DNA of 64,000 nt from an archaeon (GTDB lineage Archaea > Methanobacteriota_B > Thermococci > Methanofastidiosales > NM3), in the NCBI GenBank assembly GCA_004212155.1, contig RXIG01000028.1:1-64000 (forward strand). Direction: 5' to 3'. The position numbers and the translations under genes are program-made. Numbering within the stretch: position 1 is the stretch's first letter; each line of letters begins with the position of its first letter. The notes under the pieces are model-generated. The model worked only from the letters and a program-made list of their open reading frames with translations, was not told the DNA's origin and searched no databases. This document shows positions 1-64,000 of the stretch, piece after piece.

Positions 1-504
1 GCTGATCCAGTGGCAGAATTCTCATACGCGCCTCAGATGCCAAAGACAGGACAGACGATCTCATTTGATCCATCTGCTTCCTACGATCCCGACGGCACGA
101 TCGTGACCTACGAGTGGGATTGGGATGGCGACGGCATATATGACGCCACGGGTGCAACCGCGAGCCATTACTACCTTGCTGCAGGAGAACACGTGGTGAC
201 ATTGCGGGTCACCGATGACAAAGGGGCGGACAATACCTGGAGCGATGTGATCAACGTTAGTCCTCAGGCTAGCCCTATCGTCGCATTCATGCCGTTGAGA
301 AACACGCTTCTTACACACGTCAATGAATCGTATGCAACCATCCAAGGACAACTCCCGGAGGACATCCCCGACCATATTAAGGATGTTCTTGAACAGGTGG
401 AGAACTACATACACAATGCTTCGAGCTCGGCCAATTCAATCTATGTCATCGGCGAATTAAGGAAGGCAATCGAGCTTCTGGATGAAGTATCGTCATCTCT
501 TTGA
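1..504 (+). CDS. PKD-domain surface protein, C-terminal part (5' end outside window)
   Basis: Frame open from base 1. PKD motif FDPSASYDPDGTIVTYEWDWDGDG...VTLRVTDDKG, then a helical tail and a T-rich tract after the stop. Confidence 0.85.
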   Translation, partial: ADPVAEFSYAPQMPKTGQTISFDPSASYDPDGTIVTYEWDWDGDGIYDATGATASHYYLAAGEHVVTLRVTDDKGADNTWSDVINVSPQASPIVAFMPLRNTLLTHVNESYATIQGQLPEDIPDHIKDVLEQVENYIHNASSSANSIYVIGELRKAIELLDEVSSSL

Positions 505-580
505 TTCTCCCGTTTTCTCTTTTCTCACAAGGTTTTGTCGATGACAAACCTTATTATCTCCCATTTCCAATTTATCTTAT

Positions 581-2344
581 ATGAATGGATGGTGCAACTC
601 GGTACTGCGCATCGACCTCTCCAACGAGACCATACGGGAGGAACGACCCGGGAGACAGCTCCTCGAAACGACGATAGGAGGCCTGGGCCTTGCCACGCAT
701 TACTTCTATGAGGAGACTCACGGCACTGTGGATCCGCTTTCTCCAAAAAACCCCGTCGTACTCGCCACTGGCCCGCTCACAGGCACGGGAATGGCATCGA
801 CCGGTCGAGCGTGCATGGTTACCACCTCGCCGCTGACTGGCTTTTTCCTGCAATCACACTCCGGCGGACAGTTAGGTCCCGAGATCAAGTATGCTGGCCA
901 TGACGCCATCATCATCGAGGGAGCAGCACGGCGTCCTGTGTATATCTTCATCGATGACGACCACTGCTCCATCGAATCTGCCGATGCGGTGTGGGGCAAG
1001 GGCGTCAAGACGGCTACACGCATGCTTGAGGCGGCAACGGACCCCGAGGCGCGCGTGCTTACCATCGGTCCCGCAGGTGAGAATCTGGTGCCGCTTGCCA
1101 CTGTGCAAAACGACGTCTATCGCTCGTTTGGCAGGGGTGGCCCCGGCGCGGTCCTCGGGTGCAAGAATCTCAAGGCAGTCGTCGTGCGCGGCACGAAGGG
1201 TGTAGAGGTCGCCGATCCCGATGCCGTCCTCGCCCACCTTGCAGAGGCGCGCGACCTGACGCATGAGAAGCTGCAGGAGTTCACCAACTTTGGAACGACG
1301 CCTGCGGCACGAAAGACCAACAATGGCGGTGTTCTCCCGACCAAGAACTTCACCTCGGGAAGATTCGACCATATCGATGATATCTCCGGAGAGACGCTCC
1401 ACGAGCACTTCTGGAAGGGCAGGCGTGCATGCTTCGCCTGCCCCATTGGGTGCACGCAGTATCATGCCACAGGCGGCATCAGGTCGGAGGGACCGGAGTA
1501 CGAGACGCTTTTTTCACTTGGGTCCAACATCTTAAACGACGACCTTGAGACACTGATTGCAGCCAACGAGCTCTGTAACGATATGGGCATCGACACGATA
1601 TCGAGCGGTGTGACGCTCGCATGGGCGATGGAGGCTTCCGAGCGCGGCGTGATCGATGACGAAGTCCCGTGGGGCGATGGCGACACGATCCTTTCGCTCC
1701 TGCGCACGATGGCGACCAGAGAGGGATTGGGTGAGACACTCTCCGGTGGCGCCAGACATGCGGCAAAGACGCTTGGAGGCGAGTCGTTCGCGATGCATGT
1801 CAAGGGCATGGAGCTCCCGGGCTACGATCCGCGCGGCACCCAGGGCATGGCACTATCCTACTCGACATCATCACGTGGCGCATGCCACCTTCGTGCGCCC
1901 ATCTATGTCGATGAGGTCTTTGCGAAGCGCCAACCCGCCTACACGCTCAAGGACAAGGCGGGTCCTGTCGTCGAACTGGAAAACACGCTGGCGATCGCCG
2001 ACTCGCTCATCGTATGCCGGTTCTCGTTTCGGGGCATTCATACCCAGAGCATGGACGCATTCCCATCACTGATCGAGATGGCAACGGGACATGCACCCAC
2101 GCTAGAAGACCTCACGCAGGCAGCTGAGCGCCTTTGGACCCAGCAGCACCTTTTCAACATCGCACAGGGATGGACGTCCGGCGATGACACGGTGCCTGAC
2201 CGATTCTTCTCCGAGGATCTTGATGGCGTGCGTTTGGACAGGAATGATTTCATACAAACGCTCCACGACTATTACGCGCTGCGCGGTTGGGATGAAAACG
2301 GCATCCCCTCCGAAGGGACGCTTACCCGTCTGGGGCTTCGTTAG
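581..2344 (+). CDS. Tungsten-dependent aldehyde:ferredoxin oxidoreductase family protein
   Basis: SPLTG, IGPAGEN, GRGGPGAVLG, CFACPIGC, EGPEYET, D(M)GIDTIS, YYALRGWD motifs. Confidence 0.95.
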   Translation: MNGWCNSVLRIDLSNETIREERPGRQLLETTIGGLGLATHYFYEETHGTVDPLSPKNPVVLATGPLTGTGMASTGRACMVTTSPLTGFFLQSHSGGQLGPEIKYAGHDAIIIEGAARRPVYIFIDDDHCSIESADAVWGKGVKTATRMLEAATDPEARVLTIGPAGENLVPLATVQNDVYRSFGRGGPGAVLGCKNLKAVVVRGTKGVEVADPDAVLAHLAEARDLTHEKLQEFTNFGTTPAARKTNNGGVLPTKNFTSGRFDHIDDISGETLHEHFWKGRRACFACPIGCTQYHATGGIRSEGPEYETLFSLGSNILNDDLETLIAANELCNDMGIDTISSGVTLAWAMEASERGVIDDEVPWGDGDTILSLLRTMATREGLGETLSGGARHAAKTLGGESFAMHVKGMELPGYDPRGTQGMALSYSTSSRGACHLRAPIYVDEVFAKRQPAYTLKDKAGPVVELENTLAIADSLIVCRFSFRGIHTQSMDAFPSLIEMATGHAPTLEDLTQAAERLWTQQHLFNIAQGWTSGDDTVPDRFFSEDLDGVRLDRNDFIQTLHDYYALRGWDENGIPSEGTLTRLGLR

Positions 2345-3354
2345 CGGGGCGATCCATCGAGATCCATCATCTCGCTAGTGCCCCTGTAGAAGAAGACCGC
2401 ACCACCGATGAGTACCATCAGATAGTATGAAATGATCCTGTCTATGAAGACGACGGGCGCGGCGATGCTCGGGCTTACCGACGGCAGGAGCGAATAGAGT
2501 GCGATACGCCCGGACTCCACGACACCAACGCCGCCGGGCGTGAACATGAGCGGTGCCAGAAAGACCCATGCGCTGTCAAAGAGGATGAAGTAGTAGATGG
2601 GCACCGATATGTCGAACGCGCTGAACAGGATGGTCACGCGCACAGCGTCGAGGATGACCTTGCCGAATGTGAGCAGGAACGTCTCGAACGTGATGCGCGG
2701 CCTTCCGAGCAGGAGAGCAAAGTTCCTGCTGAACTCGACGAACTTCTTTGCAAGCCCGGAATGCGTGATGCGGTAGAGGCGCGGGTGCGTGCGTTGGTCT
2801 ATGCGTTCCCCGTAGTGGGAGCGTTCAATGAACAGTTCTGACGAGCTAATGATGAAGACCGCAACACCTGCAATCCCTATGAATAAGAGGCTCGACTGGA
2901 ACGTCCGTTGGAGCGACCGCGGAAGCTCATCGACCAGGAAGAGATAGCAGGGCGCTGCAAGCAGGAACGTGCCGAAGATGTCGATGCCGTAATCAAGCAC
3001 GATGGATGCGAGTCCTGTCGTCGTTGGCATCTTGTACTCCTTGTTGAGAAGCCAGGAACGTGCCGCGATGCCAAGGACCGCGGTAGGGAGGAAGGCGTTT
3101 GCGAACTTGTCGATAAGAAGGTATTGAAAGAGCGATCGAAATCGGGCGTGGTAATCGGTGGCGTTGATGAATCGGCTCCATCGCAAGGTGTGGCAAAGGA
3201 GGGACGCCGCAAACACCCCACAGGCAAGGAAGAACGCTTTAAATCCAATCTTTTTAAACGAGCTTGCTATTTCCCGGGGCCCCACGAGGAAAATGATGAT
3301 GGCAAGCAAAAGTAGTGATATAATTACTGACAAGGGTGTCCTGTAGCGCAGCAA
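2341..3354 (-). CDS. Lysylphosphatidylglycerol-synthase TM / UPF0104 flippase-like membrane protein
   Basis: Multiple TM helices, LRW, FANAFLP, TPGGVGVVE and DRIISY motifs. Start uncertain. Confidence 0.85.
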   Translation of the reverse strand: MLRYRTPLSVIISLLLLAIIIFLVGPREIASSFKKIGFKAFFLACGVFAASLLCHTLRWSRFINATDYHARFRSLFQYLLIDKFANAFLPTAVLGIAARSWLLNKEYKMPTTTGLASIVLDYGIDIFGTFLLAAPCYLFLVDELPRSLQRTFQSSLLFIGIAGVAVFIISSSELFIERSHYGERIDQRTHPRLYRITHSGLAKKFVEFSRNFALLLGRPRITFETFLLTFGKVILDAVRVTILFSAFDISVPIYYFILFDSAWVFLAPLMFTPGGVGVVESGRIALYSLLPSVSPSIAAPVVFIDRIISYYLMVLIGGAVFFYRGTSEMMDLDGSPR

Positions 3355-3455
3355 TGCGCGCTTGGCGGCATTTATCCTCTCATGTGCGGGGATACGTTCA
3401 CCTCTCTACCACCTAGTATGCTTTGCAATAAAAACCATTGCTAGCATGCACCGCC

Positions 3456-4832
3456 TCAATTGAAGCCCTTGCCGCTGTCAAGTTTCTTATAAAGGCTCTT
3501 GAACGAACCGATGCTGGCATATCTCACGCCGGGGGGAATGTTCTTGCGTGAATTGAGAAAGCCCCACCACTTCACGACGAATCCTCCGCTTGCCAGCTCC
3601 TTGAATATCTTCTTCTCACGATACTTGTAGAGCCGCAGCGACGACTCGAACGTGCGGATGTCCGAGACGGTGTCCCCGCCGTTGATGTAGAACGTGCGCG
3701 CATGGCGCAGCACCTCGCGGGCCAGATTGTATGTCGTCGACTCCTCCCCGCGCTCGAGGTATGCGGTTGGTTCCACGGAGCCTGTTTGCATGAACTGCCT
3801 GCGGGCCGATATTTCCCCAAGCATGGTAAGCGAGTTCGGGCCGAGCGAGAGGAACTTGCCTTTGTTGATGGCTGAAAGCGATACCGTCTTTTCCGTGCCT
3901 TCCGACTCCACGATGACGTCGATGGGCAGGATGACGTCGATGGCGCCTTCCTCGATCATGCGCGCGATCTGGAGCGCCTTGTTTCGTATCATGTCCCATT
4001 TCGGCCCTCCGAAGAATCTCTCGATGAGCTCCCTGTTTTGCTGTCCGATTTGATCGGGGAGTATGCGTGAAAGCGAGCGGGCCTCCTTGGCGAGCGCCCA
4101 TACGAGCAGCACGAGGATGGGTCCTCCGTTGAGCGCCACGATGAGGTCGTCGCGCCCTTCGGTAAGATAGATCGAATCGAGCTTGTCGAGCTTGGCGCCG
4201 GCCACGCCCCATATCTTCACATCATCTGAGGTGGATGAGTAAAGGTCGGTGACGGTCTGCAGTTCCCTTACGAACGAGTCGCTGCAATAACATCCGTCGG
4301 TGAAAACGCGAAGCGAGAGATGGTCCCTGTGGCAGCATGAGAGGGCGCTGTTGATCTTGTCGTATGGGCCAAGGAACTTCCAAAGCCCGGAGTCCGAGCT
4401 GTTCGTGGGCGGCTTGGTCTCCTCGGGAACGACCTTGCGGATGTTGTCAAGGAAGATCAGGTTGCCTTCCTTTTCCTTGTTCTGCCGGGAGAGCTCCTCG
4501 AACGTCTCCACGAACGTGACGCCCTCTACCTCAGGGGCGATGGGGTCGATGTGCTTTTCCAACTCCGTCCGTAGCACCTCGTAGTTCTCTTTGAGACTCC
4601 TTGTCACGTCGGATGCGTGCGAAGTGCAGAGGATGTTGGCCTTGGGGTCCTGTCGTTCCCTGATCTCGGTGATCGATGAAACGGCCTGTTCGACCTTGAG
4701 AGAAGGAGCAGGAGGCTCATTGATGTCGGTGCGAAGATAAACATCCCCGAACTCGGTCATGGAATCCTTCAATTCAGCCAAGACGATCTTGATGCCATTG
4801 GATTCAATAACATGCATGGAACCACACTGCAC
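3456..4832 (-). CDS. Highly divergent phosphoglycerate kinase-fold protein
   Basis: Ordered PGK-like motifs: LRTDINEP, TSH, LDNIR, NSALSCCHRDHLS, AGAKLDKL, LPID, LGP, NGGDT, SGG, PPGV. Confidence 0.7.
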   Translation of the reverse strand: MQCGSMHVIESNGIKIVLAELKDSMTEFGDVYLRTDINEPPAPSLKVEQAVSSITEIRERQDPKANILCTSHASDVTRSLKENYEVLRTELEKHIDPIAPEVEGVTFVETFEELSRQNKEKEGNLIFLDNIRKVVPEETKPPTNSSDSGLWKFLGPYDKINSALSCCHRDHLSLRVFTDGCYCSDSFVRELQTVTDLYSSTSDDVKIWGVAGAKLDKLDSIYLTEGRDDLIVALNGGPILVLLVWALAKEARSLSRILPDQIGQQNRELIERFFGGPKWDMIRNKALQIARMIEEGAIDVILPIDVIVESEGTEKTVSLSAINKGKFLSLGPNSLTMLGEISARRQFMQTGSVEPTAYLERGEESTTYNLAREVLRHARTFYINGGDTVSDIRTFESSLRLYKYREKKIFKELASGGFVVKWWGFLNSRKNIPPGVRYASIGSFKSLYKKLDSGKGFN

Positions 4833-4981
4833 CTATCTACCGTCTCTTTATAAATCTTATGTCAGAAGATTTTAGCCTTCTTTATACATAATTATTGTTA
4901 TAGAATTAAATATCATACCGAAATTAGGGTAGAATAATGAATTAAATATGTAAATATTTTATTATCATAAAATAGGTATGC

Positions 4982-5776
4982 TCAACGGCCGTAGCGGCGT
5001 TCTCGTTTCTGGTAGTCCCTGACGAGGCGAAGCAGGTCGATCTTGCGGAACGCAGGAAGGTAGACGTCGGTGAAGAAGAGTTCCGCGTAGGCAGCCTGGA
5101 ACAGGAGGAAGTTGGAAAGGCGGGTCTCTCCGCCCGTTCGCACGATGATGTCTGGATCGGGCAAGCTGCTTGTGAGCAGGTGCTCGCGAAGCGTCTCCAT
5201 CGTGATGTCATCAGGACTCACCGAGCCGTCCTTGGCCTTCTGGGCGATGCTCTTTACCGCAGAGACGATCTCGTCGCGAGACCCGTATGCGAGGCAGATG
5301 TTGAGGTATCGCGCGTCGTAGTCCCGCGTCGCCTCCTCAGCGTCCCGCACCGCCTTTCTCAGCTTCGGCGGCAAAGCGGCCTCGTCGCCGATGTGATTGA
5401 TGTGTATCTTCCTTTCGTGGATGCGCTCATCGGCAAGGATCGTCTCGAACCGCTCCGTAGCCAGGGTCATGATGTTTTCTATCTCCTCCTGTTGACGCCG
5501 GAAGTTTTCCGTTGAGAACGCATAGAGGGTGACAATCTTGATGCCGACATCGTAGCACCACATGATGAGCTCCTCCACCTTGTCCGCGCCAAGGGTGTGA
5601 CCGAGCATGCGCTCATACCCATGCATGGTGGCATAGCGCCTGTTGCCGTCGAGGATGAACGCGGCGTGCACAGGCACGTTCCCATTCCTCACCTGCGAGC
5701 TGAGCCTGCGCTGATAGATGCGATAGACCGGTGAGAGGAGTGCGTTTTTTATCATTGTGAGCGATAGCATCGTCAT
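4982..5776 (-). CDS. uppS: Polyprenyl (undecaprenyl-type) diphosphate synthase
   Basis: ILDGNRRY, YAFSTENF, RTGGETRLSNFL, ERRYG motifs. Confidence 0.95.
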   Translation of the reverse strand: MTMLSLTMIKNALLSPVYRIYQRRLSSQVRNGNVPVHAAFILDGNRRYATMHGYERMLGHTLGADKVEELIMWCYDVGIKIVTLYAFSTENFRRQQEEIENIMTLATERFETILADERIHERKIHINHIGDEAALPPKLRKAVRDAEEATRDYDARYLNICLAYGSRDEIVSAVKSIAQKAKDGSVSPDDITMETLREHLLTSSLPDPDIIVRTGGETRLSNFLLFQAAYAELFFTDVYLPAFRKIDLLRLVRDYQKRERRYGR

Positions 5777-6282
5777 CCTTCCACGTTCTTGTAGTGCCTT
5801 GCCAGTGTCACGTACGTAGCGGCGTTGTCGGCGATGCGTCGCCGAGCCTCTTCGCCGAGCTGGCGTATCACCTTCCCCGGAACGCCCACCACGAGCGAAT
5901 GGGGAGGTATGGAGCTGCCCTCCGTCACGAGTGCGTTGGCCGCCACGATCGATCCCTCCCCTATCTCGGCGCCGTCAAGCACCGTCGCGTTGATGCCGAT
6001 GATGCAGCGGTCCCCTATCGTGGCCCCATGGACCACGGCGCCGTGGCCTATCGTGCACTCGTCACCTATTTGCACCTCGTGCTCGACCGTGACGTGGATG
6101 GTCACGGATTCTTGTACGTTCGTGCGCTGCCCTATGACGACCCTGTTAAGGTCGCCGCGAACGCTGACAAATGGCCACACCGAGCTGTCTTTCCCCACGG
6201 TCACCCGGCCGCTTACGTATGAGCGCGAGGATATGAAGCAGGTCTCGTCTATCTTTTTCTCATCGAACATTTTTACCACCAA
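5773..6282 (-). CDS. Gamma-class carbonic anhydrase family (hexapeptide repeat) protein
   Basis: RGD, NVQE, IGH..VHG motifs and hexapeptide repeats. Confidence 0.92.
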   Translation of the reverse strand: MVVKMFDEKKIDETCFISSRSYVSGRVTVGKDSSVWPFVSVRGDLNRVVIGQRTNVQESVTIHVTVEHEVQIGDECTIGHGAVVHGATIGDRCIIGINATVLDGAEIGEGSIVAANALVTEGSSIPPHSLVVGVPGKVIRQLGEEARRRIADNAATYVTLARHYKNVEG

Positions 6283-6721
6283 ATATCGTTATGATGGACT
6301 GGGCGCTTTGTCCCACTTCCGGGGAGATGGGTTCGCCGAAGCCAAACGACTTCGGTTCGATGCCGATGATGTAGACCGTGCACCCCACCTCCCCTTCAAG
6401 GTAGCGGGCCATCGTCGAGAGGGGCATCGAATGTGTCGAGAAGAGCGTCCCACCGACCTCGGACCTGGTGAAGATGCCGACGGAGCCGGGTGATCCCCCC
6501 ATGCGCGCCGCATCGATGAATACAACGATGTCGGGAGCCTGTTCGCGTATAGCAGGGATGTATGCCTCGGGCACGGTGGCTCCGTCAAAGGTCGTGAAGC
6601 GCGATGACAGCGCAGCCGCGATCATGGGCCCCACGGCGTCGTCGCCCTTGATGTCGTTACCAACGCCCACGATCACCGACCTGTCCGTGAGCAGCGCTGC
6701 AAGCTCGTCAAGATTCATCAT
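6260..6721 (-). CDS. hycI: Hydrogenase maturation protease (HycI type)
   Basis: GVGN..KGDDAVG, TVPE, IDA, STHSMPL, GIEP motifs. Confidence 0.9.
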   Translation of the reverse strand: MMNLDELAALLTDRSVIVGVGNDIKGDDAVGPMIAAALSSRFTTFDGATVPEAYIPAIREQAPDIVVFIDAARMGGSPGSVGIFTRSEVGGTLFSTHSMPLSTMARYLEGEVGCTVYIIGIEPKSFGFGEPISPEVGQSAQSIITIFGGKNVR

Positions 6722-7229
6722 CCTTCCTCCCTTCGAGGAGCGATGCGAACTTATCCTTCACGGCATCGGGGTCGGTCGATTTGAGTCCGTAGAGCTCACA
6801 GAACTCCTTGGTCGTGGTGAGGATGTAGGTGCGTTCCTTGGGGCGGCGTTGGATGAGCTTGCGCTCCTCGAGCTCTTTCAGGTGCTTGTATGCGCTTGTG
6901 CCGCGGAAGTTCACGACCAGGGACTGTTCGATCGGTTGCTTGTATGCTATGAGGGCCAGCGTCTTGAGGAGCGCGCGAGACTCGCGGGCCTTTGGAAGGT
7001 AGAACTCGGTCATCTCGGTGTATTCGTCGCGAAGCTGCATCACGTACTCGTCCTTGATCGTATGGGCGACGGTTACGGGTCCGTCGCGCTCCTCGTACTC
7101 CGATGCGATCTCCTTGAGCATCCGCGTCACGTCGCGCGTGGGCAGGTCGAGATTCGATGCAAGCTCCTTCGAGGATACAGGCCGGCCTGCGGCGAACAAC
7201 ACCGCCTCTATCAGCTTCTTCTCATCCAT
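6708..7229 (-). CDS. scpB: SMC-Scp complex subunit ScpB
   Basis: IEAVLFAAGRP, TLALIAYKQPI, TTKEF motifs; follows scpA. Confidence 0.93.
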   Translation of the reverse strand: MDEKKLIEAVLFAAGRPVSSKELASNLDLPTRDVTRMLKEIASEYEERDGPVTVAHTIKDEYVMQLRDEYTEMTEFYLPKARESRALLKTLALIAYKQPIEQSLVVNFRGTSAYKHLKELEERKLIQRRPKERTYILTTTKEFCELYGLKSTDPDAVKDKFASLLEGRKDDES

Positions 7230-7242
7230 GCTATCACTTAGG

Positions 7243-7890
7243 TCAAATCGTAATTCGTATCTCGCCGAAGAGCTCCTCCTGGTAGAGCTCTATCTTGCCT
7301 TTGGTCTCCAGGTAGAGTATGAAGAGGAACGTACGGGCGATGAGGACGGGGCTGCGTTCGTCGATGAGGTGCATCATCGTGATATAATCCCGCTCTTCAA
7401 GCATGTCCTTGATGCGGTAGAAGAGCTGTTGCACCTGCTCCTCGACGTTGACCCTGTGTTCATCGATGCGGATGACCTGCCTTTCCTCCCGGCGTTTTCG
7501 CGGCTTGAGCGTTTTCTTGCGGTCCGCCTCTTCCAACGCCTGGAGGAGCGCCTCCATCAGCTGGGGCAGTGTTATCTTGCCCGACGTCCTACGAAGCGGC
7601 GGAAGGATCGGCTTGATCTCGACATCGAGCTCCTCTTGTTCGTCCTTTTCCTCCTCGTCCTTTTCCTCGCGAAACATCTCCTCCGACTGCATCCTCAACA
7701 ATATGGATGCGGCAAGGATCGTCTTTCCCGAGAGCCTGAGGTCAAGTTCCTGCAGCTGCCTGATCTGCGCGAGGTACTTTGAGGTAAGCTCCACTATGTC
7801 GATGTTCCATGGGTCTATCTCTCGTGATACGACAAGCCCCATGAGCATGTCGATCGGGCCAATCTCCCCGTTTTCCATCATTTGTGCCAT
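7243..7890 (-). CDS. scpA: Segregation and condensation protein ScpA (kleisin)
   Basis: IDPWNIDIV, AASILLRMQSE, QEELFGEI motifs. ATG 7890 chosen because of a GTGGAG RBS; the frame is open to 7971. Confidence 0.9.
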   Translation of the reverse strand: MAQMMENGEIGPIDMLMGLVVSREIDPWNIDIVELTSKYLAQIRQLQELDLRLSGKTILAASILLRMQSEEMFREEKDEEEKDEQEELDVEIKPILPPLRRTSGKITLPQLMEALLQALEEADRKKTLKPRKRREERQVIRIDEHRVNVEEQVQQLFYRIKDMLEERDYITMMHLIDERSPVLIARTFLFILYLETKGKIELYQEELFGEIRITI

Positions 7891-7976
7891 AGGCTCCACT
7901 GGTGTGCGTTCATCATCGCTAGAAGCTTGTGCTAGTTTCACCATTGTCTTATAAAAGATGTTCGCTGTCATGCCCT

Positions 7977-8963
7977 CTATGAGGCGAAGTAGGCGAGGGT
8001 GTGGCAGATGTTGTCAAATACCTTCTTGTTGTCCTTGAGATGGTACGACTTGTAGAAGCTTAGGTTGCTGCAGCATATATATCCGTCGCCAAACGATGTG
8101 TAGATCACCTGGGGCCAGTCGTGGTAGCCGCCATGCCCGTAGACGTGCATCGATTCGTGCCACCCGTCCAAGCCTCCGAACGTGAAGACCGTATCCACTG
8201 AGAACTGCGACACCCCATAGCTTATCCAGTCATCGTCCCCGCATATGAACTCGGTCTGGGATATGTCCCCCTTCTTGACGAAGTCCACGGTGATGCCGAA
8301 CCGTTCGAGCAGGTCGTTGTAAGGAGGATACGCTGCGCTCAGCCATATGATGCCCCCGGATTCGACATAGTCCTCAAGGGCGTTGATGTCGTTTGTGGAG
8401 AGGGGCTTGCGCGATACCCCGAAGACGAGCACATCCACACCCTTGAGCGCCCCGAGAGTAACGTCTTCCTCCTCATACAGGCTCGTCTGAGCGCCAAGGT
8501 TCTCGATCTTGTTGATCACATCGCCTGTCCTGCAGCATGTCGAATCGGACGAGTGGACGTTCTCGAAAGCGAACATCGTGTCCTCGAGTGAGGCGAATGG
8601 GGGAGGAGTCGTCGTGGGCGGCATGGTGGTTGGCGGTGCAGTGGTCGTTGGAGGGGAAGTCGTCGTGGGCGGCATGGTGGTCGGTGGTGCCGTGGTAGGG
8701 GGCGGTGTCGCCGTCTGCGGCACCAAGGGGTTGGGGTCGACAGGGTCGGGAATGCCATCACCGTCAGTATCCGCGATGTACGGGTCTGTGCCGGCAAGCT
8801 CTTCCTCATCGTCGCTCCATCCGTCGCCGTCTGAATCCATGGGCGCCTCAGGATCGTTCCCGGAGAGGATGCATCCGGATGCAGCCGACACAATGAGCAC
8901 GCATATGAGCGTAAGGGCGATATGCGGCCATCGTGTGTTCCTGGTGTGTTTCACGCTCTTCAC
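7977..8963 (-). CDS. Lipoprotein with TSP3-like Ca-binding repeats, Pro/Thr linker and GATase-like C-terminal domain
   Basis: Hydrophobic signal plus SGC lipobox, DSDGDGWSD and DTDGDGIPD repeats, PPTT repeats, YVESGG motif. The track ORF overruns a tRNA, so the start was moved to GTG 8963 (uncertain). Confidence 0.75.
   Translation of the reverse strand: MKSVKHTRNTRWPHIALTLICVLIVSAASGCILSGNDPEAPMDSDGDGWSDDEEELAGTDPYIADTDGDGIPDPVDPNPLVPQTATPPPTTAPPTTMPPTTTSPPTTTAPPTTMPPTTTPPPFASLEDTMFAFENVHSSDSTCCRTGDVINKIENLGAQTSLYEEEDVTLGALKGVDVLVFGVSRKPLSTNDINALEDYVESGGIIWLSAAYPPYNDLLERFGITVDFVKKGDISQTEFICGDDDWISYGVSQFSVDTVFTFGGLDGWHESMHVYGHGGYHDWPQVIYTSFGDGYICCSNLSFYKSYHLKDNKKVFDNICHTLAYFAS
8600..8706 (-). 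repeat. Imperfect tandem repeats encoding a PPTT(A/M/S) linker
   Basis: gtcgtcgtgggcggcatggtggt occurs twice about 50 nt apart. Confidence 0.85.
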
Positions 8964-9015
8964 TTGTCCATCGATGTTAAATATTTTGTCATTTCGGTCA
9001 TGAGAATGAGGATAG

Positions 9016-9088
9016 TAGCCGGGCGCGGATTCGAACCGCAGTCTCGGGCTCCAAAGGCCCAAAGGATTGTCCCCTACCCTACCCGGCT
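9016..9088 (-). tRNA. tRNA-Gln(TTG)
   Basis: Acceptor AGCCGGG/CCCGGCT with A1-U72, anticodon arm GGGC-CTTTGGA-GCCC, T-loop GTTCGAATC. Confidence 0.95.
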
Positions 9089-9218
9089 CCGTTGTGTGTT
9101 CTTTGATATCTGCCATAAAAAGCTTTCTATTTTGTTTTTCGTTGGTCGAGAGGCGACCCTGTGAATTTCTAGAAAGATATATAATGGGGCTTCATTCATC
9201 TAGATTCATGGTGGTATC

Positions 9219-10127
9219 ATGAACGTACTAGTCGCCGCAGACATCGCCGATGAGGCCATTGCAAGATTGGAGAAACACTTTACTGTCACGAAGGCCTTCG
9301 GCCTTAATGAGAAGGAACTGATCGAGCGGGCACGGGATGCCGATGTGCTGGTCGTACGGAGCAAGCCGATGGTGACGCGCAAGGTCATCGAATCGGCAAA
9401 GCATCTGAAGATGGTCGCCCGTGCGGGCGTGGGCCTCGACAACATCGACCTCGAGGCGTGCAACGAGCATGACATACAGGTCGTCAACGCACCGAGTGCG
9501 CTCTCTGAATCTGTGGCCGAACTCGTCTTCGCGATGCTGCTCTCATTCGAGCGCAACATCGTGCGTGCGGACAACTCGCTCAAGGAGGAGAAATGGATCA
9601 AAAAGGAGCTCAAGGGTGTCGAACTGCATAAAAAGACGATCGGGATCATCGGATTTGGCCGTATCGGCTCCCATATCGCTACGATAGCCAAGGGCTTTGG
9701 CATGACCCCCATCGCATACGACGTGCACTGGGACCAGGAGATGGCCGATGAGCTCGGTGTTGAGTTCAGGGAACTCGATGCGCTCCTGTCGGAATCGGAT
9801 TATGTGACACTTCACGTGCCCCTGCTTCCCCAGACACGCGGCATGATCGCAGCCGGTGAACTGGCCAAGATGAAGGACAGTGCGATAATCATAAACACGT
9901 CACGAGGCGGCATCGTTGATGAAAAGGCACTCTATTCCGCACTCCAGGAAGGGATGATTCGCGGTGCCTGTCTCGATGTGTTCGAAAATGAACCTCCTGG
10001 TGACGATAAGCTAGTGAAACACCCCCATGTCCTTGCAACACCCCATGTTGGCGCATCGACCGAAGAGGCACAGACCAAGGCAGGGGTCATCATCGCAGAC
10101 AAGGTCATCGAAGCGCTCGTCCCGTAG
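9219..10127 (+). CDS. D-isomer specific 2-hydroxyacid dehydrogenase (SerA-like, no ACT domain)
   Basis: RAGVGLDN, GFGRIG, NTSRGG, LDVFENEP, TPHVGAST motifs. Confidence 0.93.
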   Translation: MNVLVAADIADEAIARLEKHFTVTKAFGLNEKELIERARDADVLVVRSKPMVTRKVIESAKHLKMVARAGVGLDNIDLEACNEHDIQVVNAPSALSESVAELVFAMLLSFERNIVRADNSLKEEKWIKKELKGVELHKKTIGIIGFGRIGSHIATIAKGFGMTPIAYDVHWDQEMADELGVEFRELDALLSESDYVTLHVPLLPQTRGMIAAGELAKMKDSAIIINTSRGGIVDEKALYSALQEGMIRGACLDVFENEPPGDDKLVKHPHVLATPHVGASTEEAQTKAGVIIADKVIEALVP

Positions 10128-10143
10128 TGCCCATTTCCTCATA

Positions 10144-10323
10144 TCATTTTTTGAGCCATATGGCGATGATCTTGTGTATCGAAACGTGGGTGTAGCGATC
10201 GTCCTTGAGCAGTGTCAGCACATCGTCTGCCACGGCCTCGACCTTGCCGTCAAACGTATCGGGCCCTCCGCAATAGACGTCCACTTCCTTTTCAAGGAAA
10301 TGCTCCACGATAAACGATTGCAT
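10144..10323 (-). CDS. Small Sm-like beta protein (MM0924-like family)
   Basis: 59 aa MQSFIVEHF...HKIIAIW with an upstream GGAGGTGA RBS. Confidence 0.7.
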   Translation of the reverse strand: MQSFIVEHFLEKEVDVYCGGPDTFDGKVEAVADDVLTLLKDDRYTHVSIHKIIAIWLKK

Positions 10324-10461
10324 GCCGTTCATGGCATCACCTCCATACTATATGCTCATTAAACCTATTTATACATGACTTTGGCTAGTCAGTCCATCCA
10401 CATCCCCGCCTCGCCCCTTGTGGGAAACGTTTATAAACGCATATTCTCTCACTTCACTCAC

Positions 10462-10516
10462 ACTCCGTGGGATGTAGCAGCGTGCGTGACGTTCGTCATG
10501 CCGACTGAACCAAAAG
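10462..10516 (+). promoter_or_regulatory. Putative eL15 ribosomal protein leader RNA
   Basis: Lies between a TATA box (~10428) and the rpl15e RBS. Hairpin GCGTGAC-GTTC-GTCATGC flanked by GGGATGTAGCAG and CTGAACC. Confidence 0.55.
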
Positions 10517-10528
10517 GAGGAAACGAAC

Positions 10529-11113
10529 ATGGGTTATTACCGTTATGTGAAGGAAGCTTGGAAGAACCCCAAAAAGGGGTATCTGCGAGACTTGATGAGA
10601 GAACGATTGCCCGCCTGGAACAAGGAGAACACAATCGTGCGCGTCGAACGTCCAACGAGGATCGACCGTGCACGTTCGCTTGGGTACCGGGCGAAGCAGG
10701 GCTACGTCGTGACGCGAGTGCGCATCAGGCGCGGCGGAAGGAGAAAGTCGCGTCCCGAGGCCAGGAGGAGGCCGAAGCGATTCGGTGTCAAGCGTTTCTC
10801 TCCGAAAAAGAGCATTCAACTTATTGCTGAAGAGCGTGTACAGAGACGATTCCCAAACCTCGAGGTACTCAACTCGTACTGGGTAGGAGAGACGGGGCAG
10901 CACAAGTACTACGAGGTCATACTCGTGGACCCGTTCCATCCTGTCATCATGGCAGATCCACGCATCAACTGGATCTGTGAGCGCCAGCACACCCGACGTG
11001 TGTTCAGAGGGAAGACCTCAAGCGGTGCGCGTGGCCGCGGTCTTAGGACGAAGGGCCTCGGTGCTGAGAAGGTGCGCCCCTCGCTGCGATCACACCACAA
11101 CAGAGGTAATTAG
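10529..11113 (+). CDS. rpl15e: 50S ribosomal protein L15e
   Basis: RPTRIDRARSLGYRAKQG and LEVLNSYWVG motifs. Confidence 0.98.
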   Translation: MGYYRYVKEAWKNPKKGYLRDLMRERLPAWNKENTIVRVERPTRIDRARSLGYRAKQGYVVTRVRIRRGGRRKSRPEARRRPKRFGVKRFSPKKSIQLIAEERVQRRFPNLEVLNSYWVGETGQHKYYEVILVDPFHPVIMADPRINWICERQHTRRVFRGKTSSGARGRGLRTKGLGAEKVRPSLRSHHNRGN

Positions 11114-11124
11114 GGCGAACATCT

Positions 11125-11565
11125 GTGAAAGGCGTAGTCGATCACATATCCCTTGAGACTTCGGTCCATGCCACCGAGTCGAAGGAGAAGGTCTATGCGG
11201 CTCTCGGACACCTTGGCATTCCGCCAGAACGGTGGTCTGAACAGCGCGCCATGGGCCATCACGGGAATGCGATCGTCATTCTCAGCGCACGCGTGGAAAG
11301 CACGGAGGAGATCCGGTCATTTCTGGGGTCTCCTTTCATACTTTCTCTTTCCGACGTCATCATCGATACCCTTCCAGAGCGTGTCGATGACAAGGGGCAC
11401 GTCTACATACGCGCTGACAAGCAAGACCTTTTCCAGGGTATCTACTCCTTGCAGGACCGGGGGGACGTGAGGGTGGTGCTAAAGATAATATCATATCCCC
11501 AAAAACGCGAGAAAGTGATACGATATGCAACACATATACTCCGCGGTGGACATGAGGGGGATTAG
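11125..11565 (+). CDS. DUF54 RNA-binding protein
   Basis: VHATES.EKV, GHHGNAI, IRADKQ motifs; canonical position in the superoperon. Confidence 0.88.
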   Translation: MKGVVDHISLETSVHATESKEKVYAALGHLGIPPERWSEQRAMGHHGNAIVILSARVESTEEIRSFLGSPFILSLSDVIIDTLPERVDDKGHVYIRADKQDLFQGIYSLQDRGDVRVVLKIISYPQKREKVIRYATHILRGGHEGD

Positions 11566-12079
11566 GAACGATTATTTTAAGACGGTGGTGAGCACCGAAC
11601 CGAACATGGGGGATTATCTCGCCCTCGAGCTCACTCCCGAGACATTTTCCAACAGGCGTTCGCGCATCAGGGAGGCCAATCCCGATATCGTCTATGCCCA
11701 AGGGAAGGACCTCTCCTTCAACAGGCAGGTGCTCGAGTCGCCCGAGATCGATGTCCTGAGCAGACCCTACCCCATAGACGATACGCTTGCTCGCCTCGCC
11801 TCGCGAAACGGCACGGCGTTCGAGATATGCGTGGCACCGCTGCGTTCCATGCGCGGATATGTGCGCGCCCGACATTTCCAATCACTCATGAAGACGATCG
11901 AACTTGCTTTGCGCAGGGACGTCGACATCGTCATAACCTCAGGAGCGTCCTCACCCATGGACGTCTTCACGCCCCGGGAGCTGGTGGCGTTTGGTGTCGT
12001 GCTCGGCATGGACTATCCACAGGCCAAGGCGTCCGTGACGGCGATCCCCCGGGCCGTGCTGGGAGTTGATAGCCGATGA
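11552..12079 (+). CDS. rnp3: Ribonuclease P protein Rpp30
   Basis: NRQVLE, LARLA, ITSGA...PREL motifs; synteny. Confidence 0.85.
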   Translation: MRGIRNDYFKTVVSTEPNMGDYLALELTPETFSNRRSRIREANPDIVYAQGKDLSFNRQVLESPEIDVLSRPYPIDDTLARLASRNGTAFEICVAPLRSMRGYVRARHFQSLMKTIELALRRDVDIVITSGASSPMDVFTPRELVAFGVVLGMDYPQAKASVTAIPRAVLGVDSR

Positions 12080-12426
12080 AGTACCGCATCCCCAAGTCGA
12101 TGAGGGATAAGAAGCGCTACCTCAAGGTGCGCCTTATCGCCGAAACAACGTTCACGCAGGACGAGGTGCGCCACGCGCTCTGGGGGTCCCTTTTGCAGCT
12201 CGTTGGCGACCTGGGGGCCTCCAGGACCCAGACATGGGTATCGTCGTGGGAGGAGGAGCCAGGGGAGGGGTATGTCCGATGTGCGATCCCTGCGGTCGAC
12301 ACGGTCATCGTTGCCCTCAAGCTCATCACGGAGATGCGCAAGTCGCACGTCACTTTCGTCATCGAGGGCGTATCCGGCACCATAAAGTCGCTTCGCAACG
12401 CCCCGGATGGCGCGAAAATCAAGTAA
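12076..12426 (+). CDS. rnp2: Ribonuclease P protein Pop5
   Basis: RDKKRYL and GVSGTIK motifs. Confidence 0.92.
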   Translation: MKYRIPKSMRDKKRYLKVRLIAETTFTQDEVRHALWGSLLQLVGDLGASRTQTWVSSWEEEPGEGYVRCAIPAVDTVIVALKLITEMRKSHVTFVIEGVSGTIKSLRNAPDGAKIK

Positions 12427-12548
12427 ATTTAAAAAGGACATATAAAAATATTAGAAGAGAACGTATATATGAAATGGATTAAAGGGCATATGGCCTGATG
12501 CCATTCTTTTGTGCGTGACAAGGACCCGTACGGGAAGGAAGTGATTAT

Positions 12549-13244
12549 GTGGTCTCCATTGATGATGCCATCATTGCGCGATTGAAGACACATGGTGAAA
12601 AGTTCGAGGTGTTGGTCGACCCCTACAAGGCGCGTAAGATAAAACAGGGGGAGGAAGAGGAAGACTTCCTCGCATCGCCATTCATCTACACCGACGTGGG
12701 AGCGGCCGACAAGGCCTCCGAGGACCTTTTGCAGAAGGTCTTTGGCACCGACGTGGTCGAGGACATAGCCGTGCGCATCATCCGAAAGGGCGAGGTCCAC
12801 CTCACTGCGGAGCAGCGCAAGGAGATCTTGGAGGAGAAGAAGAAAAAGATATTGACACATATCTCCCGCCATGCCGTCGACCCGAAGTCGGGACTGCCCC
12901 ACCCCTATGTGCGCATCGAGAATGCGTTTGAAAAGGCCAATATCCACATCGACCTCTTCAAGTCGTCCGAGAAACAGATCGACGAGGTCATCAAGGCACT
13001 GCGGCCGATACTGCCCCTGCGATTCGAGATGCGGTCGATAGCCGTGAAGATCCCATCAGAGTATACGGGCAAGGCTTACGGCGTCTTCACCGAGTTCGGC
13101 ACCCTGCGGAAGGAAGAATGGGGAAAGGACGGGACACTCTATGTCCTGATCGAGATGCCGGCAGGTATGCAGACGGAGTTCTACGACCGCATCAACGCCC
13201 TCACGAAGGGCGATGTGGAAATCAAGATAATCGATAAGAGTTGA
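12549..13244 (+). CDS. Ribosome maturation factor SBDS/SDO1
   Basis: GEKFEVLVDP, LTAEQR, PHP..RIE motifs. Confidence 0.96.
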   Translation: MVSIDDAIIARLKTHGEKFEVLVDPYKARKIKQGEEEEDFLASPFIYTDVGAADKASEDLLQKVFGTDVVEDIAVRIIRKGEVHLTAEQRKEILEEKKKKILTHISRHAVDPKSGLPHPYVRIENAFEKANIHIDLFKSSEKQIDEVIKALRPILPLRFEMRSIAVKIPSEYTGKAYGVFTEFGTLRKEEWGKDGTLYVLIEMPAGMQTEFYDRINALTKGDVEIKIIDKS

Positions 13245-13248
13245 TCAC

Positions 13249-13941
13249 ATGGAATGTGTAGTAAACGAGCGAGAACTGGTGACGCCAGGAACGTTGGTCG
13301 CCACGGGGAAGTGGAATCTTTCAGGTGGCGTGGTTCGCGAGGGCGATGAGGTCTTTTCGACAGTCCTTGGCCTCTTCTACCATGAGGATGAACGAAAGAC
13401 GGTGCGTGTGGTGCCGCTCGAGGGCAAGTACGTTCCCAAGGCAGGAGACAGCGTCATCGGGAAGATCGTCAAGGTGTTGCCTGGCAAGTGGCTTGTCGAC
13501 ATCAATTCAGCGTATATAGCATCACTGGAACCGAGGAATGCGATCCATGACAGGATCGAGGACCTCTCTCGCGTCTACGACGTGGGCGACCTCATCTTCG
13601 CCAAGGTCGATTATGTGAATGAGATCTACGACGCGACGCTCTTTACCAAGGCGTCGCCCTACGGAAAGCTCAGGGGAGGGTCGATCTTTGAATTGCGGCC
13701 CACCAGGGTGCCGCGGCTCATCGGCAAGAAGGGGTCGATGATCTACATGATAAAGCAAACGACACGAACGAAGATTCTTGTCGGCCAGAATGGACTTGTT
13801 TGGGTGAAGGGCAGGAAGGAGATGGAAGACATCGTTGAGAAGGCTATCGACATCATCAACAGAGAGGCGCACACCTCCGGCCTGACCGACAGGATCAAGG
13901 AGTTCCTCGAGACGGAACGCGAAGAGATATCAAAGTCATAG
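13249..13941 (+). CDS. rrp4: Exosome RNA-binding protein Rrp4
   Basis: S1 plus KH domains; VPRLIGKKGSM, GQNG, AHTSGLT. Confidence 0.96.
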   Translation: MECVVNERELVTPGTLVATGKWNLSGGVVREGDEVFSTVLGLFYHEDERKTVRVVPLEGKYVPKAGDSVIGKIVKVLPGKWLVDINSAYIASLEPRNAIHDRIEDLSRVYDVGDLIFAKVDYVNEIYDATLFTKASPYGKLRGGSIFELRPTRVPRLIGKKGSMIYMIKQTTRTKILVGQNGLVWVKGRKEMEDIVEKAIDIINREAHTSGLTDRIKEFLETEREEISKS

Positions 13942-13951
13942 GTGATAACGA

Positions 13952-14632
13952 ATGGAACGTTGTGATGGAAGAAAAAATGATGAATTAAGAGACGTGCACA
14001 TGGAAGTCGGCGTATTGAAGCGTGCCGACGGCTCATCATACGTCGAATGGGGCAACAACAAGGTGTTTGCCTCCGTGTACGGGCCAAAGGAGGTCATTCC
14101 GCGATTCCTTGCACGAAATGACAAGGCTATCCTGCGGTGCAAGTACAACATGACCCCCTTTTCGGTCGAGGACCGCAAGCGTCCCGGACCGGACAGGAGA
14201 TCGATCGAGATAGGAAAGGTCACCTCAGGCGCGCTGGAACCCGCCATCCTCGTGGAGGACTACCCGAACTCGATGATCGAGATAGCTATCGAGATCATGC
14301 AGGCGGATGCGGGAACGCGCTGTGCTGGCATCACCGCTGCAACGCTCGCCCTCGTCGACGCCGGCATCCCCATGCGCGACCTCGTTGCCGCATGTGCTGC
14401 CGGAAAGAGCAATGATGAGATTGTGCTCGACCTCTGCAAGGAGGAGGACAACTCGGGTCAGGCTGACGTCCCCATTGCCATCATGCCACGCAGTGACGAT
14501 GTGACGCTCCTTCAGATGGACGGCATTCTTACCGAGGACGAGGTCGAGGAGGCGCTCAAGCTGGCGATGAGCGGATGCAAGAAGATCTACGAGATGCAAA
14601 AGAAGGCCTTGAAGGTCAAGTATGGTGGTTAA
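13952..14632 (+). CDS. rrp41: Exosome exonuclease Rrp41
   Basis: RNase PH fold; DRRSIE and QADAGTR motifs. Confidence 0.97.
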
Positions 14633-15434
14633 AATGATGGAATCAATCGCAAACATCAAGCGACAGTATATCGTTGACCTCGCGGCAGAGGGCAAGAGGG
14701 CTGACGGACGGAACTTCGATCAGTATCGCGACATCAAGATCATCCCGAACTACCTCATGAAGGCAGAAGGCTCTGCATATGTCGAGATTGGCGACACGAA
14801 GGTCATCGTTGGCGTCAAGTACGATGTTGGCACGCCGTTCCCGGACATCCCCAATCAAGGTGTCATGACGACGTCTGCGGAGTTTGCCCCCATGGCGTCA
14901 CCCGACTTCGAGGCGGGACCGCCCGGTGAGGACGCCATCGAACTCGCGCGCGTTGTCGACCGCGGCATCCGCGAATCCAACGCCATTGACACCGACAAGC
15001 TCTGCATCATCCCCGGCGAGAAGGTCATGATCGTCTTCGTCGACATCCAGATCCTCGACCAGGACGGCAACCTCATCGATGCGTGCGGCATCGCCGCGAT
15101 AACGGCGCTTCTCACCGCGAAGATGCGCGTCTACGACGAGGAGGGCAACCCCACCGAGGAGTTCGTCCCGCTGCCCGTTAACAAGACGCCGGTGCCGTGC
15201 ACGATGGCAAAGATCGGAAAGAGCATCCTTCTCGACCCCCAGATGGACGAGGAGATGGTGCTCGATTCGCGCATCACCGTCACCACCGATGAGGGGGGCA
15301 ACGTCGTTGCCATGCAGAAAGGAATGGCCGGAAGCTTTAAATTGGAGGAGATTATGGAAGCTGTAGCCATCTCCAAACGAGAGGGCCAGAAAAATCGCGA
15401 GAAGATACAAAAAGCAATCAGTGAGAGTGAGTGA
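14622..15434 (+). CDS. rrp42: Exosome protein Rrp42
   Basis: [13 protein letters not shown] and DGNLIDA motifs. Confidence 0.97.
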
Positions 15435-15436
15435 TC

Positions 15437-15700
15437 ATGGCACAGGGCATTGGACGTTTCGGAAGCAGGTACGGCAGGAAGACCCGCAAGAGGGTCGATG
15501 CCATTGAGAAGAGGATGAATCAGGATCACGTCTGTCCCTCCTGCGGAAGGAAGGCTGTCCGACGACAGGGCACCGCCATATGGGCGTGCCGGAAGTGTGG
15601 AGCAAAGTTTGCCGGCGGGGCCTACGTGCCTCAGACCCCCTCGGGCAGGACGGCACGAAGGGTGATCTCCGGCCTGGCTTCAGAGGGAGAGAAAGAATGA
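15437..15700 (+). CDS. rpl37ae: 50S ribosomal protein L37Ae (eL43)
   Basis: [12 protein letters not shown]...CRKC, AGGAY motifs. Confidence 0.97.
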
Positions 15701-15873
15701 ACGAAGAAGGAGAGCGAGACCTCAAGGTCTACAAGTGCATCAACAAGGAATGCAAGGCAGAGCTGAGCATGAACGACCTCGACAACGTACAGGGCATCAA
15801 ATGCCCATTTTGCGGCGGCCGCATCCTCGTGAAGATGCGGCCGAAAGAGGCCAAGCGTGTCGGTTGTGAGTGA
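15697..15873 (+). CDS. rpoP: RNA polymerase subunit P (Rpo12)
   Basis: YKC...C...[14 protein letters not shown]; synteny. Confidence 0.92.
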
Positions 15874-16391
15874 TGCTCTTCACTACTTCTCGAAGAACGA
15901 GCCAGCGTACCCGGACGTTTTGCCGGGAGCTGGCCTCCGTCTTCCCACTTTCCGAGTATGTCGTACGTGGAAAGAAAAGCGTACGGGAGCTTTGTTCCCA
16001 GGCGTTGCATAGTGGCCATGAAAGGATCATCATCATCGAGAACAAGGATGGCAATCCATCCTCGCTCCTGGTGCTCGATCCTGCAAATCCCCTCGAATGG
16101 CGCCATATTCTTCCTATCTCGGTGAAGACGAGAAAGGACATGGGCCTCAAGGTGCATGTGCGGACATATCCGGAGGACGTGCCGGTAGTGGTCTCGGGCG
16201 ACACCGGTCTTGAGCCGAAGGTGGCCGAGGTCTTCGGTTGCACGCCGAATGCACGAAGCGACGTGGCCATCACACTGTCCACAGACGACAGTTCGTGCTG
16301 GATCCATTTTTACCGGCGGGACGTATCGGACGACGAGGTCGGCCCCGCCATACGGGTGAGACACCATGAGGATGACAATAGACCTTCATGA
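15870..16391 (+). CDS. Brix/Imp4-like ribosome biogenesis protein
   Basis: TTSRRTSQRTRTF, RGKKS, DGNP motifs. Confidence 0.88.
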   Translation: MMLFTTSRRTSQRTRTFCRELASVFPLSEYVVRGKKSVRELCSQALHSGHERIIIIENKDGNPSSLLVLDPANPLEWRHILPISVKTRKDMGLKVHVRTYPEDVPVVVSGDTGLEPKVAEVFGCTPNARSDVAITLSTDDSSCWIHFYRRDVSDDEVGPAIRVRHHEDDNRPS

Positions 16392-16599
16392 CAGCGAGGC
16401 ACAGCATTTCTACGAGGCGCTCCTTCCCGAGATCGCTTCGGTGCCCTACAAGAAGACACGCTCGCACATCTCGATCAATGGCGATCGGGTACGCATCGAG
16501 GTCGCGGGCACCGACATCGCGGCGCTTCGGGGCACGTTCAACTCGTATTTGAACTGGATAAAGGCTATTGATGACAATCTGAGGCTTTCTCGCCCATAA
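16366..16599 (+). CDS. pcc1: KEOPS complex subunit Pcc1
   Basis: ALLPE and DIAALRGTFNSYLNW motifs. Confidence 0.9.
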   Translation: MRMTIDLHDSEAQHFYEALLPEIASVPYKKTRSHISINGDRVRIEVAGTDIAALRGTFNSYLNWIKAIDDNLRLSRP

Positions 16600-16636
16600 C
16601 AAAAACCTTTATTAACAATTCCGTGAATGGGTGCAT

Positions 16637-16882
16637 ATGGACCCTATCGACCTTCTTGCCCGCATCGTCGCGGTCATGTTCGAGATCGCACAGGTCATCG
16701 CCAACGAGATTTCGCAGGCAAGCAAGGGCATCATCCCCCCCCAGGCGGTGGGGGTCTTCAGCGTGTTCATACTCCTCATTCTCGTACGACTCGGATTCGA
16801 CTTCACGAAAAAGATCGTCGACGTCCTTCTGGTCATATTTGGCATCTACCTCATACTGGCCGTCCTTCCCAACTTCCTGTGA
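16637..16882 (+). CDS. Small membrane protein, unknown function
   Basis: Two hydrophobic helices; own TATA-like box (~16608); abuts mtaB. Confidence 0.7.
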   Translation: MDPIDLLARIVAVMFEIAQVIANEISQASKGIIPPQAVGVFSVFILLILVRLGFDFTKKIVDVLLVIFGIYLILAVLPNFL

Positions 16883-16886
16883 CGTG

Positions 16887-18125
16887 ATGGCAATGATATA
16901 TATCAAGACCTACGGGTGCACGCTCAACCAAAGCGACAGTCAGACGATGGAATATCATCTCCGCGACAGGCTCGTTTCCTCGATCGATGAAGCCGATATC
17001 GTGATCTTCAATACGTGCGGTGTCAAAGGGCAGACCGAACACAAGATCGTCAAGGAGATAGCTGCTGCTATCGACACGAAGAAGGTCATCGTTGCGGGAT
17101 GCCTGCCGCTCATCAACGAGGGCGTACTGCCCGAGGGCGTGCGAGCAGTCATCGGTCCCGACCAGGTGTCGCGGATCGGTGAGATAGTCGATGCCGTCGA
17201 GGCGGGCACGTTCGTGCGCGATGTCGAGCTTGATACGGCCACGCCGTGCATCCGCCCGCAGCTCAGACACGGCGTCAGCGCCATCATACCCATCTCGCTC
17301 GGATGCATGGGCGCATGCAGCTACTGTGCCACGCGATTCGCGCGCGGCACGCTTCGCAGCTTCGAGAAGGAAGGCATCGTCTCAACCATCGCCTCGCTTC
17401 TTGAGGATGGCCACAAGGAGTTCCTCCTCACCTCGCAGGACACAGGCTGCTATGGCCTTGATCTTAACACTACGCTTCCCGAGCTGCTAAACTCGATAAC
17501 GGAGCTCGAAGGGGACTTCAGGGTGCGCGTCGGGATGATGAATCCTAACCATGCGCACGGGATGCTCGATGACCTTGTGGAAGCGTTCGATGATGAGCGC
17601 ATCTACTCGTTTTTGCATCTCCCCGTGCAGTCGGGCTCCGACCGCGTCCTCGAGGCGATGAACAGGCAGTATACGGCCGAGGTCTTCCACAATGTCGTCG
17701 ATGCGTTCAGGCAGCGATTCCACGACCTCTATCTCGCCACCGACATCATCGTCGGATTCCCAGGGGAGACGGAGGAGGACTTCGCCCGTTCGCTTGACCT
17801 CGTCTATCGCAGTTCACCCGACAAGGTCAACATCACGCGCTACTCGTCGCGGCCGGGCACCGAGGCCGCCGGGATGAAACAGTTTCCCGACAGGATCAAA
17901 AAGGACCGCTCGCGTATCCTGTCGCGCGAGGTACACAAACGTTCGCATGCTATCAATCGGCGTTATGTGGGAACCAACGTACGGGCGCTTGTCGTAGAAG
18001 AGGGAAAGAAGGGTCGGACCGTGGGGCGTCTTGACAATTATAAGCCCGTCATCTGCGATGGGCCGGTGGGGGCGTTTGTCAACCTCACTATCCAGGATGC
18101 GACGCCCACCTACCTCATTGCATGA
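16887..18125 (+). CDS. mtaB: tRNA t6A37 methylthiotransferase (archaeal MtaB-type radical SAM)
   Basis: TYGCTLN, NTC, AGC, CMGACSYC, HLPVQSGS and a TRAM domain. Start trimmed from the 16623 ORF. Confidence 0.93.
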   Translation: MAMIYIKTYGCTLNQSDSQTMEYHLRDRLVSSIDEADIVIFNTCGVKGQTEHKIVKEIAAAIDTKKVIVAGCLPLINEGVLPEGVRAVIGPDQVSRIGEIVDAVEAGTFVRDVELDTATPCIRPQLRHGVSAIIPISLGCMGACSYCATRFARGTLRSFEKEGIVSTIASLLEDGHKEFLLTSQDTGCYGLDLNTTLPELLNSITELEGDFRVRVGMMNPNHAHGMLDDLVEAFDDERIYSFLHLPVQSGSDRVLEAMNRQYTAEVFHNVVDAFRQRFHDLYLATDIIVGFPGETEEDFARSLDLVYRSSPDKVNITRYSSRPGTEAAGMKQFPDRIKKDRSRILSREVHKRSHAINRRYVGTNVRALVVEEGKKGRTVGRLDNYKPVICDGPVGAFVNLTIQDATPTYLIA

Positions 18126-18130
18126 GCTGG

Positions 18131-18388
18131 TCACTTTCGCAGGATGACAAGTACCATCGATATGAGGATGATCGTGGACGAGTAGAGCATGATCGACGAT
18201 GCCTCTGCAGCGAGATTGAGCGTCTTTAACACCGATACCGTTACGTATGACGTTGTGGTGTTGAAGCTGAGCGCAAATAAAAAGCATCCTATGAGCAGAA
18301 GGGCATGGGCTATATAGAGTCGCTGAACCGTGTGCCGTGCCGCCATCATGTGGTAGTCTATCTTGTATCGCAGCGGGCCGTATCTCAT
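18131..18388 (-). CDS. Small membrane protein, unknown function
   Basis: Two hydrophobic segments; directly downstream of the histone gene. Confidence 0.55.
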   Translation of the reverse strand: MRYGPLRYKIDYHMMAARHTVQRLYIAHALLLIGCFLFALSFNTTTSYVTVSVLKTLNLAAEASSIMLYSSTIILISMVLVILRK

Positions 18389-18398
18389 CTTATCACGT

Positions 18399-18599
18399 TT
18401 ACTGTTCGAGTACCATTCGTATGTCTTCGCGCTTTACCGTCTTTCTACCTGCATGTTCGGCAAGCTCGACCGCTTCCTTTGCGATCTCAACGCCTTCGTC
18501 CTCTAACACTTGTGCAAGACGTAGGGCGGCCTCGCTGGAGACTCGCGCCGCGCCCGCCTTCCTAATGATCTTGTCAATAGATGCTTTGGCTAGAATCAT
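18399..18599 (-). CDS. Archaeal histone (HMfA/B family)
   Basis: AGAARVS...AEHAGRKTVKREDI; GGTGA RBS. Confidence 0.96.
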   Translation of the reverse strand: MILAKASIDKIIRKAGAARVSSEAALRLAQVLEDEGVEIAKEAVELAEHAGRKTVKREDIRMVLEQ

Positions 18600-18700
18600 A
18601 ACTTCACCAAAGAGACTTTCGCTTATAAACATTTAAATTTTCCGGTTATTTATTAGTTTTTTTAAAAAAATAAATTTATATTATATAGTAAAATACATAT

Positions 18701-20329
18701 TCAACTCATAATATCCGTTATAAGTTTTAATGCATACTGTCTATCTATTGCTTGTGCGCGTAATTCCCTTAAAACTCTCTGCAGTGATATCTTTTTTGCG
18801 TATGCATGGGACTGATTGACAAGGCGCAGGTGCGAACATCCAAAGTGATCCGATGGGGGGTTATCGTTCCATGAGGCTAGCTGTCGCTTGTTGAGGGCAA
18901 GCGATGCAGGCAGATTCCATACTATGAGTCCGTTGTCTGCGACGATCGACTGCGCCCCCGTGGAGATCATGTCGCCGTATATGACGATGTCTGTGCCGCT
19001 TTGGCGCGCATGGCCCTCGACCGTCGCCGTGATGACGGAATGACACCGCCCACAAGGGTGCATGCGCCCCTCTGTTGACGCCTCGAAGATGTCTGTCATG
19101 TCCTCGCATGGATCGAGCACGTCAACGCTGATGCCATCGCCCAGGGCCTGCTTCAGTAGTGCCGCCTCGTCCAGGTACGGCGTACGAACGGTGACGGCCC
19201 TGACTGAAAACCCCATGGCGTTTGCGATCCTGATACAGGCTGAGCTGTCCGTGCCTCCCGACCATGCGACGATCGCCTCACCTCTGTGAGGAGTGCGCTC
19301 TGACGGCCGCGGGAAGGAGCTGAGAGCATCGCCGATCTCGGCTGAGATTTCCGATGCCTGCCTGAGCGCATTGGCGCGCCGGTAGCGTACCACCGCGTCG
19401 GGAGATGCGTCTTGCGGCTCGTCGTCCGGCTCAATGATCGGTGTCCAATGGTCGTATACGACGCGCGCTGCCCTCGTTGGCTCCATGAGGCCGTTGAACA
19501 CGTCTGCAAGCGTGCGATGCACAAGCGCCGCCCTGTTCTCATCCGATAGAGCAAAGATGCGCGGCTTGAATCGCCGTTTCTCATATCGTGAACATTCCCA
19601 GGAGGAAAGGGCGAAGAATCGTTGCGGATCGATGAGCAGCATACCCTGGCACTCCTCGATGGTGCTTTCAAAAACGCCCAGGATGACATCAAGTCCCGCG
19701 CGGGTAGCGATATCGATCGACTCGTCGGTCAGCTGTTTGCGCCGTGTGGCATATGATGTCACGCTTGCCTCGCATTTCACAAACGTCGTATGTGGGTATG
19801 CGTTTTTGACATGCTCATCGACGAATCCGGTATGCACCAGGATGGGCGACCCCCCGAAAGCCTCAAGGAATCCACACACCCACATGAGCTCCTCCCCCAT
19901 CACCGCCGCCGAGAACGGGGGAGGGGTCGCCCCTTCTACGAATCGATCGAAGAACGCACGCACGTGGTGCGCCCATCCGGGAAGCGCATGGCGCGAAGCA
20001 ATCCGCATCCGCAGGCGCATGATGCCATCCAATCGGGAGCTCACGGTGATGCGCGCATATCCAAGGCGGGTGGCGAGCTTGCCGACGACCCACCCCCCCG
20101 TACCGATGACGATGCTCTTGTCTGCCCGGTCCTCGCATTCTATGAAGAGGGCGTCGCCTTCCTCGCGTACACGGGTGATGACGGGATGCCGCTTACTGAC
20201 ACCGATGCTCTCACGTATGTCGTGTATCTCTTCAAGGAGTCGGTCATGCACACAGTGATTGTATAAGACCTGCTTAAAGAGATAACGGTCGATGTGCGCC
20301 GCACTCGTTGTGCCGGTCGTGGAAGACAT
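18701..20329 (-). CDS. Predicted PP-loop ATPase (COG1365-like) with N-terminal KH-like domain, unusually long
   Basis: DRADKSIVIGTGGWVVGKL, AWSGGTDSS, HPCGRCH, YGDMISTG, FGC motifs. Confidence 0.8.
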   Translation of the reverse strand: MSSTTGTTSAAHIDRYLFKQVLYNHCVHDRLLEEIHDIRESIGVSKRHPVITRVREEGDALFIECEDRADKSIVIGTGGWVVGKLATRLGYARITVSSRLDGIMRLRMRIASRHALPGWAHHVRAFFDRFVEGATPPPFSAAVMGEELMWVCGFLEAFGGSPILVHTGFVDEHVKNAYPHTTFVKCEASVTSYATRRKQLTDESIDIATRAGLDVILGVFESTIEECQGMLLIDPQRFFALSSWECSRYEKRRFKPRIFALSDENRAALVHRTLADVFNGLMEPTRAARVVYDHWTPIIEPDDEPQDASPDAVVRYRRANALRQASEISAEIGDALSSFPRPSERTPHRGEAIVAWSGGTDSSACIRIANAMGFSVRAVTVRTPYLDEAALLKQALGDGISVDVLDPCEDMTDIFEASTEGRMHPCGRCHSVITATVEGHARQSGTDIVIYGDMISTGAQSIVADNGLIVWNLPASLALNKRQLASWNDNPPSDHFGCSHLRLVNQSHAYAKKISLQRVLRELRAQAIDRQYALKLITDIMS

Positions 20330-20349
20330 TATTAATGCCGTTCACGCAT

Positions 20350-22242
20350 ATGATACGTATGGGCGGCTATCGGGGAATGATAGGTTATATCGACCTTGGC
20401 AATGGCCACGCATCCTCGCGCGTGCTCCCTCCTGAGCTCAGGCGAGACTTCATAGGGGGACGAGGATTTACCTCAAAGCTTATCCATGACCTCGTTCCAC
20501 TGAACATCGACGCCCTCGATCCGGGCAACACCGTGGTACTTGCGGTCGGCCCCCTGGCAGGCACACTCGCACCTTCGACGGGTCGCATCACGATCGGTGC
20601 AAAGTCGCCACTCACCGGGATCCTCGGCGATGGCAACGCAGGGGGGCACGCGGGGGCAGAGATGAAGTATGCCGGCTACGACGCACTCGTCATTACAGGC
20701 CGCGCCGAACACCCCACTCACGTACATGTGGGGGACGGTACCATATCGTTTCACGACGCATCAGGCATCTGGGGGGCTGCGGTGAGCGAGACCGAACGCA
20801 TGGTGCGCGAGCGATGTGACGATACCGAGGCGCACGTGATATCGATCGGTCCCGCGGGCGAGAACTGCGTGCGCTACGCATCGCTCATCGCCGACGGTTC
20901 GCGCGCTGCTGCCCGATGTGGCATCGGCGCCGTATGGGGATCAAAGCGCCTCAAGGCACTGTCCCTGCGGGGCACCGGAGGCGTTGACATAGCCCACCCG
21001 GAATCATTCCACGAACATGTCTGCGAGACGCTGGAGGCCATCTACGCTGATCCGGTCTATCCCACGCTTTCCGAACGCGGGACGCCTTTCCTGATCGACT
21101 CCGCCCAGCTTGGCGGGGGGCTTGCCACGCGCAACAATCAGCAGGGTGTAGCCGATGACTACGATGCGATCTCCTGCGAACGGTTTTACACACACCACAG
21201 GAAACGATCCTTTGCATGCTTTGCATGCCCCATACATTGCTCCAATATCGCGATTGCCACGTCGGCCGATGGAAGGCATATCACATCGGAGGGACCTGAG
21301 TACGAATCGATCGTCTGCCTCGGGCCGAAGTGCGGCATCATGTCGCTTCCCGCCATCATCGAGGCAAATAGGGCGTGCAACGAGCTCGGGCTTGATACGA
21401 TATCGTGCGGCAGCACGATCGGGTTTGCCATGGAGCTATGGCAGCACGGCATCATCTCCGCGCAGGATACAGGGGGAATAGACCTGGCGTGGGGCAACGA
21501 GGACTCGGTACTCTCGCTCATCGAGATGATAGCAAGGAGAGAGGGATATGGCGATGCGCTTGCCCAAGGCGTCAGACGATACGCAAAACGGGTGGGACCC
21601 GCGGCTCGCCCCTACGCGCTCCATGTCAAGGGATTGGAGGTGCCAGCCTTCGACGGCAGGGCGGCAAAGGGATTTGCTCTTGGATGGGCCGTGTCGTCGC
21701 GCGGAGCAGACCACCTGCGCGCGCTGCCCAACTTCGAGCTTCTCGGATACCCGCCATTCGAGGCTCAGCGGCGATTCGGCGATCGTCATGCGAGCGACCC
21801 CTATGATGAGCGCGGAAAGGCGGAGCTGGTCACGTGGCATGAGAACTTCAGCGCCGTTGTCGATTCCGCCGAGATGTGCAAATATACAACGTTCTCGACA
21901 TATGCCGTCACACCAGGGATGCTGGCGACGCTCCTCCACGACGTGGTAGGGGATGCCTATGATGCAGAGCAATTAATGAGGTGTGGCGAGCGCATTGTGA
22001 CACTCGAGCGCATGATCGACATATCCTTCGGCGGCGCATGTCGGGATACCCTGCCCGATCGCATTCTCCACGAACCGTTACCGCAGGGCCCTGCGCGCGG
22101 CAATACCGTCGACCTGGCATCAATGGTCGAAAGGTATTACGAGTTGCGCGGATGGGACCGTAATGGTGTGCCCACTGCTGATGCGCTCAAACAGCTGGGA
22201 CTCGCGCCTTCGCCCGATGGCGATGCACCCCCTCGAGTGTAG
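20350..22242 (+). CDS. Aldehyde:ferredoxin oxidoreductase family protein (second paralog)
   Basis: KSPLTG, IGPAGEN, CFACPIHC, EGPEYES, LGLDTIS, YYELRGWD motifs. Confidence 0.95.
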   Translation: MIRMGGYRGMIGYIDLGNGHASSRVLPPELRRDFIGGRGFTSKLIHDLVPLNIDALDPGNTVVLAVGPLAGTLAPSTGRITIGAKSPLTGILGDGNAGGHAGAEMKYAGYDALVITGRAEHPTHVHVGDGTISFHDASGIWGAAVSETERMVRERCDDTEAHVISIGPAGENCVRYASLIADGSRAAARCGIGAVWGSKRLKALSLRGTGGVDIAHPESFHEHVCETLEAIYADPVYPTLSERGTPFLIDSAQLGGGLATRNNQQGVADDYDAISCERFYTHHRKRSFACFACPIHCSNIAIATSADGRHITSEGPEYESIVCLGPKCGIMSLPAIIEANRACNELGLDTISCGSTIGFAMELWQHGIISAQDTGGIDLAWGNEDSVLSLIEMIARREGYGDALAQGVRRYAKRVGPAARPYALHVKGLEVPAFDGRAAKGFALGWAVSSRGADHLRALPNFELLGYPPFEAQRRFGDRHASDPYDERGKAELVTWHENFSAVVDSAEMCKYTTFSTYAVTPGMLATLLHDVVGDAYDAEQLMRCGERIVTLERMIDISFGGACRDTLPDRILHEPLPQGPARGNTVDLASMVERYYELRGWDRNGVPTADALKQLGLAPSPDGDAPPRV

Positions 22243-22325
22243 GAGCAGTGTGCTTTGTCGATTGATAAGCAACATTACCTGAAGTGGATAATAAGTTTTA
22301 TTAATACAATGAGCGAACATTAATC

Positions 22326-22919
22326 ATGCTTTCTATCGAGGAGGGGACGACCCTGGTCAGGATAGCGAGACGCTCCATCGAGGCACACCTCCGCAACGAG
22401 GTATATACTCCTGAATCGTATCCAGATTCCTTCAAGGAACGTTCTGGCATCTTCGTTACGCTTTCCACGTACCCCGACCACTGCCTGCGCGGGTGCATAG
22501 GGTTTCCCGAACCGTCTCACCGATTGATAGATGCAGCGACCGAAGCAGCGATCATTGCGGCAACGCGCGATCCTCGATTTGCCTCTGTCTCGATAGACGA
22601 GATGGACTCCATCACCGTGGAGGTCACCGTCCTCACCCCTCCTGTCCTTGTGGAAAGGCGGGGAAGGGACTATCTCGATGAATTCGAGGTCGGCACCCAT
22701 GGCCTCATCGTGGAGAAGGGGTTTTACAAAGGGTTGCTCCTCCCACAGGTGCCTGTCGAATGGGGATGGGACAAGGAGGAATTTATCTCGCAAACGTGCG
22801 TGAAGGCCGGACTGCAACCCGACGCATGGCTCACAGGAGATATTGACCTGTACACCTTCAAGGGCGAGGTCTTCGCAGAGAAGGAGCCGCGTGGAACGGT
22901 CGTCTTCAAGGAGAAGTGA
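22326..22919 (+). CDS. AMMECR1 / TIGR00296 family protein
   Basis: LRGCIG, DPRF, GLLLPQV, CVKAG motifs. Confidence 0.95.
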   Translation: MLSIEEGTTLVRIARRSIEAHLRNEVYTPESYPDSFKERSGIFVTLSTYPDHCLRGCIGFPEPSHRLIDAATEAAIIAATRDPRFASVSIDEMDSITVEVTVLTPPVLVERRGRDYLDEFEVGTHGLIVEKGFYKGLLLPQVPVEWGWDKEEFISQTCVKAGLQPDAWLTGDIDLYTFKGEVFAEKEPRGTVVFKEK

Positions 22920-22926
22920 ACGACCA

Positions 22927-23769
22927 ATGGAACAGACCATATTGGAAAAAGGATTCGAGATCGCACGGGACCTCAAGGCTGATTGCGTTCTCTATTGTGC
23001 GGAGTCGAAAAAGGACATCACGATGGCACAGGCCATGGAGCTCTACAACGAGGTCTCCCCCGTCGTCGTCATCACAGACAAAAAGCTTATGAAAAGGGAC
23101 GAACGCGAGATATTCCTCGTTACCGAGATACCCGACCTGTTCGAGAAGATACGCATCTCGATAGCGGGCGCCATGGTCAAGGAATATGCCAAGGGAGATG
23201 ACATGGTCGTCTTTATCGACACCACAGGGGCCGAGAGCGACAACGCCATCATCACAATGCGCGCTTCGCCACTCATCGACGACGGTGTCTACTCGGTTCT
23301 TTCCCACACCGGCATCATCGATCCGATGGTCATTCATTCCGTGCTCCGCATAGCGACCCAGCTTGGCAAGAAAGGGCGCGAGGGAAAGCCTGTCGGCACC
23401 ACATTTATCGTCGGCGACTCGGGCGACGTCCTCAGGCACTCGACGCAGATCACGTACAATCCTTTCGAGGGCAGCTATGTCGATATCTCGGACAAGGTCG
23501 TCACGAGCATGATCAAGGAGTACTCTCGCCTCGACGGGGCGTTTATCATCAGCGGCAAGGGCAAGATCGTCGCTGCGGCACGCTACCTGGAGAGCGGCAA
23601 GGACGACATCGTACTCCCTCAGGGCCTTGGCGCGAGGCACATGTCTGCAGCCTGGATCTCAAAGATCACCAACGCCATCGCCATCGTTTTATCGGAGTCC
23701 GACAACTTGATACGATTGTTTGCGAACGGGACGCTCATACTCGAGCTCGATCCTGCGGAACTGGGGTGA
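22927..23769 (+). CDS. dacZ: Diadenylate cyclase (archaeal DacZ type)
   Basis: GREGKPVGT, RLDGAF (DGA), GLGARH (RHR-like), LSES motifs. Confidence 0.9.
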   Translation: MEQTILEKGFEIARDLKADCVLYCAESKKDITMAQAMELYNEVSPVVVITDKKLMKRDEREIFLVTEIPDLFEKIRISIAGAMVKEYAKGDDMVVFIDTTGAESDNAIITMRASPLIDDGVYSVLSHTGIIDPMVIHSVLRIATQLGKKGREGKPVGTTFIVGDSGDVLRHSTQITYNPFEGSYVDISDKVVTSMIKEYSRLDGAFIISGKGKIVAAARYLESGKDDIVLPQGLGARHMSAAWISKITNAIAIVLSESDNLIRLFANGTLILELDPAELG

Positions 23770-23773
23770 TACC

Positions 23774-24565
23774 ATGTTGCTCGATTACAGTAAGGTCGCC
23801 GATGCGTTGTCCAGCCACGCAGAGGACTTCGTATATGTCATACTCATCCTCATCGCTGGCCTCGTCATCGGCAAGGCCGTAGGCAAGGTCATCAGGACGA
23901 TCATTGACAAGACGGGCCTCCTTCGGATTATCAAGGGAACGAAGTCACAGGAAAGCACACGCCGAACGAGCTTTTCGCTGCTCAACTTCATCGAGGCAGT
24001 GGTGCGATGGACGATATACCTCATTGCCATCGGCCAGGCGATCGAGATACTGGGATTCGAGGAGCTTACGCGTGCAATGGGTGAACTGGTCAAGTTTCTG
24101 CCCAACGTGATCATCGCGCTCGTGATCGTCATCTTCGGATTCATCGCGGCCGACAAGATCGTTTCCGCCCTTGATGACTTCTTAAGGGAGTCCAAACTTC
24201 CCAACTACACGATCATCACCTCGAGCGTGCGGTATTCGATCTACTTCATAGCCATCATCATGGCACTCGCCCAGCTGCGCATCTCGACGCAGGTGCTCGT
24301 TGTGCTCGCCGGCGTGTTCTCTTTCTTCTTTGTCGTGATCATCGCCATCGGCGCGCGGGAGATAGCAACGAACCTCTTCGCAGGCCTCCAGATCATCTGG
24401 TACCGGACAATCGCCGTGGGGGACGTCATACGAGTGGAGGACACAGAGGGTGTTGTCGACGAGATCGGCATCATCTCGACCACCGTGAAGACCGAGAACG
24501 GCGAGTACGTCATCATTCCTAACTCCCATATTGCCAACTACAAGGTGTTCAAGAAACTTTCGTGA
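23774..24565 (+). CDS. Small-conductance mechanosensitive channel (MscS family)
   Basis: TM repeats, then NLFAG..VGD.I...G.V.EIG...IPNS. Confidence 0.9.
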   Translation: MLLDYSKVADALSSHAEDFVYVILILIAGLVIGKAVGKVIRTIIDKTGLLRIIKGTKSQESTRRTSFSLLNFIEAVVRWTIYLIAIGQAIEILGFEELTRAMGELVKFLPNVIIALVIVIFGFIAADKIVSALDDFLRESKLPNYTIITSSVRYSIYFIAIIMALAQLRISTQVLVVLAGVFSFFFVVIIAIGAREIATNLFAGLQIIWYRTIAVGDVIRVEDTEGVVDEIGIISTTVKTENGEYVIIPNSHIANYKVFKKLS

Positions 24566-25281
24566 TGCCCATGTCCCAGTCTGTCGTGGCGCTGCCTCAC
24601 GATGCCGTCGGGACAGTTGTTTGTCGTGACAACAGGTTCCGCGCTCACGTTGACATCACCGAGCCGATCAGGGCAAACGGCGCTTCAGTGCACGTGCACG
24701 ACCCCGGGAGGATACGCGAGGTGATCTATCCTGGCAACACTGTCCTCCTCCGGTGGGCACGCTCCCCGACGCGCTCGACGGATTGGGACGTGCTGGCAGG
24801 CGATGTTGGCGGTGAGTGGGTGCTTGTCCATTCAGGCTATCACTCGACCATCGCAGAAGGCATACTGCGTGCAGGCCTTGCCGGCCCTTCGATACGCGGA
24901 TGCACGCTACATCGCGAGGTGACGCGGGGCGGAAGCCGCTTTGACTTCCTTCTCGAATGTGCTTCCGGGCGCCATTGGATCGAGGTCAAGGGATGCTCGC
25001 TTTCCAGAGGGGGCGTGGCGCTGTTCCCCGATGCTCCCACCACGCGCGGCACGCGCCATCTTGAAGGGCTCATCGACGCAGTTGAGAACGGTGACCGCGC
25101 TTCTGTCATCTTTCTCGTGCTCGGGCATGCCGCCACCTCGTTTTCCCCCAACAGCGATACTGACCCTCGTTTTGCTGAGGCATTCACACGCGCTGTCGAT
25201 GCCGGGGTCACGGTCTACCCGCTGCGCTGCACCTACGACGGGTGCGATGTATCGTACCATCGTGTGCTCCCCGTGAGATGA
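24562..25281 (+). CDS. sfsA: DNA/RNA nuclease SfsA
   Basis: NRF, DPGR, SRFDFLL, EVKG, FPDAPTTRGTRHL motifs. Confidence 0.94.
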   Translation: MMPMSQSVVALPHDAVGTVVCRDNRFRAHVDITEPIRANGASVHVHDPGRIREVIYPGNTVLLRWARSPTRSTDWDVLAGDVGGEWVLVHSGYHSTIAEGILRAGLAGPSIRGCTLHREVTRGGSRFDFLLECASGRHWIEVKGCSLSRGGVALFPDAPTTRGTRHLEGLIDAVENGDRASVIFLVLGHAATSFSPNSDTDPRFAEAFTRAVDAGVTVYPLRCTYDGCDVSYHRVLPVR

Positions 25282-25297
25282 GCGAAGATATTTAAGC

Positions 25298-25645
25298 ATG
25301 GCAGACATACGTCCTCCCATGAAGTACGAAGTGTTTTACGGCAAGGGTATGAAGAGGGTAAAGGAACGCCTTCCGGACCTTTATGAGAGCATAGCCTCGC
25401 TTAACGAGTCGGTATTCAACGGGACGACGCTAGACTACAAGACCCAAAAGCTCATCGCAATCGGCATAGCGGCCTCACGCTGCGACTCCGATGCGACGAA
25501 AAAGCAGATGCGCTCGAGCATGAACGAGCTCGAAGTCACAGAGGACGAGATCATCGACGTCCTGCGCGTGGTGCTCCTACTCTCGGGAATGCCGGCATTC
25601 AATCAGGGCATGCGCCTCCTCGACGAGATCACGTCCGAGAAGTAG
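25298..25645 (+). CDS. Carboxymuconolactone decarboxylase (CMD/AhpD-like) family protein
   Basis: LDYKTQKLIAIG...EDEI..V...SGMPA. Confidence 0.88.
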   Translation: MADIRPPMKYEVFYGKGMKRVKERLPDLYESIASLNESVFNGTTLDYKTQKLIAIGIAASRCDSDATKKQMRSSMNELEVTEDEIIDVLRVVLLLSGMPAFNQGMRLLDEITSEK

Positions 25646-25655
25646 GCCAGGCGCA

Positions 25656-26153
25656 CTAGAGCCGCTTTCGCGCAAGCTCATAGTAATTGATGTCGCTTTC
25701 CTCGTCAACGAGGGCGATTATCATCTGCTTCTTTACAGAATGGGCTAGGCGCACATAGCGCACGAGCGCCTCTGCAGGAATGTTCTCGGGCGCCTTGTAC
25801 GCATGGACGAGGTAGTCGGCGTGCTCTTCCACCGAAGTACGATATACCCTGAAGTGACACCCGTACTTGAACCCGGTCTTGACTATATAGCCCTTGTCAC
25901 GCAGGTCTTTGTAGACGGTGTAGCGTGTCGAGAAGTCGGGCCCCGCAAGGCGGCGCCAAAGATCCCCACTACTTAGCGTGGTATCATCGATTTTGATCTC
26001 AAGCTTTCCCCGCTCGTGAAGGTATGTCGCCTCGATCGCCGAAAGATGGAGCGTCCCCTCCTTCACGACACCATACGAGCGTTTGCTATGGAGTGCCGAG
26101 ACCGAACGAGAATCAGTGACAAGTACCTCGTCATTGAGCAGTTCGCCGATCAT
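25656..26153 (-). CDS. endA: tRNA-intron endonuclease (single-unit, alpha4 type)
   Basis: VYKDLRDKG, TGFKYG, FRVY, H, RLAHSVKK; about 165 aa. Confidence 0.95.
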   Translation of the reverse strand: MIGELLNDEVLVTDSRSVSALHSKRSYGVVKEGTLHLSAIEATYLHERGKLEIKIDDTTLSSGDLWRRLAGPDFSTRYTVYKDLRDKGYIVKTGFKYGCHFRVYRTSVEEHADYLVHAYKAPENIPAEALVRYVRLAHSVKKQMIIALVDEESDINYYELARKRL

Positions 26154-26206
26154 GATGTTCCTTGCGAGGATGCAATTATATGGTTTTTGCATGAAGTGCG
26201 GCCAGT

Positions 26207-26635
26207 TCAGGAAAGGATGCCCAGATGCGCAAGCCTCGTTTCGAGGGCGTTTTCAAAGTCTTCCTTCATTTCCTTCCCATCGATGCGAAAGAACTCATTG
26301 AATGCCTCATCGTAGACGAGCAGTTGTGGCATCTTGTCATCGTCTGTCACGTTGAGTTCGACAAAGACCTGTTCGTCAAAGATCCGCATCTCTATCTTTG
26401 GATTGTCCATGAGGAGGTAGAGGCGGATGATCATGGGGATGGTGGCGATACAATATGGACATCTCTTCGCCGTTGCCACGGCCACGTAGATGGAGCGTTC
26501 AAATCCCTGCAACGCTTCGACGATCCGTTGTTGTGGTTCATACCGCTGGTATTTTTTCTTGAAGTAGTAGTTTTTCAGCTGTTCTTCAAGATATGGGACG
26601 ACCTCCTCCCCCCTCATGAATTTTTGGCGATTCAT
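26207..26635 (-). CDS. Thioredoxin-like protein
   Basis: CPYC motif followed by cis-Pro-like MPQ. Confidence 0.7.
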   Translation of the reverse strand: MNRQKFMRGEEVVPYLEEQLKNYYFKKKYQRYEPQQRIVEALQGFERSIYVAVATAKRCPYCIATIPMIIRLYLLMDNPKIEMRIFDEQVFVELNVTDDDKMPQLLVYDEAFNEFFRIDGKEMKEDFENALETRLAHLGILS

Positions 26636-26708
26636 TACACATCAGCAACCGTGGTTATTTATAAATATTGTCCTTTGTTCTCAAAACATTATACAAAAAA
26701 TAAGAATA

Positions 26709-27398
26709 TCATTCATGCACTGTGGTACCTACGCGTTCTCCGCGCACGAGGCGAACGATGCGTTCAGGGTCGCTTCCATTCACGAAGTGGAGCCGTATGT
26801 GAGAGCGCACGAGGTTGTTCACGGCGACCGTGTCGAACAGTTCATACTGTCCCGCACCAGCACCCGATGCCGAAACGATCTCTCGAAGCTCGGCGTATGT
26901 GGCGTCCTCGAGGGGGCGCGCGTCATCGTATCGTGAGGGGTCCTTGTCGTAGAGGTAGTCAACGTCGGTGGCGTTGACGAGGTGGTCTGCCCCCATGGCC
27001 TCGCACAGGAGCGTTGCAACGGCATTGGTCGACTGTCCCGGCTGCATGCCGCCGGCTACGACCATCCTTCCCTCTCGCAGCTGTCGCACCATTTCGTCAT
27101 AGGTCTGGGGAGGGTATGGGGCTGCAAGGTCGGAAAGGCGCGAGATGAATAGCATCGCATTCATGCGCGTTGCCATGACCGCCACGAAGTCCTTGTCCGC
27201 CTGGCCGTAGTCCGGTGCGAGCCCGCGTATGTACGAGCGTGCCGTGGCACCGCCCCCCACGACGATGCCAACTGCGTGGCCCTCCCCTGCCAGCGTTCGA
27301 ACGGCATCACACATCGCGTCGATGCGCGAGGTGCGGATATTTCCATCTTCAAAGAGGAGTGATCCTCCATATTTAATCACTAGGTCCATCTTTTTCAC
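26709..27398 (-). CDS. pyrH: UMP kinase
   Basis: KYGGS, VGGG..AR.YI, PGQSTNAVA, T.VD..Y..DP motifs. Confidence 0.95.
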   Translation of the reverse strand: MKKMDLVIKYGGSLLFEDGNIRTSRIDAMCDAVRTLAGEGHAVGIVVGGGATARSYIRGLAPDYGQADKDFVAVMATRMNAMLFISRLSDLAAPYPPQTYDEMVRQLREGRMVVAGGMQPGQSTNAVATLLCEAMGADHLVNATDVDYLYDKDPSRYDDARPLEDATYAELREIVSASGAGAGQYELFDTVAVNNLVRSHIRLHFVNGSDPERIVRLVRGERVGTTVHE

Positions 27399-27625
27399 TC
27401 ATCAAGCATTATGGTCGTTTCTGTATTTTTCACACCCGGGATGGCGCGTATTGTAAAGAATACGAATTTAGAGAGTGCTTTCATGTTCTCGTGTTCCACG
27501 AACGCGACAACGTCATGCAGCGAGTCGACCTTGGCAACGAAGACGACCTCGTCCTTGCCCTCCAACTCATCGATGACCGTATCGGGGTCTAGCGCCTTGA
27601 TTCCAATCAATCCTTTCGTGGTCAT
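27395..27625 (-). CDS. Stand-alone Lrp/AsnC ligand-binding (RAM) domain protein
   Basis: HDVVAFV...IRAIPGVKNTET; no HTH. Confidence 0.8.
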   Translation of the reverse strand: MTTKGLIGIKALDPDTVIDELEGKDEVVFVAKVDSLHDVVAFVEHENMKALSKFVFFTIRAIPGVKNTETTIMLDE

Positions 27626-27634
27626 GCTCTCACC

Positions 27635-27889
27635 TCATGGGACGAACTTGAGCGGATGAACGTCGAGCACTCCCTCGACCTTCTTCAGTCGTTTGAGAAG
27701 GGCCGGTACGTCGCTATGATCCAGCGTAAGGAAGACGATTACATCAAAGCTGCCAAACGATTTGAATGTATGTGAGATGCCAGCAAGCGATCCGGATTCA
27801 TTGCATACGGTATCTTCCATGCCGGGTACGATTTTGAGTCCTACGATTGCCGTGACGCCTTCGTAGGAAGCACGATCGACCATATTCAT
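27635..27889 (-). CDS. Stand-alone Lrp/AsnC ligand-binding (RAM) domain protein
   Basis: PG.E..V, FGSFDVIV, LKKVEGV; no HTH. Confidence 0.75.
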   Translation of the reverse strand: MNMVDRASYEGVTAIVGLKIVPGMEDTVCNESGSLAGISHTFKSFGSFDVIVFLTLDHSDVPALLKRLKKVEGVLDVHPLKFVP

Positions 27890-27984
27890 TCTATTATTCC
27901 CATCCTTATATATTTATTCTTGAAGCGGCGCTGCACGCATCGTCAGCACCAACGAACGAAACGATGAGCGCCAGATCAACAAGT

Positions 27985-29169
27985 TCAACCCTCGCGATGG
28001 GATTGCAGTTCGGAGATTCGCTCTACGACGCGTTCCCCGTTCAGTTCTGTGATACAGCCCTTCTCGGCCAGCTTCTCCTCGATGGACGGTGTCAAAGGGA
28101 TACGGACCCCCGTGATGACAGGATAGCCGTGATGTACGAGGGCAAGGGTCGAGGTGAGGATCTTGGCGTTCTTCCACCCAGGCACCAACACGAACGGCGT
28201 GGGGGCAAATCCCTTTCCATGCATCTTTCCTATTTCGCAGAATCCTATATGGACTACGCCCGGAGCGTTCATGGCATCGGTGCTCCCCTCATACATATGC
28301 GCCCCGGTCACGAGCACGAGGTAGCCATGTTCCACCAAATCGGTGACGAGCCCTTCCATGTGCCATGAGCACGTTGGGCTTGCCGCTCCGAACAGGACAA
28401 CGACGCCTTCTATGTTCCCCCTCTCGTACGCACGATTGATCGCCGTCACATCGAGCGTGGCGCCTGTCGTGTGCATCTTTGGCTCAGGGAGCTCGCATTG
28501 GGGCCCCTTGCGCGACGCGAAGTGTTTGAGCGCCTCTTCAAGCGAGGCACGTTCGCTTCCGAACGTATGGATGGCGTCTATGCATCCTGTCGCCAGCGCA
28601 TTGTCAAGTACGAGGTAGTTGCCAATGCACGGTATGCCCCGTTGATACGCCAGTTCGGCGCCCGGATAGCCAAGGGAGACGATGTTGACCCCATGCGCTC
28701 CGGCACATTCGATGTTTTCAGCTGCCTCGGGCGTACGGGTGAACTCGATCAGGTCATGAATGCCCCGGGGTGAGGAGACTGCGCAGATGTTAACGGCCTC
28801 TGGGCGCAGCCCTCCCAGCCCAAAAGGTACCGTGCGCACCGTTCGATAGGGCGAAAGGAGCTTATCTATCTCGTCTGAATAGGATCGGGATACATCGACC
28901 ATCCGGGTGGCGGCCTCAAGAAGACTTTCCATGTCATATACCATGGTGATATGTCGTTTGTGCGTCTTGTATTCCCCCAACCCCTCTGCAATCTTTTCAG
29001 CCAGATTCTTCATGGCCATCTCGTCTGGCGTTATGCCGCAGGGCACCCGCGACGTGCTGCCGTCAAACGTGCACGGGCCCAGGTCGCACGCATCGCAGAC
29101 AAGGCCCATCCGCAGTTCGTCCCGCACATGCGCCTGTTCCCTGATGCCGTCAAAGATCTTCTCATACAT
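27985..29169 (-). CDS. Truncated, degenerate CooS (Ni-CODH)/HCP-superfamily homolog
   Basis: CDACDLGPC...CG, GLG.L....VNI, AGA.GVN, ATG.ID, G.I.GVV, LVL.TG, HIGFC; most C-cluster ligands missing. Confidence 0.8.
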   Translation of the reverse strand: MYEKIFDGIREQAHVRDELRMGLVCDACDLGPCTFDGSTSRVPCGITPDEMAMKNLAEKIAEGLGEYKTHKRHITMVYDMESLLEAATRMVDVSRSYSDEIDKLLSPYRTVRTVPFGLGGLRPEAVNICAVSSPRGIHDLIEFTRTPEAAENIECAGAHGVNIVSLGYPGAELAYQRGIPCIGNYLVLDNALATGCIDAIHTFGSERASLEEALKHFASRKGPQCELPEPKMHTTGATLDVTAINRAYERGNIEGVVVLFGAASPTCSWHMEGLVTDLVEHGYLVLVTGAHMYEGSTDAMNAPGVVHIGFCEIGKMHGKGFAPTPFVLVPGWKNAKILTSTLALVHHGYPVITGVRIPLTPSIEEKLAEKGCITELNGERVVERISELQSHREG

Positions 29170-29362
29170 ATATGACCACCCACGGAGTTGTCTGAGCATC
29201 TTTCACGCCGTATTAAAGGTTTTCTATGTATTTTATAAGGTGCGTCATCCCCGTATGTCTGGCGCAACGGAATGAGTTTCGCCGCAATCCCATATCATAA
29301 GGGATAATTATTTAATATGCAAAACGGAGATGTAGGCACTGTAATACAACGGAGGTGTTTTA

Positions 29363-29464
29363 TTGAAAAATTGCAATGAGCAACACAAATGTTTTGGTAA
29401 GTGTGTTCGCCCGAAGGGACACGATGGCAAACATCTGTGTGGAAACTGTGGTATGGAGTTCTAA
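29363..29464 (+). CDS. Cys/His-rich microprotein (33 aa), probable metal-binding peptide
   Basis: GGAGGTG RBS at 29351, TTG start, MKNCNEQHKCFGKCVRPKGHDGKHLCGNCGMEF, then a T-rich terminator-like tract. Confidence 0.7.
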   Translation: MKNCNEQHKCFGKCVRPKGHDGKHLCGNCGMEF

Positions 29465-29550
29465 CTCTCACCGCAAACACTGAATCATAGCTTTACTTTT
29501 TCTCTTCCTCTCTTTTATGGGTAAGGGAACGAGCCGATGAGGTACGGTCC

Positions 29551-29730
29551 CTATTTTGATTCTTCATCCAACATCGTGAGTATCTGCTGTATCTCCTTGT
29601 TGATCTCGCTTACTTCTGCGTGCATCTTGTTGAGCTCTGTGAGATACTCATTTGTCGTGTGCTCATACATCTTGAGTTTCGTCTCATAGACGGTAAGACG
29701 TTCCTTCAATATCTTCAGCTGTTCCTCCAT
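29551..29730 (-). CDS. Small coiled-coil protein
   Basis: MEEQLKILKERLTVYETKLKMYE heptad pattern; TATA-like box upstream. Confidence 0.65.
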   Translation of the reverse strand: MEEQLKILKERLTVYETKLKMYEHTTNEYLTELNKMHAEVSEINKEIQQILTMLDEESK

Positions 29731-29845
29731 ACTGTAGTATATGTCGTTCAAATCTATATATCTTTGGATGGCCACGCATGCACCACATGACGGTACAAGA
29801 TCCGTGAATTTATAAGTAGGCGAACAAGTATGTAATGCAACGATC

Positions 29846-29985
29846 ATGGCTTCGATAGATTTCTCACGTCCATCACTCATCGCGGCCATAGCCTTTATCC
29901 TCGTATGGTATTTTTTGGGCTATTGGCCGCCATAGTGATCGGGATAATAGTGCTTTTGCTCACGGACACCATTAAGATCAGATAG
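29846..29985 (+). pseudogene. Small two-helix membrane protein broken by a 1-nt frameshift in a T6 run
   Basis: Adding one T gives MASIDFSRPSLIAAIAFILVWYFFGLLAAIVIGIIVLLLTDTIKIR; TTTATAA box upstream. Confidence 0.55.
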
Positions 29986-30078
29986 GTACGTCGCAGGCAT
30001 TCCGGGTGTGCGTGCGAGTAACAATATATTTTTAATGCTACCCGCCGTATGCAGTCCAACGCTGTATTTTGTGATATC

Positions 30079-30834
30079 ATGCGCGTAGAATTGATCGCTG
30101 TGACCCCTTTTCCCCTTGTCAAGCAGGGTGATGACATTGGTTCGCTCATACTCGAATCCCTCGGATCGATGGGCATTTCCCTCGAGGAGGGCGATGCCGT
30201 TGTCGTCGCATCGACCATCGTCTCCAAGGCGGAGGGAACGCTCATCGACCTCACCACCGTAACACCTTCCGAACGGGCACTCATACTGTCTTCCACAACC
30301 GGCAAGGACCCTCGATTGTGCGAGGCGATCCTGCGTGCATCGAAACAGATACTCAAGGTGGGTCCCGGCCCCATCATCGCCGAGACGCACCACGGATTCA
30401 TATGCGCGTCTGCAGGCATCGACACGTCGAACGTGGCGGGCAACAACGATATCGTGTGCACCTTGCCAAATGACCCGGACATGTCTGCCCGCACCATCCG
30501 CGCCAAGCTTGAGGAGACATTCGATACGCGCGTCGCAGTCATCGTCTCAGATACCCAGGGACGTCCATTTCGCATCGGCGCCCTCGGGGTTTCGGTGGGC
30601 CTTTCCGGCATTGACCCCGTATGGCGCTACAAGGGGGAAAAGGACCTCTACGGCTATACGCTCAATGCGAGCGTCATTGCGCGTGCAGACGAGATCGCAG
30701 CCGCGGCAGACCTCGTGATGGGGCAGTCAAACGAGGGTATACCCGTCGTCATAGTGCGCGGTGCGCGCTATCGTCGTTCGGAAGATCCTGCCACCACTTA
30801 CATACGAGATGTGCAAAACGACCTCTTCAGGTGA
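30079..30834 (+). CDS. cofE: Coenzyme F420-0:L-glutamate ligase
   Basis: IVSKAEG, AGIDTSN, LP.DPD.SA, DTQGRPFR, DEIAAAADLVMG motifs. Confidence 0.94.
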   Translation: MRVELIAVTPFPLVKQGDDIGSLILESLGSMGISLEEGDAVVVASTIVSKAEGTLIDLTTVTPSERALILSSTTGKDPRLCEAILRASKQILKVGPGPIIAETHHGFICASAGIDTSNVAGNNDIVCTLPNDPDMSARTIRAKLEETFDTRVAVIVSDTQGRPFRIGALGVSVGLSGIDPVWRYKGEKDLYGYTLNASVIARADEIAAAADLVMGQSNEGIPVVIVRGARYRRSEDPATTYIRDVQNDLFR

Positions 30835-30876
30835 CCTCGTGGCAACGCTTATTAATGTGTGAGATAACGTCGTCAT

Positions 30877-31926
30877 ATGCGCATTCTCCACAAGGACGTG
30901 TCAAAGGGCGTAGTGAAGGTCAAGGTGGAGTCCATCGATGACCTATGGCATCTCTCGCATGTCATAGAGGAGGGAGACGTCGTCTACGACGTCACGTATC
31001 GCCGTCAGCAAGCCCAACAGGATGTTATACGGTCAAGCAAGACCGAGAAGGTGCGCATGTACCTTGGCGTGCGCGTCGAGAAGATTGAGTTCTCACACTA
31101 TTCAGATTCACTTCGGCTCACCGGCGTGATCGTGGAAGGTGACCAGACGGGCAACTATCATACGCTCTCGATCGAGCCGCAGAGCACGCCAAAGATCGTC
31201 AAGTCGTGGAGACCGTTCCAGCTCGATAGGCTCAACGAGGCTGTACGCTCGTCAAAGGAGCCGCGTATCCTCATCGTTGCGATCGATGAGGGGGAGGCAG
31301 ACTTTGGCATCGTCAAGCAGTACGGCATCGACTTTGCCGTTTCCATATCCCGGTCGATACCAGGCAAGCGCGATACCTCCAACAGGAAGAGTGAGAAGGA
31401 GTCTTTTTTCAAGGAGGTCGCTGACAAGTTATCGTCCTACCTTGACGAGCTCAACATACCCTCGGCCATCGTCGCAGGGCCGGGATTCGTCAAGGATGAG
31501 TTTCAGGAATGGGCGAAAGAACACGCCCCGTCCCTGGCATCAAATCTGCACATCAAGAGCATATCCGTCACCGGCGGGCCGGGCATACTCGAGGTCGTCA
31601 AGCGCGGATACGTCGAAGAGATATACGAGCAATCACGTGCCGCCTCGGAGATCACGCTTATGGAATCGTTCTTTCAAAAGATCCTCACGGACGATGCCGT
31701 CTACGGGCTCGAAGAGGTGCGCACGGCGGTCATGAACTCGCAGGCTGAGTACGTCGTCGTCACCGACGAGATGCTGAGAAACTCCGAGGAGGCTCAGGAG
31801 ATAATCGAGCATGCCAAGAACGTGCGTTCCACACCGCACATCATCTCCACCGACCATGAGGGCGGAGAGAAGCTGCGAAGCCTCGGGGGCATCGGTGCGG
31901 CGCTTCGATTCAAGCTCACCTATTGA
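30877..31926 (+). CDS. pelA: mRNA surveillance protein Pelota
   Basis: DDLWHL, PGK, AGPGF, LGGIGA.LRF motifs. Confidence 0.96.
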   Translation: MRILHKDVSKGVVKVKVESIDDLWHLSHVIEEGDVVYDVTYRRQQAQQDVIRSSKTEKVRMYLGVRVEKIEFSHYSDSLRLTGVIVEGDQTGNYHTLSIEPQSTPKIVKSWRPFQLDRLNEAVRSSKEPRILIVAIDEGEADFGIVKQYGIDFAVSISRSIPGKRDTSNRKSEKESFFKEVADKLSSYLDELNIPSAIVAGPGFVKDEFQEWAKEHAPSLASNLHIKSISVTGGPGILEVVKRGYVEEIYEQSRAASEITLMESFFQKILTDDAVYGLEEVRTAVMNSQAEYVVVTDEMLRNSEEAQEIIEHAKNVRSTPHIISTDHEGGEKLRSLGGIGAALRFKLTY

Positions 31927-32707
31927 TCGATACGACATTCGCTCCATTGTCGTCCTCTATCGTGATGTATCCGCCCTCCTCAAGACGCTTCATCATGCGC
32001 CATGTGGAGGTCTTTGGGATGTTGAACTCCTTTCTGAGGTCCGACTCTCGTACACGGCCCCGTTCCCAGACATGTCGAAGCACACGTTTCTCGAGCGCAT
32101 CTAATCCCTCTTTCTCATCCCATGGGAAGGACCTTTTTCGCATGCGGTAGAGAAGGTATGCTACCGCACCCACAATAGGGATGGCAATGAGCGCAATGCC
32201 CGAGGGGCGGCGATCCTCTTGTTGCGTCCCTTCGAGTTCGAGATAGTAATCGACCGTGAGCGCCCCACCGGAAAACGTCAAGGTGCCGGCATCGAGGTCT
32301 ATCTCGCTTGGCATGGGGTCGACGGATACTATCGTCGTTGAAGCTGGCAACTGCAGCGTCGTCTGTCCACCGGCATCAAGCGACACTGTCCACAGCGCGC
32401 CGTCCTTTGATGTGAGCATGGACGTCTCGTAACGTATAACGACAGCGCCCTCACCAAGCGTATAGGCCACGAGCAAGGCATCGACCACATCGTAGTGTAC
32501 TGGTTCGAATGATCCGGTGGCGACCGAGAGGTTCTCGTAGTCACCGGTGAGCAGCACGGCCTCCACCGTACCCCCCATGTCGTTAACAGAAATGAAATGC
32601 TCAATCTCTGCATATCCGTCCCTGTAGAGGGTGACGGAGGTGTCGGCCGCACATGTGGCAAAAGAAGAGAGCAGCATGACGATGGCAAGGACACATGCTC
32701 GTCTCAT
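31916..32707 (-). CDS. Membrane-anchored protein with extracellular beta domain and C-terminal winged HTH (COG2512-like)
   Basis: Signal peptide, one TM helix, ESDLRKEFNIPKTSTWRMMKRLEEGG. Confidence 0.8.
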   Translation of the reverse strand: MRRACVLAIVMLLSSFATCAADTSVTLYRDGYAEIEHFISVNDMGGTVEAVLLTGDYENLSVATGSFEPVHYDVVDALLVAYTLGEGAVVIRYETSMLTSKDGALWTVSLDAGGQTTLQLPASTTIVSVDPMPSEIDLDAGTLTFSGGALTVDYYLELEGTQQEDRRPSGIALIAIPIVGAVAYLLYRMRKRSFPWDEKEGLDALEKRVLRHVWERGRVRESDLRKEFNIPKTSTWRMMKRLEEGGYITIEDDNGANVVSINR

Positions 32708-32753
32708 GCATATCCACTCGTCATACTACTTTATAATCTATATGTCTGGTAGG

Positions 32754-33629
32754 TCACGACGCCATACGCTGCCGGAGCTCATCAAGTTCGTGGCCCAGCT
32801 TGGCAGCGCTTTCCATCGACTCCCTAAGGATGGCGAGGCTTGCGGCTTCTCGACCTTCCTGGTGCGCTTCCCTGGCCCTGTACAGCCGTACCTTCAGTTG
32901 AGCAAGCAGCGATTCAGCGTCTCCAGTATCGATTCCCTCGGAACGTGCCTCGTCTATGATATCGTGTGCCGCCTGCAGGCGTTCTGGCACCGTGTTGAGA
33001 AAGTGATGCAGCCGTTCAGGAAGGAGACTATCCCTCACACGGTCCTCGAGCATGTCGTGGGCCGTGTCAAGTGAGCGCTCACAAACATTGAGCATTTGTT
33101 GTGCTATAAATGGCCGTTGAGCCTTCAAATGGATGAGTGATGCCTTAAAGGACGACCGTGCTACACGTACGTGGGCATCTATCAGGGGAGCCTCGATACC
33201 CTGTTCCTCGAGCCTTTCCAGCGCGCTCGTCAGCATGCTGAGATGGTGTGAAACGCGTTCGTACCTGTCTTTGATGGCATCGACTGCTGCTGGAGGAAGC
33301 TGCATGTCAAGCGATGTCATGCATCCTTTGAGCATCTTCATCGCCTCCTTCGTCTTGGCGATTGCCGCCTCAACGTCGCCGGCAGCATGTGCCTCCTTGG
33401 CCCCTTCGATAAGCAATTCGATGTCTTCGCAGCGTTGTTCACTATCTTGATCGTGTTCGTGCGTATCAATGTAGGCGGTCAATCGCTGGTGTGCGCGTTC
33501 TGCTATCTGTATATATCGTTCTATTGGGGGTGGCTGCTGTTCTTCCGTCTCCGCCCCATAGGATATGGCCGGTATCGCAGCAACGATCATAAGCGCCACC
33601 GCAATGGAACCCCATGCTGTAGATTTCAT
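32754..33629 (-). CDS. Secreted all-helical hypothetical protein
   Basis: Signal peptide, then repeated amphipathic helices (GIEA, GIDT turns). Confidence 0.7.
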   Translation of the reverse strand: MKSTAWGSIAVALMIVAAIPAISYGAETEEQQPPPIERYIQIAERAHQRLTAYIDTHEHDQDSEQRCEDIELLIEGAKEAHAAGDVEAAIAKTKEAMKMLKGCMTSLDMQLPPAAVDAIKDRYERVSHHLSMLTSALERLEEQGIEAPLIDAHVRVARSSFKASLIHLKAQRPFIAQQMLNVCERSLDTAHDMLEDRVRDSLLPERLHHFLNTVPERLQAAHDIIDEARSEGIDTGDAESLLAQLKVRLYRAREAHQEGREAASLAILRESMESAAKLGHELDELRQRMAS

Positions 33630-33693
33630 GTTGTCACCGATTAAATTACGGCCCGGCGACACTTAAGGAACTCGATTGGAACACCCGTTCCAG

Positions 33694-34623
33694 CTACAAT
33701 TCCTGCATGACGCCTGCATAGATGAACGGAAGAATGAGCGTAGCATCACCTTCGATGGTCACGTATGAGGCATCCTCCCTGACCTTGCCCCATGAGACCG
33801 CCTCCCTGACGCGTGCGCCAGAGAGCGAACCGTCCCATTCTGGTGCCGTTGTGACATATACGGCGTAGTCGAGGCCGCCCCTGAACTGATTCCACCATAT
33901 CGTGTGGTGCTTCGATATGCCGCCGCCTATCATGAGCGCACCTGTCTTTTCCGCCTCGAAAACGATGTCTGAGAGCAGCTTCTCGTCCTTGAGCACATCG
34001 ATAGTGAGGTCGTGGTCCTGCGCAAAGAAGAATATCTGGCTTCCCACAGACCCGTCAGTGATGCCGGGGATGATGACAGGTATCCTGTTGCGTGCTGCCC
34101 AGTAGATGATGCTGTTCTCGTCATCGAGCCGGTCACCGATCTCCCATATGAGTTCGTATGTCGAGAGGCGGCGCGTGCCGGCCTCATAGATCTCCTCGAG
34201 GATCGACATGAGCTTTGATTCCAGTATCTCCCCATAGCATTCGTTGGGTATGAAGATGTTGCCCAGCCTGTTGACGCCCTCCTGGTGGAGCTTCCTGTCA
34301 TCGGCCTCCCAGGAGCCGTGGTAGTAGTCCCTCCATATTCGTGCGAGGTCATGGTCGAGGGTGCCACAGGTGGTGATCACGGCGTCGAACTGTTTGTTTT
34401 TCACCATGTCCCGTATGATGCCGCGCGTGCCTGTAGCGATGATGCATGCTGGAAACGAGAGGAAGTTCGTGCATTTCTCCTCGAACATCTTCCTCAGTAT
34501 GGTCACACCCATGGAGAACTTCTGTGCAGTGAATCCCCCGCTCTCAAACATCTGTTCGGACAAGTTCGCAAACGATGTGGCGGGCGTGATAGAGATGTCT
34601 TTTACTGGTTTATCAAGGTTCAT
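33694..34623 (-). CDS. dys: Deoxyhypusine synthase
   Basis: GGGISKHH, DGSLSGA...EAVSWGK, GDAT motifs. Confidence 0.96.
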   Translation of the reverse strand: MNLDKPVKDISITPATSFANLSEQMFESGGFTAQKFSMGVTILRKMFEEKCTNFLSFPACIIATGTRGIIRDMVKNKQFDAVITTCGTLDHDLARIWRDYYHGSWEADDRKLHQEGVNRLGNIFIPNECYGEILESKLMSILEEIYEAGTRRLSTYELIWEIGDRLDDENSIIYWAARNRIPVIIPGITDGSVGSQIFFFAQDHDLTIDVLKDEKLLSDIVFEAEKTGALMIGGGISKHHTIWWNQFRGGLDYAVYVTTAPEWDGSLSGARVREAVSWGKVREDASYVTIEGDATLILPFIYAGVMQEL

Positions 34624-34732
34624 GGAATCACCCCTTGGTGCTCCTATTATATTTATCTTATAAACATAGTGGTAGGCCACTTTACTGCCACTCTCTCACA
34701 ATCGTTATATTCGCCCTTATCCACGCTCTTTC

Positions 34733-34891
34733 ATGGACGTGGACCACTGTCCGTTTTGCGGCGGGCTGTTGCTTGGCGGTTATTCCTCTTTGCACGACCG
34801 GCTCGTTTTATCTGTACGGTGCCCATACTGCGGGCATGCTGAGAGATATGTCGTTGCCACGCAGCGGTTCTCGCTCCTTGTCAACGATTGA
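34733..34891 (+). CDS. CPxCG-type zinc-ribbon microprotein (52 aa)
   Basis: MDVDHCPFCGG...VRCPYCGH; fills the gap between dys and the rhomboid gene. Confidence 0.65.
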   Translation: MDVDHCPFCGGLLLGGYSSLHDRLVLSVRCPYCGHAERYVVATQRFSLLVND

Positions 34892-35579
34892 AATAGATCT
34901 GGTCCCAGTCCTCGATGCGACGTTTTCGTGATAGATAGTCCCTTCTTGTAAACAACTTCACTAGGAAAAACCCGGCCACGAATCCGCCGATGTGTGCAAA
35001 ATACGCCACACCGCCGCTTGCCTGGGTCGCCAGGGAGCCTATGCCTGAAAAGAATTGGAGCAGTATCCAGAACCCCAAGACGATGACCGCCGGGATCCTG
35101 ATGATGAGGAAAAGCGCCCATGTCACCACGTTTGCCCTCGGGAAGTTGACGACATATGCACCCAGTATGCCGGCGATGGCGCCGGATGCGCCAAGCATTG
35201 GGATCGTCGAGGACGTGTCTATGAATATTTGTGTATAGCTTGCCACGACGCCGCAGATGAGATAGAACAGCAGGAATCGCTTGTGCCCCATCGAATCCTC
35301 GACGTTGTTCCCGAATATGTAGAGGTAGAGCATGTTGCCCCCAAAGTGCAGGACCCCATGGTGCATGAACTGCGATGTGATCAACGTGTAGAGGCGGTCG
35401 CCGTTCCACACAAATCTCGGAACAACGGCCCAGTCGTAGTAGAACTGCGAGAGCTGGTACTGACCCCCCGTGTACTCGATGAGGTTGAGAAGGAGGAACA
35501 CCAATGCATTAGCGCCTATAAGCGCATAGGTGACATATGGTGTCTCGTACGTTGGATTCTCATCATAGAGCGGGAGCAT
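34881..35579 (-). CDS. Rhomboid family intramembrane serine protease
   Basis: HFGGNM, GASGA, AHIGG motifs. Confidence 0.96.
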   Translation of the reverse strand: MLPLYDENPTYETPYVTYALIGANALVFLLLNLIEYTGGQYQLSQFYYDWAVVPRFVWNGDRLYTLITSQFMHHGVLHFGGNMLYLYIFGNNVEDSMGHKRFLLFYLICGVVASYTQIFIDTSSTIPMLGASGAIAGILGAYVVNFPRANVVTWALFLIIRIPAVIVLGFWILLQFFSGIGSLATQASGGVAYFAHIGGFVAGFFLVKLFTRRDYLSRKRRIEDWDQIYFNR

Positions 35580-35624
35580 TATACAACGTAGGAGAGAGAT
35601 ACTATAAAGTCTTTACTCTATGGA

Positions 35625-36377
35625 TCAGCACTGCACAGTGGCGAAAATACGCTCTATGAGCGCGACGGCAGAATACCCTGCGATAAGCGATGTTGCCTTG
35701 TTGGGCGACGGAGCATTATCAAACTCCATCGTGATTGTCCCTGTTTCACCCATTACCCTTACAGTGTGTATGTTGTGTGATACCAAGGGGTCTGCTATGA
35801 TGCGCACGCGCACCTTCTCGTCACCTGCCATCACAGCGAGCGTGACGGCGACGTTGATGTTGCGGGGAAATCGTTCTATTGCTTCTGCCGGCGTGCCTTC
35901 GAAGATGACCGTGGCCTCATCAGCCTCCACGCCAAGCGACTGGGGCGGTTTTCTTGTCTCAAGGACCACCATCTCGAGCTTGCCCACCCGCGCGGACGAT
36001 ATGGCATCGAGTCCTCCTATGGCGCCAGACGGGATGTAGATGTGTACGCCGGAAGCGCTCGCGTCCTCAATGAGGCATTTCCTGAACTCAGCGTCGGCCA
36101 GCCCGCCGACGCTCATGACCATGAGGTCCTTCCCTGCCCTGACGACATCGCGCGCGTGCTGCTGCACGGCCTTGGGAGAGGCAGCCTCCACTATGAGCGG
36201 CGCATCGGATGACAACAATTCCTCAAAGGAGGTGCAAGGTCTGGCACCGACACCCCGGGCGAAATCACGGGCTCGTTCCTGGTCCAGGTCATATACGGCG
36301 TCGATCTCGATCGATGTGCCTTTTTCTGCGATAATGGTGGCGATATTGCCACATCCGATAAGGGCGATACGTGCCAT
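35625..36377 (-). CDS. nadX: L-aspartate dehydrogenase
   Basis: IGCGNIA, EAAS, SGAIGGLD, FPRNINVA, NKATS motifs. Start trimmed. Confidence 0.94.
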   Translation of the reverse strand: MARIALIGCGNIATIIAEKGTSIEIDAVYDLDQERARDFARGVGARPCTSFEELLSSDAPLIVEAASPKAVQQHARDVVRAGKDLMVMSVGGLADAEFRKCLIEDASASGVHIYIPSGAIGGLDAISSARVGKLEMVVLETRKPPQSLGVEADEATVIFEGTPAEAIERFPRNINVAVTLAVMAGDEKVRVRIIADPLVSHNIHTVRVMGETGTITMEFDNAPSPNKATSLIAGYSAVALIERIFATVQC

Positions 36378-36557
36378 TTGCATCACTTCTGTGTAGTATG
36401 GCTTGCAGGGGCTTATATATACTTTCTCTTTGAGAATATCAGGCCTATGTGGATGCTGCGCCTTCTTTACCAAAAACCTTTTAAACAACTCTCATATAGA
36501 GAAGTAAGTCATTTTTACCGATTTCATATTTGGGTAAAATATGTATAAGGTGATATT

Positions 36558-36662
36558 TTGGGTAAGAAACCGAGGAAATGGAAGAAAAAAGGAAAAATGA
36601 GGTGGAAACACCTCAAAAAGAGAATGAGAAGAAAAAAGCGTAAAGCTAAGATGAGAAAATAA
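36558..36662 (+). CDS. rpl41e: 50S ribosomal protein L41e (missed by the ORF track)
   Basis: AGGTGA RBS, TTG start, MGKKPRKWKKKGKMRWKHLKKRMRRKKRKAKMRK. Confidence 0.88.
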   Translation: MGKKPRKWKKKGKMRWKHLKKRMRRKKRKAKMRK

Positions 36663-36815
36663 ATCGTCATCCTTTCTCTTTCATCGTGGATGCATCGGTG
36701 CATTCACCTCATCTCTTTTATTCTCTCATCATGTTCATCATCACTTCTTTTATACTTCAACGTACGATGAAGTTAAACACTACGATTTAAATATTAGGAA
36801 TGCTTACATAGTACC

Positions 36816-38942
36816 ATGAGAAACGTGATCTTTGCGTTCATGCTGCTGTGTTCGTTGCTATTGGCAGGATGCATATCCTCCGATACACCTTCCGGCGATG
36901 TGGGGCCGCTTGAGATCTCAGCCAGGGAAGACCCGGGATTCTCATCGTATGAGCCTGTCGATGTGTCATATGATCCCGACACCGAGCCATACGACTTCGA
37001 CCCCGTAAATGCTGATATCTTTTCCTTGTCCCCCGAGCAGGCGTCATTTCTTCAAGCCAACGGATTCGTCTGCCTACCGTCCTCCTCGGATGTGCTGTTC
37101 CACGAATATTACCAGTCCTTGGCGCGCCGGGACATCCCCATCTTTGTGACGACTGATTCGGTCCTGCATTCGTATCATATCCTGTTCGATTACTCCTTGC
37201 GTCTGATGGAGCAAGACGTGTTTTACGACGATATCATCACGCTTACCGCAGATATGCAGGACACCATGCTGTCGTTCCATGACCAAAGCGAGGGACCGAC
37301 AAAGGATGCGGCCCGTTTGGCGCTTGGATTCTTTACCGTGGCACTGCAGCAACTGGATCCCTCATCAGACATCCCTGACGCTGTCAGGGACGACGTCAAC
37401 GCAGAGCTCGCGCTAATAGACGCTGCCGATGGCATTGCATACTCACCTCTTTTCGGCTATCGTGAGGACTACTCGCAGTATGTGCCACGTGGCCACTACA
37501 CCCGAACGGAGCACCTTGGCGATTATTTCAGGGCGATGATGTGGTATGGGCGCATGCCCATGCGTTTGAAGGACGCTACCGAGACACGTGCCGCCATACT
37601 CACCGTGCTTGCCATGGAGCAGCTCTCGAAGGGCGAGGGAAGCGCCTATGCCGTCTGGGATGCGATATACCAGACCACTTCGTTTTACGTTGGGCAGGCA
37701 GACGATCCCACGCTCTACGATTATGCGCCACTCATAGAGGATGTATATGGCGACACGGTGGAGCTGGACGCGCTCAACGACGAAGCAGTGCTTTCATCCT
37801 TCAGGGAGCTTGCAGCAACACAGCTTCCCGACCCGCGCATCAACTCAAGTGTCCTGACCGATAAACAGGACCTTACCGATGATACGAAGGGTCTCCGATA
37901 CATGGGGCAGCGTTTCATCATCGATTCGTACGTTTTCTCCGAGCTTGTCTACGACAACGTGACGGCATACACTGGCGACGGTGATCCCATGCCCTTCACG
38001 GCCGTGCCAAGCGCTGCAGGCTACATACGCGGCTTTCCGCGCGGCCTGGACGCAATGAGCGTGTTCGGGAACGAACAGGCGACCACGATCCTTGCAGACG
38101 AGGGCGACACCGACTATCTGAATTATGACACACAGTGGGAAAAGTTGCGTGAGGAGGTCGATGCCTATACGATAGACGACTGGACAGCAACGCTCTACAA
38201 TGCCTGGCTGTACTGCCTTGAGGCATACTCATCCCCGAACGGCGAGGGATATCCCTCGTTCATGCAAAGCGACGCATGGGAGAAAAAGGAGCTCTACACC
38301 GCACTAGGCTCATGGACCCAACTTCGTCACGATACCATCCTCTACGCCAAGCAGTCCTATACGTTCGAGGCGACGTCGGCACCCGTCGTTTCACGGCAGG
38401 GATACGTCGAACCCAACATCGACGTATACGCACGACTTCTCTCGCTGACACGCATGACCCAGGAAGGACTGCGCGAGCGCGGACTACTTCTCGACGAGTT
38501 CGACCACAAGTTCGATGCGTTCGATACTCTTCTCGAGGAGTTGATCGATATATCGAAAAAGGAACTGGAGGGCATGCCGCTAAGCGAGCAAGAGCGTCTC
38601 TTTATCGACAACTTCGGCGACCATCTCGAGCATGTGTCGACCTTTTCAGAATCGATTGGCCAGAAGGTGTCAACGGAGGCTGACGACTCGGTCGCGCTCG
38701 TAGCAGATGTGCATACGGACGTCAACACGCAACGAGTCCTCGAGGAGGGCGTAGGATATCCGTTCTCACTTCTCGTTGTCGTGGAAGTAGAGGGAACGAC
38801 CTACATCACACAGGGTCCCATGTTTTCATATTACGAGTTCAAGCATCCGCTCTCGGATCGCCTCACTGACGAGAAGTGGCAGTCGATGCTGAGCTCACAT
38901 GATACACCGGAACTTCCCGCGTGGGCGGATTTCATCCGTTGA
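36816..38942 (+). CDS. DUF3160 family lipoprotein
   Basis: AGC lipobox; EDYSQYVPRGHYT, WTQLRHDTILYAKQSY, RLTDEKW motifs. Confidence 0.9.
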   Translation: MRNVIFAFMLLCSLLLAGCISSDTPSGDVGPLEISAREDPGFSSYEPVDVSYDPDTEPYDFDPVNADIFSLSPEQASFLQANGFVCLPSSSDVLFHEYYQSLARRDIPIFVTTDSVLHSYHILFDYSLRLMEQDVFYDDIITLTADMQDTMLSFHDQSEGPTKDAARLALGFFTVALQQLDPSSDIPDAVRDDVNAELALIDAADGIAYSPLFGYREDYSQYVPRGHYTRTEHLGDYFRAMMWYGRMPMRLKDATETRAAILTVLAMEQLSKGEGSAYAVWDAIYQTTSFYVGQADDPTLYDYAPLIEDVYGDTVELDALNDEAVLSSFRELAATQLPDPRINSSVLTDKQDLTDDTKGLRYMGQRFIIDSYVFSELVYDNVTAYTGDGDPMPFTAVPSAAGYIRGFPRGLDAMSVFGNEQATTILADEGDTDYLNYDTQWEKLREEVDAYTIDDWTATLYNAWLYCLEAYSSPNGEGYPSFMQSDAWEKKELYTALGSWTQLRHDTILYAKQSYTFEATSAPVVSRQGYVEPNIDVYARLLSLTRMTQEGLRERGLLLDEFDHKFDAFDTLLEELIDISKKELEGMPLSEQERLFIDNFGDHLEHVSTFSESIGQKVSTEADDSVALVADVHTDVNTQRVLEEGVGYPFSLLVVVEVEGTTYITQGPMFSYYEFKHPLSDRLTDEKWQSMLSSHDTPELPAWADFIR

Positions 38943-41553
38943 TCTCTATGATGAACTGTGGATGCTCGATGAGCTCCACCTTCTTCCCTTTTTGTTCAAA
39001 GGCCCGTTCCACTTTCGAGATGTACTCCTTTTTGAGGGTGTATCCCTTCTCCTCGATGGCGCCTTCCTCGATGAGCCTCGCAGCGACCTTCGGGTCCTCG
39101 AGAAGTATTGCGACCTTTTTCGTATCCTTTCCGAACGTGGGCCCTATGAGCGCGAAGTTGGGCGTTGCCGAGATGATGACCTCCTCCACGTCGGGCTGGC
39201 CTGAAGAGATGGTGACCTCGCCGATGTTCATCGCACCCTCGATATCGTTTTTGAGCTCCCCTAGGTCCTCGTCGGTATAGATGACGACGGAGTCAAGCTC
39301 CTTGTTGAGGGGCAGTCCCGCATTGGACTTCCAACGACGTATCTCGCTCACGATGTCCTTGGCGAGCCTTCCCTTGCGAAGCGCTTCCTCGTCGTGTTCG
39401 GAGTGTGGCCATTCGCTCGTGTGGATGCTTCCATCGCCGATGAGCTGGGAGTAGACCTCCTCCGTGACATGGGCGAGTATCGGGGCTATGAGCTTGAGCG
39501 CTGATGCGTAGAGGCCTTTCACGAAGGCAGAGGGCAGCGTATCGTTGTAGAAGCGATACTTTATCATCTCAAGGTAGTTGTCGGCAAAGACGTGCCATAT
39601 GAATCGTTCCGCCTCCTTGAGCGCCACTGAGAACTGGTACTTGTTGACCGCATCCTCGACCTTTTCTATTGTAAGTGCGAGCTCGCTTGCGATCCAGCGG
39701 TCGATCATGGTCACCTCGCCTTTGGCGTCGGCGTTCTCCAGGAATCGGCCGATATTGTAGATCTTGTTGATGAATCGTTGGGAATGCGTGATCTCCTTCC
39801 ATGAGAATGCGCTATCCTCCCCCAGTCCGCGTGATGCGGAGAAGTAGCGCATCGGGTCCGAACCGTATTCCTCGAGGATCTCAAGCGGGTCTATCGTGTT
39901 GCCCCAGGAAGCATGCATCGACCTGCCATCGGGGGCAAGGATGTGACCGTCTATGAAGATGTCCCCCCACGGCTCATCGCCTGTGAGGAGCACGGTACGA
40001 AGCAGCGAGTAGAACGCCCACGTCCTGATGATGTCGTGGGCCTGGGTGCGTACCGTCATGGGGTAGAGTTTCTCGAACATAGCATCGTCACGGCACCAGA
40101 ATGAATTGTAAAGGGCTGATATGGATGAGTCCATCCAGGTGTCAAACACCTCTTTTGAACCAACGAGCTTTCCGCCGCACTCTGGACAGTACGCGACCGG
40201 AGGGTCGTCGTTGAGCGGATCAACGTAACACTGGTCGATGGTCGCTGGCACGATCTTGTTGCATTCCTGGCATTCCCATACAGGTATGGGTGTGGCGAAG
40301 TAGCGCTGTCGCGAGATCACCCAGTCCCAGGAAAGAGAATCGATCCACTGGTCGAGACGGACCTTCATCCATGCTGGGTACCAGTTGAGGCGTGCCGCAG
40401 CTTCCTTGATCTTCTTTTTGTATGGCATGACCTTGACGAACCACTGGTCCTTGACGAGGAACTCGACGGGCGTGTGGCATCTCCAGCATGTGCCGACACT
40501 TTGCGGAAGTGTCTCACGCTTGACGAGGAGGTCCTTGTCCTGCAGGTCCTGCACGATCTTGGCCCTGGCCTCTATCGTCTTCATGCCCTCGTACAGGGCA
40601 CACATCTCCGTCATCTTGCCTTCCTCGTCGATGGCCTTCTCGAAGTCCAGGTCGTGCTTGTATATCATCTCGAGGTCGTCCTTGTCGCCGATGGAACAGA
40701 TCATCACGATGCCGGTGCCGTAATCGGTCTTGACGCCCTCATCGGAGATGACGCGCACCTTGCGCTTGAATATGGGGGTCGTGAGGGTCTTTCCAACAAG
40801 TGATGCATAGCGCGGGTCCTTTGGATTGACAGCGACGACCTGGCATGTGGGGAGCAGTTCGGGGCGGGTCGTTGCCACGATGACGTAGTGCCCCTTGTGG
40901 TCTTGTTTGATCTCCTTGGTCTCATCGATGTTGTTTCCCTCGACATGGAACTTGACAAAGTTGAGCATGGTGTCCCTGTCGGCATATTCGATCTCGGCAT
41001 CTCCGAGCGCTGTCACGCAGCGGGTGCACCAGTTGACGGGGTGCATGCCCTTGTAGACCATGTCCTTTTCCAGCATCTTGAGAAACGAGATCTGTGTGAT
41101 GCGTCGGTAGTACTCGGCATCGGTCTGGTAGTATATCGAAGGGTCGAACGAGCACCCCAGCTCCTTGAACTGCGTTATCATCGTTGCGATGTTCTTGTTC
41201 GCGAACTCGCTGCACAGCGCGTTGAACTCCGAACGGGGTATGTTTTGCGGCGAGACCTTGTACTTCTTCTCAACGTTGACCTCGATGGGCATGCCGTTGA
41301 CGTCAAAGCACAGTGGCAAAAACACGTTGTATCCCATGAGCCGCCTATATCGGCCTATCATGTCGATATGCGTGTAATGGGTCGCATGTCCGATGTGAAG
41401 CCCTCCTGATGCGTAACGGGGAGGATTGTCTATAGAGAAGATCGGGCGATCGGACGTGTTGTCGAATCGAAAGGTCTTATCGTTCTCCCATTTGTCCTGC
41501 CACTTCTTTTCCACTGATTTGAGGTCATACGTTTTTGGCATCATGGCGATCAC
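38932..41553 (-). CDS. valS: Valine--tRNA ligase
   Basis: HIGH, WDWVISRQR, DTWMDSS, QAHDIIRTW; KMSKS replaced by SMHAS. Confidence 0.96.
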   Translation of the reverse strand: MIAMMPKTYDLKSVEKKWQDKWENDKTFRFDNTSDRPIFSIDNPPRYASGGLHIGHATHYTHIDMIGRYRRLMGYNVFLPLCFDVNGMPIEVNVEKKYKVSPQNIPRSEFNALCSEFANKNIATMITQFKELGCSFDPSIYYQTDAEYYRRITQISFLKMLEKDMVYKGMHPVNWCTRCVTALGDAEIEYADRDTMLNFVKFHVEGNNIDETKEIKQDHKGHYVIVATTRPELLPTCQVVAVNPKDPRYASLVGKTLTTPIFKRKVRVISDEGVKTDYGTGIVMICSIGDKDDLEMIYKHDLDFEKAIDEEGKMTEMCALYEGMKTIEARAKIVQDLQDKDLLVKRETLPQSVGTCWRCHTPVEFLVKDQWFVKVMPYKKKIKEAAARLNWYPAWMKVRLDQWIDSLSWDWVISRQRYFATPIPVWECQECNKIVPATIDQCYVDPLNDDPPVAYCPECGGKLVGSKEVFDTWMDSSISALYNSFWCRDDAMFEKLYPMTVRTQAHDIIRTWAFYSLLRTVLLTGDEPWGDIFIDGHILAPDGRSMHASWGNTIDPLEILEEYGSDPMRYFSASRGLGEDSAFSWKEITHSQRFINKIYNIGRFLENADAKGEVTMIDRWIASELALTIEKVEDAVNKYQFSVALKEAERFIWHVFADNYLEMIKYRFYNDTLPSAFVKGLYASALKLIAPILAHVTEEVYSQLIGDGSIHTSEWPHSEHDEEALRKGRLAKDIVSEIRRWKSNAGLPLNKELDSVVIYTDEDLGELKNDIEGAMNIGEVTISSGQPDVEEVIISATPNFALIGPTFGKDTKKVAILLEDPKVAARLIEEGAIEEKGYTLKKEYISKVERAFEQKGKKVELIEHPQFIIEING

Positions 41554-41556
41554 GTT

Positions 41557-42351
41557 CTACAAGCTTGTGGTGATAGCGTCACCTTCGATTATTAGTTTTT
41601 TGCCTTCATCTGCTACTATGGTACGTATTCCCGTACGTTCTTCTATGGCGCATCGTTCCTCCTCGACACCCTGAAGATGGAACTTCATCCCGATATGCGT
41701 GAGTACGAGCACCTCCGGCTTGACCTCGAGCGCGACCTTGACGGCATCAGTAGTCGTAAGATGATACGGGATGCGATGTTTTGCCGGCCGTGTGACGCAC
41801 ATGATGAGCACGCGTGCGTCGCTGTGCCATTTCACGAGATCGGGGAAGAACTGCGTGTCCGATGAGTACGATACTATCCCTTGCGAAGTGGTGAATCTGA
41901 ATCCTATCGTCGTGGGATCCGAGTGGATCGTTGGCGTAGCGCGTATGCTGACGTTCCCGACCGTTGTCTCATCACCTGCGGAAAGTGTCTCTATACGCTC
42001 AACGAAACGCTCATTGAAGTTGAATGGTGTCGAGCCACCGTCGGTACCACTGATAGCGCTCTCTGAACCGATCAACACGCCTCTTCGCTGTGTCGCTCCG
42101 TTCGTCATGGCCTCGATGAGGATGCTGCTGTCGTTCGTATGATCTATGTGGCAATGAGAGAGCAGTATGGCATCTAGCTCCCGCGGGTCCTCCTCCTGTT
42201 CCCATGACTTGAGGAGTGCGCCAGGTCCCGGATCCACGTGCATTTTCACATCATCCTTGAGAATGAATCCGCCCGTGCCTCTTTTTTGTGTAATGGTCAT
42301 GAAACGGCCACCGCCGCTTCCAAGAAATGTGAGCTCTACCATTCTAACCAC
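41557..42351 (-). CDS. Metallo-beta-lactamase fold hydrolase
   Basis: FLGSGGGR, DPGPG, SHCHIDH motifs. Confidence 0.92.
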   Translation of the reverse strand: MVRMVELTFLGSGGGRFMTITQKRGTGGFILKDDVKMHVDPGPGALLKSWEQEEDPRELDAILLSHCHIDHTNDSSILIEAMTNGATQRRGVLIGSESAISGTDGGSTPFNFNERFVERIETLSAGDETTVGNVSIRATPTIHSDPTTIGFRFTTSQGIVSYSSDTQFFPDLVKWHSDARVLIMCVTRPAKHRIPYHLTTTDAVKVALEVKPEVLVLTHIGMKFHLQGVEEERCAIEERTGIRTIVADEGKKLIIEGDAITTSL

Positions 42352-42568
42352 GATACCCTACATCAAAATAAGGGTGTTTATAAGGCTTTTGTAGAATCGG
42401 GTTTTGAGAATAGCGTCAGTAGCATCTGTCAATGGCGCCCAAGGGCGTTAATCCCAAGCGGTTCTCCGGTGACAGGGACTGTGAAATGTTTTATGCACAA
42501 ACAGGGTTGGCAATTATTCCCAAACAGAAAATTTTAAAAAGACTTAGGGAAAGTCTTTTCCCACGCAG

Positions 42569-42643
42569 GGGCCCGTGGCTTAGCTTGGTTAGAGCGTCCG
42601 GCTGATAACCGGGAGGTCTCGAGTTCAAATCTCGGCGGGCCCA
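42569..42643 (+). tRNA. tRNA-Ile(GAT)
   Basis: GGGCCCG/CGGGCCC acceptor; CCGG-CTGATAA-CCGG anticodon arm; GTTCAAATC. Confidence 0.96.
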
Positions 42644-42651
42644 CTTCGTGT

Positions 42652-44409
42652 TTATGTTTCCTCTTTCGAGTTGTTTGCTTCCCGTTTTTTCTGCATGCAG
42701 ACTATCCCGGTGTTCTTCTCTCCATCGACATATACTTTGAATCCTTTGGGGTATGTTATCAGCTTTATGAGGTCAGAATTGAATCTGTTCGGCTGTTCAT
42801 CAAAAAACTCCCGGTTGAGCTTTCCTCCCTTTTCCATGAAGACAGGGATGTAGAGCGTCTTGAGCGACATGAGGTCGCCAAAGAAGTGAGTGCCAAACGA
42901 CAGTTCGGGGTCTGTGCCGCATGTTGACACCTCTACGATGACCGTAGCGTTCGATATCTCGCTGTACGTTACTGGAACACCCAGTTCTGGAGTGGATGTT
43001 CCCCAGCGTCCCGGGCCGACCAGTATGTATCGTTCGTTCTGGAGGATTTCGTTGACCTTGCCTATCTCGCGAGCTATGGCATACGACGTCTGTGCGTTGA
43101 AGTTCTCCGGGGGGACATAGACGATGTGTGGAATGTTGTAACGGAATCCGTTGCCTAGCACGTTCTTGCTCCTGATGATGATGTCGTCCTTAGGCAATCG
43201 CGGTATCCTTACCTTGCGGTACTCGGGGCGACTGCCAAGGGGCCTGGCCTGGACGAGGTAGAACGTGCCGTTGAGATTGTCATCGAAGTCCATGGCGAAC
43301 TCGATGTCGATGGCGATGCCAAAGAGGCGTTCAAGGCTTGAGAGTATCTCGTCGATAACGGGGATGAACGGGTAGTACTTGCTAGTGGAAAGGATCCGTT
43401 CGAACGTCGGCACGATCTTCTCGTCAGTGCCTATATGCGGCTGTGTCGGCACGAAGTATTGATTTTCCTTGAGGGTCGAGCAGGTGATGTAGAGATTCTT
43501 TGCACTCTTTTTTACCTCGTCCAGGTCGAGTGTCTGGAATTCGCCCGTCGCAAGGTCGAGCACATCTATCTTGGTCTGGGAGTATCGGACGATCTCATTG
43601 ACGATCGAACCTTCTGGACGAAGCTTGGGGTTTGAAAGTGAGAAGACGCGAGCGTAGTTGCGTCCGACGGCACGGGTGCCAAGGCCGGCGACGAGCCTGC
43701 CGATGCCGTCCTCCATCTTGACGCGTTTGCTCCATGGATAGTAGTTTTTCGAGAACGCGACGCCAGCAATGAGGGGGAAGTAGAGATCGTCGCTGTGCTT
43801 GCGCCCCACAACATTTTGCACGACGATGCACATCTTCTCTTTTTGCCATGGGATCTTATGTTTTTTTCTGTATTCCTTGGCATTCTCGTTGAACGTGGAT
43901 GCGTAAACGCTTTTGACGGCATCTTCGATCGATTTGATACGGTATTCGAGCGTGCCGCTGTTAGGAATGAATATGGACTCGTAGATGCCTGCGAACGAGT
44001 ACTTGAGACTGTCCTCGAGTAGTGACGACGACCGGATGATGAGCGGTCCATTTTCCTTCTCGAGAATGTCATAGAGCACTGTCTGGAGATCCTCTGGCAT
44101 GTTCGCCTCAAGGAACTTCTGATTCATCTCCTTGACGCTCAGGATCCTTCTGCATTTGTCATTGACGATGTCGCTGAGGTAGTTCATGTCGATGAACGAA
44201 TCATAGAACTCCGAAGTGATAATGTACGAACGTGGGAAATGTACATATGATGCATACGATCCTTTTATCGTGGCCTCTTGGTAAGCCTTCATAGAGAATA
44301 TTATTCCTTTTGCTTTGCCACCAACATGGCCGTTGCCGTATATGGTGACATCATCGGGAAGTTCGTCGGGATCTACGCGATATGTCACAAACGCAGGGTC
44401 TTGGGTCAT
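42652..44409 (-). CDS. PEP/pyruvate-binding (PPDK/PPS N-terminal ATP-grasp) domain protein without phospho-His domain
   Basis: GGKA, IRSSSLLEDS..SFAGIY, GLG, DIEFA, VQARP, GPGRWG, SFGTHFF motifs. Confidence 0.88.
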   Translation of the reverse strand: MTQDPAFVTYRVDPDELPDDVTIYGNGHVGGKAKGIIFSMKAYQEATIKGSYASYVHFPRSYIITSEFYDSFIDMNYLSDIVNDKCRRILSVKEMNQKFLEANMPEDLQTVLYDILEKENGPLIIRSSSLLEDSLKYSFAGIYESIFIPNSGTLEYRIKSIEDAVKSVYASTFNENAKEYRKKHKIPWQKEKMCIVVQNVVGRKHSDDLYFPLIAGVAFSKNYYPWSKRVKMEDGIGRLVAGLGTRAVGRNYARVFSLSNPKLRPEGSIVNEIVRYSQTKIDVLDLATGEFQTLDLDEVKKSAKNLYITCSTLKENQYFVPTQPHIGTDEKIVPTFERILSTSKYYPFIPVIDEILSSLERLFGIAIDIEFAMDFDDNLNGTFYLVQARPLGSRPEYRKVRIPRLPKDDIIIRSKNVLGNGFRYNIPHIVYVPPENFNAQTSYAIAREIGKVNEILQNERYILVGPGRWGTSTPELGVPVTYSEISNATVIVEVSTCGTDPELSFGTHFFGDLMSLKTLYIPVFMEKGGKLNREFFDEQPNRFNSDLIKLITYPKGFKVYVDGEKNTGIVCMQKKREANNSKEET

Positions 44410-44610
44410 TGAGAATCCTTTGTGGCGATAGTATTAATATATTTTGCATTTTTGGAACAAAGCGTCATCGATTCAAAAGATACCATCCTGTGAAGAAAGC
44501 GATATTGCGGCGCCCATCGCGGTGTGACGCTAGGTCGAACGGCCCCCTTGGCTACAAAACATTTTTTAAGCGATGTCCGCTGTATCTAGATACTCACTCA
44601 ACTTTGTTGT

Positions 44611-44688
44611 GGGACCGTGGGGTAGCTTGGTCCATCCTTTGGGGTTCGGGGCCTCAAGTCTCGCGTTCAAATCGCGACGGTCCCACCA
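44611..44688 (+). tRNA. tRNA-Pro(CGG)
   Basis: GGGACCG/CGGTCCC acceptor with encoded CCA; loop TTCGGGG. Confidence 0.93.
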
Positions 44689-44698
44689 GCTTCGTTTC

Positions 44699-45469
44699 TC
44701 ATCTGAAGATGGTGATGCAGTACGTCTCGCCGCTGATATCCAGTATATGCGTTTGCGCATCAAGCGTGAGGACCGTTCCATCCTTGGTCGTGAGCTTTAT
44801 CGGATGAGCTGCATATCCTTTCGAGGTCGCCTCCTTGATGCTCTTATAGAGCATGGCCTTGTCCTCTGGAGGCATGAGCGATGCGGGGGTAATTCTCTCG
44901 AGCTCTTCCCTCACGTACTGGAGGAGGTTGCAAAACGCATCATTGAGGAACAAGAAACGTTCTGGAAGCGCATCGGCTGAAACGTGACAGATCATGATCG
45001 GTTCGACCGCGTTGTTAAAAAGGTCTGTGTAGCGCTTTTGCTCCTGCATGAGCCACTCGCTCTGCTTTAGGTTATAGAACTCCGATAACCTATTTGCTAT
45101 CTCTATGAGGAGGTTTCGCTCCTCGAGGAGGAAGGGCCCGTCGTCAGCCTCGGGGCGTTTGGCGAGATAGTGAACCTCGACACACCCTATCGGTTCGCCC
45201 TGGTAGAAGATCTTCTCCTTCTGGCTCCATCTTCCCTCCCTGAAACGGGGAGATGTCACTGATGTCGGCCCTATGGTGATCCTGGAGCAGCATATCTCGG
45301 AATATTGCCATCCAGGGGGAATGATCTCCGCTATCTTGCTGAGTTGTTGCTCGAAAGGGATGTTTTTCTTGGTCATGACCTTTGATATCTTGTAGAGTGT
45401 ATTGAGCTCCTTTACCCGCTCCCTCAGTTTTTTCGTGATATCGTTGGTCTCATCCGTTTTTTCTGACAT
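44699..45469 (-). CDS. GAF-like plus PAS sensor protein with no output domain
   Basis: LRERVKELNTLY, IPPGWQY, GPFLLEE; then LFNNA, NDAFC.LL.Y..EEL, TKDG (PAS/PAC). Confidence 0.8.
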   Translation of the reverse strand: MSEKTDETNDITKKLRERVKELNTLYKISKVMTKKNIPFEQQLSKIAEIIPPGWQYSEICCSRITIGPTSVTSPRFREGRWSQKEKIFYQGEPIGCVEVHYLAKRPEADDGPFLLEERNLLIEIANRLSEFYNLKQSEWLMQEQKRYTDLFNNAVEPIMICHVSADALPERFLFLNDAFCNLLQYVREELERITPASLMPPEDKAMLYKSIKEATSKGYAAHPIKLTTKDGTVLTLDAQTHILDISGETYCITIFR

Positions 45470-45631
45470 GTTCGACCACATTCTATGGATGCTATCTCCT
45501 ATGGACCATAACGTCCCGCTTGCTACCCCACTACATCCATGGATTATATAAATGATGGGATGGTTCGGAGGCAGATATACGGGTATATGCATCCTGGCCG
45601 CACCATAAAAACATTTGCGTATGAATCCGCT

Positions 45632-46039
45632 TCATTCCTCTTTCGCCCCCATCTCTCCCCTGCGCTGCTCATACACCGATTTGCAGTAGTTGTAGAATGC
45701 GCAGTCCTTGCATATCAGCTCGAGTACGGAGGGCGTCACAACCTCGTCTATGACCGAGTAGATCTCTGTCGTTGAATAGGTCCGTTCGCACATGAGCCCT
45801 GTTGCTCGCAACACCTTCGCATCGAGCAGTTTCGTGAAGAGGAGCTTGGGGCACGTTTCACGGTGCGGGCAGTGCGTGCAGATGTCGTCTTCCCCGCAGA
45901 TGAGGCGTATGCGTACGTTGTCATCGTCGATCTTTTTCTTGATCTCCTTGAACGCCTCTACGAAGTGATGGCTGTATCCTAGTCCGTAGAACGTACAGAT
46001 GCACAATAAGTGGTGTGGCCTCAGATTGATCGTTTCCAT
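45632..46039 (-). CDS. DUF1284 family Cys-rich protein
   Basis: LRPHHLLC...GYS..F, DDIC..CP, C..C motifs. Confidence 0.88.
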   Translation of the reverse strand: METINLRPHHLLCICTFYGLGYSHHFVEAFKEIKKKIDDDNVRIRLICGEDDICTHCPHRETCPKLLFTKLLDAKVLRATGLMCERTYSTTEIYSVIDEVVTPSVLELICKDCAFYNYCKSVYEQRRGEMGAKEE

Positions 46040-46200
46040 GGGGCACCATTCCCTGAGAATTGGCATTTCTACCTCAAGACCAAACAATATAAATATTCTT
46101 GAGGAAGCGTGAATCTATTCCTTTTATGGGGTTGTGCTCAAGGATATTTGATATAAAGATTTTTAAATAGTCGGCCATCAAGTGACTACAAGGTGAGAAC

Positions 46201-46614
46201 ATGTCGGGATATGATTACGAGAAACTCCTCGATGACGCACGGGACTCGCTCCCCCAGAACCTCTTCGAGGGAAGCAGATTTGAGATGCCTAAGATTAAGG
46301 CGTTTGTCGTGGGAAATAAGACGATAATCAAGAACTTCAGAGAGATCGTCAATACCTTGCGCAGGGATGAGAATCACATCATGAAGTTCCTCTTGGGTGA
46401 GATGGCAACATCTGGTAACATCGAGGGCTCACAAGCCGTCTTCCAGGGTAAGTTCACCCAGTCGTTCATACAGGACAAGCTTCAAAAGTACGCTGACAAC
46501 TTTGTTCTATGCATGGAATGCAAGAAACCGGACACGACGATAGTGAAGGAAGGGAGGATCTACTTCCTGCGCTGCGAGGCATGTGGCGCAAAGCATCCTC
46601 TCAGGAACTACTAG
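46201..46614 (+). CDS. eif2b: Translation initiation factor 2 subunit beta
   Basis: RFEMP, GNKT..NF, CMECKKPDT...CEACGA. Confidence 0.96.
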   Translation: MSGYDYEKLLDDARDSLPQNLFEGSRFEMPKIKAFVVGNKTIIKNFREIVNTLRRDENHIMKFLLGEMATSGNIEGSQAVFQGKFTQSFIQDKLQKYADNFVLCMECKKPDTTIVKEGRIYFLRCEACGAKHPLRNY

Positions 46615-46621
46615 TGGTGTG

Positions 46622-46918
46622 ATGAACGTTTACGTGAAGGTCCATAAGGCATGCAACGACGTGCTCGTTGCCATGTGCGATACGGACGTGCTCGGCAAGG
46701 AATTTCGAGAGGGGGAGCTCCATATCACCCCTTCTCCCTCTTTCTACAAGGGAAAGCTCATACCGATAGAGGAGTGTGAACGCTATTTTGCCGCCGCATC
46801 CATACTCAATCTTGTCGGAACGAACGTAGTGGAACGCGCCATATCAGCAGGATATATCGATCGGGAGCATGTGCTTACCATTGGCGGGACCGTGCATGCA
46901 CAGATGGTGGTCGTCTAG
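46622..46918 (+). CDS. DUF424 family protein
   Basis: VAMCD..LG, FY.G, NLVG, HAQ motifs. Confidence 0.9.
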   Translation: MNVYVKVHKACNDVLVAMCDTDVLGKEFREGELHITPSPSFYKGKLIPIEECERYFAAASILNLVGTNVVERAISAGYIDREHVLTIGGTVHAQMVVV

Positions 46919-46920
46919 CG

Positions 46921-47997
46921 ATGTTTTGCTACAAGTGCGGAAAGGAAGCGCGGCTTGTCGACGGATTGTGCAGGGAGTGCTACGTGAAGGAGCACTCGCT
47001 CATAACGCTTGAGACGCACTATCCTGTAGTCATATGCAAGTATTGCGACACGTACCTCTACGATGTGTGGCGCCAGTTCTCATATATAGAGGACATCATC
47101 GACACGATCCTGGACAAGGCGGCGGGAAAGCGGCGCATACGTGCGGTCGACGATTTCGGTCCCCCCTCCTACGACCCGCTCCAGGTTCGCTACAAGGTAA
47201 TCCCCGAAAAAGAAACATTTGTCGTCGAATGCGAGGTCTATGGCCGTGACGATCCCTTTAGCGATGTTGCGATCACCGAGGACCATGTATTTGTCGTGGA
47301 GCCGAAGTACACAGTATGCCCCCGGTGCTCGAAGAAGTATGGCGGCTACTACGAGGCGATATTCCAGGTTCGCAGGGAGGGCAGGCCCCTAACTGCCGAT
47401 GAGGCGCAGTACTTCATCGACGAGGTCTCCTCGCTGTCCGATGCCGAGCTCGAAAAGAACGAGATGGCGTTCATAGCAAAGGTCCAGACGCGAAAGGAGG
47501 GTGTAGACTTCCAGATGGGATCGCTCAAGTTCACAAAGAAACTTGCCCGGACCCTCCTGTCGCGCTACGGCGGCTCGATAGGGGAATCGCACCGGCTCGT
47601 GGGGTTTGACAGGCAAGAGGGCAAGGAGCGACATCGCACCACGATCGTCTATCGGCTCTCCAAGTTCGAACCTGGGCAGTACGTGTTTTACAAGGGCTCG
47701 CTGTGGAAGGTGGCAAATGCAGTGGACAAGCTTTCACTGGAAACCTTCGATGACGCGGCCACAATCGACTTCAAGAAGGTCGAGAAGGAGGCCAGTGAGG
47801 GACAGCTGGAGATAGTAGGGTCAGAATTCTTACGTAAGGGCCTCATAGCATCGTTCAATGACGGTGCCGAGGTGCTCGCTCTCGACACGTATGAAACGTA
47901 CGAGCTCGAGGCAGCCAGCGTGCCCAAGGGGCTTACCCAGGGCGACCAGGTGCTCTTTCTCATCAAGGACAGCAGATGTCACGTCGTCAACCCGTAG
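46921..47997 (+). CDS. NMD3 family ribosome biogenesis protein
   Basis: FC..CG...LC..C, CPRC...GGYYEA..Q.R motifs. Confidence 0.93.
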   Translation: MFCYKCGKEARLVDGLCRECYVKEHSLITLETHYPVVICKYCDTYLYDVWRQFSYIEDIIDTILDKAAGKRRIRAVDDFGPPSYDPLQVRYKVIPEKETFVVECEVYGRDDPFSDVAITEDHVFVVEPKYTVCPRCSKKYGGYYEAIFQVRREGRPLTADEAQYFIDEVSSLSDAELEKNEMAFIAKVQTRKEGVDFQMGSLKFTKKLARTLLSRYGGSIGESHRLVGFDRQEGKERHRTTIVYRLSKFEPGQYVFYKGSLWKVANAVDKLSLETFDDAATIDFKKVEKEASEGQLEIVGSEFLRKGLIASFNDGAEVLALDTYETYELEAASVPKGLTQGDQVLFLIKDSRCHVVNP

Positions 47998-49346
47998 GTT
48001 ATTCGCACGTGCAGGACACCGTCTTTCCATAACGGTGTTGCATTGACGGGTACGAGCTGCGAGTCAATCAAATACCGCACAAACGTCACTTCCTTCGCTG
48101 GAAGGCGCATCTTCCCCTTTATGACGTTGTTTGGGATACGAAACTCTGCGTAGAGCTCCCCCCCATACGATGTGATGTCACATACCGTACGTTGGCTGAT
48201 GTGCTTTGTCTCGTAGCGCTTGAGCGAGACACCGGCGACAAGCTCGGATGGAGGTGCCTCGAACGGCAGCATGGCGTACAATTTCCCGATCGTTGCCTCA
48301 TCGACGCCGGAGAGGTACGCAACCTCGTCGAACTTGCCGTCCCAGAACTGGTCTATCCCCGAACGATAGATGGCATCAGCCGTAACGGCGTCGACCGTCT
48401 GCGAGGCGCGCGCCACGAAAAAGGCTCTGTCGATCATGGAATCAATACGCTGGTCCTTAGGAGTGACGTTCTTTTTCGTGTAGTTGTCGATGAGCTGGGC
48501 AACTTCTTTCCGTGATACCTTGTTCTCGAGGCAGGAGATGGCAAGATTGGTAAGCACATGCTGGTAACCGGCACGCCTCAATGGGTAATGGAGCATCTCC
48601 TCGTCCTTGTAGGGTCGCCCCATTGCGATCTCCTCCGCGGCAGCCACATTGATGTTGGCGATCTTGAGAAGCTTTGAGACCGAGTATGTGTTGACCACAT
48701 GGAGCAGCGTGTCCATGTCGCGCTTCAGTGGGATGTTGCCCTCCTTGAGCTCGCGTTCTATTACATCTTGGGATTCCTTGGGAAGCAGGTGCCTGACCGG
48801 GGCGGTAAGCCGCCCTGTCTCCAGGATGGCGCGCCGGATATAGCGTCCGGAGACGGTCTCGTTGTCTATTTTGTACGTAGGGGTGATGTGGTATCCCATG
48901 CGCTTCTTGTGAGTGATGGCATGAAGCTCGTTGGCGGCCACCCATCGTATGAGATTCCTATCCTCCCACGATCGCGGAATGCCCATGAGCATGCCCCGTT
49001 CGGCAAACCATCGAGAGACCTCCATGATCCGATCATGCGTCATCTTCGAGGCGGCGGCATCGACGATGTCGGTCATGCCGTCACGCGCCATCATGTCTAT
49101 TCGTATGGGGACGGTGTATGAGAGCGGAAGGCGGTAATGGAGCCCGCGAACGGGGATCGCCTCCACCCCGAGCGCCTCGCAAATCTCCCGTCTGGCCTCA
49201 AACGTCAAAAATGGTGGCGTATGGTGCGCCGTATAATCCTCGTTGATGTAGGCAAAGACATCGCCTACCTTCTTTCCCTCCTTGATGAGGTGTATGTGTC
49301 CTTTGTGCACCGGATCGAAATCGACGCCCATTCCCACTTTATGCAT
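47979..49346 (-). CDS. HIGH-type nucleotidyltransferase (cytidyltransferase-like, archaeal)
   Basis: DFDPVHKGH, VSGRYIR motifs. Start trimmed. Confidence 0.8.
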   Translation of the reverse strand: MHKVGMGVDFDPVHKGHIHLIKEGKKVGDVFAYINEDYTAHHTPPFLTFEARREICEALGVEAIPVRGLHYRLPLSYTVPIRIDMMARDGMTDIVDAAASKMTHDRIMEVSRWFAERGMLMGIPRSWEDRNLIRWVAANELHAITHKKRMGYHITPTYKIDNETVSGRYIRRAILETGRLTAPVRHLLPKESQDVIERELKEGNIPLKRDMDTLLHVVNTYSVSKLLKIANINVAAAEEIAMGRPYKDEEMLHYPLRRAGYQHVLTNLAISCLENKVSRKEVAQLIDNYTKKNVTPKDQRIDSMIDRAFFVARASQTVDAVTADAIYRSGIDQFWDGKFDEVAYLSGVDEATIGKLYAMLPFEAPPSELVAGVSLKRYETKHISQRTVCDITSYGGELYAEFRIPNNVIKGKMRLPAKEVTFVRYLIDSQLVPVNATPLWKDGVLHVRITYGLTT

Positions 49347-49591
49347 GTTCCATGGGTTGAGCGCAATATATTTATATAACTTGTGCAAGACGTTGGCATG
49401 CTGGATGACAGCCGTGTACCGTATGGGTCCTCCGTTGAGCATGCTTTGCGCAAACGATGAGACGGTAGCCAACCCCGGTACAGGACAGCCCGCCATGAGA
49501 GTTATCCGATGGAGAGAGGATTCCCCGAACGATGAATCTTGGATGTTAGTGTGTCGGGCGACATTACTTTCTTTGCCTTTTAGGTGATGCC

Positions 49592-49885
49592 ATGTATTCC
49601 AAGGCCATCTCAGAGACCTGCGACGGTGTGCTTATCGACGTGATGGTAATTCCGAACTCGAAGGAATCGGGGATGGAATGGGACCCGTGGCGCTCCCGCA
49701 TTCGCGTGAAGGTGCGCGCAAGACCGACCAAAGGGAAGGCAAACGAGGAAGTTGTCGGAGTTTTTTCGAGTGTAGGGCCTTCTCGTATTATTCGCGGCCA
49801 TCTCTCCCGTGAGAAGACCGTGCTCATCGAGGCATCACCGGATGAGATCAAGTCATTTCTTGCATCACATCTCCAAAAATCGTGA
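49592..49885 (+). CDS. DUF167 (UPF0235) family protein
   Basis: V.P.S, P..GKAN, G..SREK motifs. Confidence 0.9.
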   Translation: MYSKAISETCDGVLIDVMVIPNSKESGMEWDPWRSRIRVKVRARPTKGKANEEVVGVFSSVGPSRIIRGHLSREKTVLIEASPDEIKSFLASHLQKS

Positions 49886-50105
49886 TATCGGGAGCCATGC
49901 GCGAGAGAAGAGGGATCAGAAAGAGCATGCATAACCGTGCTTCTAGTAGAAGTGCTTTGCCTAGTTAGGATTGCGTGATGCAAGGCTTTCAGGCAGTCAC
50001 AAACATAAAATGATTGAAGTTATATTATTTTTATACCAAAAAGTTAATAAATGGTTTAAAGGATAATATGGTTTGTTACGCATAATAACACGTTCATTTA
50101 TAAAA

Positions 50106-50217
50106 AATACTGTCGTAGGACCCCACCATCATCCAACTCATCCTTAATTAATTACCATTATTGGATCCGAAGGATCGCCTAGGTAGAGCTAGTTCTTACG
50201 ACGTATTGCTGGAGGTG
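50106..50217 (+). promoter_or_regulatory. Putative structured 5' leader of dnaG ending at a GGAGGTG RBS
   Basis: AATAC-T-GTCGTAGGA pairs with TCTTACGAC-GTATT; internal GATCC/GGATC and CTAG/CTAG hairpins. Confidence 0.5.
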
Positions 50218-50223
50218 TTCATT

Positions 50224-51678
50224 ATTAAATCTAATAAGAATTCAGATATAAAATCCAATTCTACTCAAGAAAAGGAAAAGAAAACGGATGTCACACTTAA
50301 AAATGAGATAGGCACCACAAAGTACATCGTACAGGCCACCATAGGTGCATCGGGCATTGTAGAACGCCCTGACGTAGTCGGTGCCATATTCGGCCAGACC
50401 GAGGGTCTGCTTGGCGACGACCTTGACCTGCGGGAACTCCAAAAGACCGGCAGGGTGGGTCGCATACGCGTGAGCATAGCCTCGAAGGGCGGAAAATCCT
50501 ACGGTACCATCTCCATACCATCATCGCTTGACAAGATCGAGACTGCCGTGCTTGCGGCGTCGCTTGAGACCATCGACAGGGTAGGCCCCTGCGAGGCCAA
50601 GATCGCCGTCACGAAAATCGAGGACGTACGGTCGTCCAAGCGTGCGTATGTCGTCGATCGTGCCAAGGAGATCCTCAAGGAGATGATGGACATCGAGGTG
50701 CCAGAGACGCAGGAGCTCACCGAGGAGGTCAAACAGGCCGTGCGGGTGAAACAGATTACCAAGTACGGTCCCGAAAGCCTTCCGGCAGGTCCGAACATAG
50801 ACGATTCTGACGCGATCATCATCTGCGAGGGTCGTGCTGATGTGCTCAATCTATTGAAGTATGGCATCAAGAACGCCATCGCTGTTGAGGGGACATCGAT
50901 CCCCAAGTCCATCGCCAAGCTTTCCAAGGAAAAGACCGTGACCGCGTTCATCGACGGTGACCGTGGCGGCGAGCTGATACTCCGCGAGCTCATGGAGGTC
51001 GGCGAGATAGACTATCTCGCTCGCGCTCCGCCAGGCAAGGAAGTAGAGGATCTCACCCGAAAGGAAGTCTTCAAGGCGCTGCGAAACAAGGTTACCGCCG
51101 AACAGGCGCTCAACGAGCTGTTCGAGCGCACCGAGATTCCCAGTTCGCTGGTCAAGGAGGAACCCGTAGAGGAATCCCCACAACGACATGCGACCGCCAA
51201 GAATCTTCCGCCGCACCCTAAACCTCAGCCACCACCCGTTCCCACGTCACAGGAATCCTCGAAAGGGAGTAGCAAGAAGGACAAGGAAAAGCCTAAGGAA
51301 CGCCCTAGGGACAAGGAAAAGCCTAAGGAAAAGCCCCAATCCCCCAAGGAATCGCGCGAGCCAGAGGAGCTCGAGCAGTTCAAGGAGGTCATTGACAAGC
51401 TTCCCGGCACCCTTGATGCGTATATCCTCGACAAGGACCGCAACGTCAAGCTGAAGGTCTCGGTACGGGACCTCGTCGATGCGATGCGCTACACCGAGGA
51501 TGTGGATGCAGTCGTGTTTGACGGAGTCATCACACAGAGGCTTGTCGATATAGCCGCGGAACGCTCCGTTCGCTATCTTGTTGGCGTGAAGGCTGGAAAC
51601 ATTACGAAGAAGCCGCTCAATCTGAAGGTGCTCTCGTTCAAGGACGTCATCTCAGACTGGCAATCATCAAACGAGTAG
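50224..51678 (+). CDS. dnaG: Archaeal DnaG (TOPRIM; exosome-associated)
   Basis: VVGAIFGQTEGLLG, EGRADV, DGDRGG, FDGVITQRL. Start probably ATT at 50221 or 50224; TTG 50161 is the alternative. Confidence 0.95.
   Translation: MKSNKNSDIKSNSTQEKEKKTDVTLKNEIGTTKYIVQATIGASGIVERPDVVGAIFGQTEGLLGDDLDLRELQKTGRVGRIRVSIASKGGKSYGTISIPSSLDKIETAVLAASLETIDRVGPCEAKIAVTKIEDVRSSKRAYVVDRAKEILKEMMDIEVPETQELTEEVKQAVRVKQITKYGPESLPAGPNIDDSDAIIICEGRADVLNLLKYGIKNAIAVEGTSIPKSIAKLSKEKTVTAFIDGDRGGELILRELMEVGEIDYLARAPPGKEVEDLTRKEVFKALRNKVTAEQALNELFERTEIPSSLVKEEPVEESPQRHATAKNLPPHPKPQPPPVPTSQESSKGSSKKDKEKPKERPRDKEKPKEKPQSPKESREPEELEQFKEVIDKLPGTLDAYILDKDRNVKLKVSVRDLVDAMRYTEDVDAVVFDGVITQRLVDIAAERSVRYLVGVKAGNITKKPLNLKVLSFKDVISDWQSSNE
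51278..51337 (+). repeat. 30-nt tandem duplication in the DnaG linker (DKEKPKE x2)
   Basis: ggacaaggaaaagcctaaggaa occurs twice, 30 nt apart. Confidence 0.85.
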
Positions 51679-51712
51679 GCCACCCGGCCACTCCCTCTTT
51701 TTTTATCAACGA

Positions 51713-52222
51713 TCAGTAGTCAACACCCGCACGCGCAGGTATCCCTTCCGCATAGGGGTGCGACACCATAACGAACTTCGTGGCATAGTGGCACCGTTCG
51801 AGTATCCGCTCAGGTCCCGGCCTCCCCGTCATGATCAGTTCTGTATCCTCTTTTTTCCCATCGATGAGAGACAGCACATCGTCAACGCCGATGAGTCCGA
51901 TTCCAACGGCATTGAGGATCTCGTCTGCAACGACCATGTCTGCATGCCGCGATGCCTTCCTGCACATGTCCAATCCCCAGGATGCAAGCTCGTATTCCTC
52001 CTCGACCGGTTCCCTGTCAAATATGAATCCAAGCGTCCCCGTGCAATGATACGTGAATCCGGTGAATCGCTTAAGCATCATTATCTCGGATGAAGTGCCG
52101 TCCTTGAGGAATTGTATGAACGATACGCTGTTTTCATTCCCGAGGGACCGCAGGGATAATCCCACTGCCCTGCTCGTCTTGCCGACACCTTTTCCAAAGT
52201 ACGCGTGCACCAATCCGTTCAT
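51713..52222 (-). CDS. cobO: Cob(I)alamin adenosyltransferase (CobA/CobO/BtuR family)
   Basis: GKGVGKT, QFLK, DEI, ELIMTGR, HPY..G..AR.G.DY motifs. Confidence 0.92.
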   Translation of the reverse strand: MNGLVHAYFGKGVGKTSRAVGLSLRSLGNENSVSFIQFLKDGTSSEIMMLKRFTGFTYHCTGTLGFIFDREPVEEEYELASWGLDMCRKASRHADMVVADEILNAVGIGLIGVDDVLSLIDGKKEDTELIMTGRPGPERILERCHYATKFVMVSHPYAEGIPARAGVDY

Positions 52223-52526
52223 GAAGTATGGTGGAGGGCGTACTTTTTAATATATGTGCCAAGTGGACTTGTTCTCAAAAAAGATGGTCACGTGGACGTT
52301 GAGTTCCAATAGGGCGGCCATGGGGTGTGCATGATATGCGCACACAATATGAATTATGTTCAATGAGCATAATTGGAACATGCGGAACAGTATGTACATG
52401 TGCGATGGGATTCTACTATTGCCCCATGCCCATTCCTTGATAATTTCGTGCTTAGAACTACTCGTTTTACGCAAAGACAAAGACTCCAAAAAGTTTATAT
52501 AACAACTTATAATAGCGATACTACCT

Positions 52527-52647
52527 GCCGGGGTGGCTTAGGCTGGTTATAGCGCTCGACTCATAAGTTAGTTGGCATTTGGATTCATGCGCTGATGTCT
52601 CGAGCTGAGAAATCGAGAGGCCGCGGGTTCAAGTCCCGCCCCCGGCA
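52527..52647 (+). tRNA. tRNA-Met(CAT), elongator type, with a 46-nt intron (52566-52611)
   Basis: GCCGGGG/CCCCGGC acceptor; bulge-helix-bulge CTCA-TAA...TGAG-AAA at the canonical 37/38 position. Confidence 0.93.
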
Positions 52648-52664
52648 CCTTTCTTGGTGGGACC

Positions 52665-53387
52665 ATGGCATATCATGGCGGATACGAGCGGTCGGCCCCC
52701 TATTACGATGTCTTTGACAGCAAACCTAATATTGCGTTTTTCTTGTCACGTGTCTGTCCCGGGTCCATCGTTGCCGATGTCGGCGCAGGCACCGGGCGCA
52801 TCACGCTGCCCCTCGCGTCCCTCGCATCGCATGTCTATGCCATCGAACCATCCCCCGCCATGAGCGCCATACTTGAACGAAACGTAGCCCAGTGCGACAA
52901 TGTGACCGTCATCGCGTCTGATGCACAGTCGTTTTCCCTTCCAAAACAGTGTGATGTCACGGTGCTATCCGGGGTCTATGACCATTTTCTGAACGACGAT
53001 GAGCGCAAGGCTTCGTTGAGCGCGATCTACGAGTGCCTCAAGCCAGGAGGGATCCTTTTGATGGATGCGTATATCGGCAGCGACGCGTCATCACCACAAC
53101 GATTGGTCGATGAATGTCACGACGGGCCGATGACATACCTGCGATACATTGGGCGCAGCGCAGATGACGGGGTCGTGAACGTATCGCTCAGGTATGAGGC
53201 TTATCGAGACGGAATGCTCGTTTCCAGCGTCTCTGAGCGGTCTCCCGTCTCGGTCTCAACACCTGAGGGAGTAAGAAAAATGCTCGGACACACGGGGTTT
53301 TGCATTGAGCACATATGGTGCGACTATGCAGGCACGCCCTTCGAAGATGGTTCGGACACACTCGTCGTGAAAGCACGGCGCCGCTAG
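52665..53387 (+). CDS. Class I SAM-dependent methyltransferase
   Basis: DVGAGTGR, IEPS..M, LKPGG motifs. Confidence 0.92.
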   Translation: MAYHGGYERSAPYYDVFDSKPNIAFFLSRVCPGSIVADVGAGTGRITLPLASLASHVYAIEPSPAMSAILERNVAQCDNVTVIASDAQSFSLPKQCDVTVLSGVYDHFLNDDERKASLSAIYECLKPGGILLMDAYIGSDASSPQRLVDECHDGPMTYLRYIGRSADDGVVNVSLRYEAYRDGMLVSSVSERSPVSVSTPEGVRKMLGHTGFCIEHIWCDYAGTPFEDGSDTLVVKARRR

Positions 53388-54148
53388 CTCACGTCGTCAT
53401 GGTAATGGAGCGTATGCCATGGCTTTGCAGGGGTCATTACATTAATGTCGATGTCGGGGACGAGATGGCCAAGTTCACGTGCGCACTGTTCCACGCCAGG
53501 CATCTCAGTCTCACGGTGACCCGCATCGATGAGCGTAATGCCCAGATCTATGCCTTTGAGCGCCGCATGGTGCTTGAGGTCGCCTGAGAGGATGGTCGTG
53601 ATGCCCTGCCTGGCGCATGCCTCTATGACATCCTCGTGGAATCCCGAACCTGGCAGTGCGGCCACCCTGTCTAGCTTACTTGCGTTTCCAACGATACGTA
53701 TATCGGTGGTGTGCAACTGCAACTCCAGGAAGCTAACAAACTCATCGATGGTCTCATACTCCACCTTGCCCGTACGCATTTGTGGGGTAGACATCTCGTC
53801 CTCATCGAGACCGATGCGCTGTGCTAGCGCCCATGAGACGCCCCGGGGTGCGAAATCTAGCGATGTATGCGCGGCGTAGAATGTTTGATCCCGTTTGAGG
53901 AGAAGCGCCACCTTGTCCTTTATGTCAAGCTCGATGCGCCTTAAGGGGCTGAAAATGAGTGGGTGGTGGCTCACGATGAAGTCGCATTTTACAGATTGTA
54001 TGGCATCGATCGTGGGGTCGAGCATGACCGTGACGTCTGACACATCGTCCTTGCCATCGATGAGCACGCCGCAGTTGTCCCACGATTCCATGCAAAAGGG
54101 TGGTGCGATCGCTTCCATAGCAGATATGACATCAGCCTTGTCGACCAT
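53384..54148 (-). CDS. Nif3-like dinuclear metal center protein
   Basis: WDNCG, HHPLIF, HTSLD, DAGH..TE motifs. Confidence 0.94.
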   Translation of the reverse strand: MVDKADVISAMEAIAPPFCMESWDNCGVLIDGKDDVSDVTVMLDPTIDAIQSVKCDFIVSHHPLIFSPLRRIELDIKDKVALLLKRDQTFYAAHTSLDFAPRGVSWALAQRIGLDEDEMSTPQMRTGKVEYETIDEFVSFLELQLHTTDIRIVGNASKLDRVAALPGSGFHEDVIEACARQGITTILSGDLKHHAALKGIDLGITLIDAGHRETEMPGVEQCARELGHLVPDIDINVMTPAKPWHTLHYHDDVS

Positions 54149-54149
54149 T

Positions 54150-55892
54150 TCATGCCACCTTCTTCACGGCAACGACGCGCAGCTTGAACTTGAGCGTCTT
54201 ACCGGCCATTGGGTGGTTCGTGTCCACAATGAACGCGTCGTCGGTGATCTCGATGATCGTGCCATTGCCAAATCTGTCGTCCACCTCGTAGTCGTCGGGA
54301 TCGAACGATACGACGATCGTTTCCTCACCCACATGCGCAGTAGCAGCCTCGCCACGGATGGGCACCATTGTGCCATCCTCTGTCACACGTTCTATTGTGA
54401 ATGCATCCTCCGACTCGTCGATGATCTTGGTCTGGAGGTTCTCGTATGTGAAGACCTCGCCAACCTCCTTGAGGGACGTCACCTCGATGGAGACCGTGCT
54501 ACCCGATACTGAGACGATGGTGCCCTGGCCAAAGGGAAGCTCGACCTGGTTTCCCTCGTAGGGCTCGCCCTGGTAACTGCTCATGAACTCCTCTGTCGTC
54601 ATGGTGAAATCTTTTTCGAGCGTCTCTATGATGGGATACTCGCCCACCAAAAACGTCACCTCGTTGACCTTGTCCTCGTCCCACTCGCCGTAACCTTCCT
54701 CCGGCGGCACGGTGATCGTCTTCTCATCGCCGATGCCCATGCCTTTGAGCGCCTCGTTGACTCCCGTTATCATTGTCTGGGTGTTTTGCAGCGTGGTACC
54801 CGGCTTGATCGTCAGTGCGACGGATTTGTGGGCGTTTGAGTTATCAAGAGGCATGTCGGGCGTGACTTCCTCGACGTCAACGAACGTGGAGTCGAACACC
54901 TCGCCGTCCTCGTAATATCCAATGTAGCGCATCTTCACGAAATCGCCTGCCTCGGCGGTCCACTCATCGGCGTCAATGACGCCTTTCTCAATGGACTCTA
55001 CCCTGACCTTGTAATTGTAATGGTCGAGTTCCACTTGCATCTCATCTTCAGATACCTCGGTGACATGCACAGGCACCCATGTATTGAACTTGTTGATGAA
55101 AAACGTCACGTCGGTCTCGCCCTCGTAGCGAACGTGGATCTTCTCGTCTGTCTTCTCGGTAACTGTCGCCTTGCCGTATTCGAGATAGAGCTCACCGCCG
55201 ACCTCACACACTACTTCATAGGTGACATTCGTATCGTCGAATTCGATCACTTCGATGGTCATGCTCTCGGTCTCATACTCCGCCCCTACCTCGGGTTCGC
55301 CGAATTCGTTCTCAAAGGCGGAAAGCGACACCGTTCCGAATCTGTCTATCTCCGTGTCGCGTGACAGGCTAAATGTTCGTTCTTCCCCATGGAGTATGCT
55401 CTCATTCTCGCCCAAAATCAATTCTGCGGGAATCGAGATCTCAGTTGTCTTGCCCTTTTTAAGACCTACGAGCATGGCATCATTCCAATAGAGCGGCAAC
55501 ATCACGCCCTGCACGTTCTTGTACCCGCCTATGGTGAGCCTCTGCGGATTCTTGAGTCTGTTGTCATCGAGCGGCGTATCCACGGTGACGCTGTCCGGAT
55601 TAGGAACGATCGTGTGCTGTATCACCTGTCCTGTATCGTAATAGCATATGAAGTTGAATCGTACCTCATCACCCCGCTCAACGGTCGATCTCGCCTCTGT
55701 GGATGACCGATAGAGCAGTACGCCGGAGACGATGACAATTACAATGAGGGCGAGCGTTATGCCCGTCTTTAGCTGGTTCCGATATTTATACGTTAGCTTG
55801 TTCTTGCTGTGCTTTCGGATATGCTTCTCGCTCTTTCGTTTCTTGAGTTTAGAAGTTTTTCGTGGCGGAGGGGTATACTTCTTTGAGACCAT
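54150..55892 (-). CDS. Membrane-anchored FKBP/SlyD-type peptidyl-prolyl isomerase with tandem duplication
   Basis: Basic N-terminus plus TM helix; GD.V...Y.G...DGEVFDST, VPPEEGYG, DTNHPMAGKTL.F. Confidence 0.88.
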   Translation of the reverse strand: MVSKKYTPPPRKTSKLKKRKSEKHIRKHSKNKLTYKYRNQLKTGITLALIVIVIVSGVLLYRSSTEARSTVERGDEVRFNFICYYDTGQVIQHTIVPNPDSVTVDTPLDDNRLKNPQRLTIGGYKNVQGVMLPLYWNDAMLVGLKKGKTTEISIPAELILGENESILHGEERTFSLSRDTEIDRFGTVSLSAFENEFGEPEVGAEYETESMTIEVIEFDDTNVTYEVVCEVGGELYLEYGKATVTEKTDEKIHVRYEGETDVTFFINKFNTWVPVHVTEVSEDEMQVELDHYNYKVRVESIEKGVIDADEWTAEAGDFVKMRYIGYYEDGEVFDSTFVDVEEVTPDMPLDNSNAHKSVALTIKPGTTLQNTQTMITGVNEALKGMGIGDEKTITVPPEEGYGEWDEDKVNEVTFLVGEYPIIETLEKDFTMTTEEFMSSYQGEPYEGNQVELPFGQGTIVSVSGSTVSIEVTSLKEVGEVFTYENLQTKIIDESEDAFTIERVTEDGTMVPIRGEAATAHVGEETIVVSFDPDDYEVDDRFGNGTIIEITDDAFIVDTNHPMAGKTLKFKLRVVAVKKVA

Positions 55893-56329
55893 CGGTTCAC
55901 CGACAAAACGGTACAATGGAATCATATAAATATTATGGTGGTAAGCTGCTGTGGCTTTGCATGCAAAGCCCTATATCTTCAAGTGCATTCGCACGCTGTG
56001 CTAAACGGCAGGCGTGCAGGATACAATATTGTCCCATTTATCCCCTCGCACGCGCATCAGGAAATGCGTTTCCCACTATGGACAGCCGCATTAAAATCGG
56101 TCACTACGCAGAACCATCATTCGTATTCTATACGCATTATGCAACGAACTAAGATGGAGACCCATAAATGGAATATGCAGGGGGATGAGTATAACAATTG
56201 AGATAGAAAAAGATTTATTTATATTCGTCTATGGGGACTTTATCTCCGATATCGACTTTATGTGCAAAACCCGCCGCTGCAAAAAGCTTTTTTAATATGA
56301 CTAGGAATCTATTCGTAGGTGTAGGCCTC

Positions 56330-57475
56330 ATGAAACGATTCGTTCTCATAACACTGTTCCTCCTGGCTTCGCTTCCAGCGCTCACAAGTGCCACCGAGGC
56401 TGAGTTTGCCCTCGACGTGACCATCGAGGAGGTGACACCCGCCAAGGTATATGTGGGCGACACGGTCAACGTCACGCTCAACATAGCCAATGTTTCAGAA
56501 TCTGACGGCGAGAAGTTGTGGGATGCCACCATCTTCATCGACGAGTCCATACTCGATGAGACGGTTCGTGAATCGATTACCATCAACGATCCCGATGGCG
56601 CGCCCATAGAATATGGTGGTACCCAGCATCCAGGTGACGAGTTATGGCCTGGCGAGACCACGTCGGCCGAGCTCTCGTTCACGCTCGATGACGATGCGCC
56701 CGGGGGAACGTATTACATCCCCTTTGTCATCACGGGAAAACGGGGTCCGTGCCCCCAGGGCTGCCATCCGTGGAGGGAAGAGGTGGTGACGCTGTCCTTG
56801 AACGTCATCCACGGGCTTCCTGCGCTGAGCCTGTCGGTATCATCTGACAATGTCGCCGCCGAGGGCGAGACGCTCAACGTTGACTTCTCAGTGCGCAATC
56901 TCGGTTCCGCGCCCGCATACAATGTCAAGGCTGAGGTAAAAAGCGATTACTCGTCGCTTGTGAGCCAGGTCAACATACCTGGCGATGTTGATACGCTCGA
57001 GCCCAACGATGCCCTCGAAGGGAGCGTTGCCATATTCACGTCTTCACTAGGCGAGGGCGAGTACGAATTGCGTCTTGATGTCAGCTTCGAGGACACGAAA
57101 GGGACACAATATGTCAAACAGAAGACATTTTCCCTCTCCATACTCCCGTCACAGCAGGCCAGCTTTGAACAGCAGGGCGATGATGCATACGATGAGGGAG
57201 TCGCACTTCTCGAGGCCGATGACTTCAAGGGGGCGATCATGCTCTTTTCTCAGGCCAAACAGCTCTATGTGCTTTCAGAAAATGATGACAAGGCGGCACA
57301 GTGCGAACAAAAAGTCGATGACGCATATCAACAGCTTGAGACGGCACTAACGCCCGAGCCTGTCGAGGAGAATGAGAACTATCTGCTCCTCATTGGCCTG
57401 TTCACAGGTGCGGCCGCAGCATTCCTTGGGTTGACGGCAGGCATGATACGGCGCAGAAGGTCTGCTAATAGGTGA
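56330..57475 (+). CDS. Cell-surface protein (COG1361/CARDB-like Ig folds, helical region, C-terminal TM)
   Basis: Signal peptide, V.N.G...A.NV motif, C-terminal TM helix followed by RRRR. Confidence 0.75.
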   Translation: MKRFVLITLFLLASLPALTSATEAEFALDVTIEEVTPAKVYVGDTVNVTLNIANVSESDGEKLWDATIFIDESILDETVRESITINDPDGAPIEYGGTQHPGDELWPGETTSAELSFTLDDDAPGGTYYIPFVITGKRGPCPQGCHPWREEVVTLSLNVIHGLPALSLSVSSDNVAAEGETLNVDFSVRNLGSAPAYNVKAEVKSDYSSLVSQVNIPGDVDTLEPNDALEGSVAIFTSSLGEGEYELRLDVSFEDTKGTQYVKQKTFSLSILPSQQASFEQQGDDAYDEGVALLEADDFKGAIMLFSQAKQLYVLSENDDKAAQCEQKVDDAYQQLETALTPEPVEENENYLLLIGLFTGAAAAFLGLTAGMIRRRRSANR

Positions 57476-58112
57476 GGGCGGCTTGGGCCGCTTTTCTCTT
57501 CTTGTATGCGACGTAGCCCATCATGATGCCTATCGACACGATCGCGGCAACGATGACGATACCAGCTATGATCTCAGTCGATGGGAGCGTGTAGGCGGTC
57601 TCTGACATCTCAGCCGCGTTGACAAGGATGTCGCCCCCTTCCTCAGGTGGAGGTGCCTTGAACACGTCCGGGTAGACCGTGACCTTTTTGGAGAAGAGCG
57701 CCAGGAGCGCGCCGGACAACGTGGCACCTATCAGCGATGATATGCCTATGAGCTTTGCAGATAAAGGGGAACGGACCGTGCTTGCAACAACGTTCTTTGC
57801 AGCCTCATCTGATGGTGGGACGATAAGTATCGCCTGTTTTGAAGGCCCGTAATACTTGATCTCCCTGAACTTCTTCGAGAGCTCTGTGTCAACGACCTTT
57901 ATGAGCCCTGCCTCTCTGAGGCGTTCTATGTGGAAAAGCACCGTGGAAAGCCCCATATCAAGTTCGTTTGCAATGTCTGTCGTGCTCTTCTTTCCCTCGA
58001 ATATGCACTCGAGCACCTGGCGTCCTTTGTCGTTAGCTATCTCCATGGCAACGATCTTTGCCCTCTCATCCTTCATGGAGACGACGTGAAATAGCTCACT
58101 GAAGTCGTTCAT
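57465..58112 (-). CDS. ArsR-like winged-HTH regulator with two C-terminal TM helices
   Basis: STTDIANELDMGLSTVLFHIERLREAGLI, then two hydrophobic segments. Confidence 0.85.
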   Translation of the reverse strand: MNDFSELFHVVSMKDERAKIVAMEIANDKGRQVLECIFEGKKSTTDIANELDMGLSTVLFHIERLREAGLIKVVDTELSKKFREIKYYGPSKQAILIVPPSDEAAKNVVASTVRSPLSAKLIGISSLIGATLSGALLALFSKKVTVYPDVFKAPPPEEGGDILVNAAEMSETAYTLPSTEIIAGIVIVAAIVSIGIMMGYVAYKKRKAAQAALTY

Positions 58113-58172
58113 ACACCTACTATGATCGTTCGAGAATAAAAACTATTTCATATGCTTCAATGAGTGTTGAAG

Positions 58173-59210
58173 CTAACACACCCGGGGTACGGGATCACTT
58201 TCAGGCATGTCGAACAGTCTCAGGGCGCCAATTTCCGTCTCAAGCAGCACCTTTTCATCATCGGTCACTCGCCCTATCGCGGCCGCATCGGTGCCATGCC
58301 TCGTTGCACGTATCGCCCTTAGCACGCGTTCGGCCCTTTCGGCCATGACCGCCAAGACGACCTTCCCCTCGTTTGCAACCTCGAACGGATTGATACCCAA
58401 TATCTCCGAGGCTGCGCGTACGGATGGCCTTATGGGGATGTTGTGTTCGCGTATGACCATGCCGCACCCAGCCTTTGACGCCATTTCGTTGAGGGCTCCC
58501 GCAATACCTCCACGCGTGGGATCCTTCATCGCAGTGACACCCCCCGCTTCGAGGGCTGCGCGCACGACGTCCCATACCGGCGCAACATCGGAACTAAGGT
58601 CACCGGATATCGAGAGCTCGTCCCGCTCCGAGAGTATCGACACCCCGTGGTCACCCATGGTGCCCGATGCGATGATGACATCGCCCGGCTCGAGCCCGCT
58701 GTCTGTGATGAAGCTTGAAGGGTAATCCCTCGCTGCACGCACGATCTTGATATTTTCGTCAAGACCCTTCCATCGCCTTCCCACACCCGTCGTCGTTGCA
58801 TAGAGCCCAATAGGGTCTTCGACCACCTTCGTGTCTCCTGCCACGATCTGGGCTTCGACCTCGTCACACGATGCCTTCATCGCCCTAAGTATCCTTACAA
58901 GGGCATCTCTCTGGAACCCAGCCTGGATGATGAGCGAGGACGTGAGGAGCAAGGGGCGGGCGCCCATGACGCTCACGTCGTTGATGGTGCCACACGCGGC
59001 GAGCGTGCCCATGTTGCCTCCCCTGAAGAAGAGGGGCTTGACGGTATGGCCGTCGGTGGTGATGATATAGTTGTCAAACGACGCACCATCATCGAGCTGG
59101 GCGAGTCCGATGTCCCCCACGGTCGAGGGACCAAACGTTGAAAGGACCACTTCGCTGATGAACTCGTTCATCTTCCTACCGCCTGCACCATCTCGAAGGT
59201 CTACTTTCAT
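58173..59210 (-). CDS. hypE: Hydrogenase maturation protein HypE
   Basis: GDTKVV, DPTRGG, ANEG, C-terminal PRVC. Confidence 0.96.
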   Translation of the reverse strand: MKVDLRDGAGGRKMNEFISEVVLSTFGPSTVGDIGLAQLDDGASFDNYIITTDGHTVKPLFFRGGNMGTLAACGTINDVSVMGARPLLLTSSLIIQAGFQRDALVRILRAMKASCDEVEAQIVAGDTKVVEDPIGLYATTTGVGRRWKGLDENIKIVRAARDYPSSFITDSGLEPGDVIIASGTMGDHGVSILSERDELSISGDLSSDVAPVWDVVRAALEAGGVTAMKDPTRGGIAGALNEMASKAGCGMVIREHNIPIRPSVRAASEILGINPFEVANEGKVVLAVMAERAERVLRAIRATRHGTDAAAIGRVTDDEKVLLETEIGALRLFDMPESDPVPRVC

Positions 59211-59270
59211 GCCTCCAACTCTAGAAGCATGTTTTTAAAGATTCGCCTTGATGCAACTTCTGGTGTGCAG

Positions 59271-59645
59271 ATGCATGAGATTTCAGTCGCACAGACGATC
59301 GTCAACGAGATACTCGCAGAGGCTGAGCGCCAATCGGCAGCAAAGGTGACCCGCGTGGTCCTTGAACTTGGAAAGCTCACGATGCTCAACTTCGATCAGG
59401 TGTCGTTTTGGGTCTCGGCCTTCCTCGAGGGAACGGTGGGAGAGGACGCCGAGATATCCATCACCCCGGTCGACGGCAGCGTCGAGTGTCGGGAATGCAA
59501 GGCCATCTCCGATGTTTTGGTAGAGGATGATCCAACGCTCCATTACTCGGTACCGCAGTTCACATGCGAACGGTGCGGTTCGCACAATACGTTTATATGC
59601 AAGGGTCGGGAGATGGTGATCAAGACCATCCGTATAGAAAGGTGA
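59271..59645 (+). CDS. hypA: Hydrogenase nickel metallochaperone HypA
   Basis: N-terminal MHE, CREC...CERCGS, GRE. Confidence 0.95.
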   Translation: MHEISVAQTIVNEILAEAERQSAAKVTRVVLELGKLTMLNFDQVSFWVSAFLEGTVGEDAEISITPVDGSVECRECKAISDVLVEDDPTLHYSVPQFTCERCGSHNTFICKGREMVIKTIRIER

Positions 59646-59649
59646 TATC

Positions 59650-60306
59650 ATGCATAAGGTGTCGGACGTCAAGGTCGAACAGGACATCATGAGGATCAAC
59701 AGGAAGATCGCGTCAGAGAACAGGTCGTTTTTTGAGAAGAACGGCATCACAGTCTTCAATATCATGGGCGCCATCGGCTCGGGCAAGACATGTCTTATCG
59801 AGCATGCCATCGAGGAGCTCAAAGACTCATATTCCATCGCCGTCATCGCCGGCGACGTCATTGCACAGTACGATAGTGATAGATTCGCATCTCACGGCGT
59901 GAAGGTGCTACCCGTATCGACCGGGAAGGAGTGTCACCTTGACGCTCACTTCGTCGAACATGCGCTTGAGCATACGGACGTGAAGGACATCGACATACTG
60001 TTTATCGAGAACGTGGGAAATCTCATCTGCCCCTCTGACTTCGATCTGGGGGAAGATGCGCGCGTCGTCATCGTGTCCGTGTCCGAAGGCGATGACATCG
60101 TGCTCAAACACCCCGTGATATTCAAGCTCTCGGACCTCACGGTCGTCAATAAGGTCGACATTGCCGAGCACGTCGGCGCTTCAGCAGAGAAGATGGTGGC
60201 CGATGCCATTACCTGCGGATGCACCCGCGCAATCCCAACGAGCTGTCGCAAGGGGGAAGGCCTTGAGGAATGGGTATCGTTCATACGCGAAACCCTCAGG
60301 ACGTGA
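59650..60306 (+). CDS. hypB: Hydrogenase nickel incorporation GTPase HypB
   Basis: GSGKT, CHLDAH, ENVGNLICP, NKVD motifs. Confidence 0.96.
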   Translation: MHKVSDVKVEQDIMRINRKIASENRSFFEKNGITVFNIMGAIGSGKTCLIEHAIEELKDSYSIAVIAGDVIAQYDSDRFASHGVKVLPVSTGKECHLDAHFVEHALEHTDVKDIDILFIENVGNLICPSDFDLGEDARVVIVSVSEGDDIVLKHPVIFKLSDLTVVNKVDIAEHVGASAEKMVADAITCGCTRAIPTSCRKGEGLEEWVSFIRETLRT

Positions 60307-60309
60307 TCG

Positions 60310-60600
60310 TCACCTGTCCTGACCGGTGTCTACCTCTTCGATGATTTTCTTACCAGCAGCGACCTTGTCGATGGAGTGTATCGTGCCTCCAAGGCCCTCT
60401 ATCAGTTTTTCTATCTCAGAGTAGTTGATGTTTTCCCCAACGATCGATATCTTGACGGTCTCTGTCTTCTGGTCTATCTCCATGAGCGAAACATTGACGC
60501 CCACGACGTTCTCCAGATTCGAGAGCGTTTCCGTGAATTCGGGAAGAATAGGTTTGTGGGGTTTCAAAACATCGAGAACCAACAGTTTTATGTTAGACAA
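60310..60600 (-). CDS. DUF211 family protein
   Basis: LVLDVLKPH.P...HSID.V.AG; GGAGG RBS and TTG start at 60600. Confidence 0.9.
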   Translation of the reverse strand: MSNIKLLVLDVLKPHKPILPEFTETLSNLENVVGVNVSLMEIDQKTETVKISIVGENINYSEIEKLIEGLGGTIHSIDKVAAGKKIIEEVDTGQDR

Positions 60601-60847
60601 TGCAGTTCCTCCTGATGCGCTATAGTTTCGTTTTTTAGGCATGCTTAAAAACATTTCGTGCTTTTGGAGGCTACAAGCAGCGCCGTTACATGACAAGAAG
60701 CGTTTTGTGTCATGATAGTGCGTGGCGTGATAGGACATATGCGCGAATCCATGTTGTATTTAACCATTTTTTTGCTTATTAATTATGATTTTATTTTTAA
60801 ATTTTACGAAAGTTATTTAAGTAAGTCTATACATACTTTATAAGCTT

Positions 60848-61072
60848 ATGGTTTCACGATTGGGAGAAGTTGTAAACATTTCTGGTACTACCGTTATTGT
60901 ACAGGGTAACAAGATCGGTCCCCGTGCTGTCGGAAAAATCGTCATAGACAAGAAGATGAACGAAGTGGGTCGCGTGGTCGACGTGTTCGGTCCCGTTGAC
61001 GCCCCCTACGCTAAGATTGTGCTCTTTTCAAAGGAAACACCTTTTCGTGATTCAGCAGTGTATTTGAGGTGA
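60848..61072 (+). CDS. gar1: H/ACA RNP protein Gar1
   Basis: VG.V.DVFGPV..PY; lies upstream of tfb. Confidence 0.9.
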   Translation: MVSRLGEVVNISGTTVIVQGNKIGPRAVGKIVIDKKMNEVGRVVDVFGPVDAPYAKIVLFSKETPFRDSAVYLR

Positions 61073-61078
61073 GCGCGT

Positions 61079-62005
61079 ATGGCTGAAGAAAAGACAAAAT
61101 CCGAGCAAGTATGTCCCGAGTGCGGGAGCACGAAAATCGTACGGGACTTCGACAGGGGGGAGCTGATATGTGTGACCTGCGGATTGGTCATCAAGGACAA
61201 GATGTACGACCGTGGTCCCGAATGGCGTGCGTTTGATAGCGAACAAAGGGACAAGCGGGGCCGTGTAGGGGCCCCCATGACATATACCATCCATGACAAG
61301 GGTCTTTCCACCATCATTGATTGGAGGAACAAGGATGTGCATGGAAGGGACATATCCCCCACGAGCAGGGCGCAGATCTACCGCCTGCGCAAATGGCAGC
61401 GACGTATCAGGGTCTCTGACGCGGCTGAGCGCAACTTGGCATTTGCTATGGCAGAGCTCGATAGGCTCTCATCACACCTTTCCCTGCCACGCAGCATCCG
61501 CGAAGCGGCCGCAATGATATATCGCCGTGCCGTCGAGGAGAACCTCATTCGGGGACGGTCTATCGAGTCTGTCACCGCTGCCTGCCTCTATGCAGCATGT
61601 CGTCAGCGCGGCGTTCCGCGAACTCTCGAGGAGATCGCCGAACATGCCCGTGTCGACAAAAAGGAGATAGGACGCAGCTATCGATTCATCGTCAAGGAAC
61701 TAAACATACGCATCAATCCCACCAATCCAATCGATTACATACCCCGTTTCGCATCGGAACTTGGCCTTTCAAGCACCGTTCAACAGCGCGCCATCGAGAT
61801 TCTCGAACAAGCCATCCACATGGGCCTGACGTCGGGAAGGGGGCCCATGGGCGTTGCTGCGGCAGCTTTATATATCGCCTCAATAGAGAAAGGTGAGCGC
61901 CGTACACAACGTGACGTGTCCGAGGTAGCGAAGGTGACCGAGGTCACCGTGCGTAACAGGTACAAGGAACTACAGGAAAAGCTTGATATCTCGATTGACG
62001 TGTGA
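61079..62005 (+). CDS. tfb: Transcription initiation factor IIB
   Basis: CPECGS...C..CG, GPEWRAF, cyclin repeats, [12 protein letters not shown]. Confidence 0.98.
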
Positions 62006-62026
62006 TGGCGCCACGGAGCTGTATGA

Positions 62027-63157
62027 ATGGAGTACCGCAACATCGAGATCGGCGCACTCGTCCTGTTTGTCATACTGCTCTACTTCTCGTACAAGACCAT
62101 CATGCCCATCTTCGATGCGATGGTGATCGCGGTCGTGCTCGCCTACATGATCCGACCCATTGCCGAACATCTGCAGAAATGGATACCGTACAGGAGCCTG
62201 GCCGTATTCCTCTCCATGTTCATTCTGATCGTCCCGCTTCTATTTATCGGGCTTTACGTTGTCAACGAGATCGTCTCGACATTCAAATCCTCAGACCTTG
62301 CCATCATTGTGAGAAACTCGTTTTCAAACATCGATGCTATCGTGGACAGCATGACCCGCGACGTCTTCGGATTCTTCAACCTGGAACTTGAGAGCCTCCA
62401 GCAGCAGACTATCGATGCCATATCCAACGAGGTTTCCGAACTGAGCGGGAAATTTTACAATTACGTGTTCTCGCTTGCGGGATCGATACCGCTCATCCTG
62501 TTCAAGATCCTCCTTGCCGCCGTATTTGCGTTCTATTTCATTCGCGACGGTTCTGATCTTAAGGCACATCTCGTCGGCATCGCACCCAGTGACCACAAGG
62601 AACGTTTCGAGCAGTTGCTGCGCGGCAGCGACATCATGTTCCAGGCAGTGGTCATCGGATATCTCCTCAAGGCCATCTTCACCGGCATCATCGCCGTCGT
62701 AATTTTTTACCTGTTCGGGTTGCCGCACCCGATACTCCTGGGCATCACTACGGGCGTCCTCGACTTCATACCCGTCATCGGGCCCTGGGTCGTCGAACTG
62801 CTCCTCTTCATCTGGTTTATATACCAGGGGCAGTATGCGTTCGCGTTCTCGCTGCTGCTCGCAACGTACTTTTTCGTATCGTTCATACCGGAGATGTACA
62901 TACGTCCCCGCCTTTCGGGCGATGCGGCTGGCATGCACCCCCTCATAATACTTGTTGGCGTGATCGGCGGCCTCTTTGCGTTTGGTGCCATCGGCATCAT
63001 CATTGGCCCCATGTTCCTGGGATTGGTCGTGGTCGTCGTGAGGGTGTATCTGTATAAGCAACCTTACGAGAAAATATATTTTGGGTACAAGGATACCTTT
63101 TTAAATATATTCAGAAGAAGGGGAGCCCGTGAAGGTGACAAGAAACAGGGTCCTTAA
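62027..63157 (+). CDS. AI-2E family transporter
   Basis: LAY...P, FIPVIGP, RP.L.G, HPL, GP motifs; multiple TM helices. Confidence 0.92.
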   Translation: MEYRNIEIGALVLFVILLYFSYKTIMPIFDAMVIAVVLAYMIRPIAEHLQKWIPYRSLAVFLSMFILIVPLLFIGLYVVNEIVSTFKSSDLAIIVRNSFSNIDAIVDSMTRDVFGFFNLELESLQQQTIDAISNEVSELSGKFYNYVFSLAGSIPLILFKILLAAVFAFYFIRDGSDLKAHLVGIAPSDHKERFEQLLRGSDIMFQAVVIGYLLKAIFTGIIAVVIFYLFGLPHPILLGITTGVLDFIPVIGPWVVELLLFIWFIYQGQYAFAFSLLLATYFFVSFIPEMYIRPRLSGDAAGMHPLIILVGVIGGLFAFGAIGIIIGPMFLGLVVVVVRVYLYKQPYEKIYFGYKDTFLNIFRRRGAREGDKKQGP

Positions 63158-64000
63158 GACTGTTGCCACATTTTCTGTGGGCCTTATCATACTCCTCGTG
63201 CTCATACGCCAAGTGGGGTTTGAGGAGGCTTATTCAGCACTGCAGAAGGCAGACCTAACCTTCGTCTTCTTTGGAATGCTTGCTTCTCTTTTCTCATTGT
63301 TCTTGGCAGGCATACGCTGGCGTGTCATCCTCAACGACAAATATACGTCAGTAGATATGAAACCCCTTTATCTGTCGCTCCTGTCTGGTGCGTTCTTCAA
63401 CAACATTACCCCAGCCGGGAAAGGGGGCGGTGAACCGCTGCGTGCGTATCTGCTCTCTAAGTTCACAGGACTAGATGGCGGAAAGGTCTTCGCGACCGTC
63501 ATATCAGACAGGATATTCGACACGCTTCCCTACGTGCTCCTGGGCTACTTTGGCATCATCGAGATCGCCTATTTCTGGAACGTTCCCCGTGCCGTCGTCG
63601 TCACACTCAGTGTCGCCCTTGTCTTCCTGACAGCAATCCTTGCCATAGTGCTCTACCTGCTCTTCAACATCGAGCATGGCAAGAAACTTGTCATGCGCAT
63701 TCTCGACTTCATCGGCCGTTTCATGCCTGACAAGGTCCAAAAGTACGAGGAAAAGCTCGAGGACACGCTCGAGCTGTTCAACAACACGATACGTGAGATA
63801 GCACACAATCGCAAGAAGGTCATCTACGCCACGACGCTCTCCCTTTCCATATGGGCGTTTTGGATACTGCGCACCTACCTGGTCCTCCTCGCATTCGATA
63901 CAACCGTGTCGTTTACCGTCCTTGCCGTCGTCGCCGTCGTCGCGTCGTTCATGGGGATGGTGCCGTTCTCGCCGGGTGGATTTGGCACGACCGAGGGCGC
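63135..64000 (+). CDS. UPF0104 flippase-like membrane protein (3' end outside window)
   Basis: IRWRVIL, FFNNITPAGKGGGEP.RAY, DRIFD, PGGFGTTEG; runs off the window. Confidence 0.9.
   Translation, partial: MTRNRVLKTVATFSVGLIILLVLIRQVGFEEAYSALQKADLTFVFFGMLASLFSLFLAGIRWRVILNDKYTSVDMKPLYLSLLSGAFFNNITPAGKGGGEPLRAYLLSKFTGLDGGKVFATVISDRIFDTLPYVLLGYFGIIEIAYFWNVPRAVVVTLSVALVFLTAILAIVLYLLFNIEHGKKLVMRILDFIGRFMPDKVQKYEEKLEDTLELFNNTIREIAHNRKKVIYATTLSLSIWAFWILRTYLVLLAFDTTVSFTVLAVVAVVASFMGMVPFSPGGFGTTEG

Follow-up and report, generated by a model that had tools for sequence, protein, structure and literature searches.

The window analysed here is a 64,000-nucleotide stretch of contig RXIG01000028.1 (assembly GCA_004212155.1), from an archaeon of the Methanofastidiosales. 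It carries a gene for a minimal CODH-fold protein of 394 amino acids (Table 1), which together with its orthologues is referred to below as M-type. The frame lies on the minus strand and runs without stop codons, the latter in agreement with the preliminary description of the locus. Because the ten-residue extension that an alternative ATG at 29199 would add ('MKDAQTTLWEVVE') is not shared by the 92%-identical orthologue from the same genus, which has 'MLRQLRGWSY' ahead of the common MYEKIF, the ATG at 29169 is the likelier start. The box TTATAAAATA lies 60 nt before the latter and 30 nt before the former; it and the other TATA-like boxes reported here were called on the archaeal promoter consensus. 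RNA-library contigs from one run (X13) span only 27300-27368 and 27593-27836, which correspond to pyrH and two small ORFs, and contigs of one metatranscriptome (X20) span only 29441-29600; the M-type gene falls outside both, a result that is uninformative either way. No upstream RNA gene was apparent, a search of 25000-32000 giving neither an Rfam family (E <= 0.01) nor a tRNA, and the RNA fold z-scores of 29290-29480 were -0.69 and -0.85.

Table 1. Features of the M-type locus, numbered from the first letter of the window
Feature	Position	Strand	Remarks
Gene for 394-aa minimal CODH-fold protein (M-type)	27985..29169	-	ORF and translation; stop codon included
TATA-like box TTATAAAATA upstream of M-type gene	29229..29238	-	Read from sequence
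B-cluster motif C-x2-C-x4-C-x10-C, codons C25-C44	29038..29097	-	Invariant in 26/26 rows; aligns to B-cluster Cys of full-length CODHs
C129 (VNICA)	28783..28785	-	Invariant in M-type; Val in T-type and full-length CODHs; putative ligand
C181 (GIPCIGN)	28627..28629	-	Invariant in M-type; Phe/Leu in T-type; putative ligand
C267 (SPTCSW)	28369..28371	-	Invariant in M-type; Ser in T-type; five residues past A262 (formerly C446)
C311-E312 (GFCE)	28234..28239	-	C311 corresponds to C526; neither residue varies in either subfamily
K336 (PGWKNAK)	28162..28164	-	K563 equivalent; Lys in M-type, Arg in T-type
84-aa ORF directly downstream of M-type gene	27635..27889	-	Own TATA-like box at 27906-27915
76-aa stand-alone Lrp/AsnC ligand-binding (RAM) domain protein	27395..27625	-	PF01037, E 3e-10

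The gene is embedded in a collinear housekeeping block of about 12 kb. Counterparts of the 84-aa ORF (80-87 aa) follow the gene in five M-type loci, and the stop codon of the 76-aa RAM gene overlaps the start of pyrH. Assignment of the 84-aa ORF to the RAM domains was considered and rejected, as it has no match in Pfam (E <= 0.01), NCBIfam (E <= 0.001) or PDB sequences (E <= 10); BLASTP aligns it only weakly with the 76-aa RAM protein (41 residues, E 0.097). The earlier proposal that RAM sensors and microproteins could form a module with the CODH-like gene is not supported as it stands: synteny of the RAM-type neighbours extends to most loci, but they belong to the housekeeping block, have their own TATA-like box and are absent from the Theionarchaeal loci discussed below. 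Across the M-type loci compared, no ferredoxin, maturation, CooC, CooF, hydrogenase or partner gene is conserved beside the gene. Two candidate partners from elsewhere in the same genome, a CooF-like gene with an adjoining FrhB/FdhB-like gene (contig C16) and a cluster of membrane [NiFe]-hydrogenase and Mrp genes that includes a polyferredoxin (contig C22), were rejected, neither lying near the mini gene.

Membership of the CODH/HCP superfamily is clear. The protein scores 62.7 bits against the Pfam Prismane model PF03063 (cut-off 27), in two stretches, and 66.9 bits against the NCBIfam equivalog TIGR01702 for CooS, for which the cut-off is 478; the other Prismane paralogue of the genome reaches 746 bits with the same model. 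An AlphaFold2 (AF2) model (pLDDT 93.9, pTM 0.92) has the three-domain CODH/HCP fold with two Rossmann-like domains, and in a Foldseek search ranks 1-50, as listed, were all CODHs (best E 3.7e-19). In VIA-align, 389 of the 394 residues align with the CODH 6ytt_B (Z 28.1, rmsd 2.3 A) and 390 with the CooS-V structure 7b7q (Z 26.8, rmsd 2.5 A), against 341 with the class III HCP 7e0l (Z 24.4, rmsd 3.6 A). Some 120 alignment columns are missing from the helical domain, and the protein is a CooS fold minus most of the N-terminal helical domain, the D-cluster Cys and the C333 hairpin. The ESM Atlas yielded only bacterial Prismane clusters of 493-574 aa (scores 0.91-0.92), which are leads whose kinship to the M-type is a candidate only.

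The metal ligands were located in two MAFFT alignments with full-length CODHs and a HMMER alignment to D. vulgaris CODH, using as reference the C-cluster ligands H261, C295, C333, C446, C476 and C526 in CODH-II numbering (PMC10502027). The B-cluster motif CxxCxxxxC...CG is retained as C25, C28, C33 and C44, and both D-cluster positions are non-Cys in all family members. The H261 region reads VNICAVS-SP in place of VNxxVHGHEP and has no His, S133/V131 standing in its place; at the C295 position GYPGAE replaces CCTxNE, with Y168 at the ligand position itself; the C333 hairpin falls within a deletion of about 42 columns; and the C446 and C476 positions are occupied by A262 and A290. Thus, five of the six C-cluster ligands are absent and C311 alone is present, together with K336, whereas the H93 position is Y67. 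The details read by eye in the preliminary description, from the kept B-cluster and the lost D-cluster Cys to the surviving HIGFC and NAKI motifs and the Tyr in place of H93, are all borne out by the formal alignments, with five of the C-cluster ligands absent. The pattern is identical in 19 of 19 aligned M-type rows, which is more than chance would give; the 19 M-type and seven T-type rows contain some duplicates, where the same sequence was retrieved in more than one way. Judged on these ligands, the protein cannot assemble the canonical Ni-Fe-S C-cluster, as had been supposed. With the nickel site lost and one Fe-S site and the fold kept, it is therefore probably a novel type of small redox protein and not an enzyme that oxidizes CO.

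A minimal but genuine CODH, oxidizing CO or reducing CO2 at a non-canonical metal cluster with another ligand set, must nevertheless be considered. The CODH fold has been preserved, along with the B-cluster and the counterparts of C526 and K563, and the operon of the Theionarchaeal relatives described below has a layout resembling that of CooF-CODH-hydrogenase clusters. We consider this reading improbable. H261, C295, C333, C446 and C476 are all missing and the TIGR01702 score is far from its cut-off. CdhC/ACS was not found in the genome, which is 89.8% complete, no CooF or hydrogenase gene adjoins the gene, and a MinD/Fer4-type ATPase adjoins the other Prismane paralogue instead. Furthermore, CooS-V (clade D; C. 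hydrogenoformans CODH-V, 7b7q), in which the ligand change is milder, carries an Fe-S-O hybrid-type cluster (PMC10502027) and reportedly lacks CO activity (10.1101/2025.09.14.676152; PMC10502027).

The opposite extreme is that the gene is the decaying, functionless remnant of a cooS, as its large internal deletions and lost catalytic ligands might indicate. A sequence search gave 24 matches. Ten were clusters of proteins 363-404 aa long (E <= 1.8e-97), and the remaining 14 were CODHs of 635-653 aa (E >= 3.6e-9). Intact orthologues, with lengths of about 383-404 aa and identities as low as 40%, occur in several genera, all of them Methanofastidiosales-type archaea, the only group in which the M-type was found. 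Over 394 codons, comparison with the same-genus orthologue gave a dN of 0.042 and a dS of 0.317 (dN/dS 0.13). Together with the open frame, a very confident fold prediction and 87 invariant columns of 394 (22%) in the M-type alignment, these observations leave the remnant with hardly any probability at all, and as far as sequence data reach it is already refuted. The check for orthologues and selection against a pseudogene, suggested at the outset, thus came out in favor of a real gene under selection.

Could the protein instead be an inactive or regulatory subunit in a heterodimer with a full-length CODH-type paralogue? The dimerization region of CODH-fold proteins is retained, and the genome does encode a 637-aa CooS-V-like protein, its sole other Prismane protein, with a similar paralogue in the closest relative. 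By alignment reading, only its C295 position departs from the canonical set (Glu). The two genes, however, lie on separate contigs. A CooS frame of about 637 aa was not found in four relatives that carry the mini gene (96, 93, 96 and 84% complete), and in the 17 genomes of family f3 the mini gene is absent from all, despite a Prismane match in 14 and a full-length frame of about 637 aa in ten. The pairing suggested there is accordingly a poor fit and, in our estimation, very improbable.

The modelling points to self-association instead, the homodimer passing its controls. Modelled with four 4Fe-4S ligands, the homodimer gave a median ipSAE of 0.67 over three runs, compared with 0.00 in the best of three controls; of 30 proteins with structures solved as one-chain pairs, 20 attained this value, as did one of 23 solved as single chains. 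Contact agreement between runs was at least 92% and partner pLDDT at least 88. The modelled interface includes residues 24-45, 186, 264-267 and 331-335, so that the segment 264-267, with C267, contacts the partner subunit, whose own interface list has residues 24-45, the bearers of the B-cluster Cys. The model, which had been proposed as a check, thus supports a CODH-type homodimer, although, because CODH homodimers have already been solved, the pass may reflect this likeness only.

The description of the protein as keeping only the B-cluster is right as regards the four B-cluster Cys and incomplete as regards the others, for it overlooks C129, C181, C267 and C311. In all 19 M-type rows these four occur together with A262 and A290. 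A sister subfamily from Theionarchaea, here termed T-type and sharing 28-30% identity with the M-type, has the opposite arrangement: all seven rows have V129, F/L181 and S267, and Cys at positions 168 (C295), 262 (C446), 290 (C476) and 310/311 (C526). The opposite patterns imply that three Cys have been lost and three gained around one common Cys. E312, K315, W332 and Y67 do not vary in either subfamily. The exchange of the extra Cys with those at the C295, C446 and C476 positions makes a second, relocated cluster site a live alternative to the B-cluster alone, and suggests that this would be a relocated Cys4 site for a nickel-free cluster.

The simpler view is that the C-site is vestigial and that the protein, with the B-cluster as its one cluster, serves as a relay, redox sensor or scaffold in which the extra Cys are core or structural residues. 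Relatives have a hydrophobic residue (V, L, F, I or M) at positions 129 and 181, and in the AF2 model C129 is part of a beta-strand, so C129 and C181 could be core residues instead of ligands. Invariance of four of the eight non-B-cluster Cys is only weakly significant given the share of invariant columns (binomial p ~0.08), five of the six C-cluster ligands are missing, and neither maturation nor partner genes lie nearby. Against this, the three-for-three exchange of Cys between M-type and T-type is strict; C311-E312, the K336 position, W332 and Y67, all from the former active site, are conserved across subfamilies of such low identity; and a scaffold of 394 residues with two Rossmann domains is large for one cubane. 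A protein with the B-cluster alone is possible, although on balance we doubt it.

The genomic setting of the T-type gene differs from that of the M-type. In four of four loci it stands between a 154-aa Fer4_11 (CooF-like) ferredoxin and a 163-aa ORF, identified as MnhE by a Pfam scan of one of them (L014). At that locus MnhE is followed by MnhG, MnhB, NuoK-like and NuoL-like genes and then by NuoB/C/D/H/I-type genes. The large subunit of the hydrogenase encoded at the T-type locus contains RICGICSMSH and DPCFCC, which we take to be [NiFe]-hydrogenase motifs. DisA_N and MscS genes border M-type and T-type loci alike, with identities of 49% and 35%.

The explanation that best accommodates these observations, and to which we give about an even chance, is that of a minimal CODH core, working as a homodimer, with a relocated nickel-free Fe-S cluster and descended from a hydrogenase-coupled module. 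The cluster would be held by C129, C181, C267 and C311, possibly together with E312, K336 and Y67, in the old active-site pocket, and would be wired to the B-cluster of the partner subunit. With two clusters, the small protein would act as an oxidoreductase or electron-transfer module on a substrate other than CO. Its ancestor may have been a dehydrogenase module feeding into a CooF-like ferredoxin and an Mrp/[NiFe]-hydrogenase membrane complex, a layout still visible in the T-type, the coupling to ferredoxin and hydrogenase having been lost at this locus in the M-type lineage. A bolder formulation, which we offer tentatively, is that the two subfamilies constitute a new CODH/HCP class, built on a scaffold of about 390 residues with a Cys4 nickel-free centre, the ligands of which moved from 168/262/290 in the T-type to 129/181/267 in the M-type with no change in the location of the cluster. 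The T-type would then be the substrate-oxidizing head of an undescribed CooF/Mrp/group-4 [NiFe]-hydrogenase respiratory complex, and the methanogen form would be free-standing, with a new substrate.

Comparison with known systems emphasizes how far the protein has diverged. It shares a core fold, the B-cluster motif, the C526 and K563 equivalents and the type of (modelled) homodimer with the CooS enzymes of C. autoethanogenum (6ytt), D. vulgaris (6b6v) and C. hydrogenoformans (CODH-II, 1su6), but it is some 240 residues shorter, has no D-cluster Cys, lacks the five C-cluster ligands and is encoded apart from any CooC, CooF or hydrogenase gene. CooS-V resembles it in being a CODH scaffold with content other than the C-cluster; unlike the 394-aa protein, however, CooS-V retains the full CODH length (629 aa) along with its interfacial cluster, whereas five ligand positions and two large segments are gone from the smaller protein. 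The class III HCP of M. marburgensis (7e0l) belongs to the same superfamily and is likewise a small homodimer with an N-terminal Cys-rich cubane and no D-cluster (PMC10502027). Its ligands, given there as His193, Glu217, Cys261, Cys347, Cys375, Cys400 and Glu434, are missing at the aligned positions, with His lacking at the H261 position and Cys at those of C446 and C476, and neither the HCP model TIGR01703 nor any HCP chain was matched at E <= 1. In sequence and structure, the protein is nearer to CooS than to HCP. The mini-CooS of Thermosinus carboxydivorans (clade G) is an internally deleted CooS homologue of 428-482 aa, which reportedly retains every one of the 11 cluster Cys as well as the His and has cooF nearby (PMC3328121); measured against this published description, the 394-aa protein has only five of these 12 residues.

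We regard this minimal protein as a variant of the CODH/HCP superfamily that is both rare and undescribed, the function of which we infer. A term-based search of the literature found no description of the M-type/T-type family, although a mention in supplementary material is possible. Three published surveys of CODHs set a minimum length of 550 aa (PMC6344411) or 400 aa (PMC8776680; 10.1101/2025.09.14.676152); two of them also excluded entries with missing ligands (PMC6344411, PMC8776680), and in the preprint ambiguous sequences were screened for key clusters (10.1101/2025.09.14.676152). Proteins like the M-type would therefore have been systematically filtered out. The superfamily has become a model of how one scaffold evolves different metal clusters, with class III HCP, CooS-V and Ni-CODH as its examples (PMC10502027). 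To these, the M-type and the Theionarchaeal T-type would add a natural before-and-after pair for the relocation of ligands, and the 394-residue core with its B-cluster, as the smallest natural CODH scaffold, could be of use in the study of cluster assembly and in engineering. There is also a consequence for annotation: one orthologue, from a genome in which McrA but no CdhC was found, bears the name 'anaerobic carbon-monoxide dehydrogenase catalytic subunit' in its public record, which would wrongly imply CO metabolism in a methanogen lineage.

The mini gene has 394 open codons and a start that agree with the preliminary description. Its product, a conserved Fe-S protein with a minimal CODH fold, cannot be a canonical CO dehydrogenase. 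An alternative ATG at 29199 would add 10 residues; 29169 was taken as the start because the extension preceding the common MYEKIF is quite different in the 92%-identical same-genus orthologue, and because most orthologues begin with MY(D/E)(K/R)I.

Cluster ligands were checked in alignments of the window's protein with orthologues and full-length CODHs (A1 and A2), with which a HMMER alignment to the D. vulgaris CODH agrees. All four B-cluster cysteines are there (C25, C28, C33 and C44), both D-cluster positions are non-Cys, H93 (CODH-II numbering) corresponds to Y67, and K563 is retained as K336. Among the six C-cluster ligands, numbered as in passages of PMC10502027, only C526 is retained (C311). 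Both His of the HGH motif are absent (V131 and S133 in their place), C295, C446 and C476 correspond to Y168, A262 and A290, and the C333 hairpin lies inside a deletion of ~42 columns. In the D. vulgaris CODH alignment, the residue altered in an entry titled 'C301S variant' is the first Cys of a CC pair, and the second is therefore the canonical ligand equivalent to C295. A further ~120 alignment columns are gone from the helical domain. The by-eye alignment of the preliminary description, in which the B-cluster was read as kept, both D-cluster Cys as lost, H261, C295, C446 and C476 as replaced, the C333 segment as deleted, the C526 and K563 equivalents as remaining and H93 as Tyr, is thus borne out at every point.

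The protein can be placed no more narrowly than in the Prismane superfamily. It matches the Pfam Prismane/CODH family at 62.7 bits (cut-off 27), and its closest solved relatives by sequence are CODHs (E 1.6e-13 for that of D. vulgaris), with no hybrid cluster protein (HCP) among the solved chains at E <= 1. CooS-type CODHs are the nearest known proteins and the ones it works most like, but it scores 66.9 bits with the CooS equivalog model, far under the cut-off of 478, and lacks the full set of CooS ligands. It likewise has neither a model match nor the ligand set of an HCP, and it differs from the mini-CooS of Thermosinus, which, according to passages of PMC3328121, keeps all ligands. An AlphaFold2 model from a 57-row alignment (pLDDT 93.9, pTM 0.92) gave CODHs throughout the best 50 Foldseek matches. 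A second, independent structure search with this model ranked CODH 6ytt_B (Z 28.1, rmsd 2.3 Å, 389 residues aligned) and CooS-V 7b7q (Z 26.8, 2.5 Å, 390 residues) before class III HCP 7e0l (Z 24.4, 3.6 Å, 341 residues), a class I HCP (Z 18.7) and a CdhA-type chain (Z 17.9). The CODH core therefore makes up nearly all of the protein.

A homodimer modeled with four 4Fe-4S ligands scored 0.67 (median of three runs, 0.59-0.69) versus 0.00 for the best of three controls, with contact agreement of at least 92% and partner pLDDT of at least 88. Among proteins of known structure, 20 of 30 one-chain pairs and 1 of 23 single chains attain this score mark; because CODH dimers are already solved, the pass expresses likeness to these and is no proof of dimerization. 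The modeled interface includes, in each chain, residues 24-45, which include the B-cluster Cys, 264-267, 331-335, 355 and 358, and, in one chain only, residue 186.

Beyond the B-cluster, four cysteines are invariant in the M-type subfamily, to which the window's protein belongs: C129 (VNICA), C181 (GIPCIGN), C267 (SPTCSW) and C311 (GFCE). Its remaining cysteines (155, 196, 225 and 372) are unconserved. Where M-type proteins have C129, C181 and C267, those of the sister T-type subfamily (~392 aa, 28-30% identity to M-type), from records titled Theionarchaea, carry Val, Phe or Leu, and Ser, respectively, and their cysteines are instead at 168, 262, 290 and 310/311, the positions of C295, C446, C476 and C526; they, too, are without the H261-position His and the C333 hairpin. 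When 26 rows were aligned jointly, 13 from alignment A4 and 13 from locus translations, the pattern split perfectly (M-type 19/19, T-type 7/7); several rows duplicate one sequence. Excluded were P0002 (the window's own protein with a longer start), P0008 (a call truncated at its N-terminus, with the M-type pattern in A1), L020 and L040 (the 92%-identical contig) and L046 (a fragment). Conserved cysteines outside the B-cluster thus number four in M-type and five in T-type proteins, around one shared Cys, and E312, K315, W332 and Y67 are invariant across both.

Such a swap would mean that a nickel-free Fe-S cluster persists in the region of the old active site and that its ligands have been relocated. 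We favor two clusters in the window's protein, with about even confidence, because of the swap and because residues of the former active site are conserved. The alternative, that the B-cluster is its only cluster, appears less likely. Several observations call for caution about a relocated cluster: 22% of M-type columns are invariant, which gives p ~0.08 for four of eight Cys; relatives are hydrophobic at positions 129 and 181; and C129 lies within strand 126-130 of the model. The preliminary description of a pseudoenzyme keeping only the B-cluster was right about the four B-cluster cysteines but missed four more invariant ones, and its interpretation overall is partly supported.

At all four T-type loci (L014, identical with L010 and L025; L011/L026; L012/L027; L045) the T-type gene is preceded by a 154-aa ferredoxin and followed by a 163-aa ORF. 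In L014, which was scanned with Pfam, the ferredoxin is a Fer4_11 (CooF/HydN-like) protein and the 163-aa ORF is MnhE, beyond which lie MnhG, MnhB, NuoK-like and NuoL-like genes and then NuoB, NuoC, NuoD, NuoH and a 2x[4Fe-4S] protein of the NuoI type. In the NuoD-like large subunit, both of the Cys pairs typical of a [NiFe]-hydrogenase are present, one in RICGICSMSH and one in DPCFCC at the C-terminus; we take these to be the Ni-binding motifs of group-4 enzymes. CO-dependent hydrogen-evolving clusters share this architecture, and the T-type protein is therefore probably still working as the redox head of a membrane complex; the operon could be a respiratory module undescribed so far. It is also flanked by DisA_N and MscS genes with 49 and 35% identity, respectively, to the window's copies (BLASTP). 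The presence of this pair at both locus types fits a shared ancestral locus, of whose neighborhood it looks like a trace.

Coordinates of the mini gene and of features at its own and related loci
Feature	Location	Strand	Basis or remark
Mini gene, uninterrupted ORF of 394 codons	window 27985-29169	minus	translation
TATA-like box before mini gene	window 29229-29238		sequence reading
TATA-like box before 84-aa ORF	window 27906-27915		sequence reading
Thioredoxin-fold protein (Thioredoxin_9)	window 26207-26635	minus	CPYC motif in sequence
CMD/AhpD-family protein	window 25298-25645	plus	
DisA_N-domain protein and MscS-like channel	window 22927-24565	plus	~3.4 kb from mini gene
T-type operon	L014:5657-14798		Pfam
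DisA_N and MscS pair	L014:15323-16984	plus	directly beside T-type operon
637-aa Prismane protein	L001:1441-3354	minus	TIGR01702 passed, 746 bits
MinD/Fer4 ATPase with 2x[4Fe-4S] insert	L001:3460-4326	minus	adjoins 637-aa gene
Flavodoxin-fold ORF	L001:418-903	plus	near 637-aa gene

Around the M-type gene, ~12 kb are collinear in four loci from two collections, and the window has the same order: pelota and cofE, the divergent mini gene, a small ORF of ~80-87 aa, a RAM-domain ORF of 76-82 aa, pyrH, a thioredoxin-fold protein, a tRNA-splicing endonuclease, a CMD-family protein, sfsA, MscS, DisA_N and AMMECR1. Pfam was run on the window's ORFs; pelota, MscS, DisA_N and AMMECR1 were named by reading sequences, as were genes in loci other than the window, the DisA_N and MscS pairs also by BLASTP. 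Two of the four loci deviate: in L047, pyrH and the mini gene have no same-strand small ORF between them, and in L021, cofE is separated from the mini gene by additional hydrogenase-like ORFs. Because the block is housekeeping, its synteny says little on function. The separate TATA-like boxes, which resemble the archaeal consensus, suggest that the mini gene and the 84-aa ORF may have separate transcripts.

Three features of this neighborhood are recorded as side observations. The Thioredoxin_9 and CMD/AhpD proteins, both redox-related, share the mini gene's collinear block across genera, interleaved with pyrH and the tRNA-splicing endonuclease. The L021 insert of a same-genus genome (2527-5782, minus strand) consists of three ORFs divergent to the mini gene, whose N-termini (ORF starts only) resemble those of the large and small subunits of a [NiFe]-hydrogenase and of a maturation protease. 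Upstream of the mini gene, window 29296-29467 and 29549-29600 are matched by one contig from DNA runs X1 and X3 at a word depth of 20-27 versus ~3 for the mini gene, with 7 and 6 differences, respectively, and with 71 other letters replacing the 81 in between; 29296-29600 is single copy in the window's genome, with no Rfam family, no tRNA and no unusual folding energy.

The only other Prismane member of that genome is the 637-aa protein on a separate contig (C22). As a candidate for the intact cooS whose search had been proposed, its frame passes the CooS model, but Glu replaces C295; a further Glu lies two residues before the catalytic Lys, and the other ligands are kept. Judged by these residues, its ligand set is HCP-like and follows the CooS-V/group D-1 pattern given for such proteins in passages of PMC10502027 and PMC6344411. 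Among relatives, the distribution of the mini gene is not that of the paralogue: in genomes G002, G003, G004 and G006, the mini gene is present and a ~637-aa frame was not found, and in family f3, 0 of 17 genomes have the mini gene, 14 have some Prismane match and ten of these have the full-length frame of ~637 aa. An obligate heterodimer of the two is therefore unlikely, which goes against the earlier suggestion of an inactive partner in a CODH heterodimer. Frames of 526-551 aa in G002-G005 match the full Prismane profile and are probably HCPs.

The family is sparsely distributed. A word-indexed search of 5.8 billion proteins returned 24 matches, 10 of them of 363-404 aa (E <= 1.8e-97, 43-100% identity) and 14 of them CODHs of 635-653 aa (E >= 3.6e-9); of 41 matches at E <= 0.001 in an exhaustive HMMER search of 1.84 billion representatives, only three, all of 389-396 aa, had E <= 1e-30. 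Ten of 61 related genomes matched at E <= 1e-10: without the window's own, 5/6 in family f1, 0/6 in f2, 0/17 in f3, 3/4 in f4 and 1/27 in f5, the last being a 671-aa frame aligned over residues 70-200 only and therefore a full-length CODH outside the family. A one-genome-per-species scan found eight loci, in MAGs titled Methanofastidiosia, Theionarchaea, 'Thermococci', 'Methanomicrobia' or 'Halobacteria' archaeon, and a metagenome scan found eight. The orthologue and dN/dS check called for earlier, with a dN/dS of 0.13 (dN 0.042, dS 0.317) against the same-genus orthologue, shows the mini gene to be a real gene of a rare family. Its genome (89.8% complete) has McrA; CdhC was not found there and CdhA had no match up to the cut-off, in agreement with the loss of the Wood-Ljungdahl pathway from Methanofastidiosaceae and f__NM3 stated in passages of PMC9635834.

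CODH scaffolds with non-C-clusters (CooS-V) and small homodimeric relatives (class III HCP) are already known. The kind is therefore known, and the minimal CODH-fold variant is new; no description of the family was found in the literature passages searched. Passages of CODH surveys state that sequences below 550 aa (PMC6344411) or 400 aa (PMC8776680; 10.1101/2025.09.14.676152) were dropped, as were those lacking ligands (PMC6344411 and PMC8776680), and that ambiguous sequences were screened for key clusters (10.1101/2025.09.14.676152). Ligand-poor CODH-like proteins may be commoner than surveys indicate. Two further shortened CODH-like proteins, P0038 (472 aa) and P0047 (518 aa), keep the B-cluster motif and have altered C-cluster positions (alignment A5), and the nearest Atlas matches are bacterial Prismane clusters of 493-574 aa.
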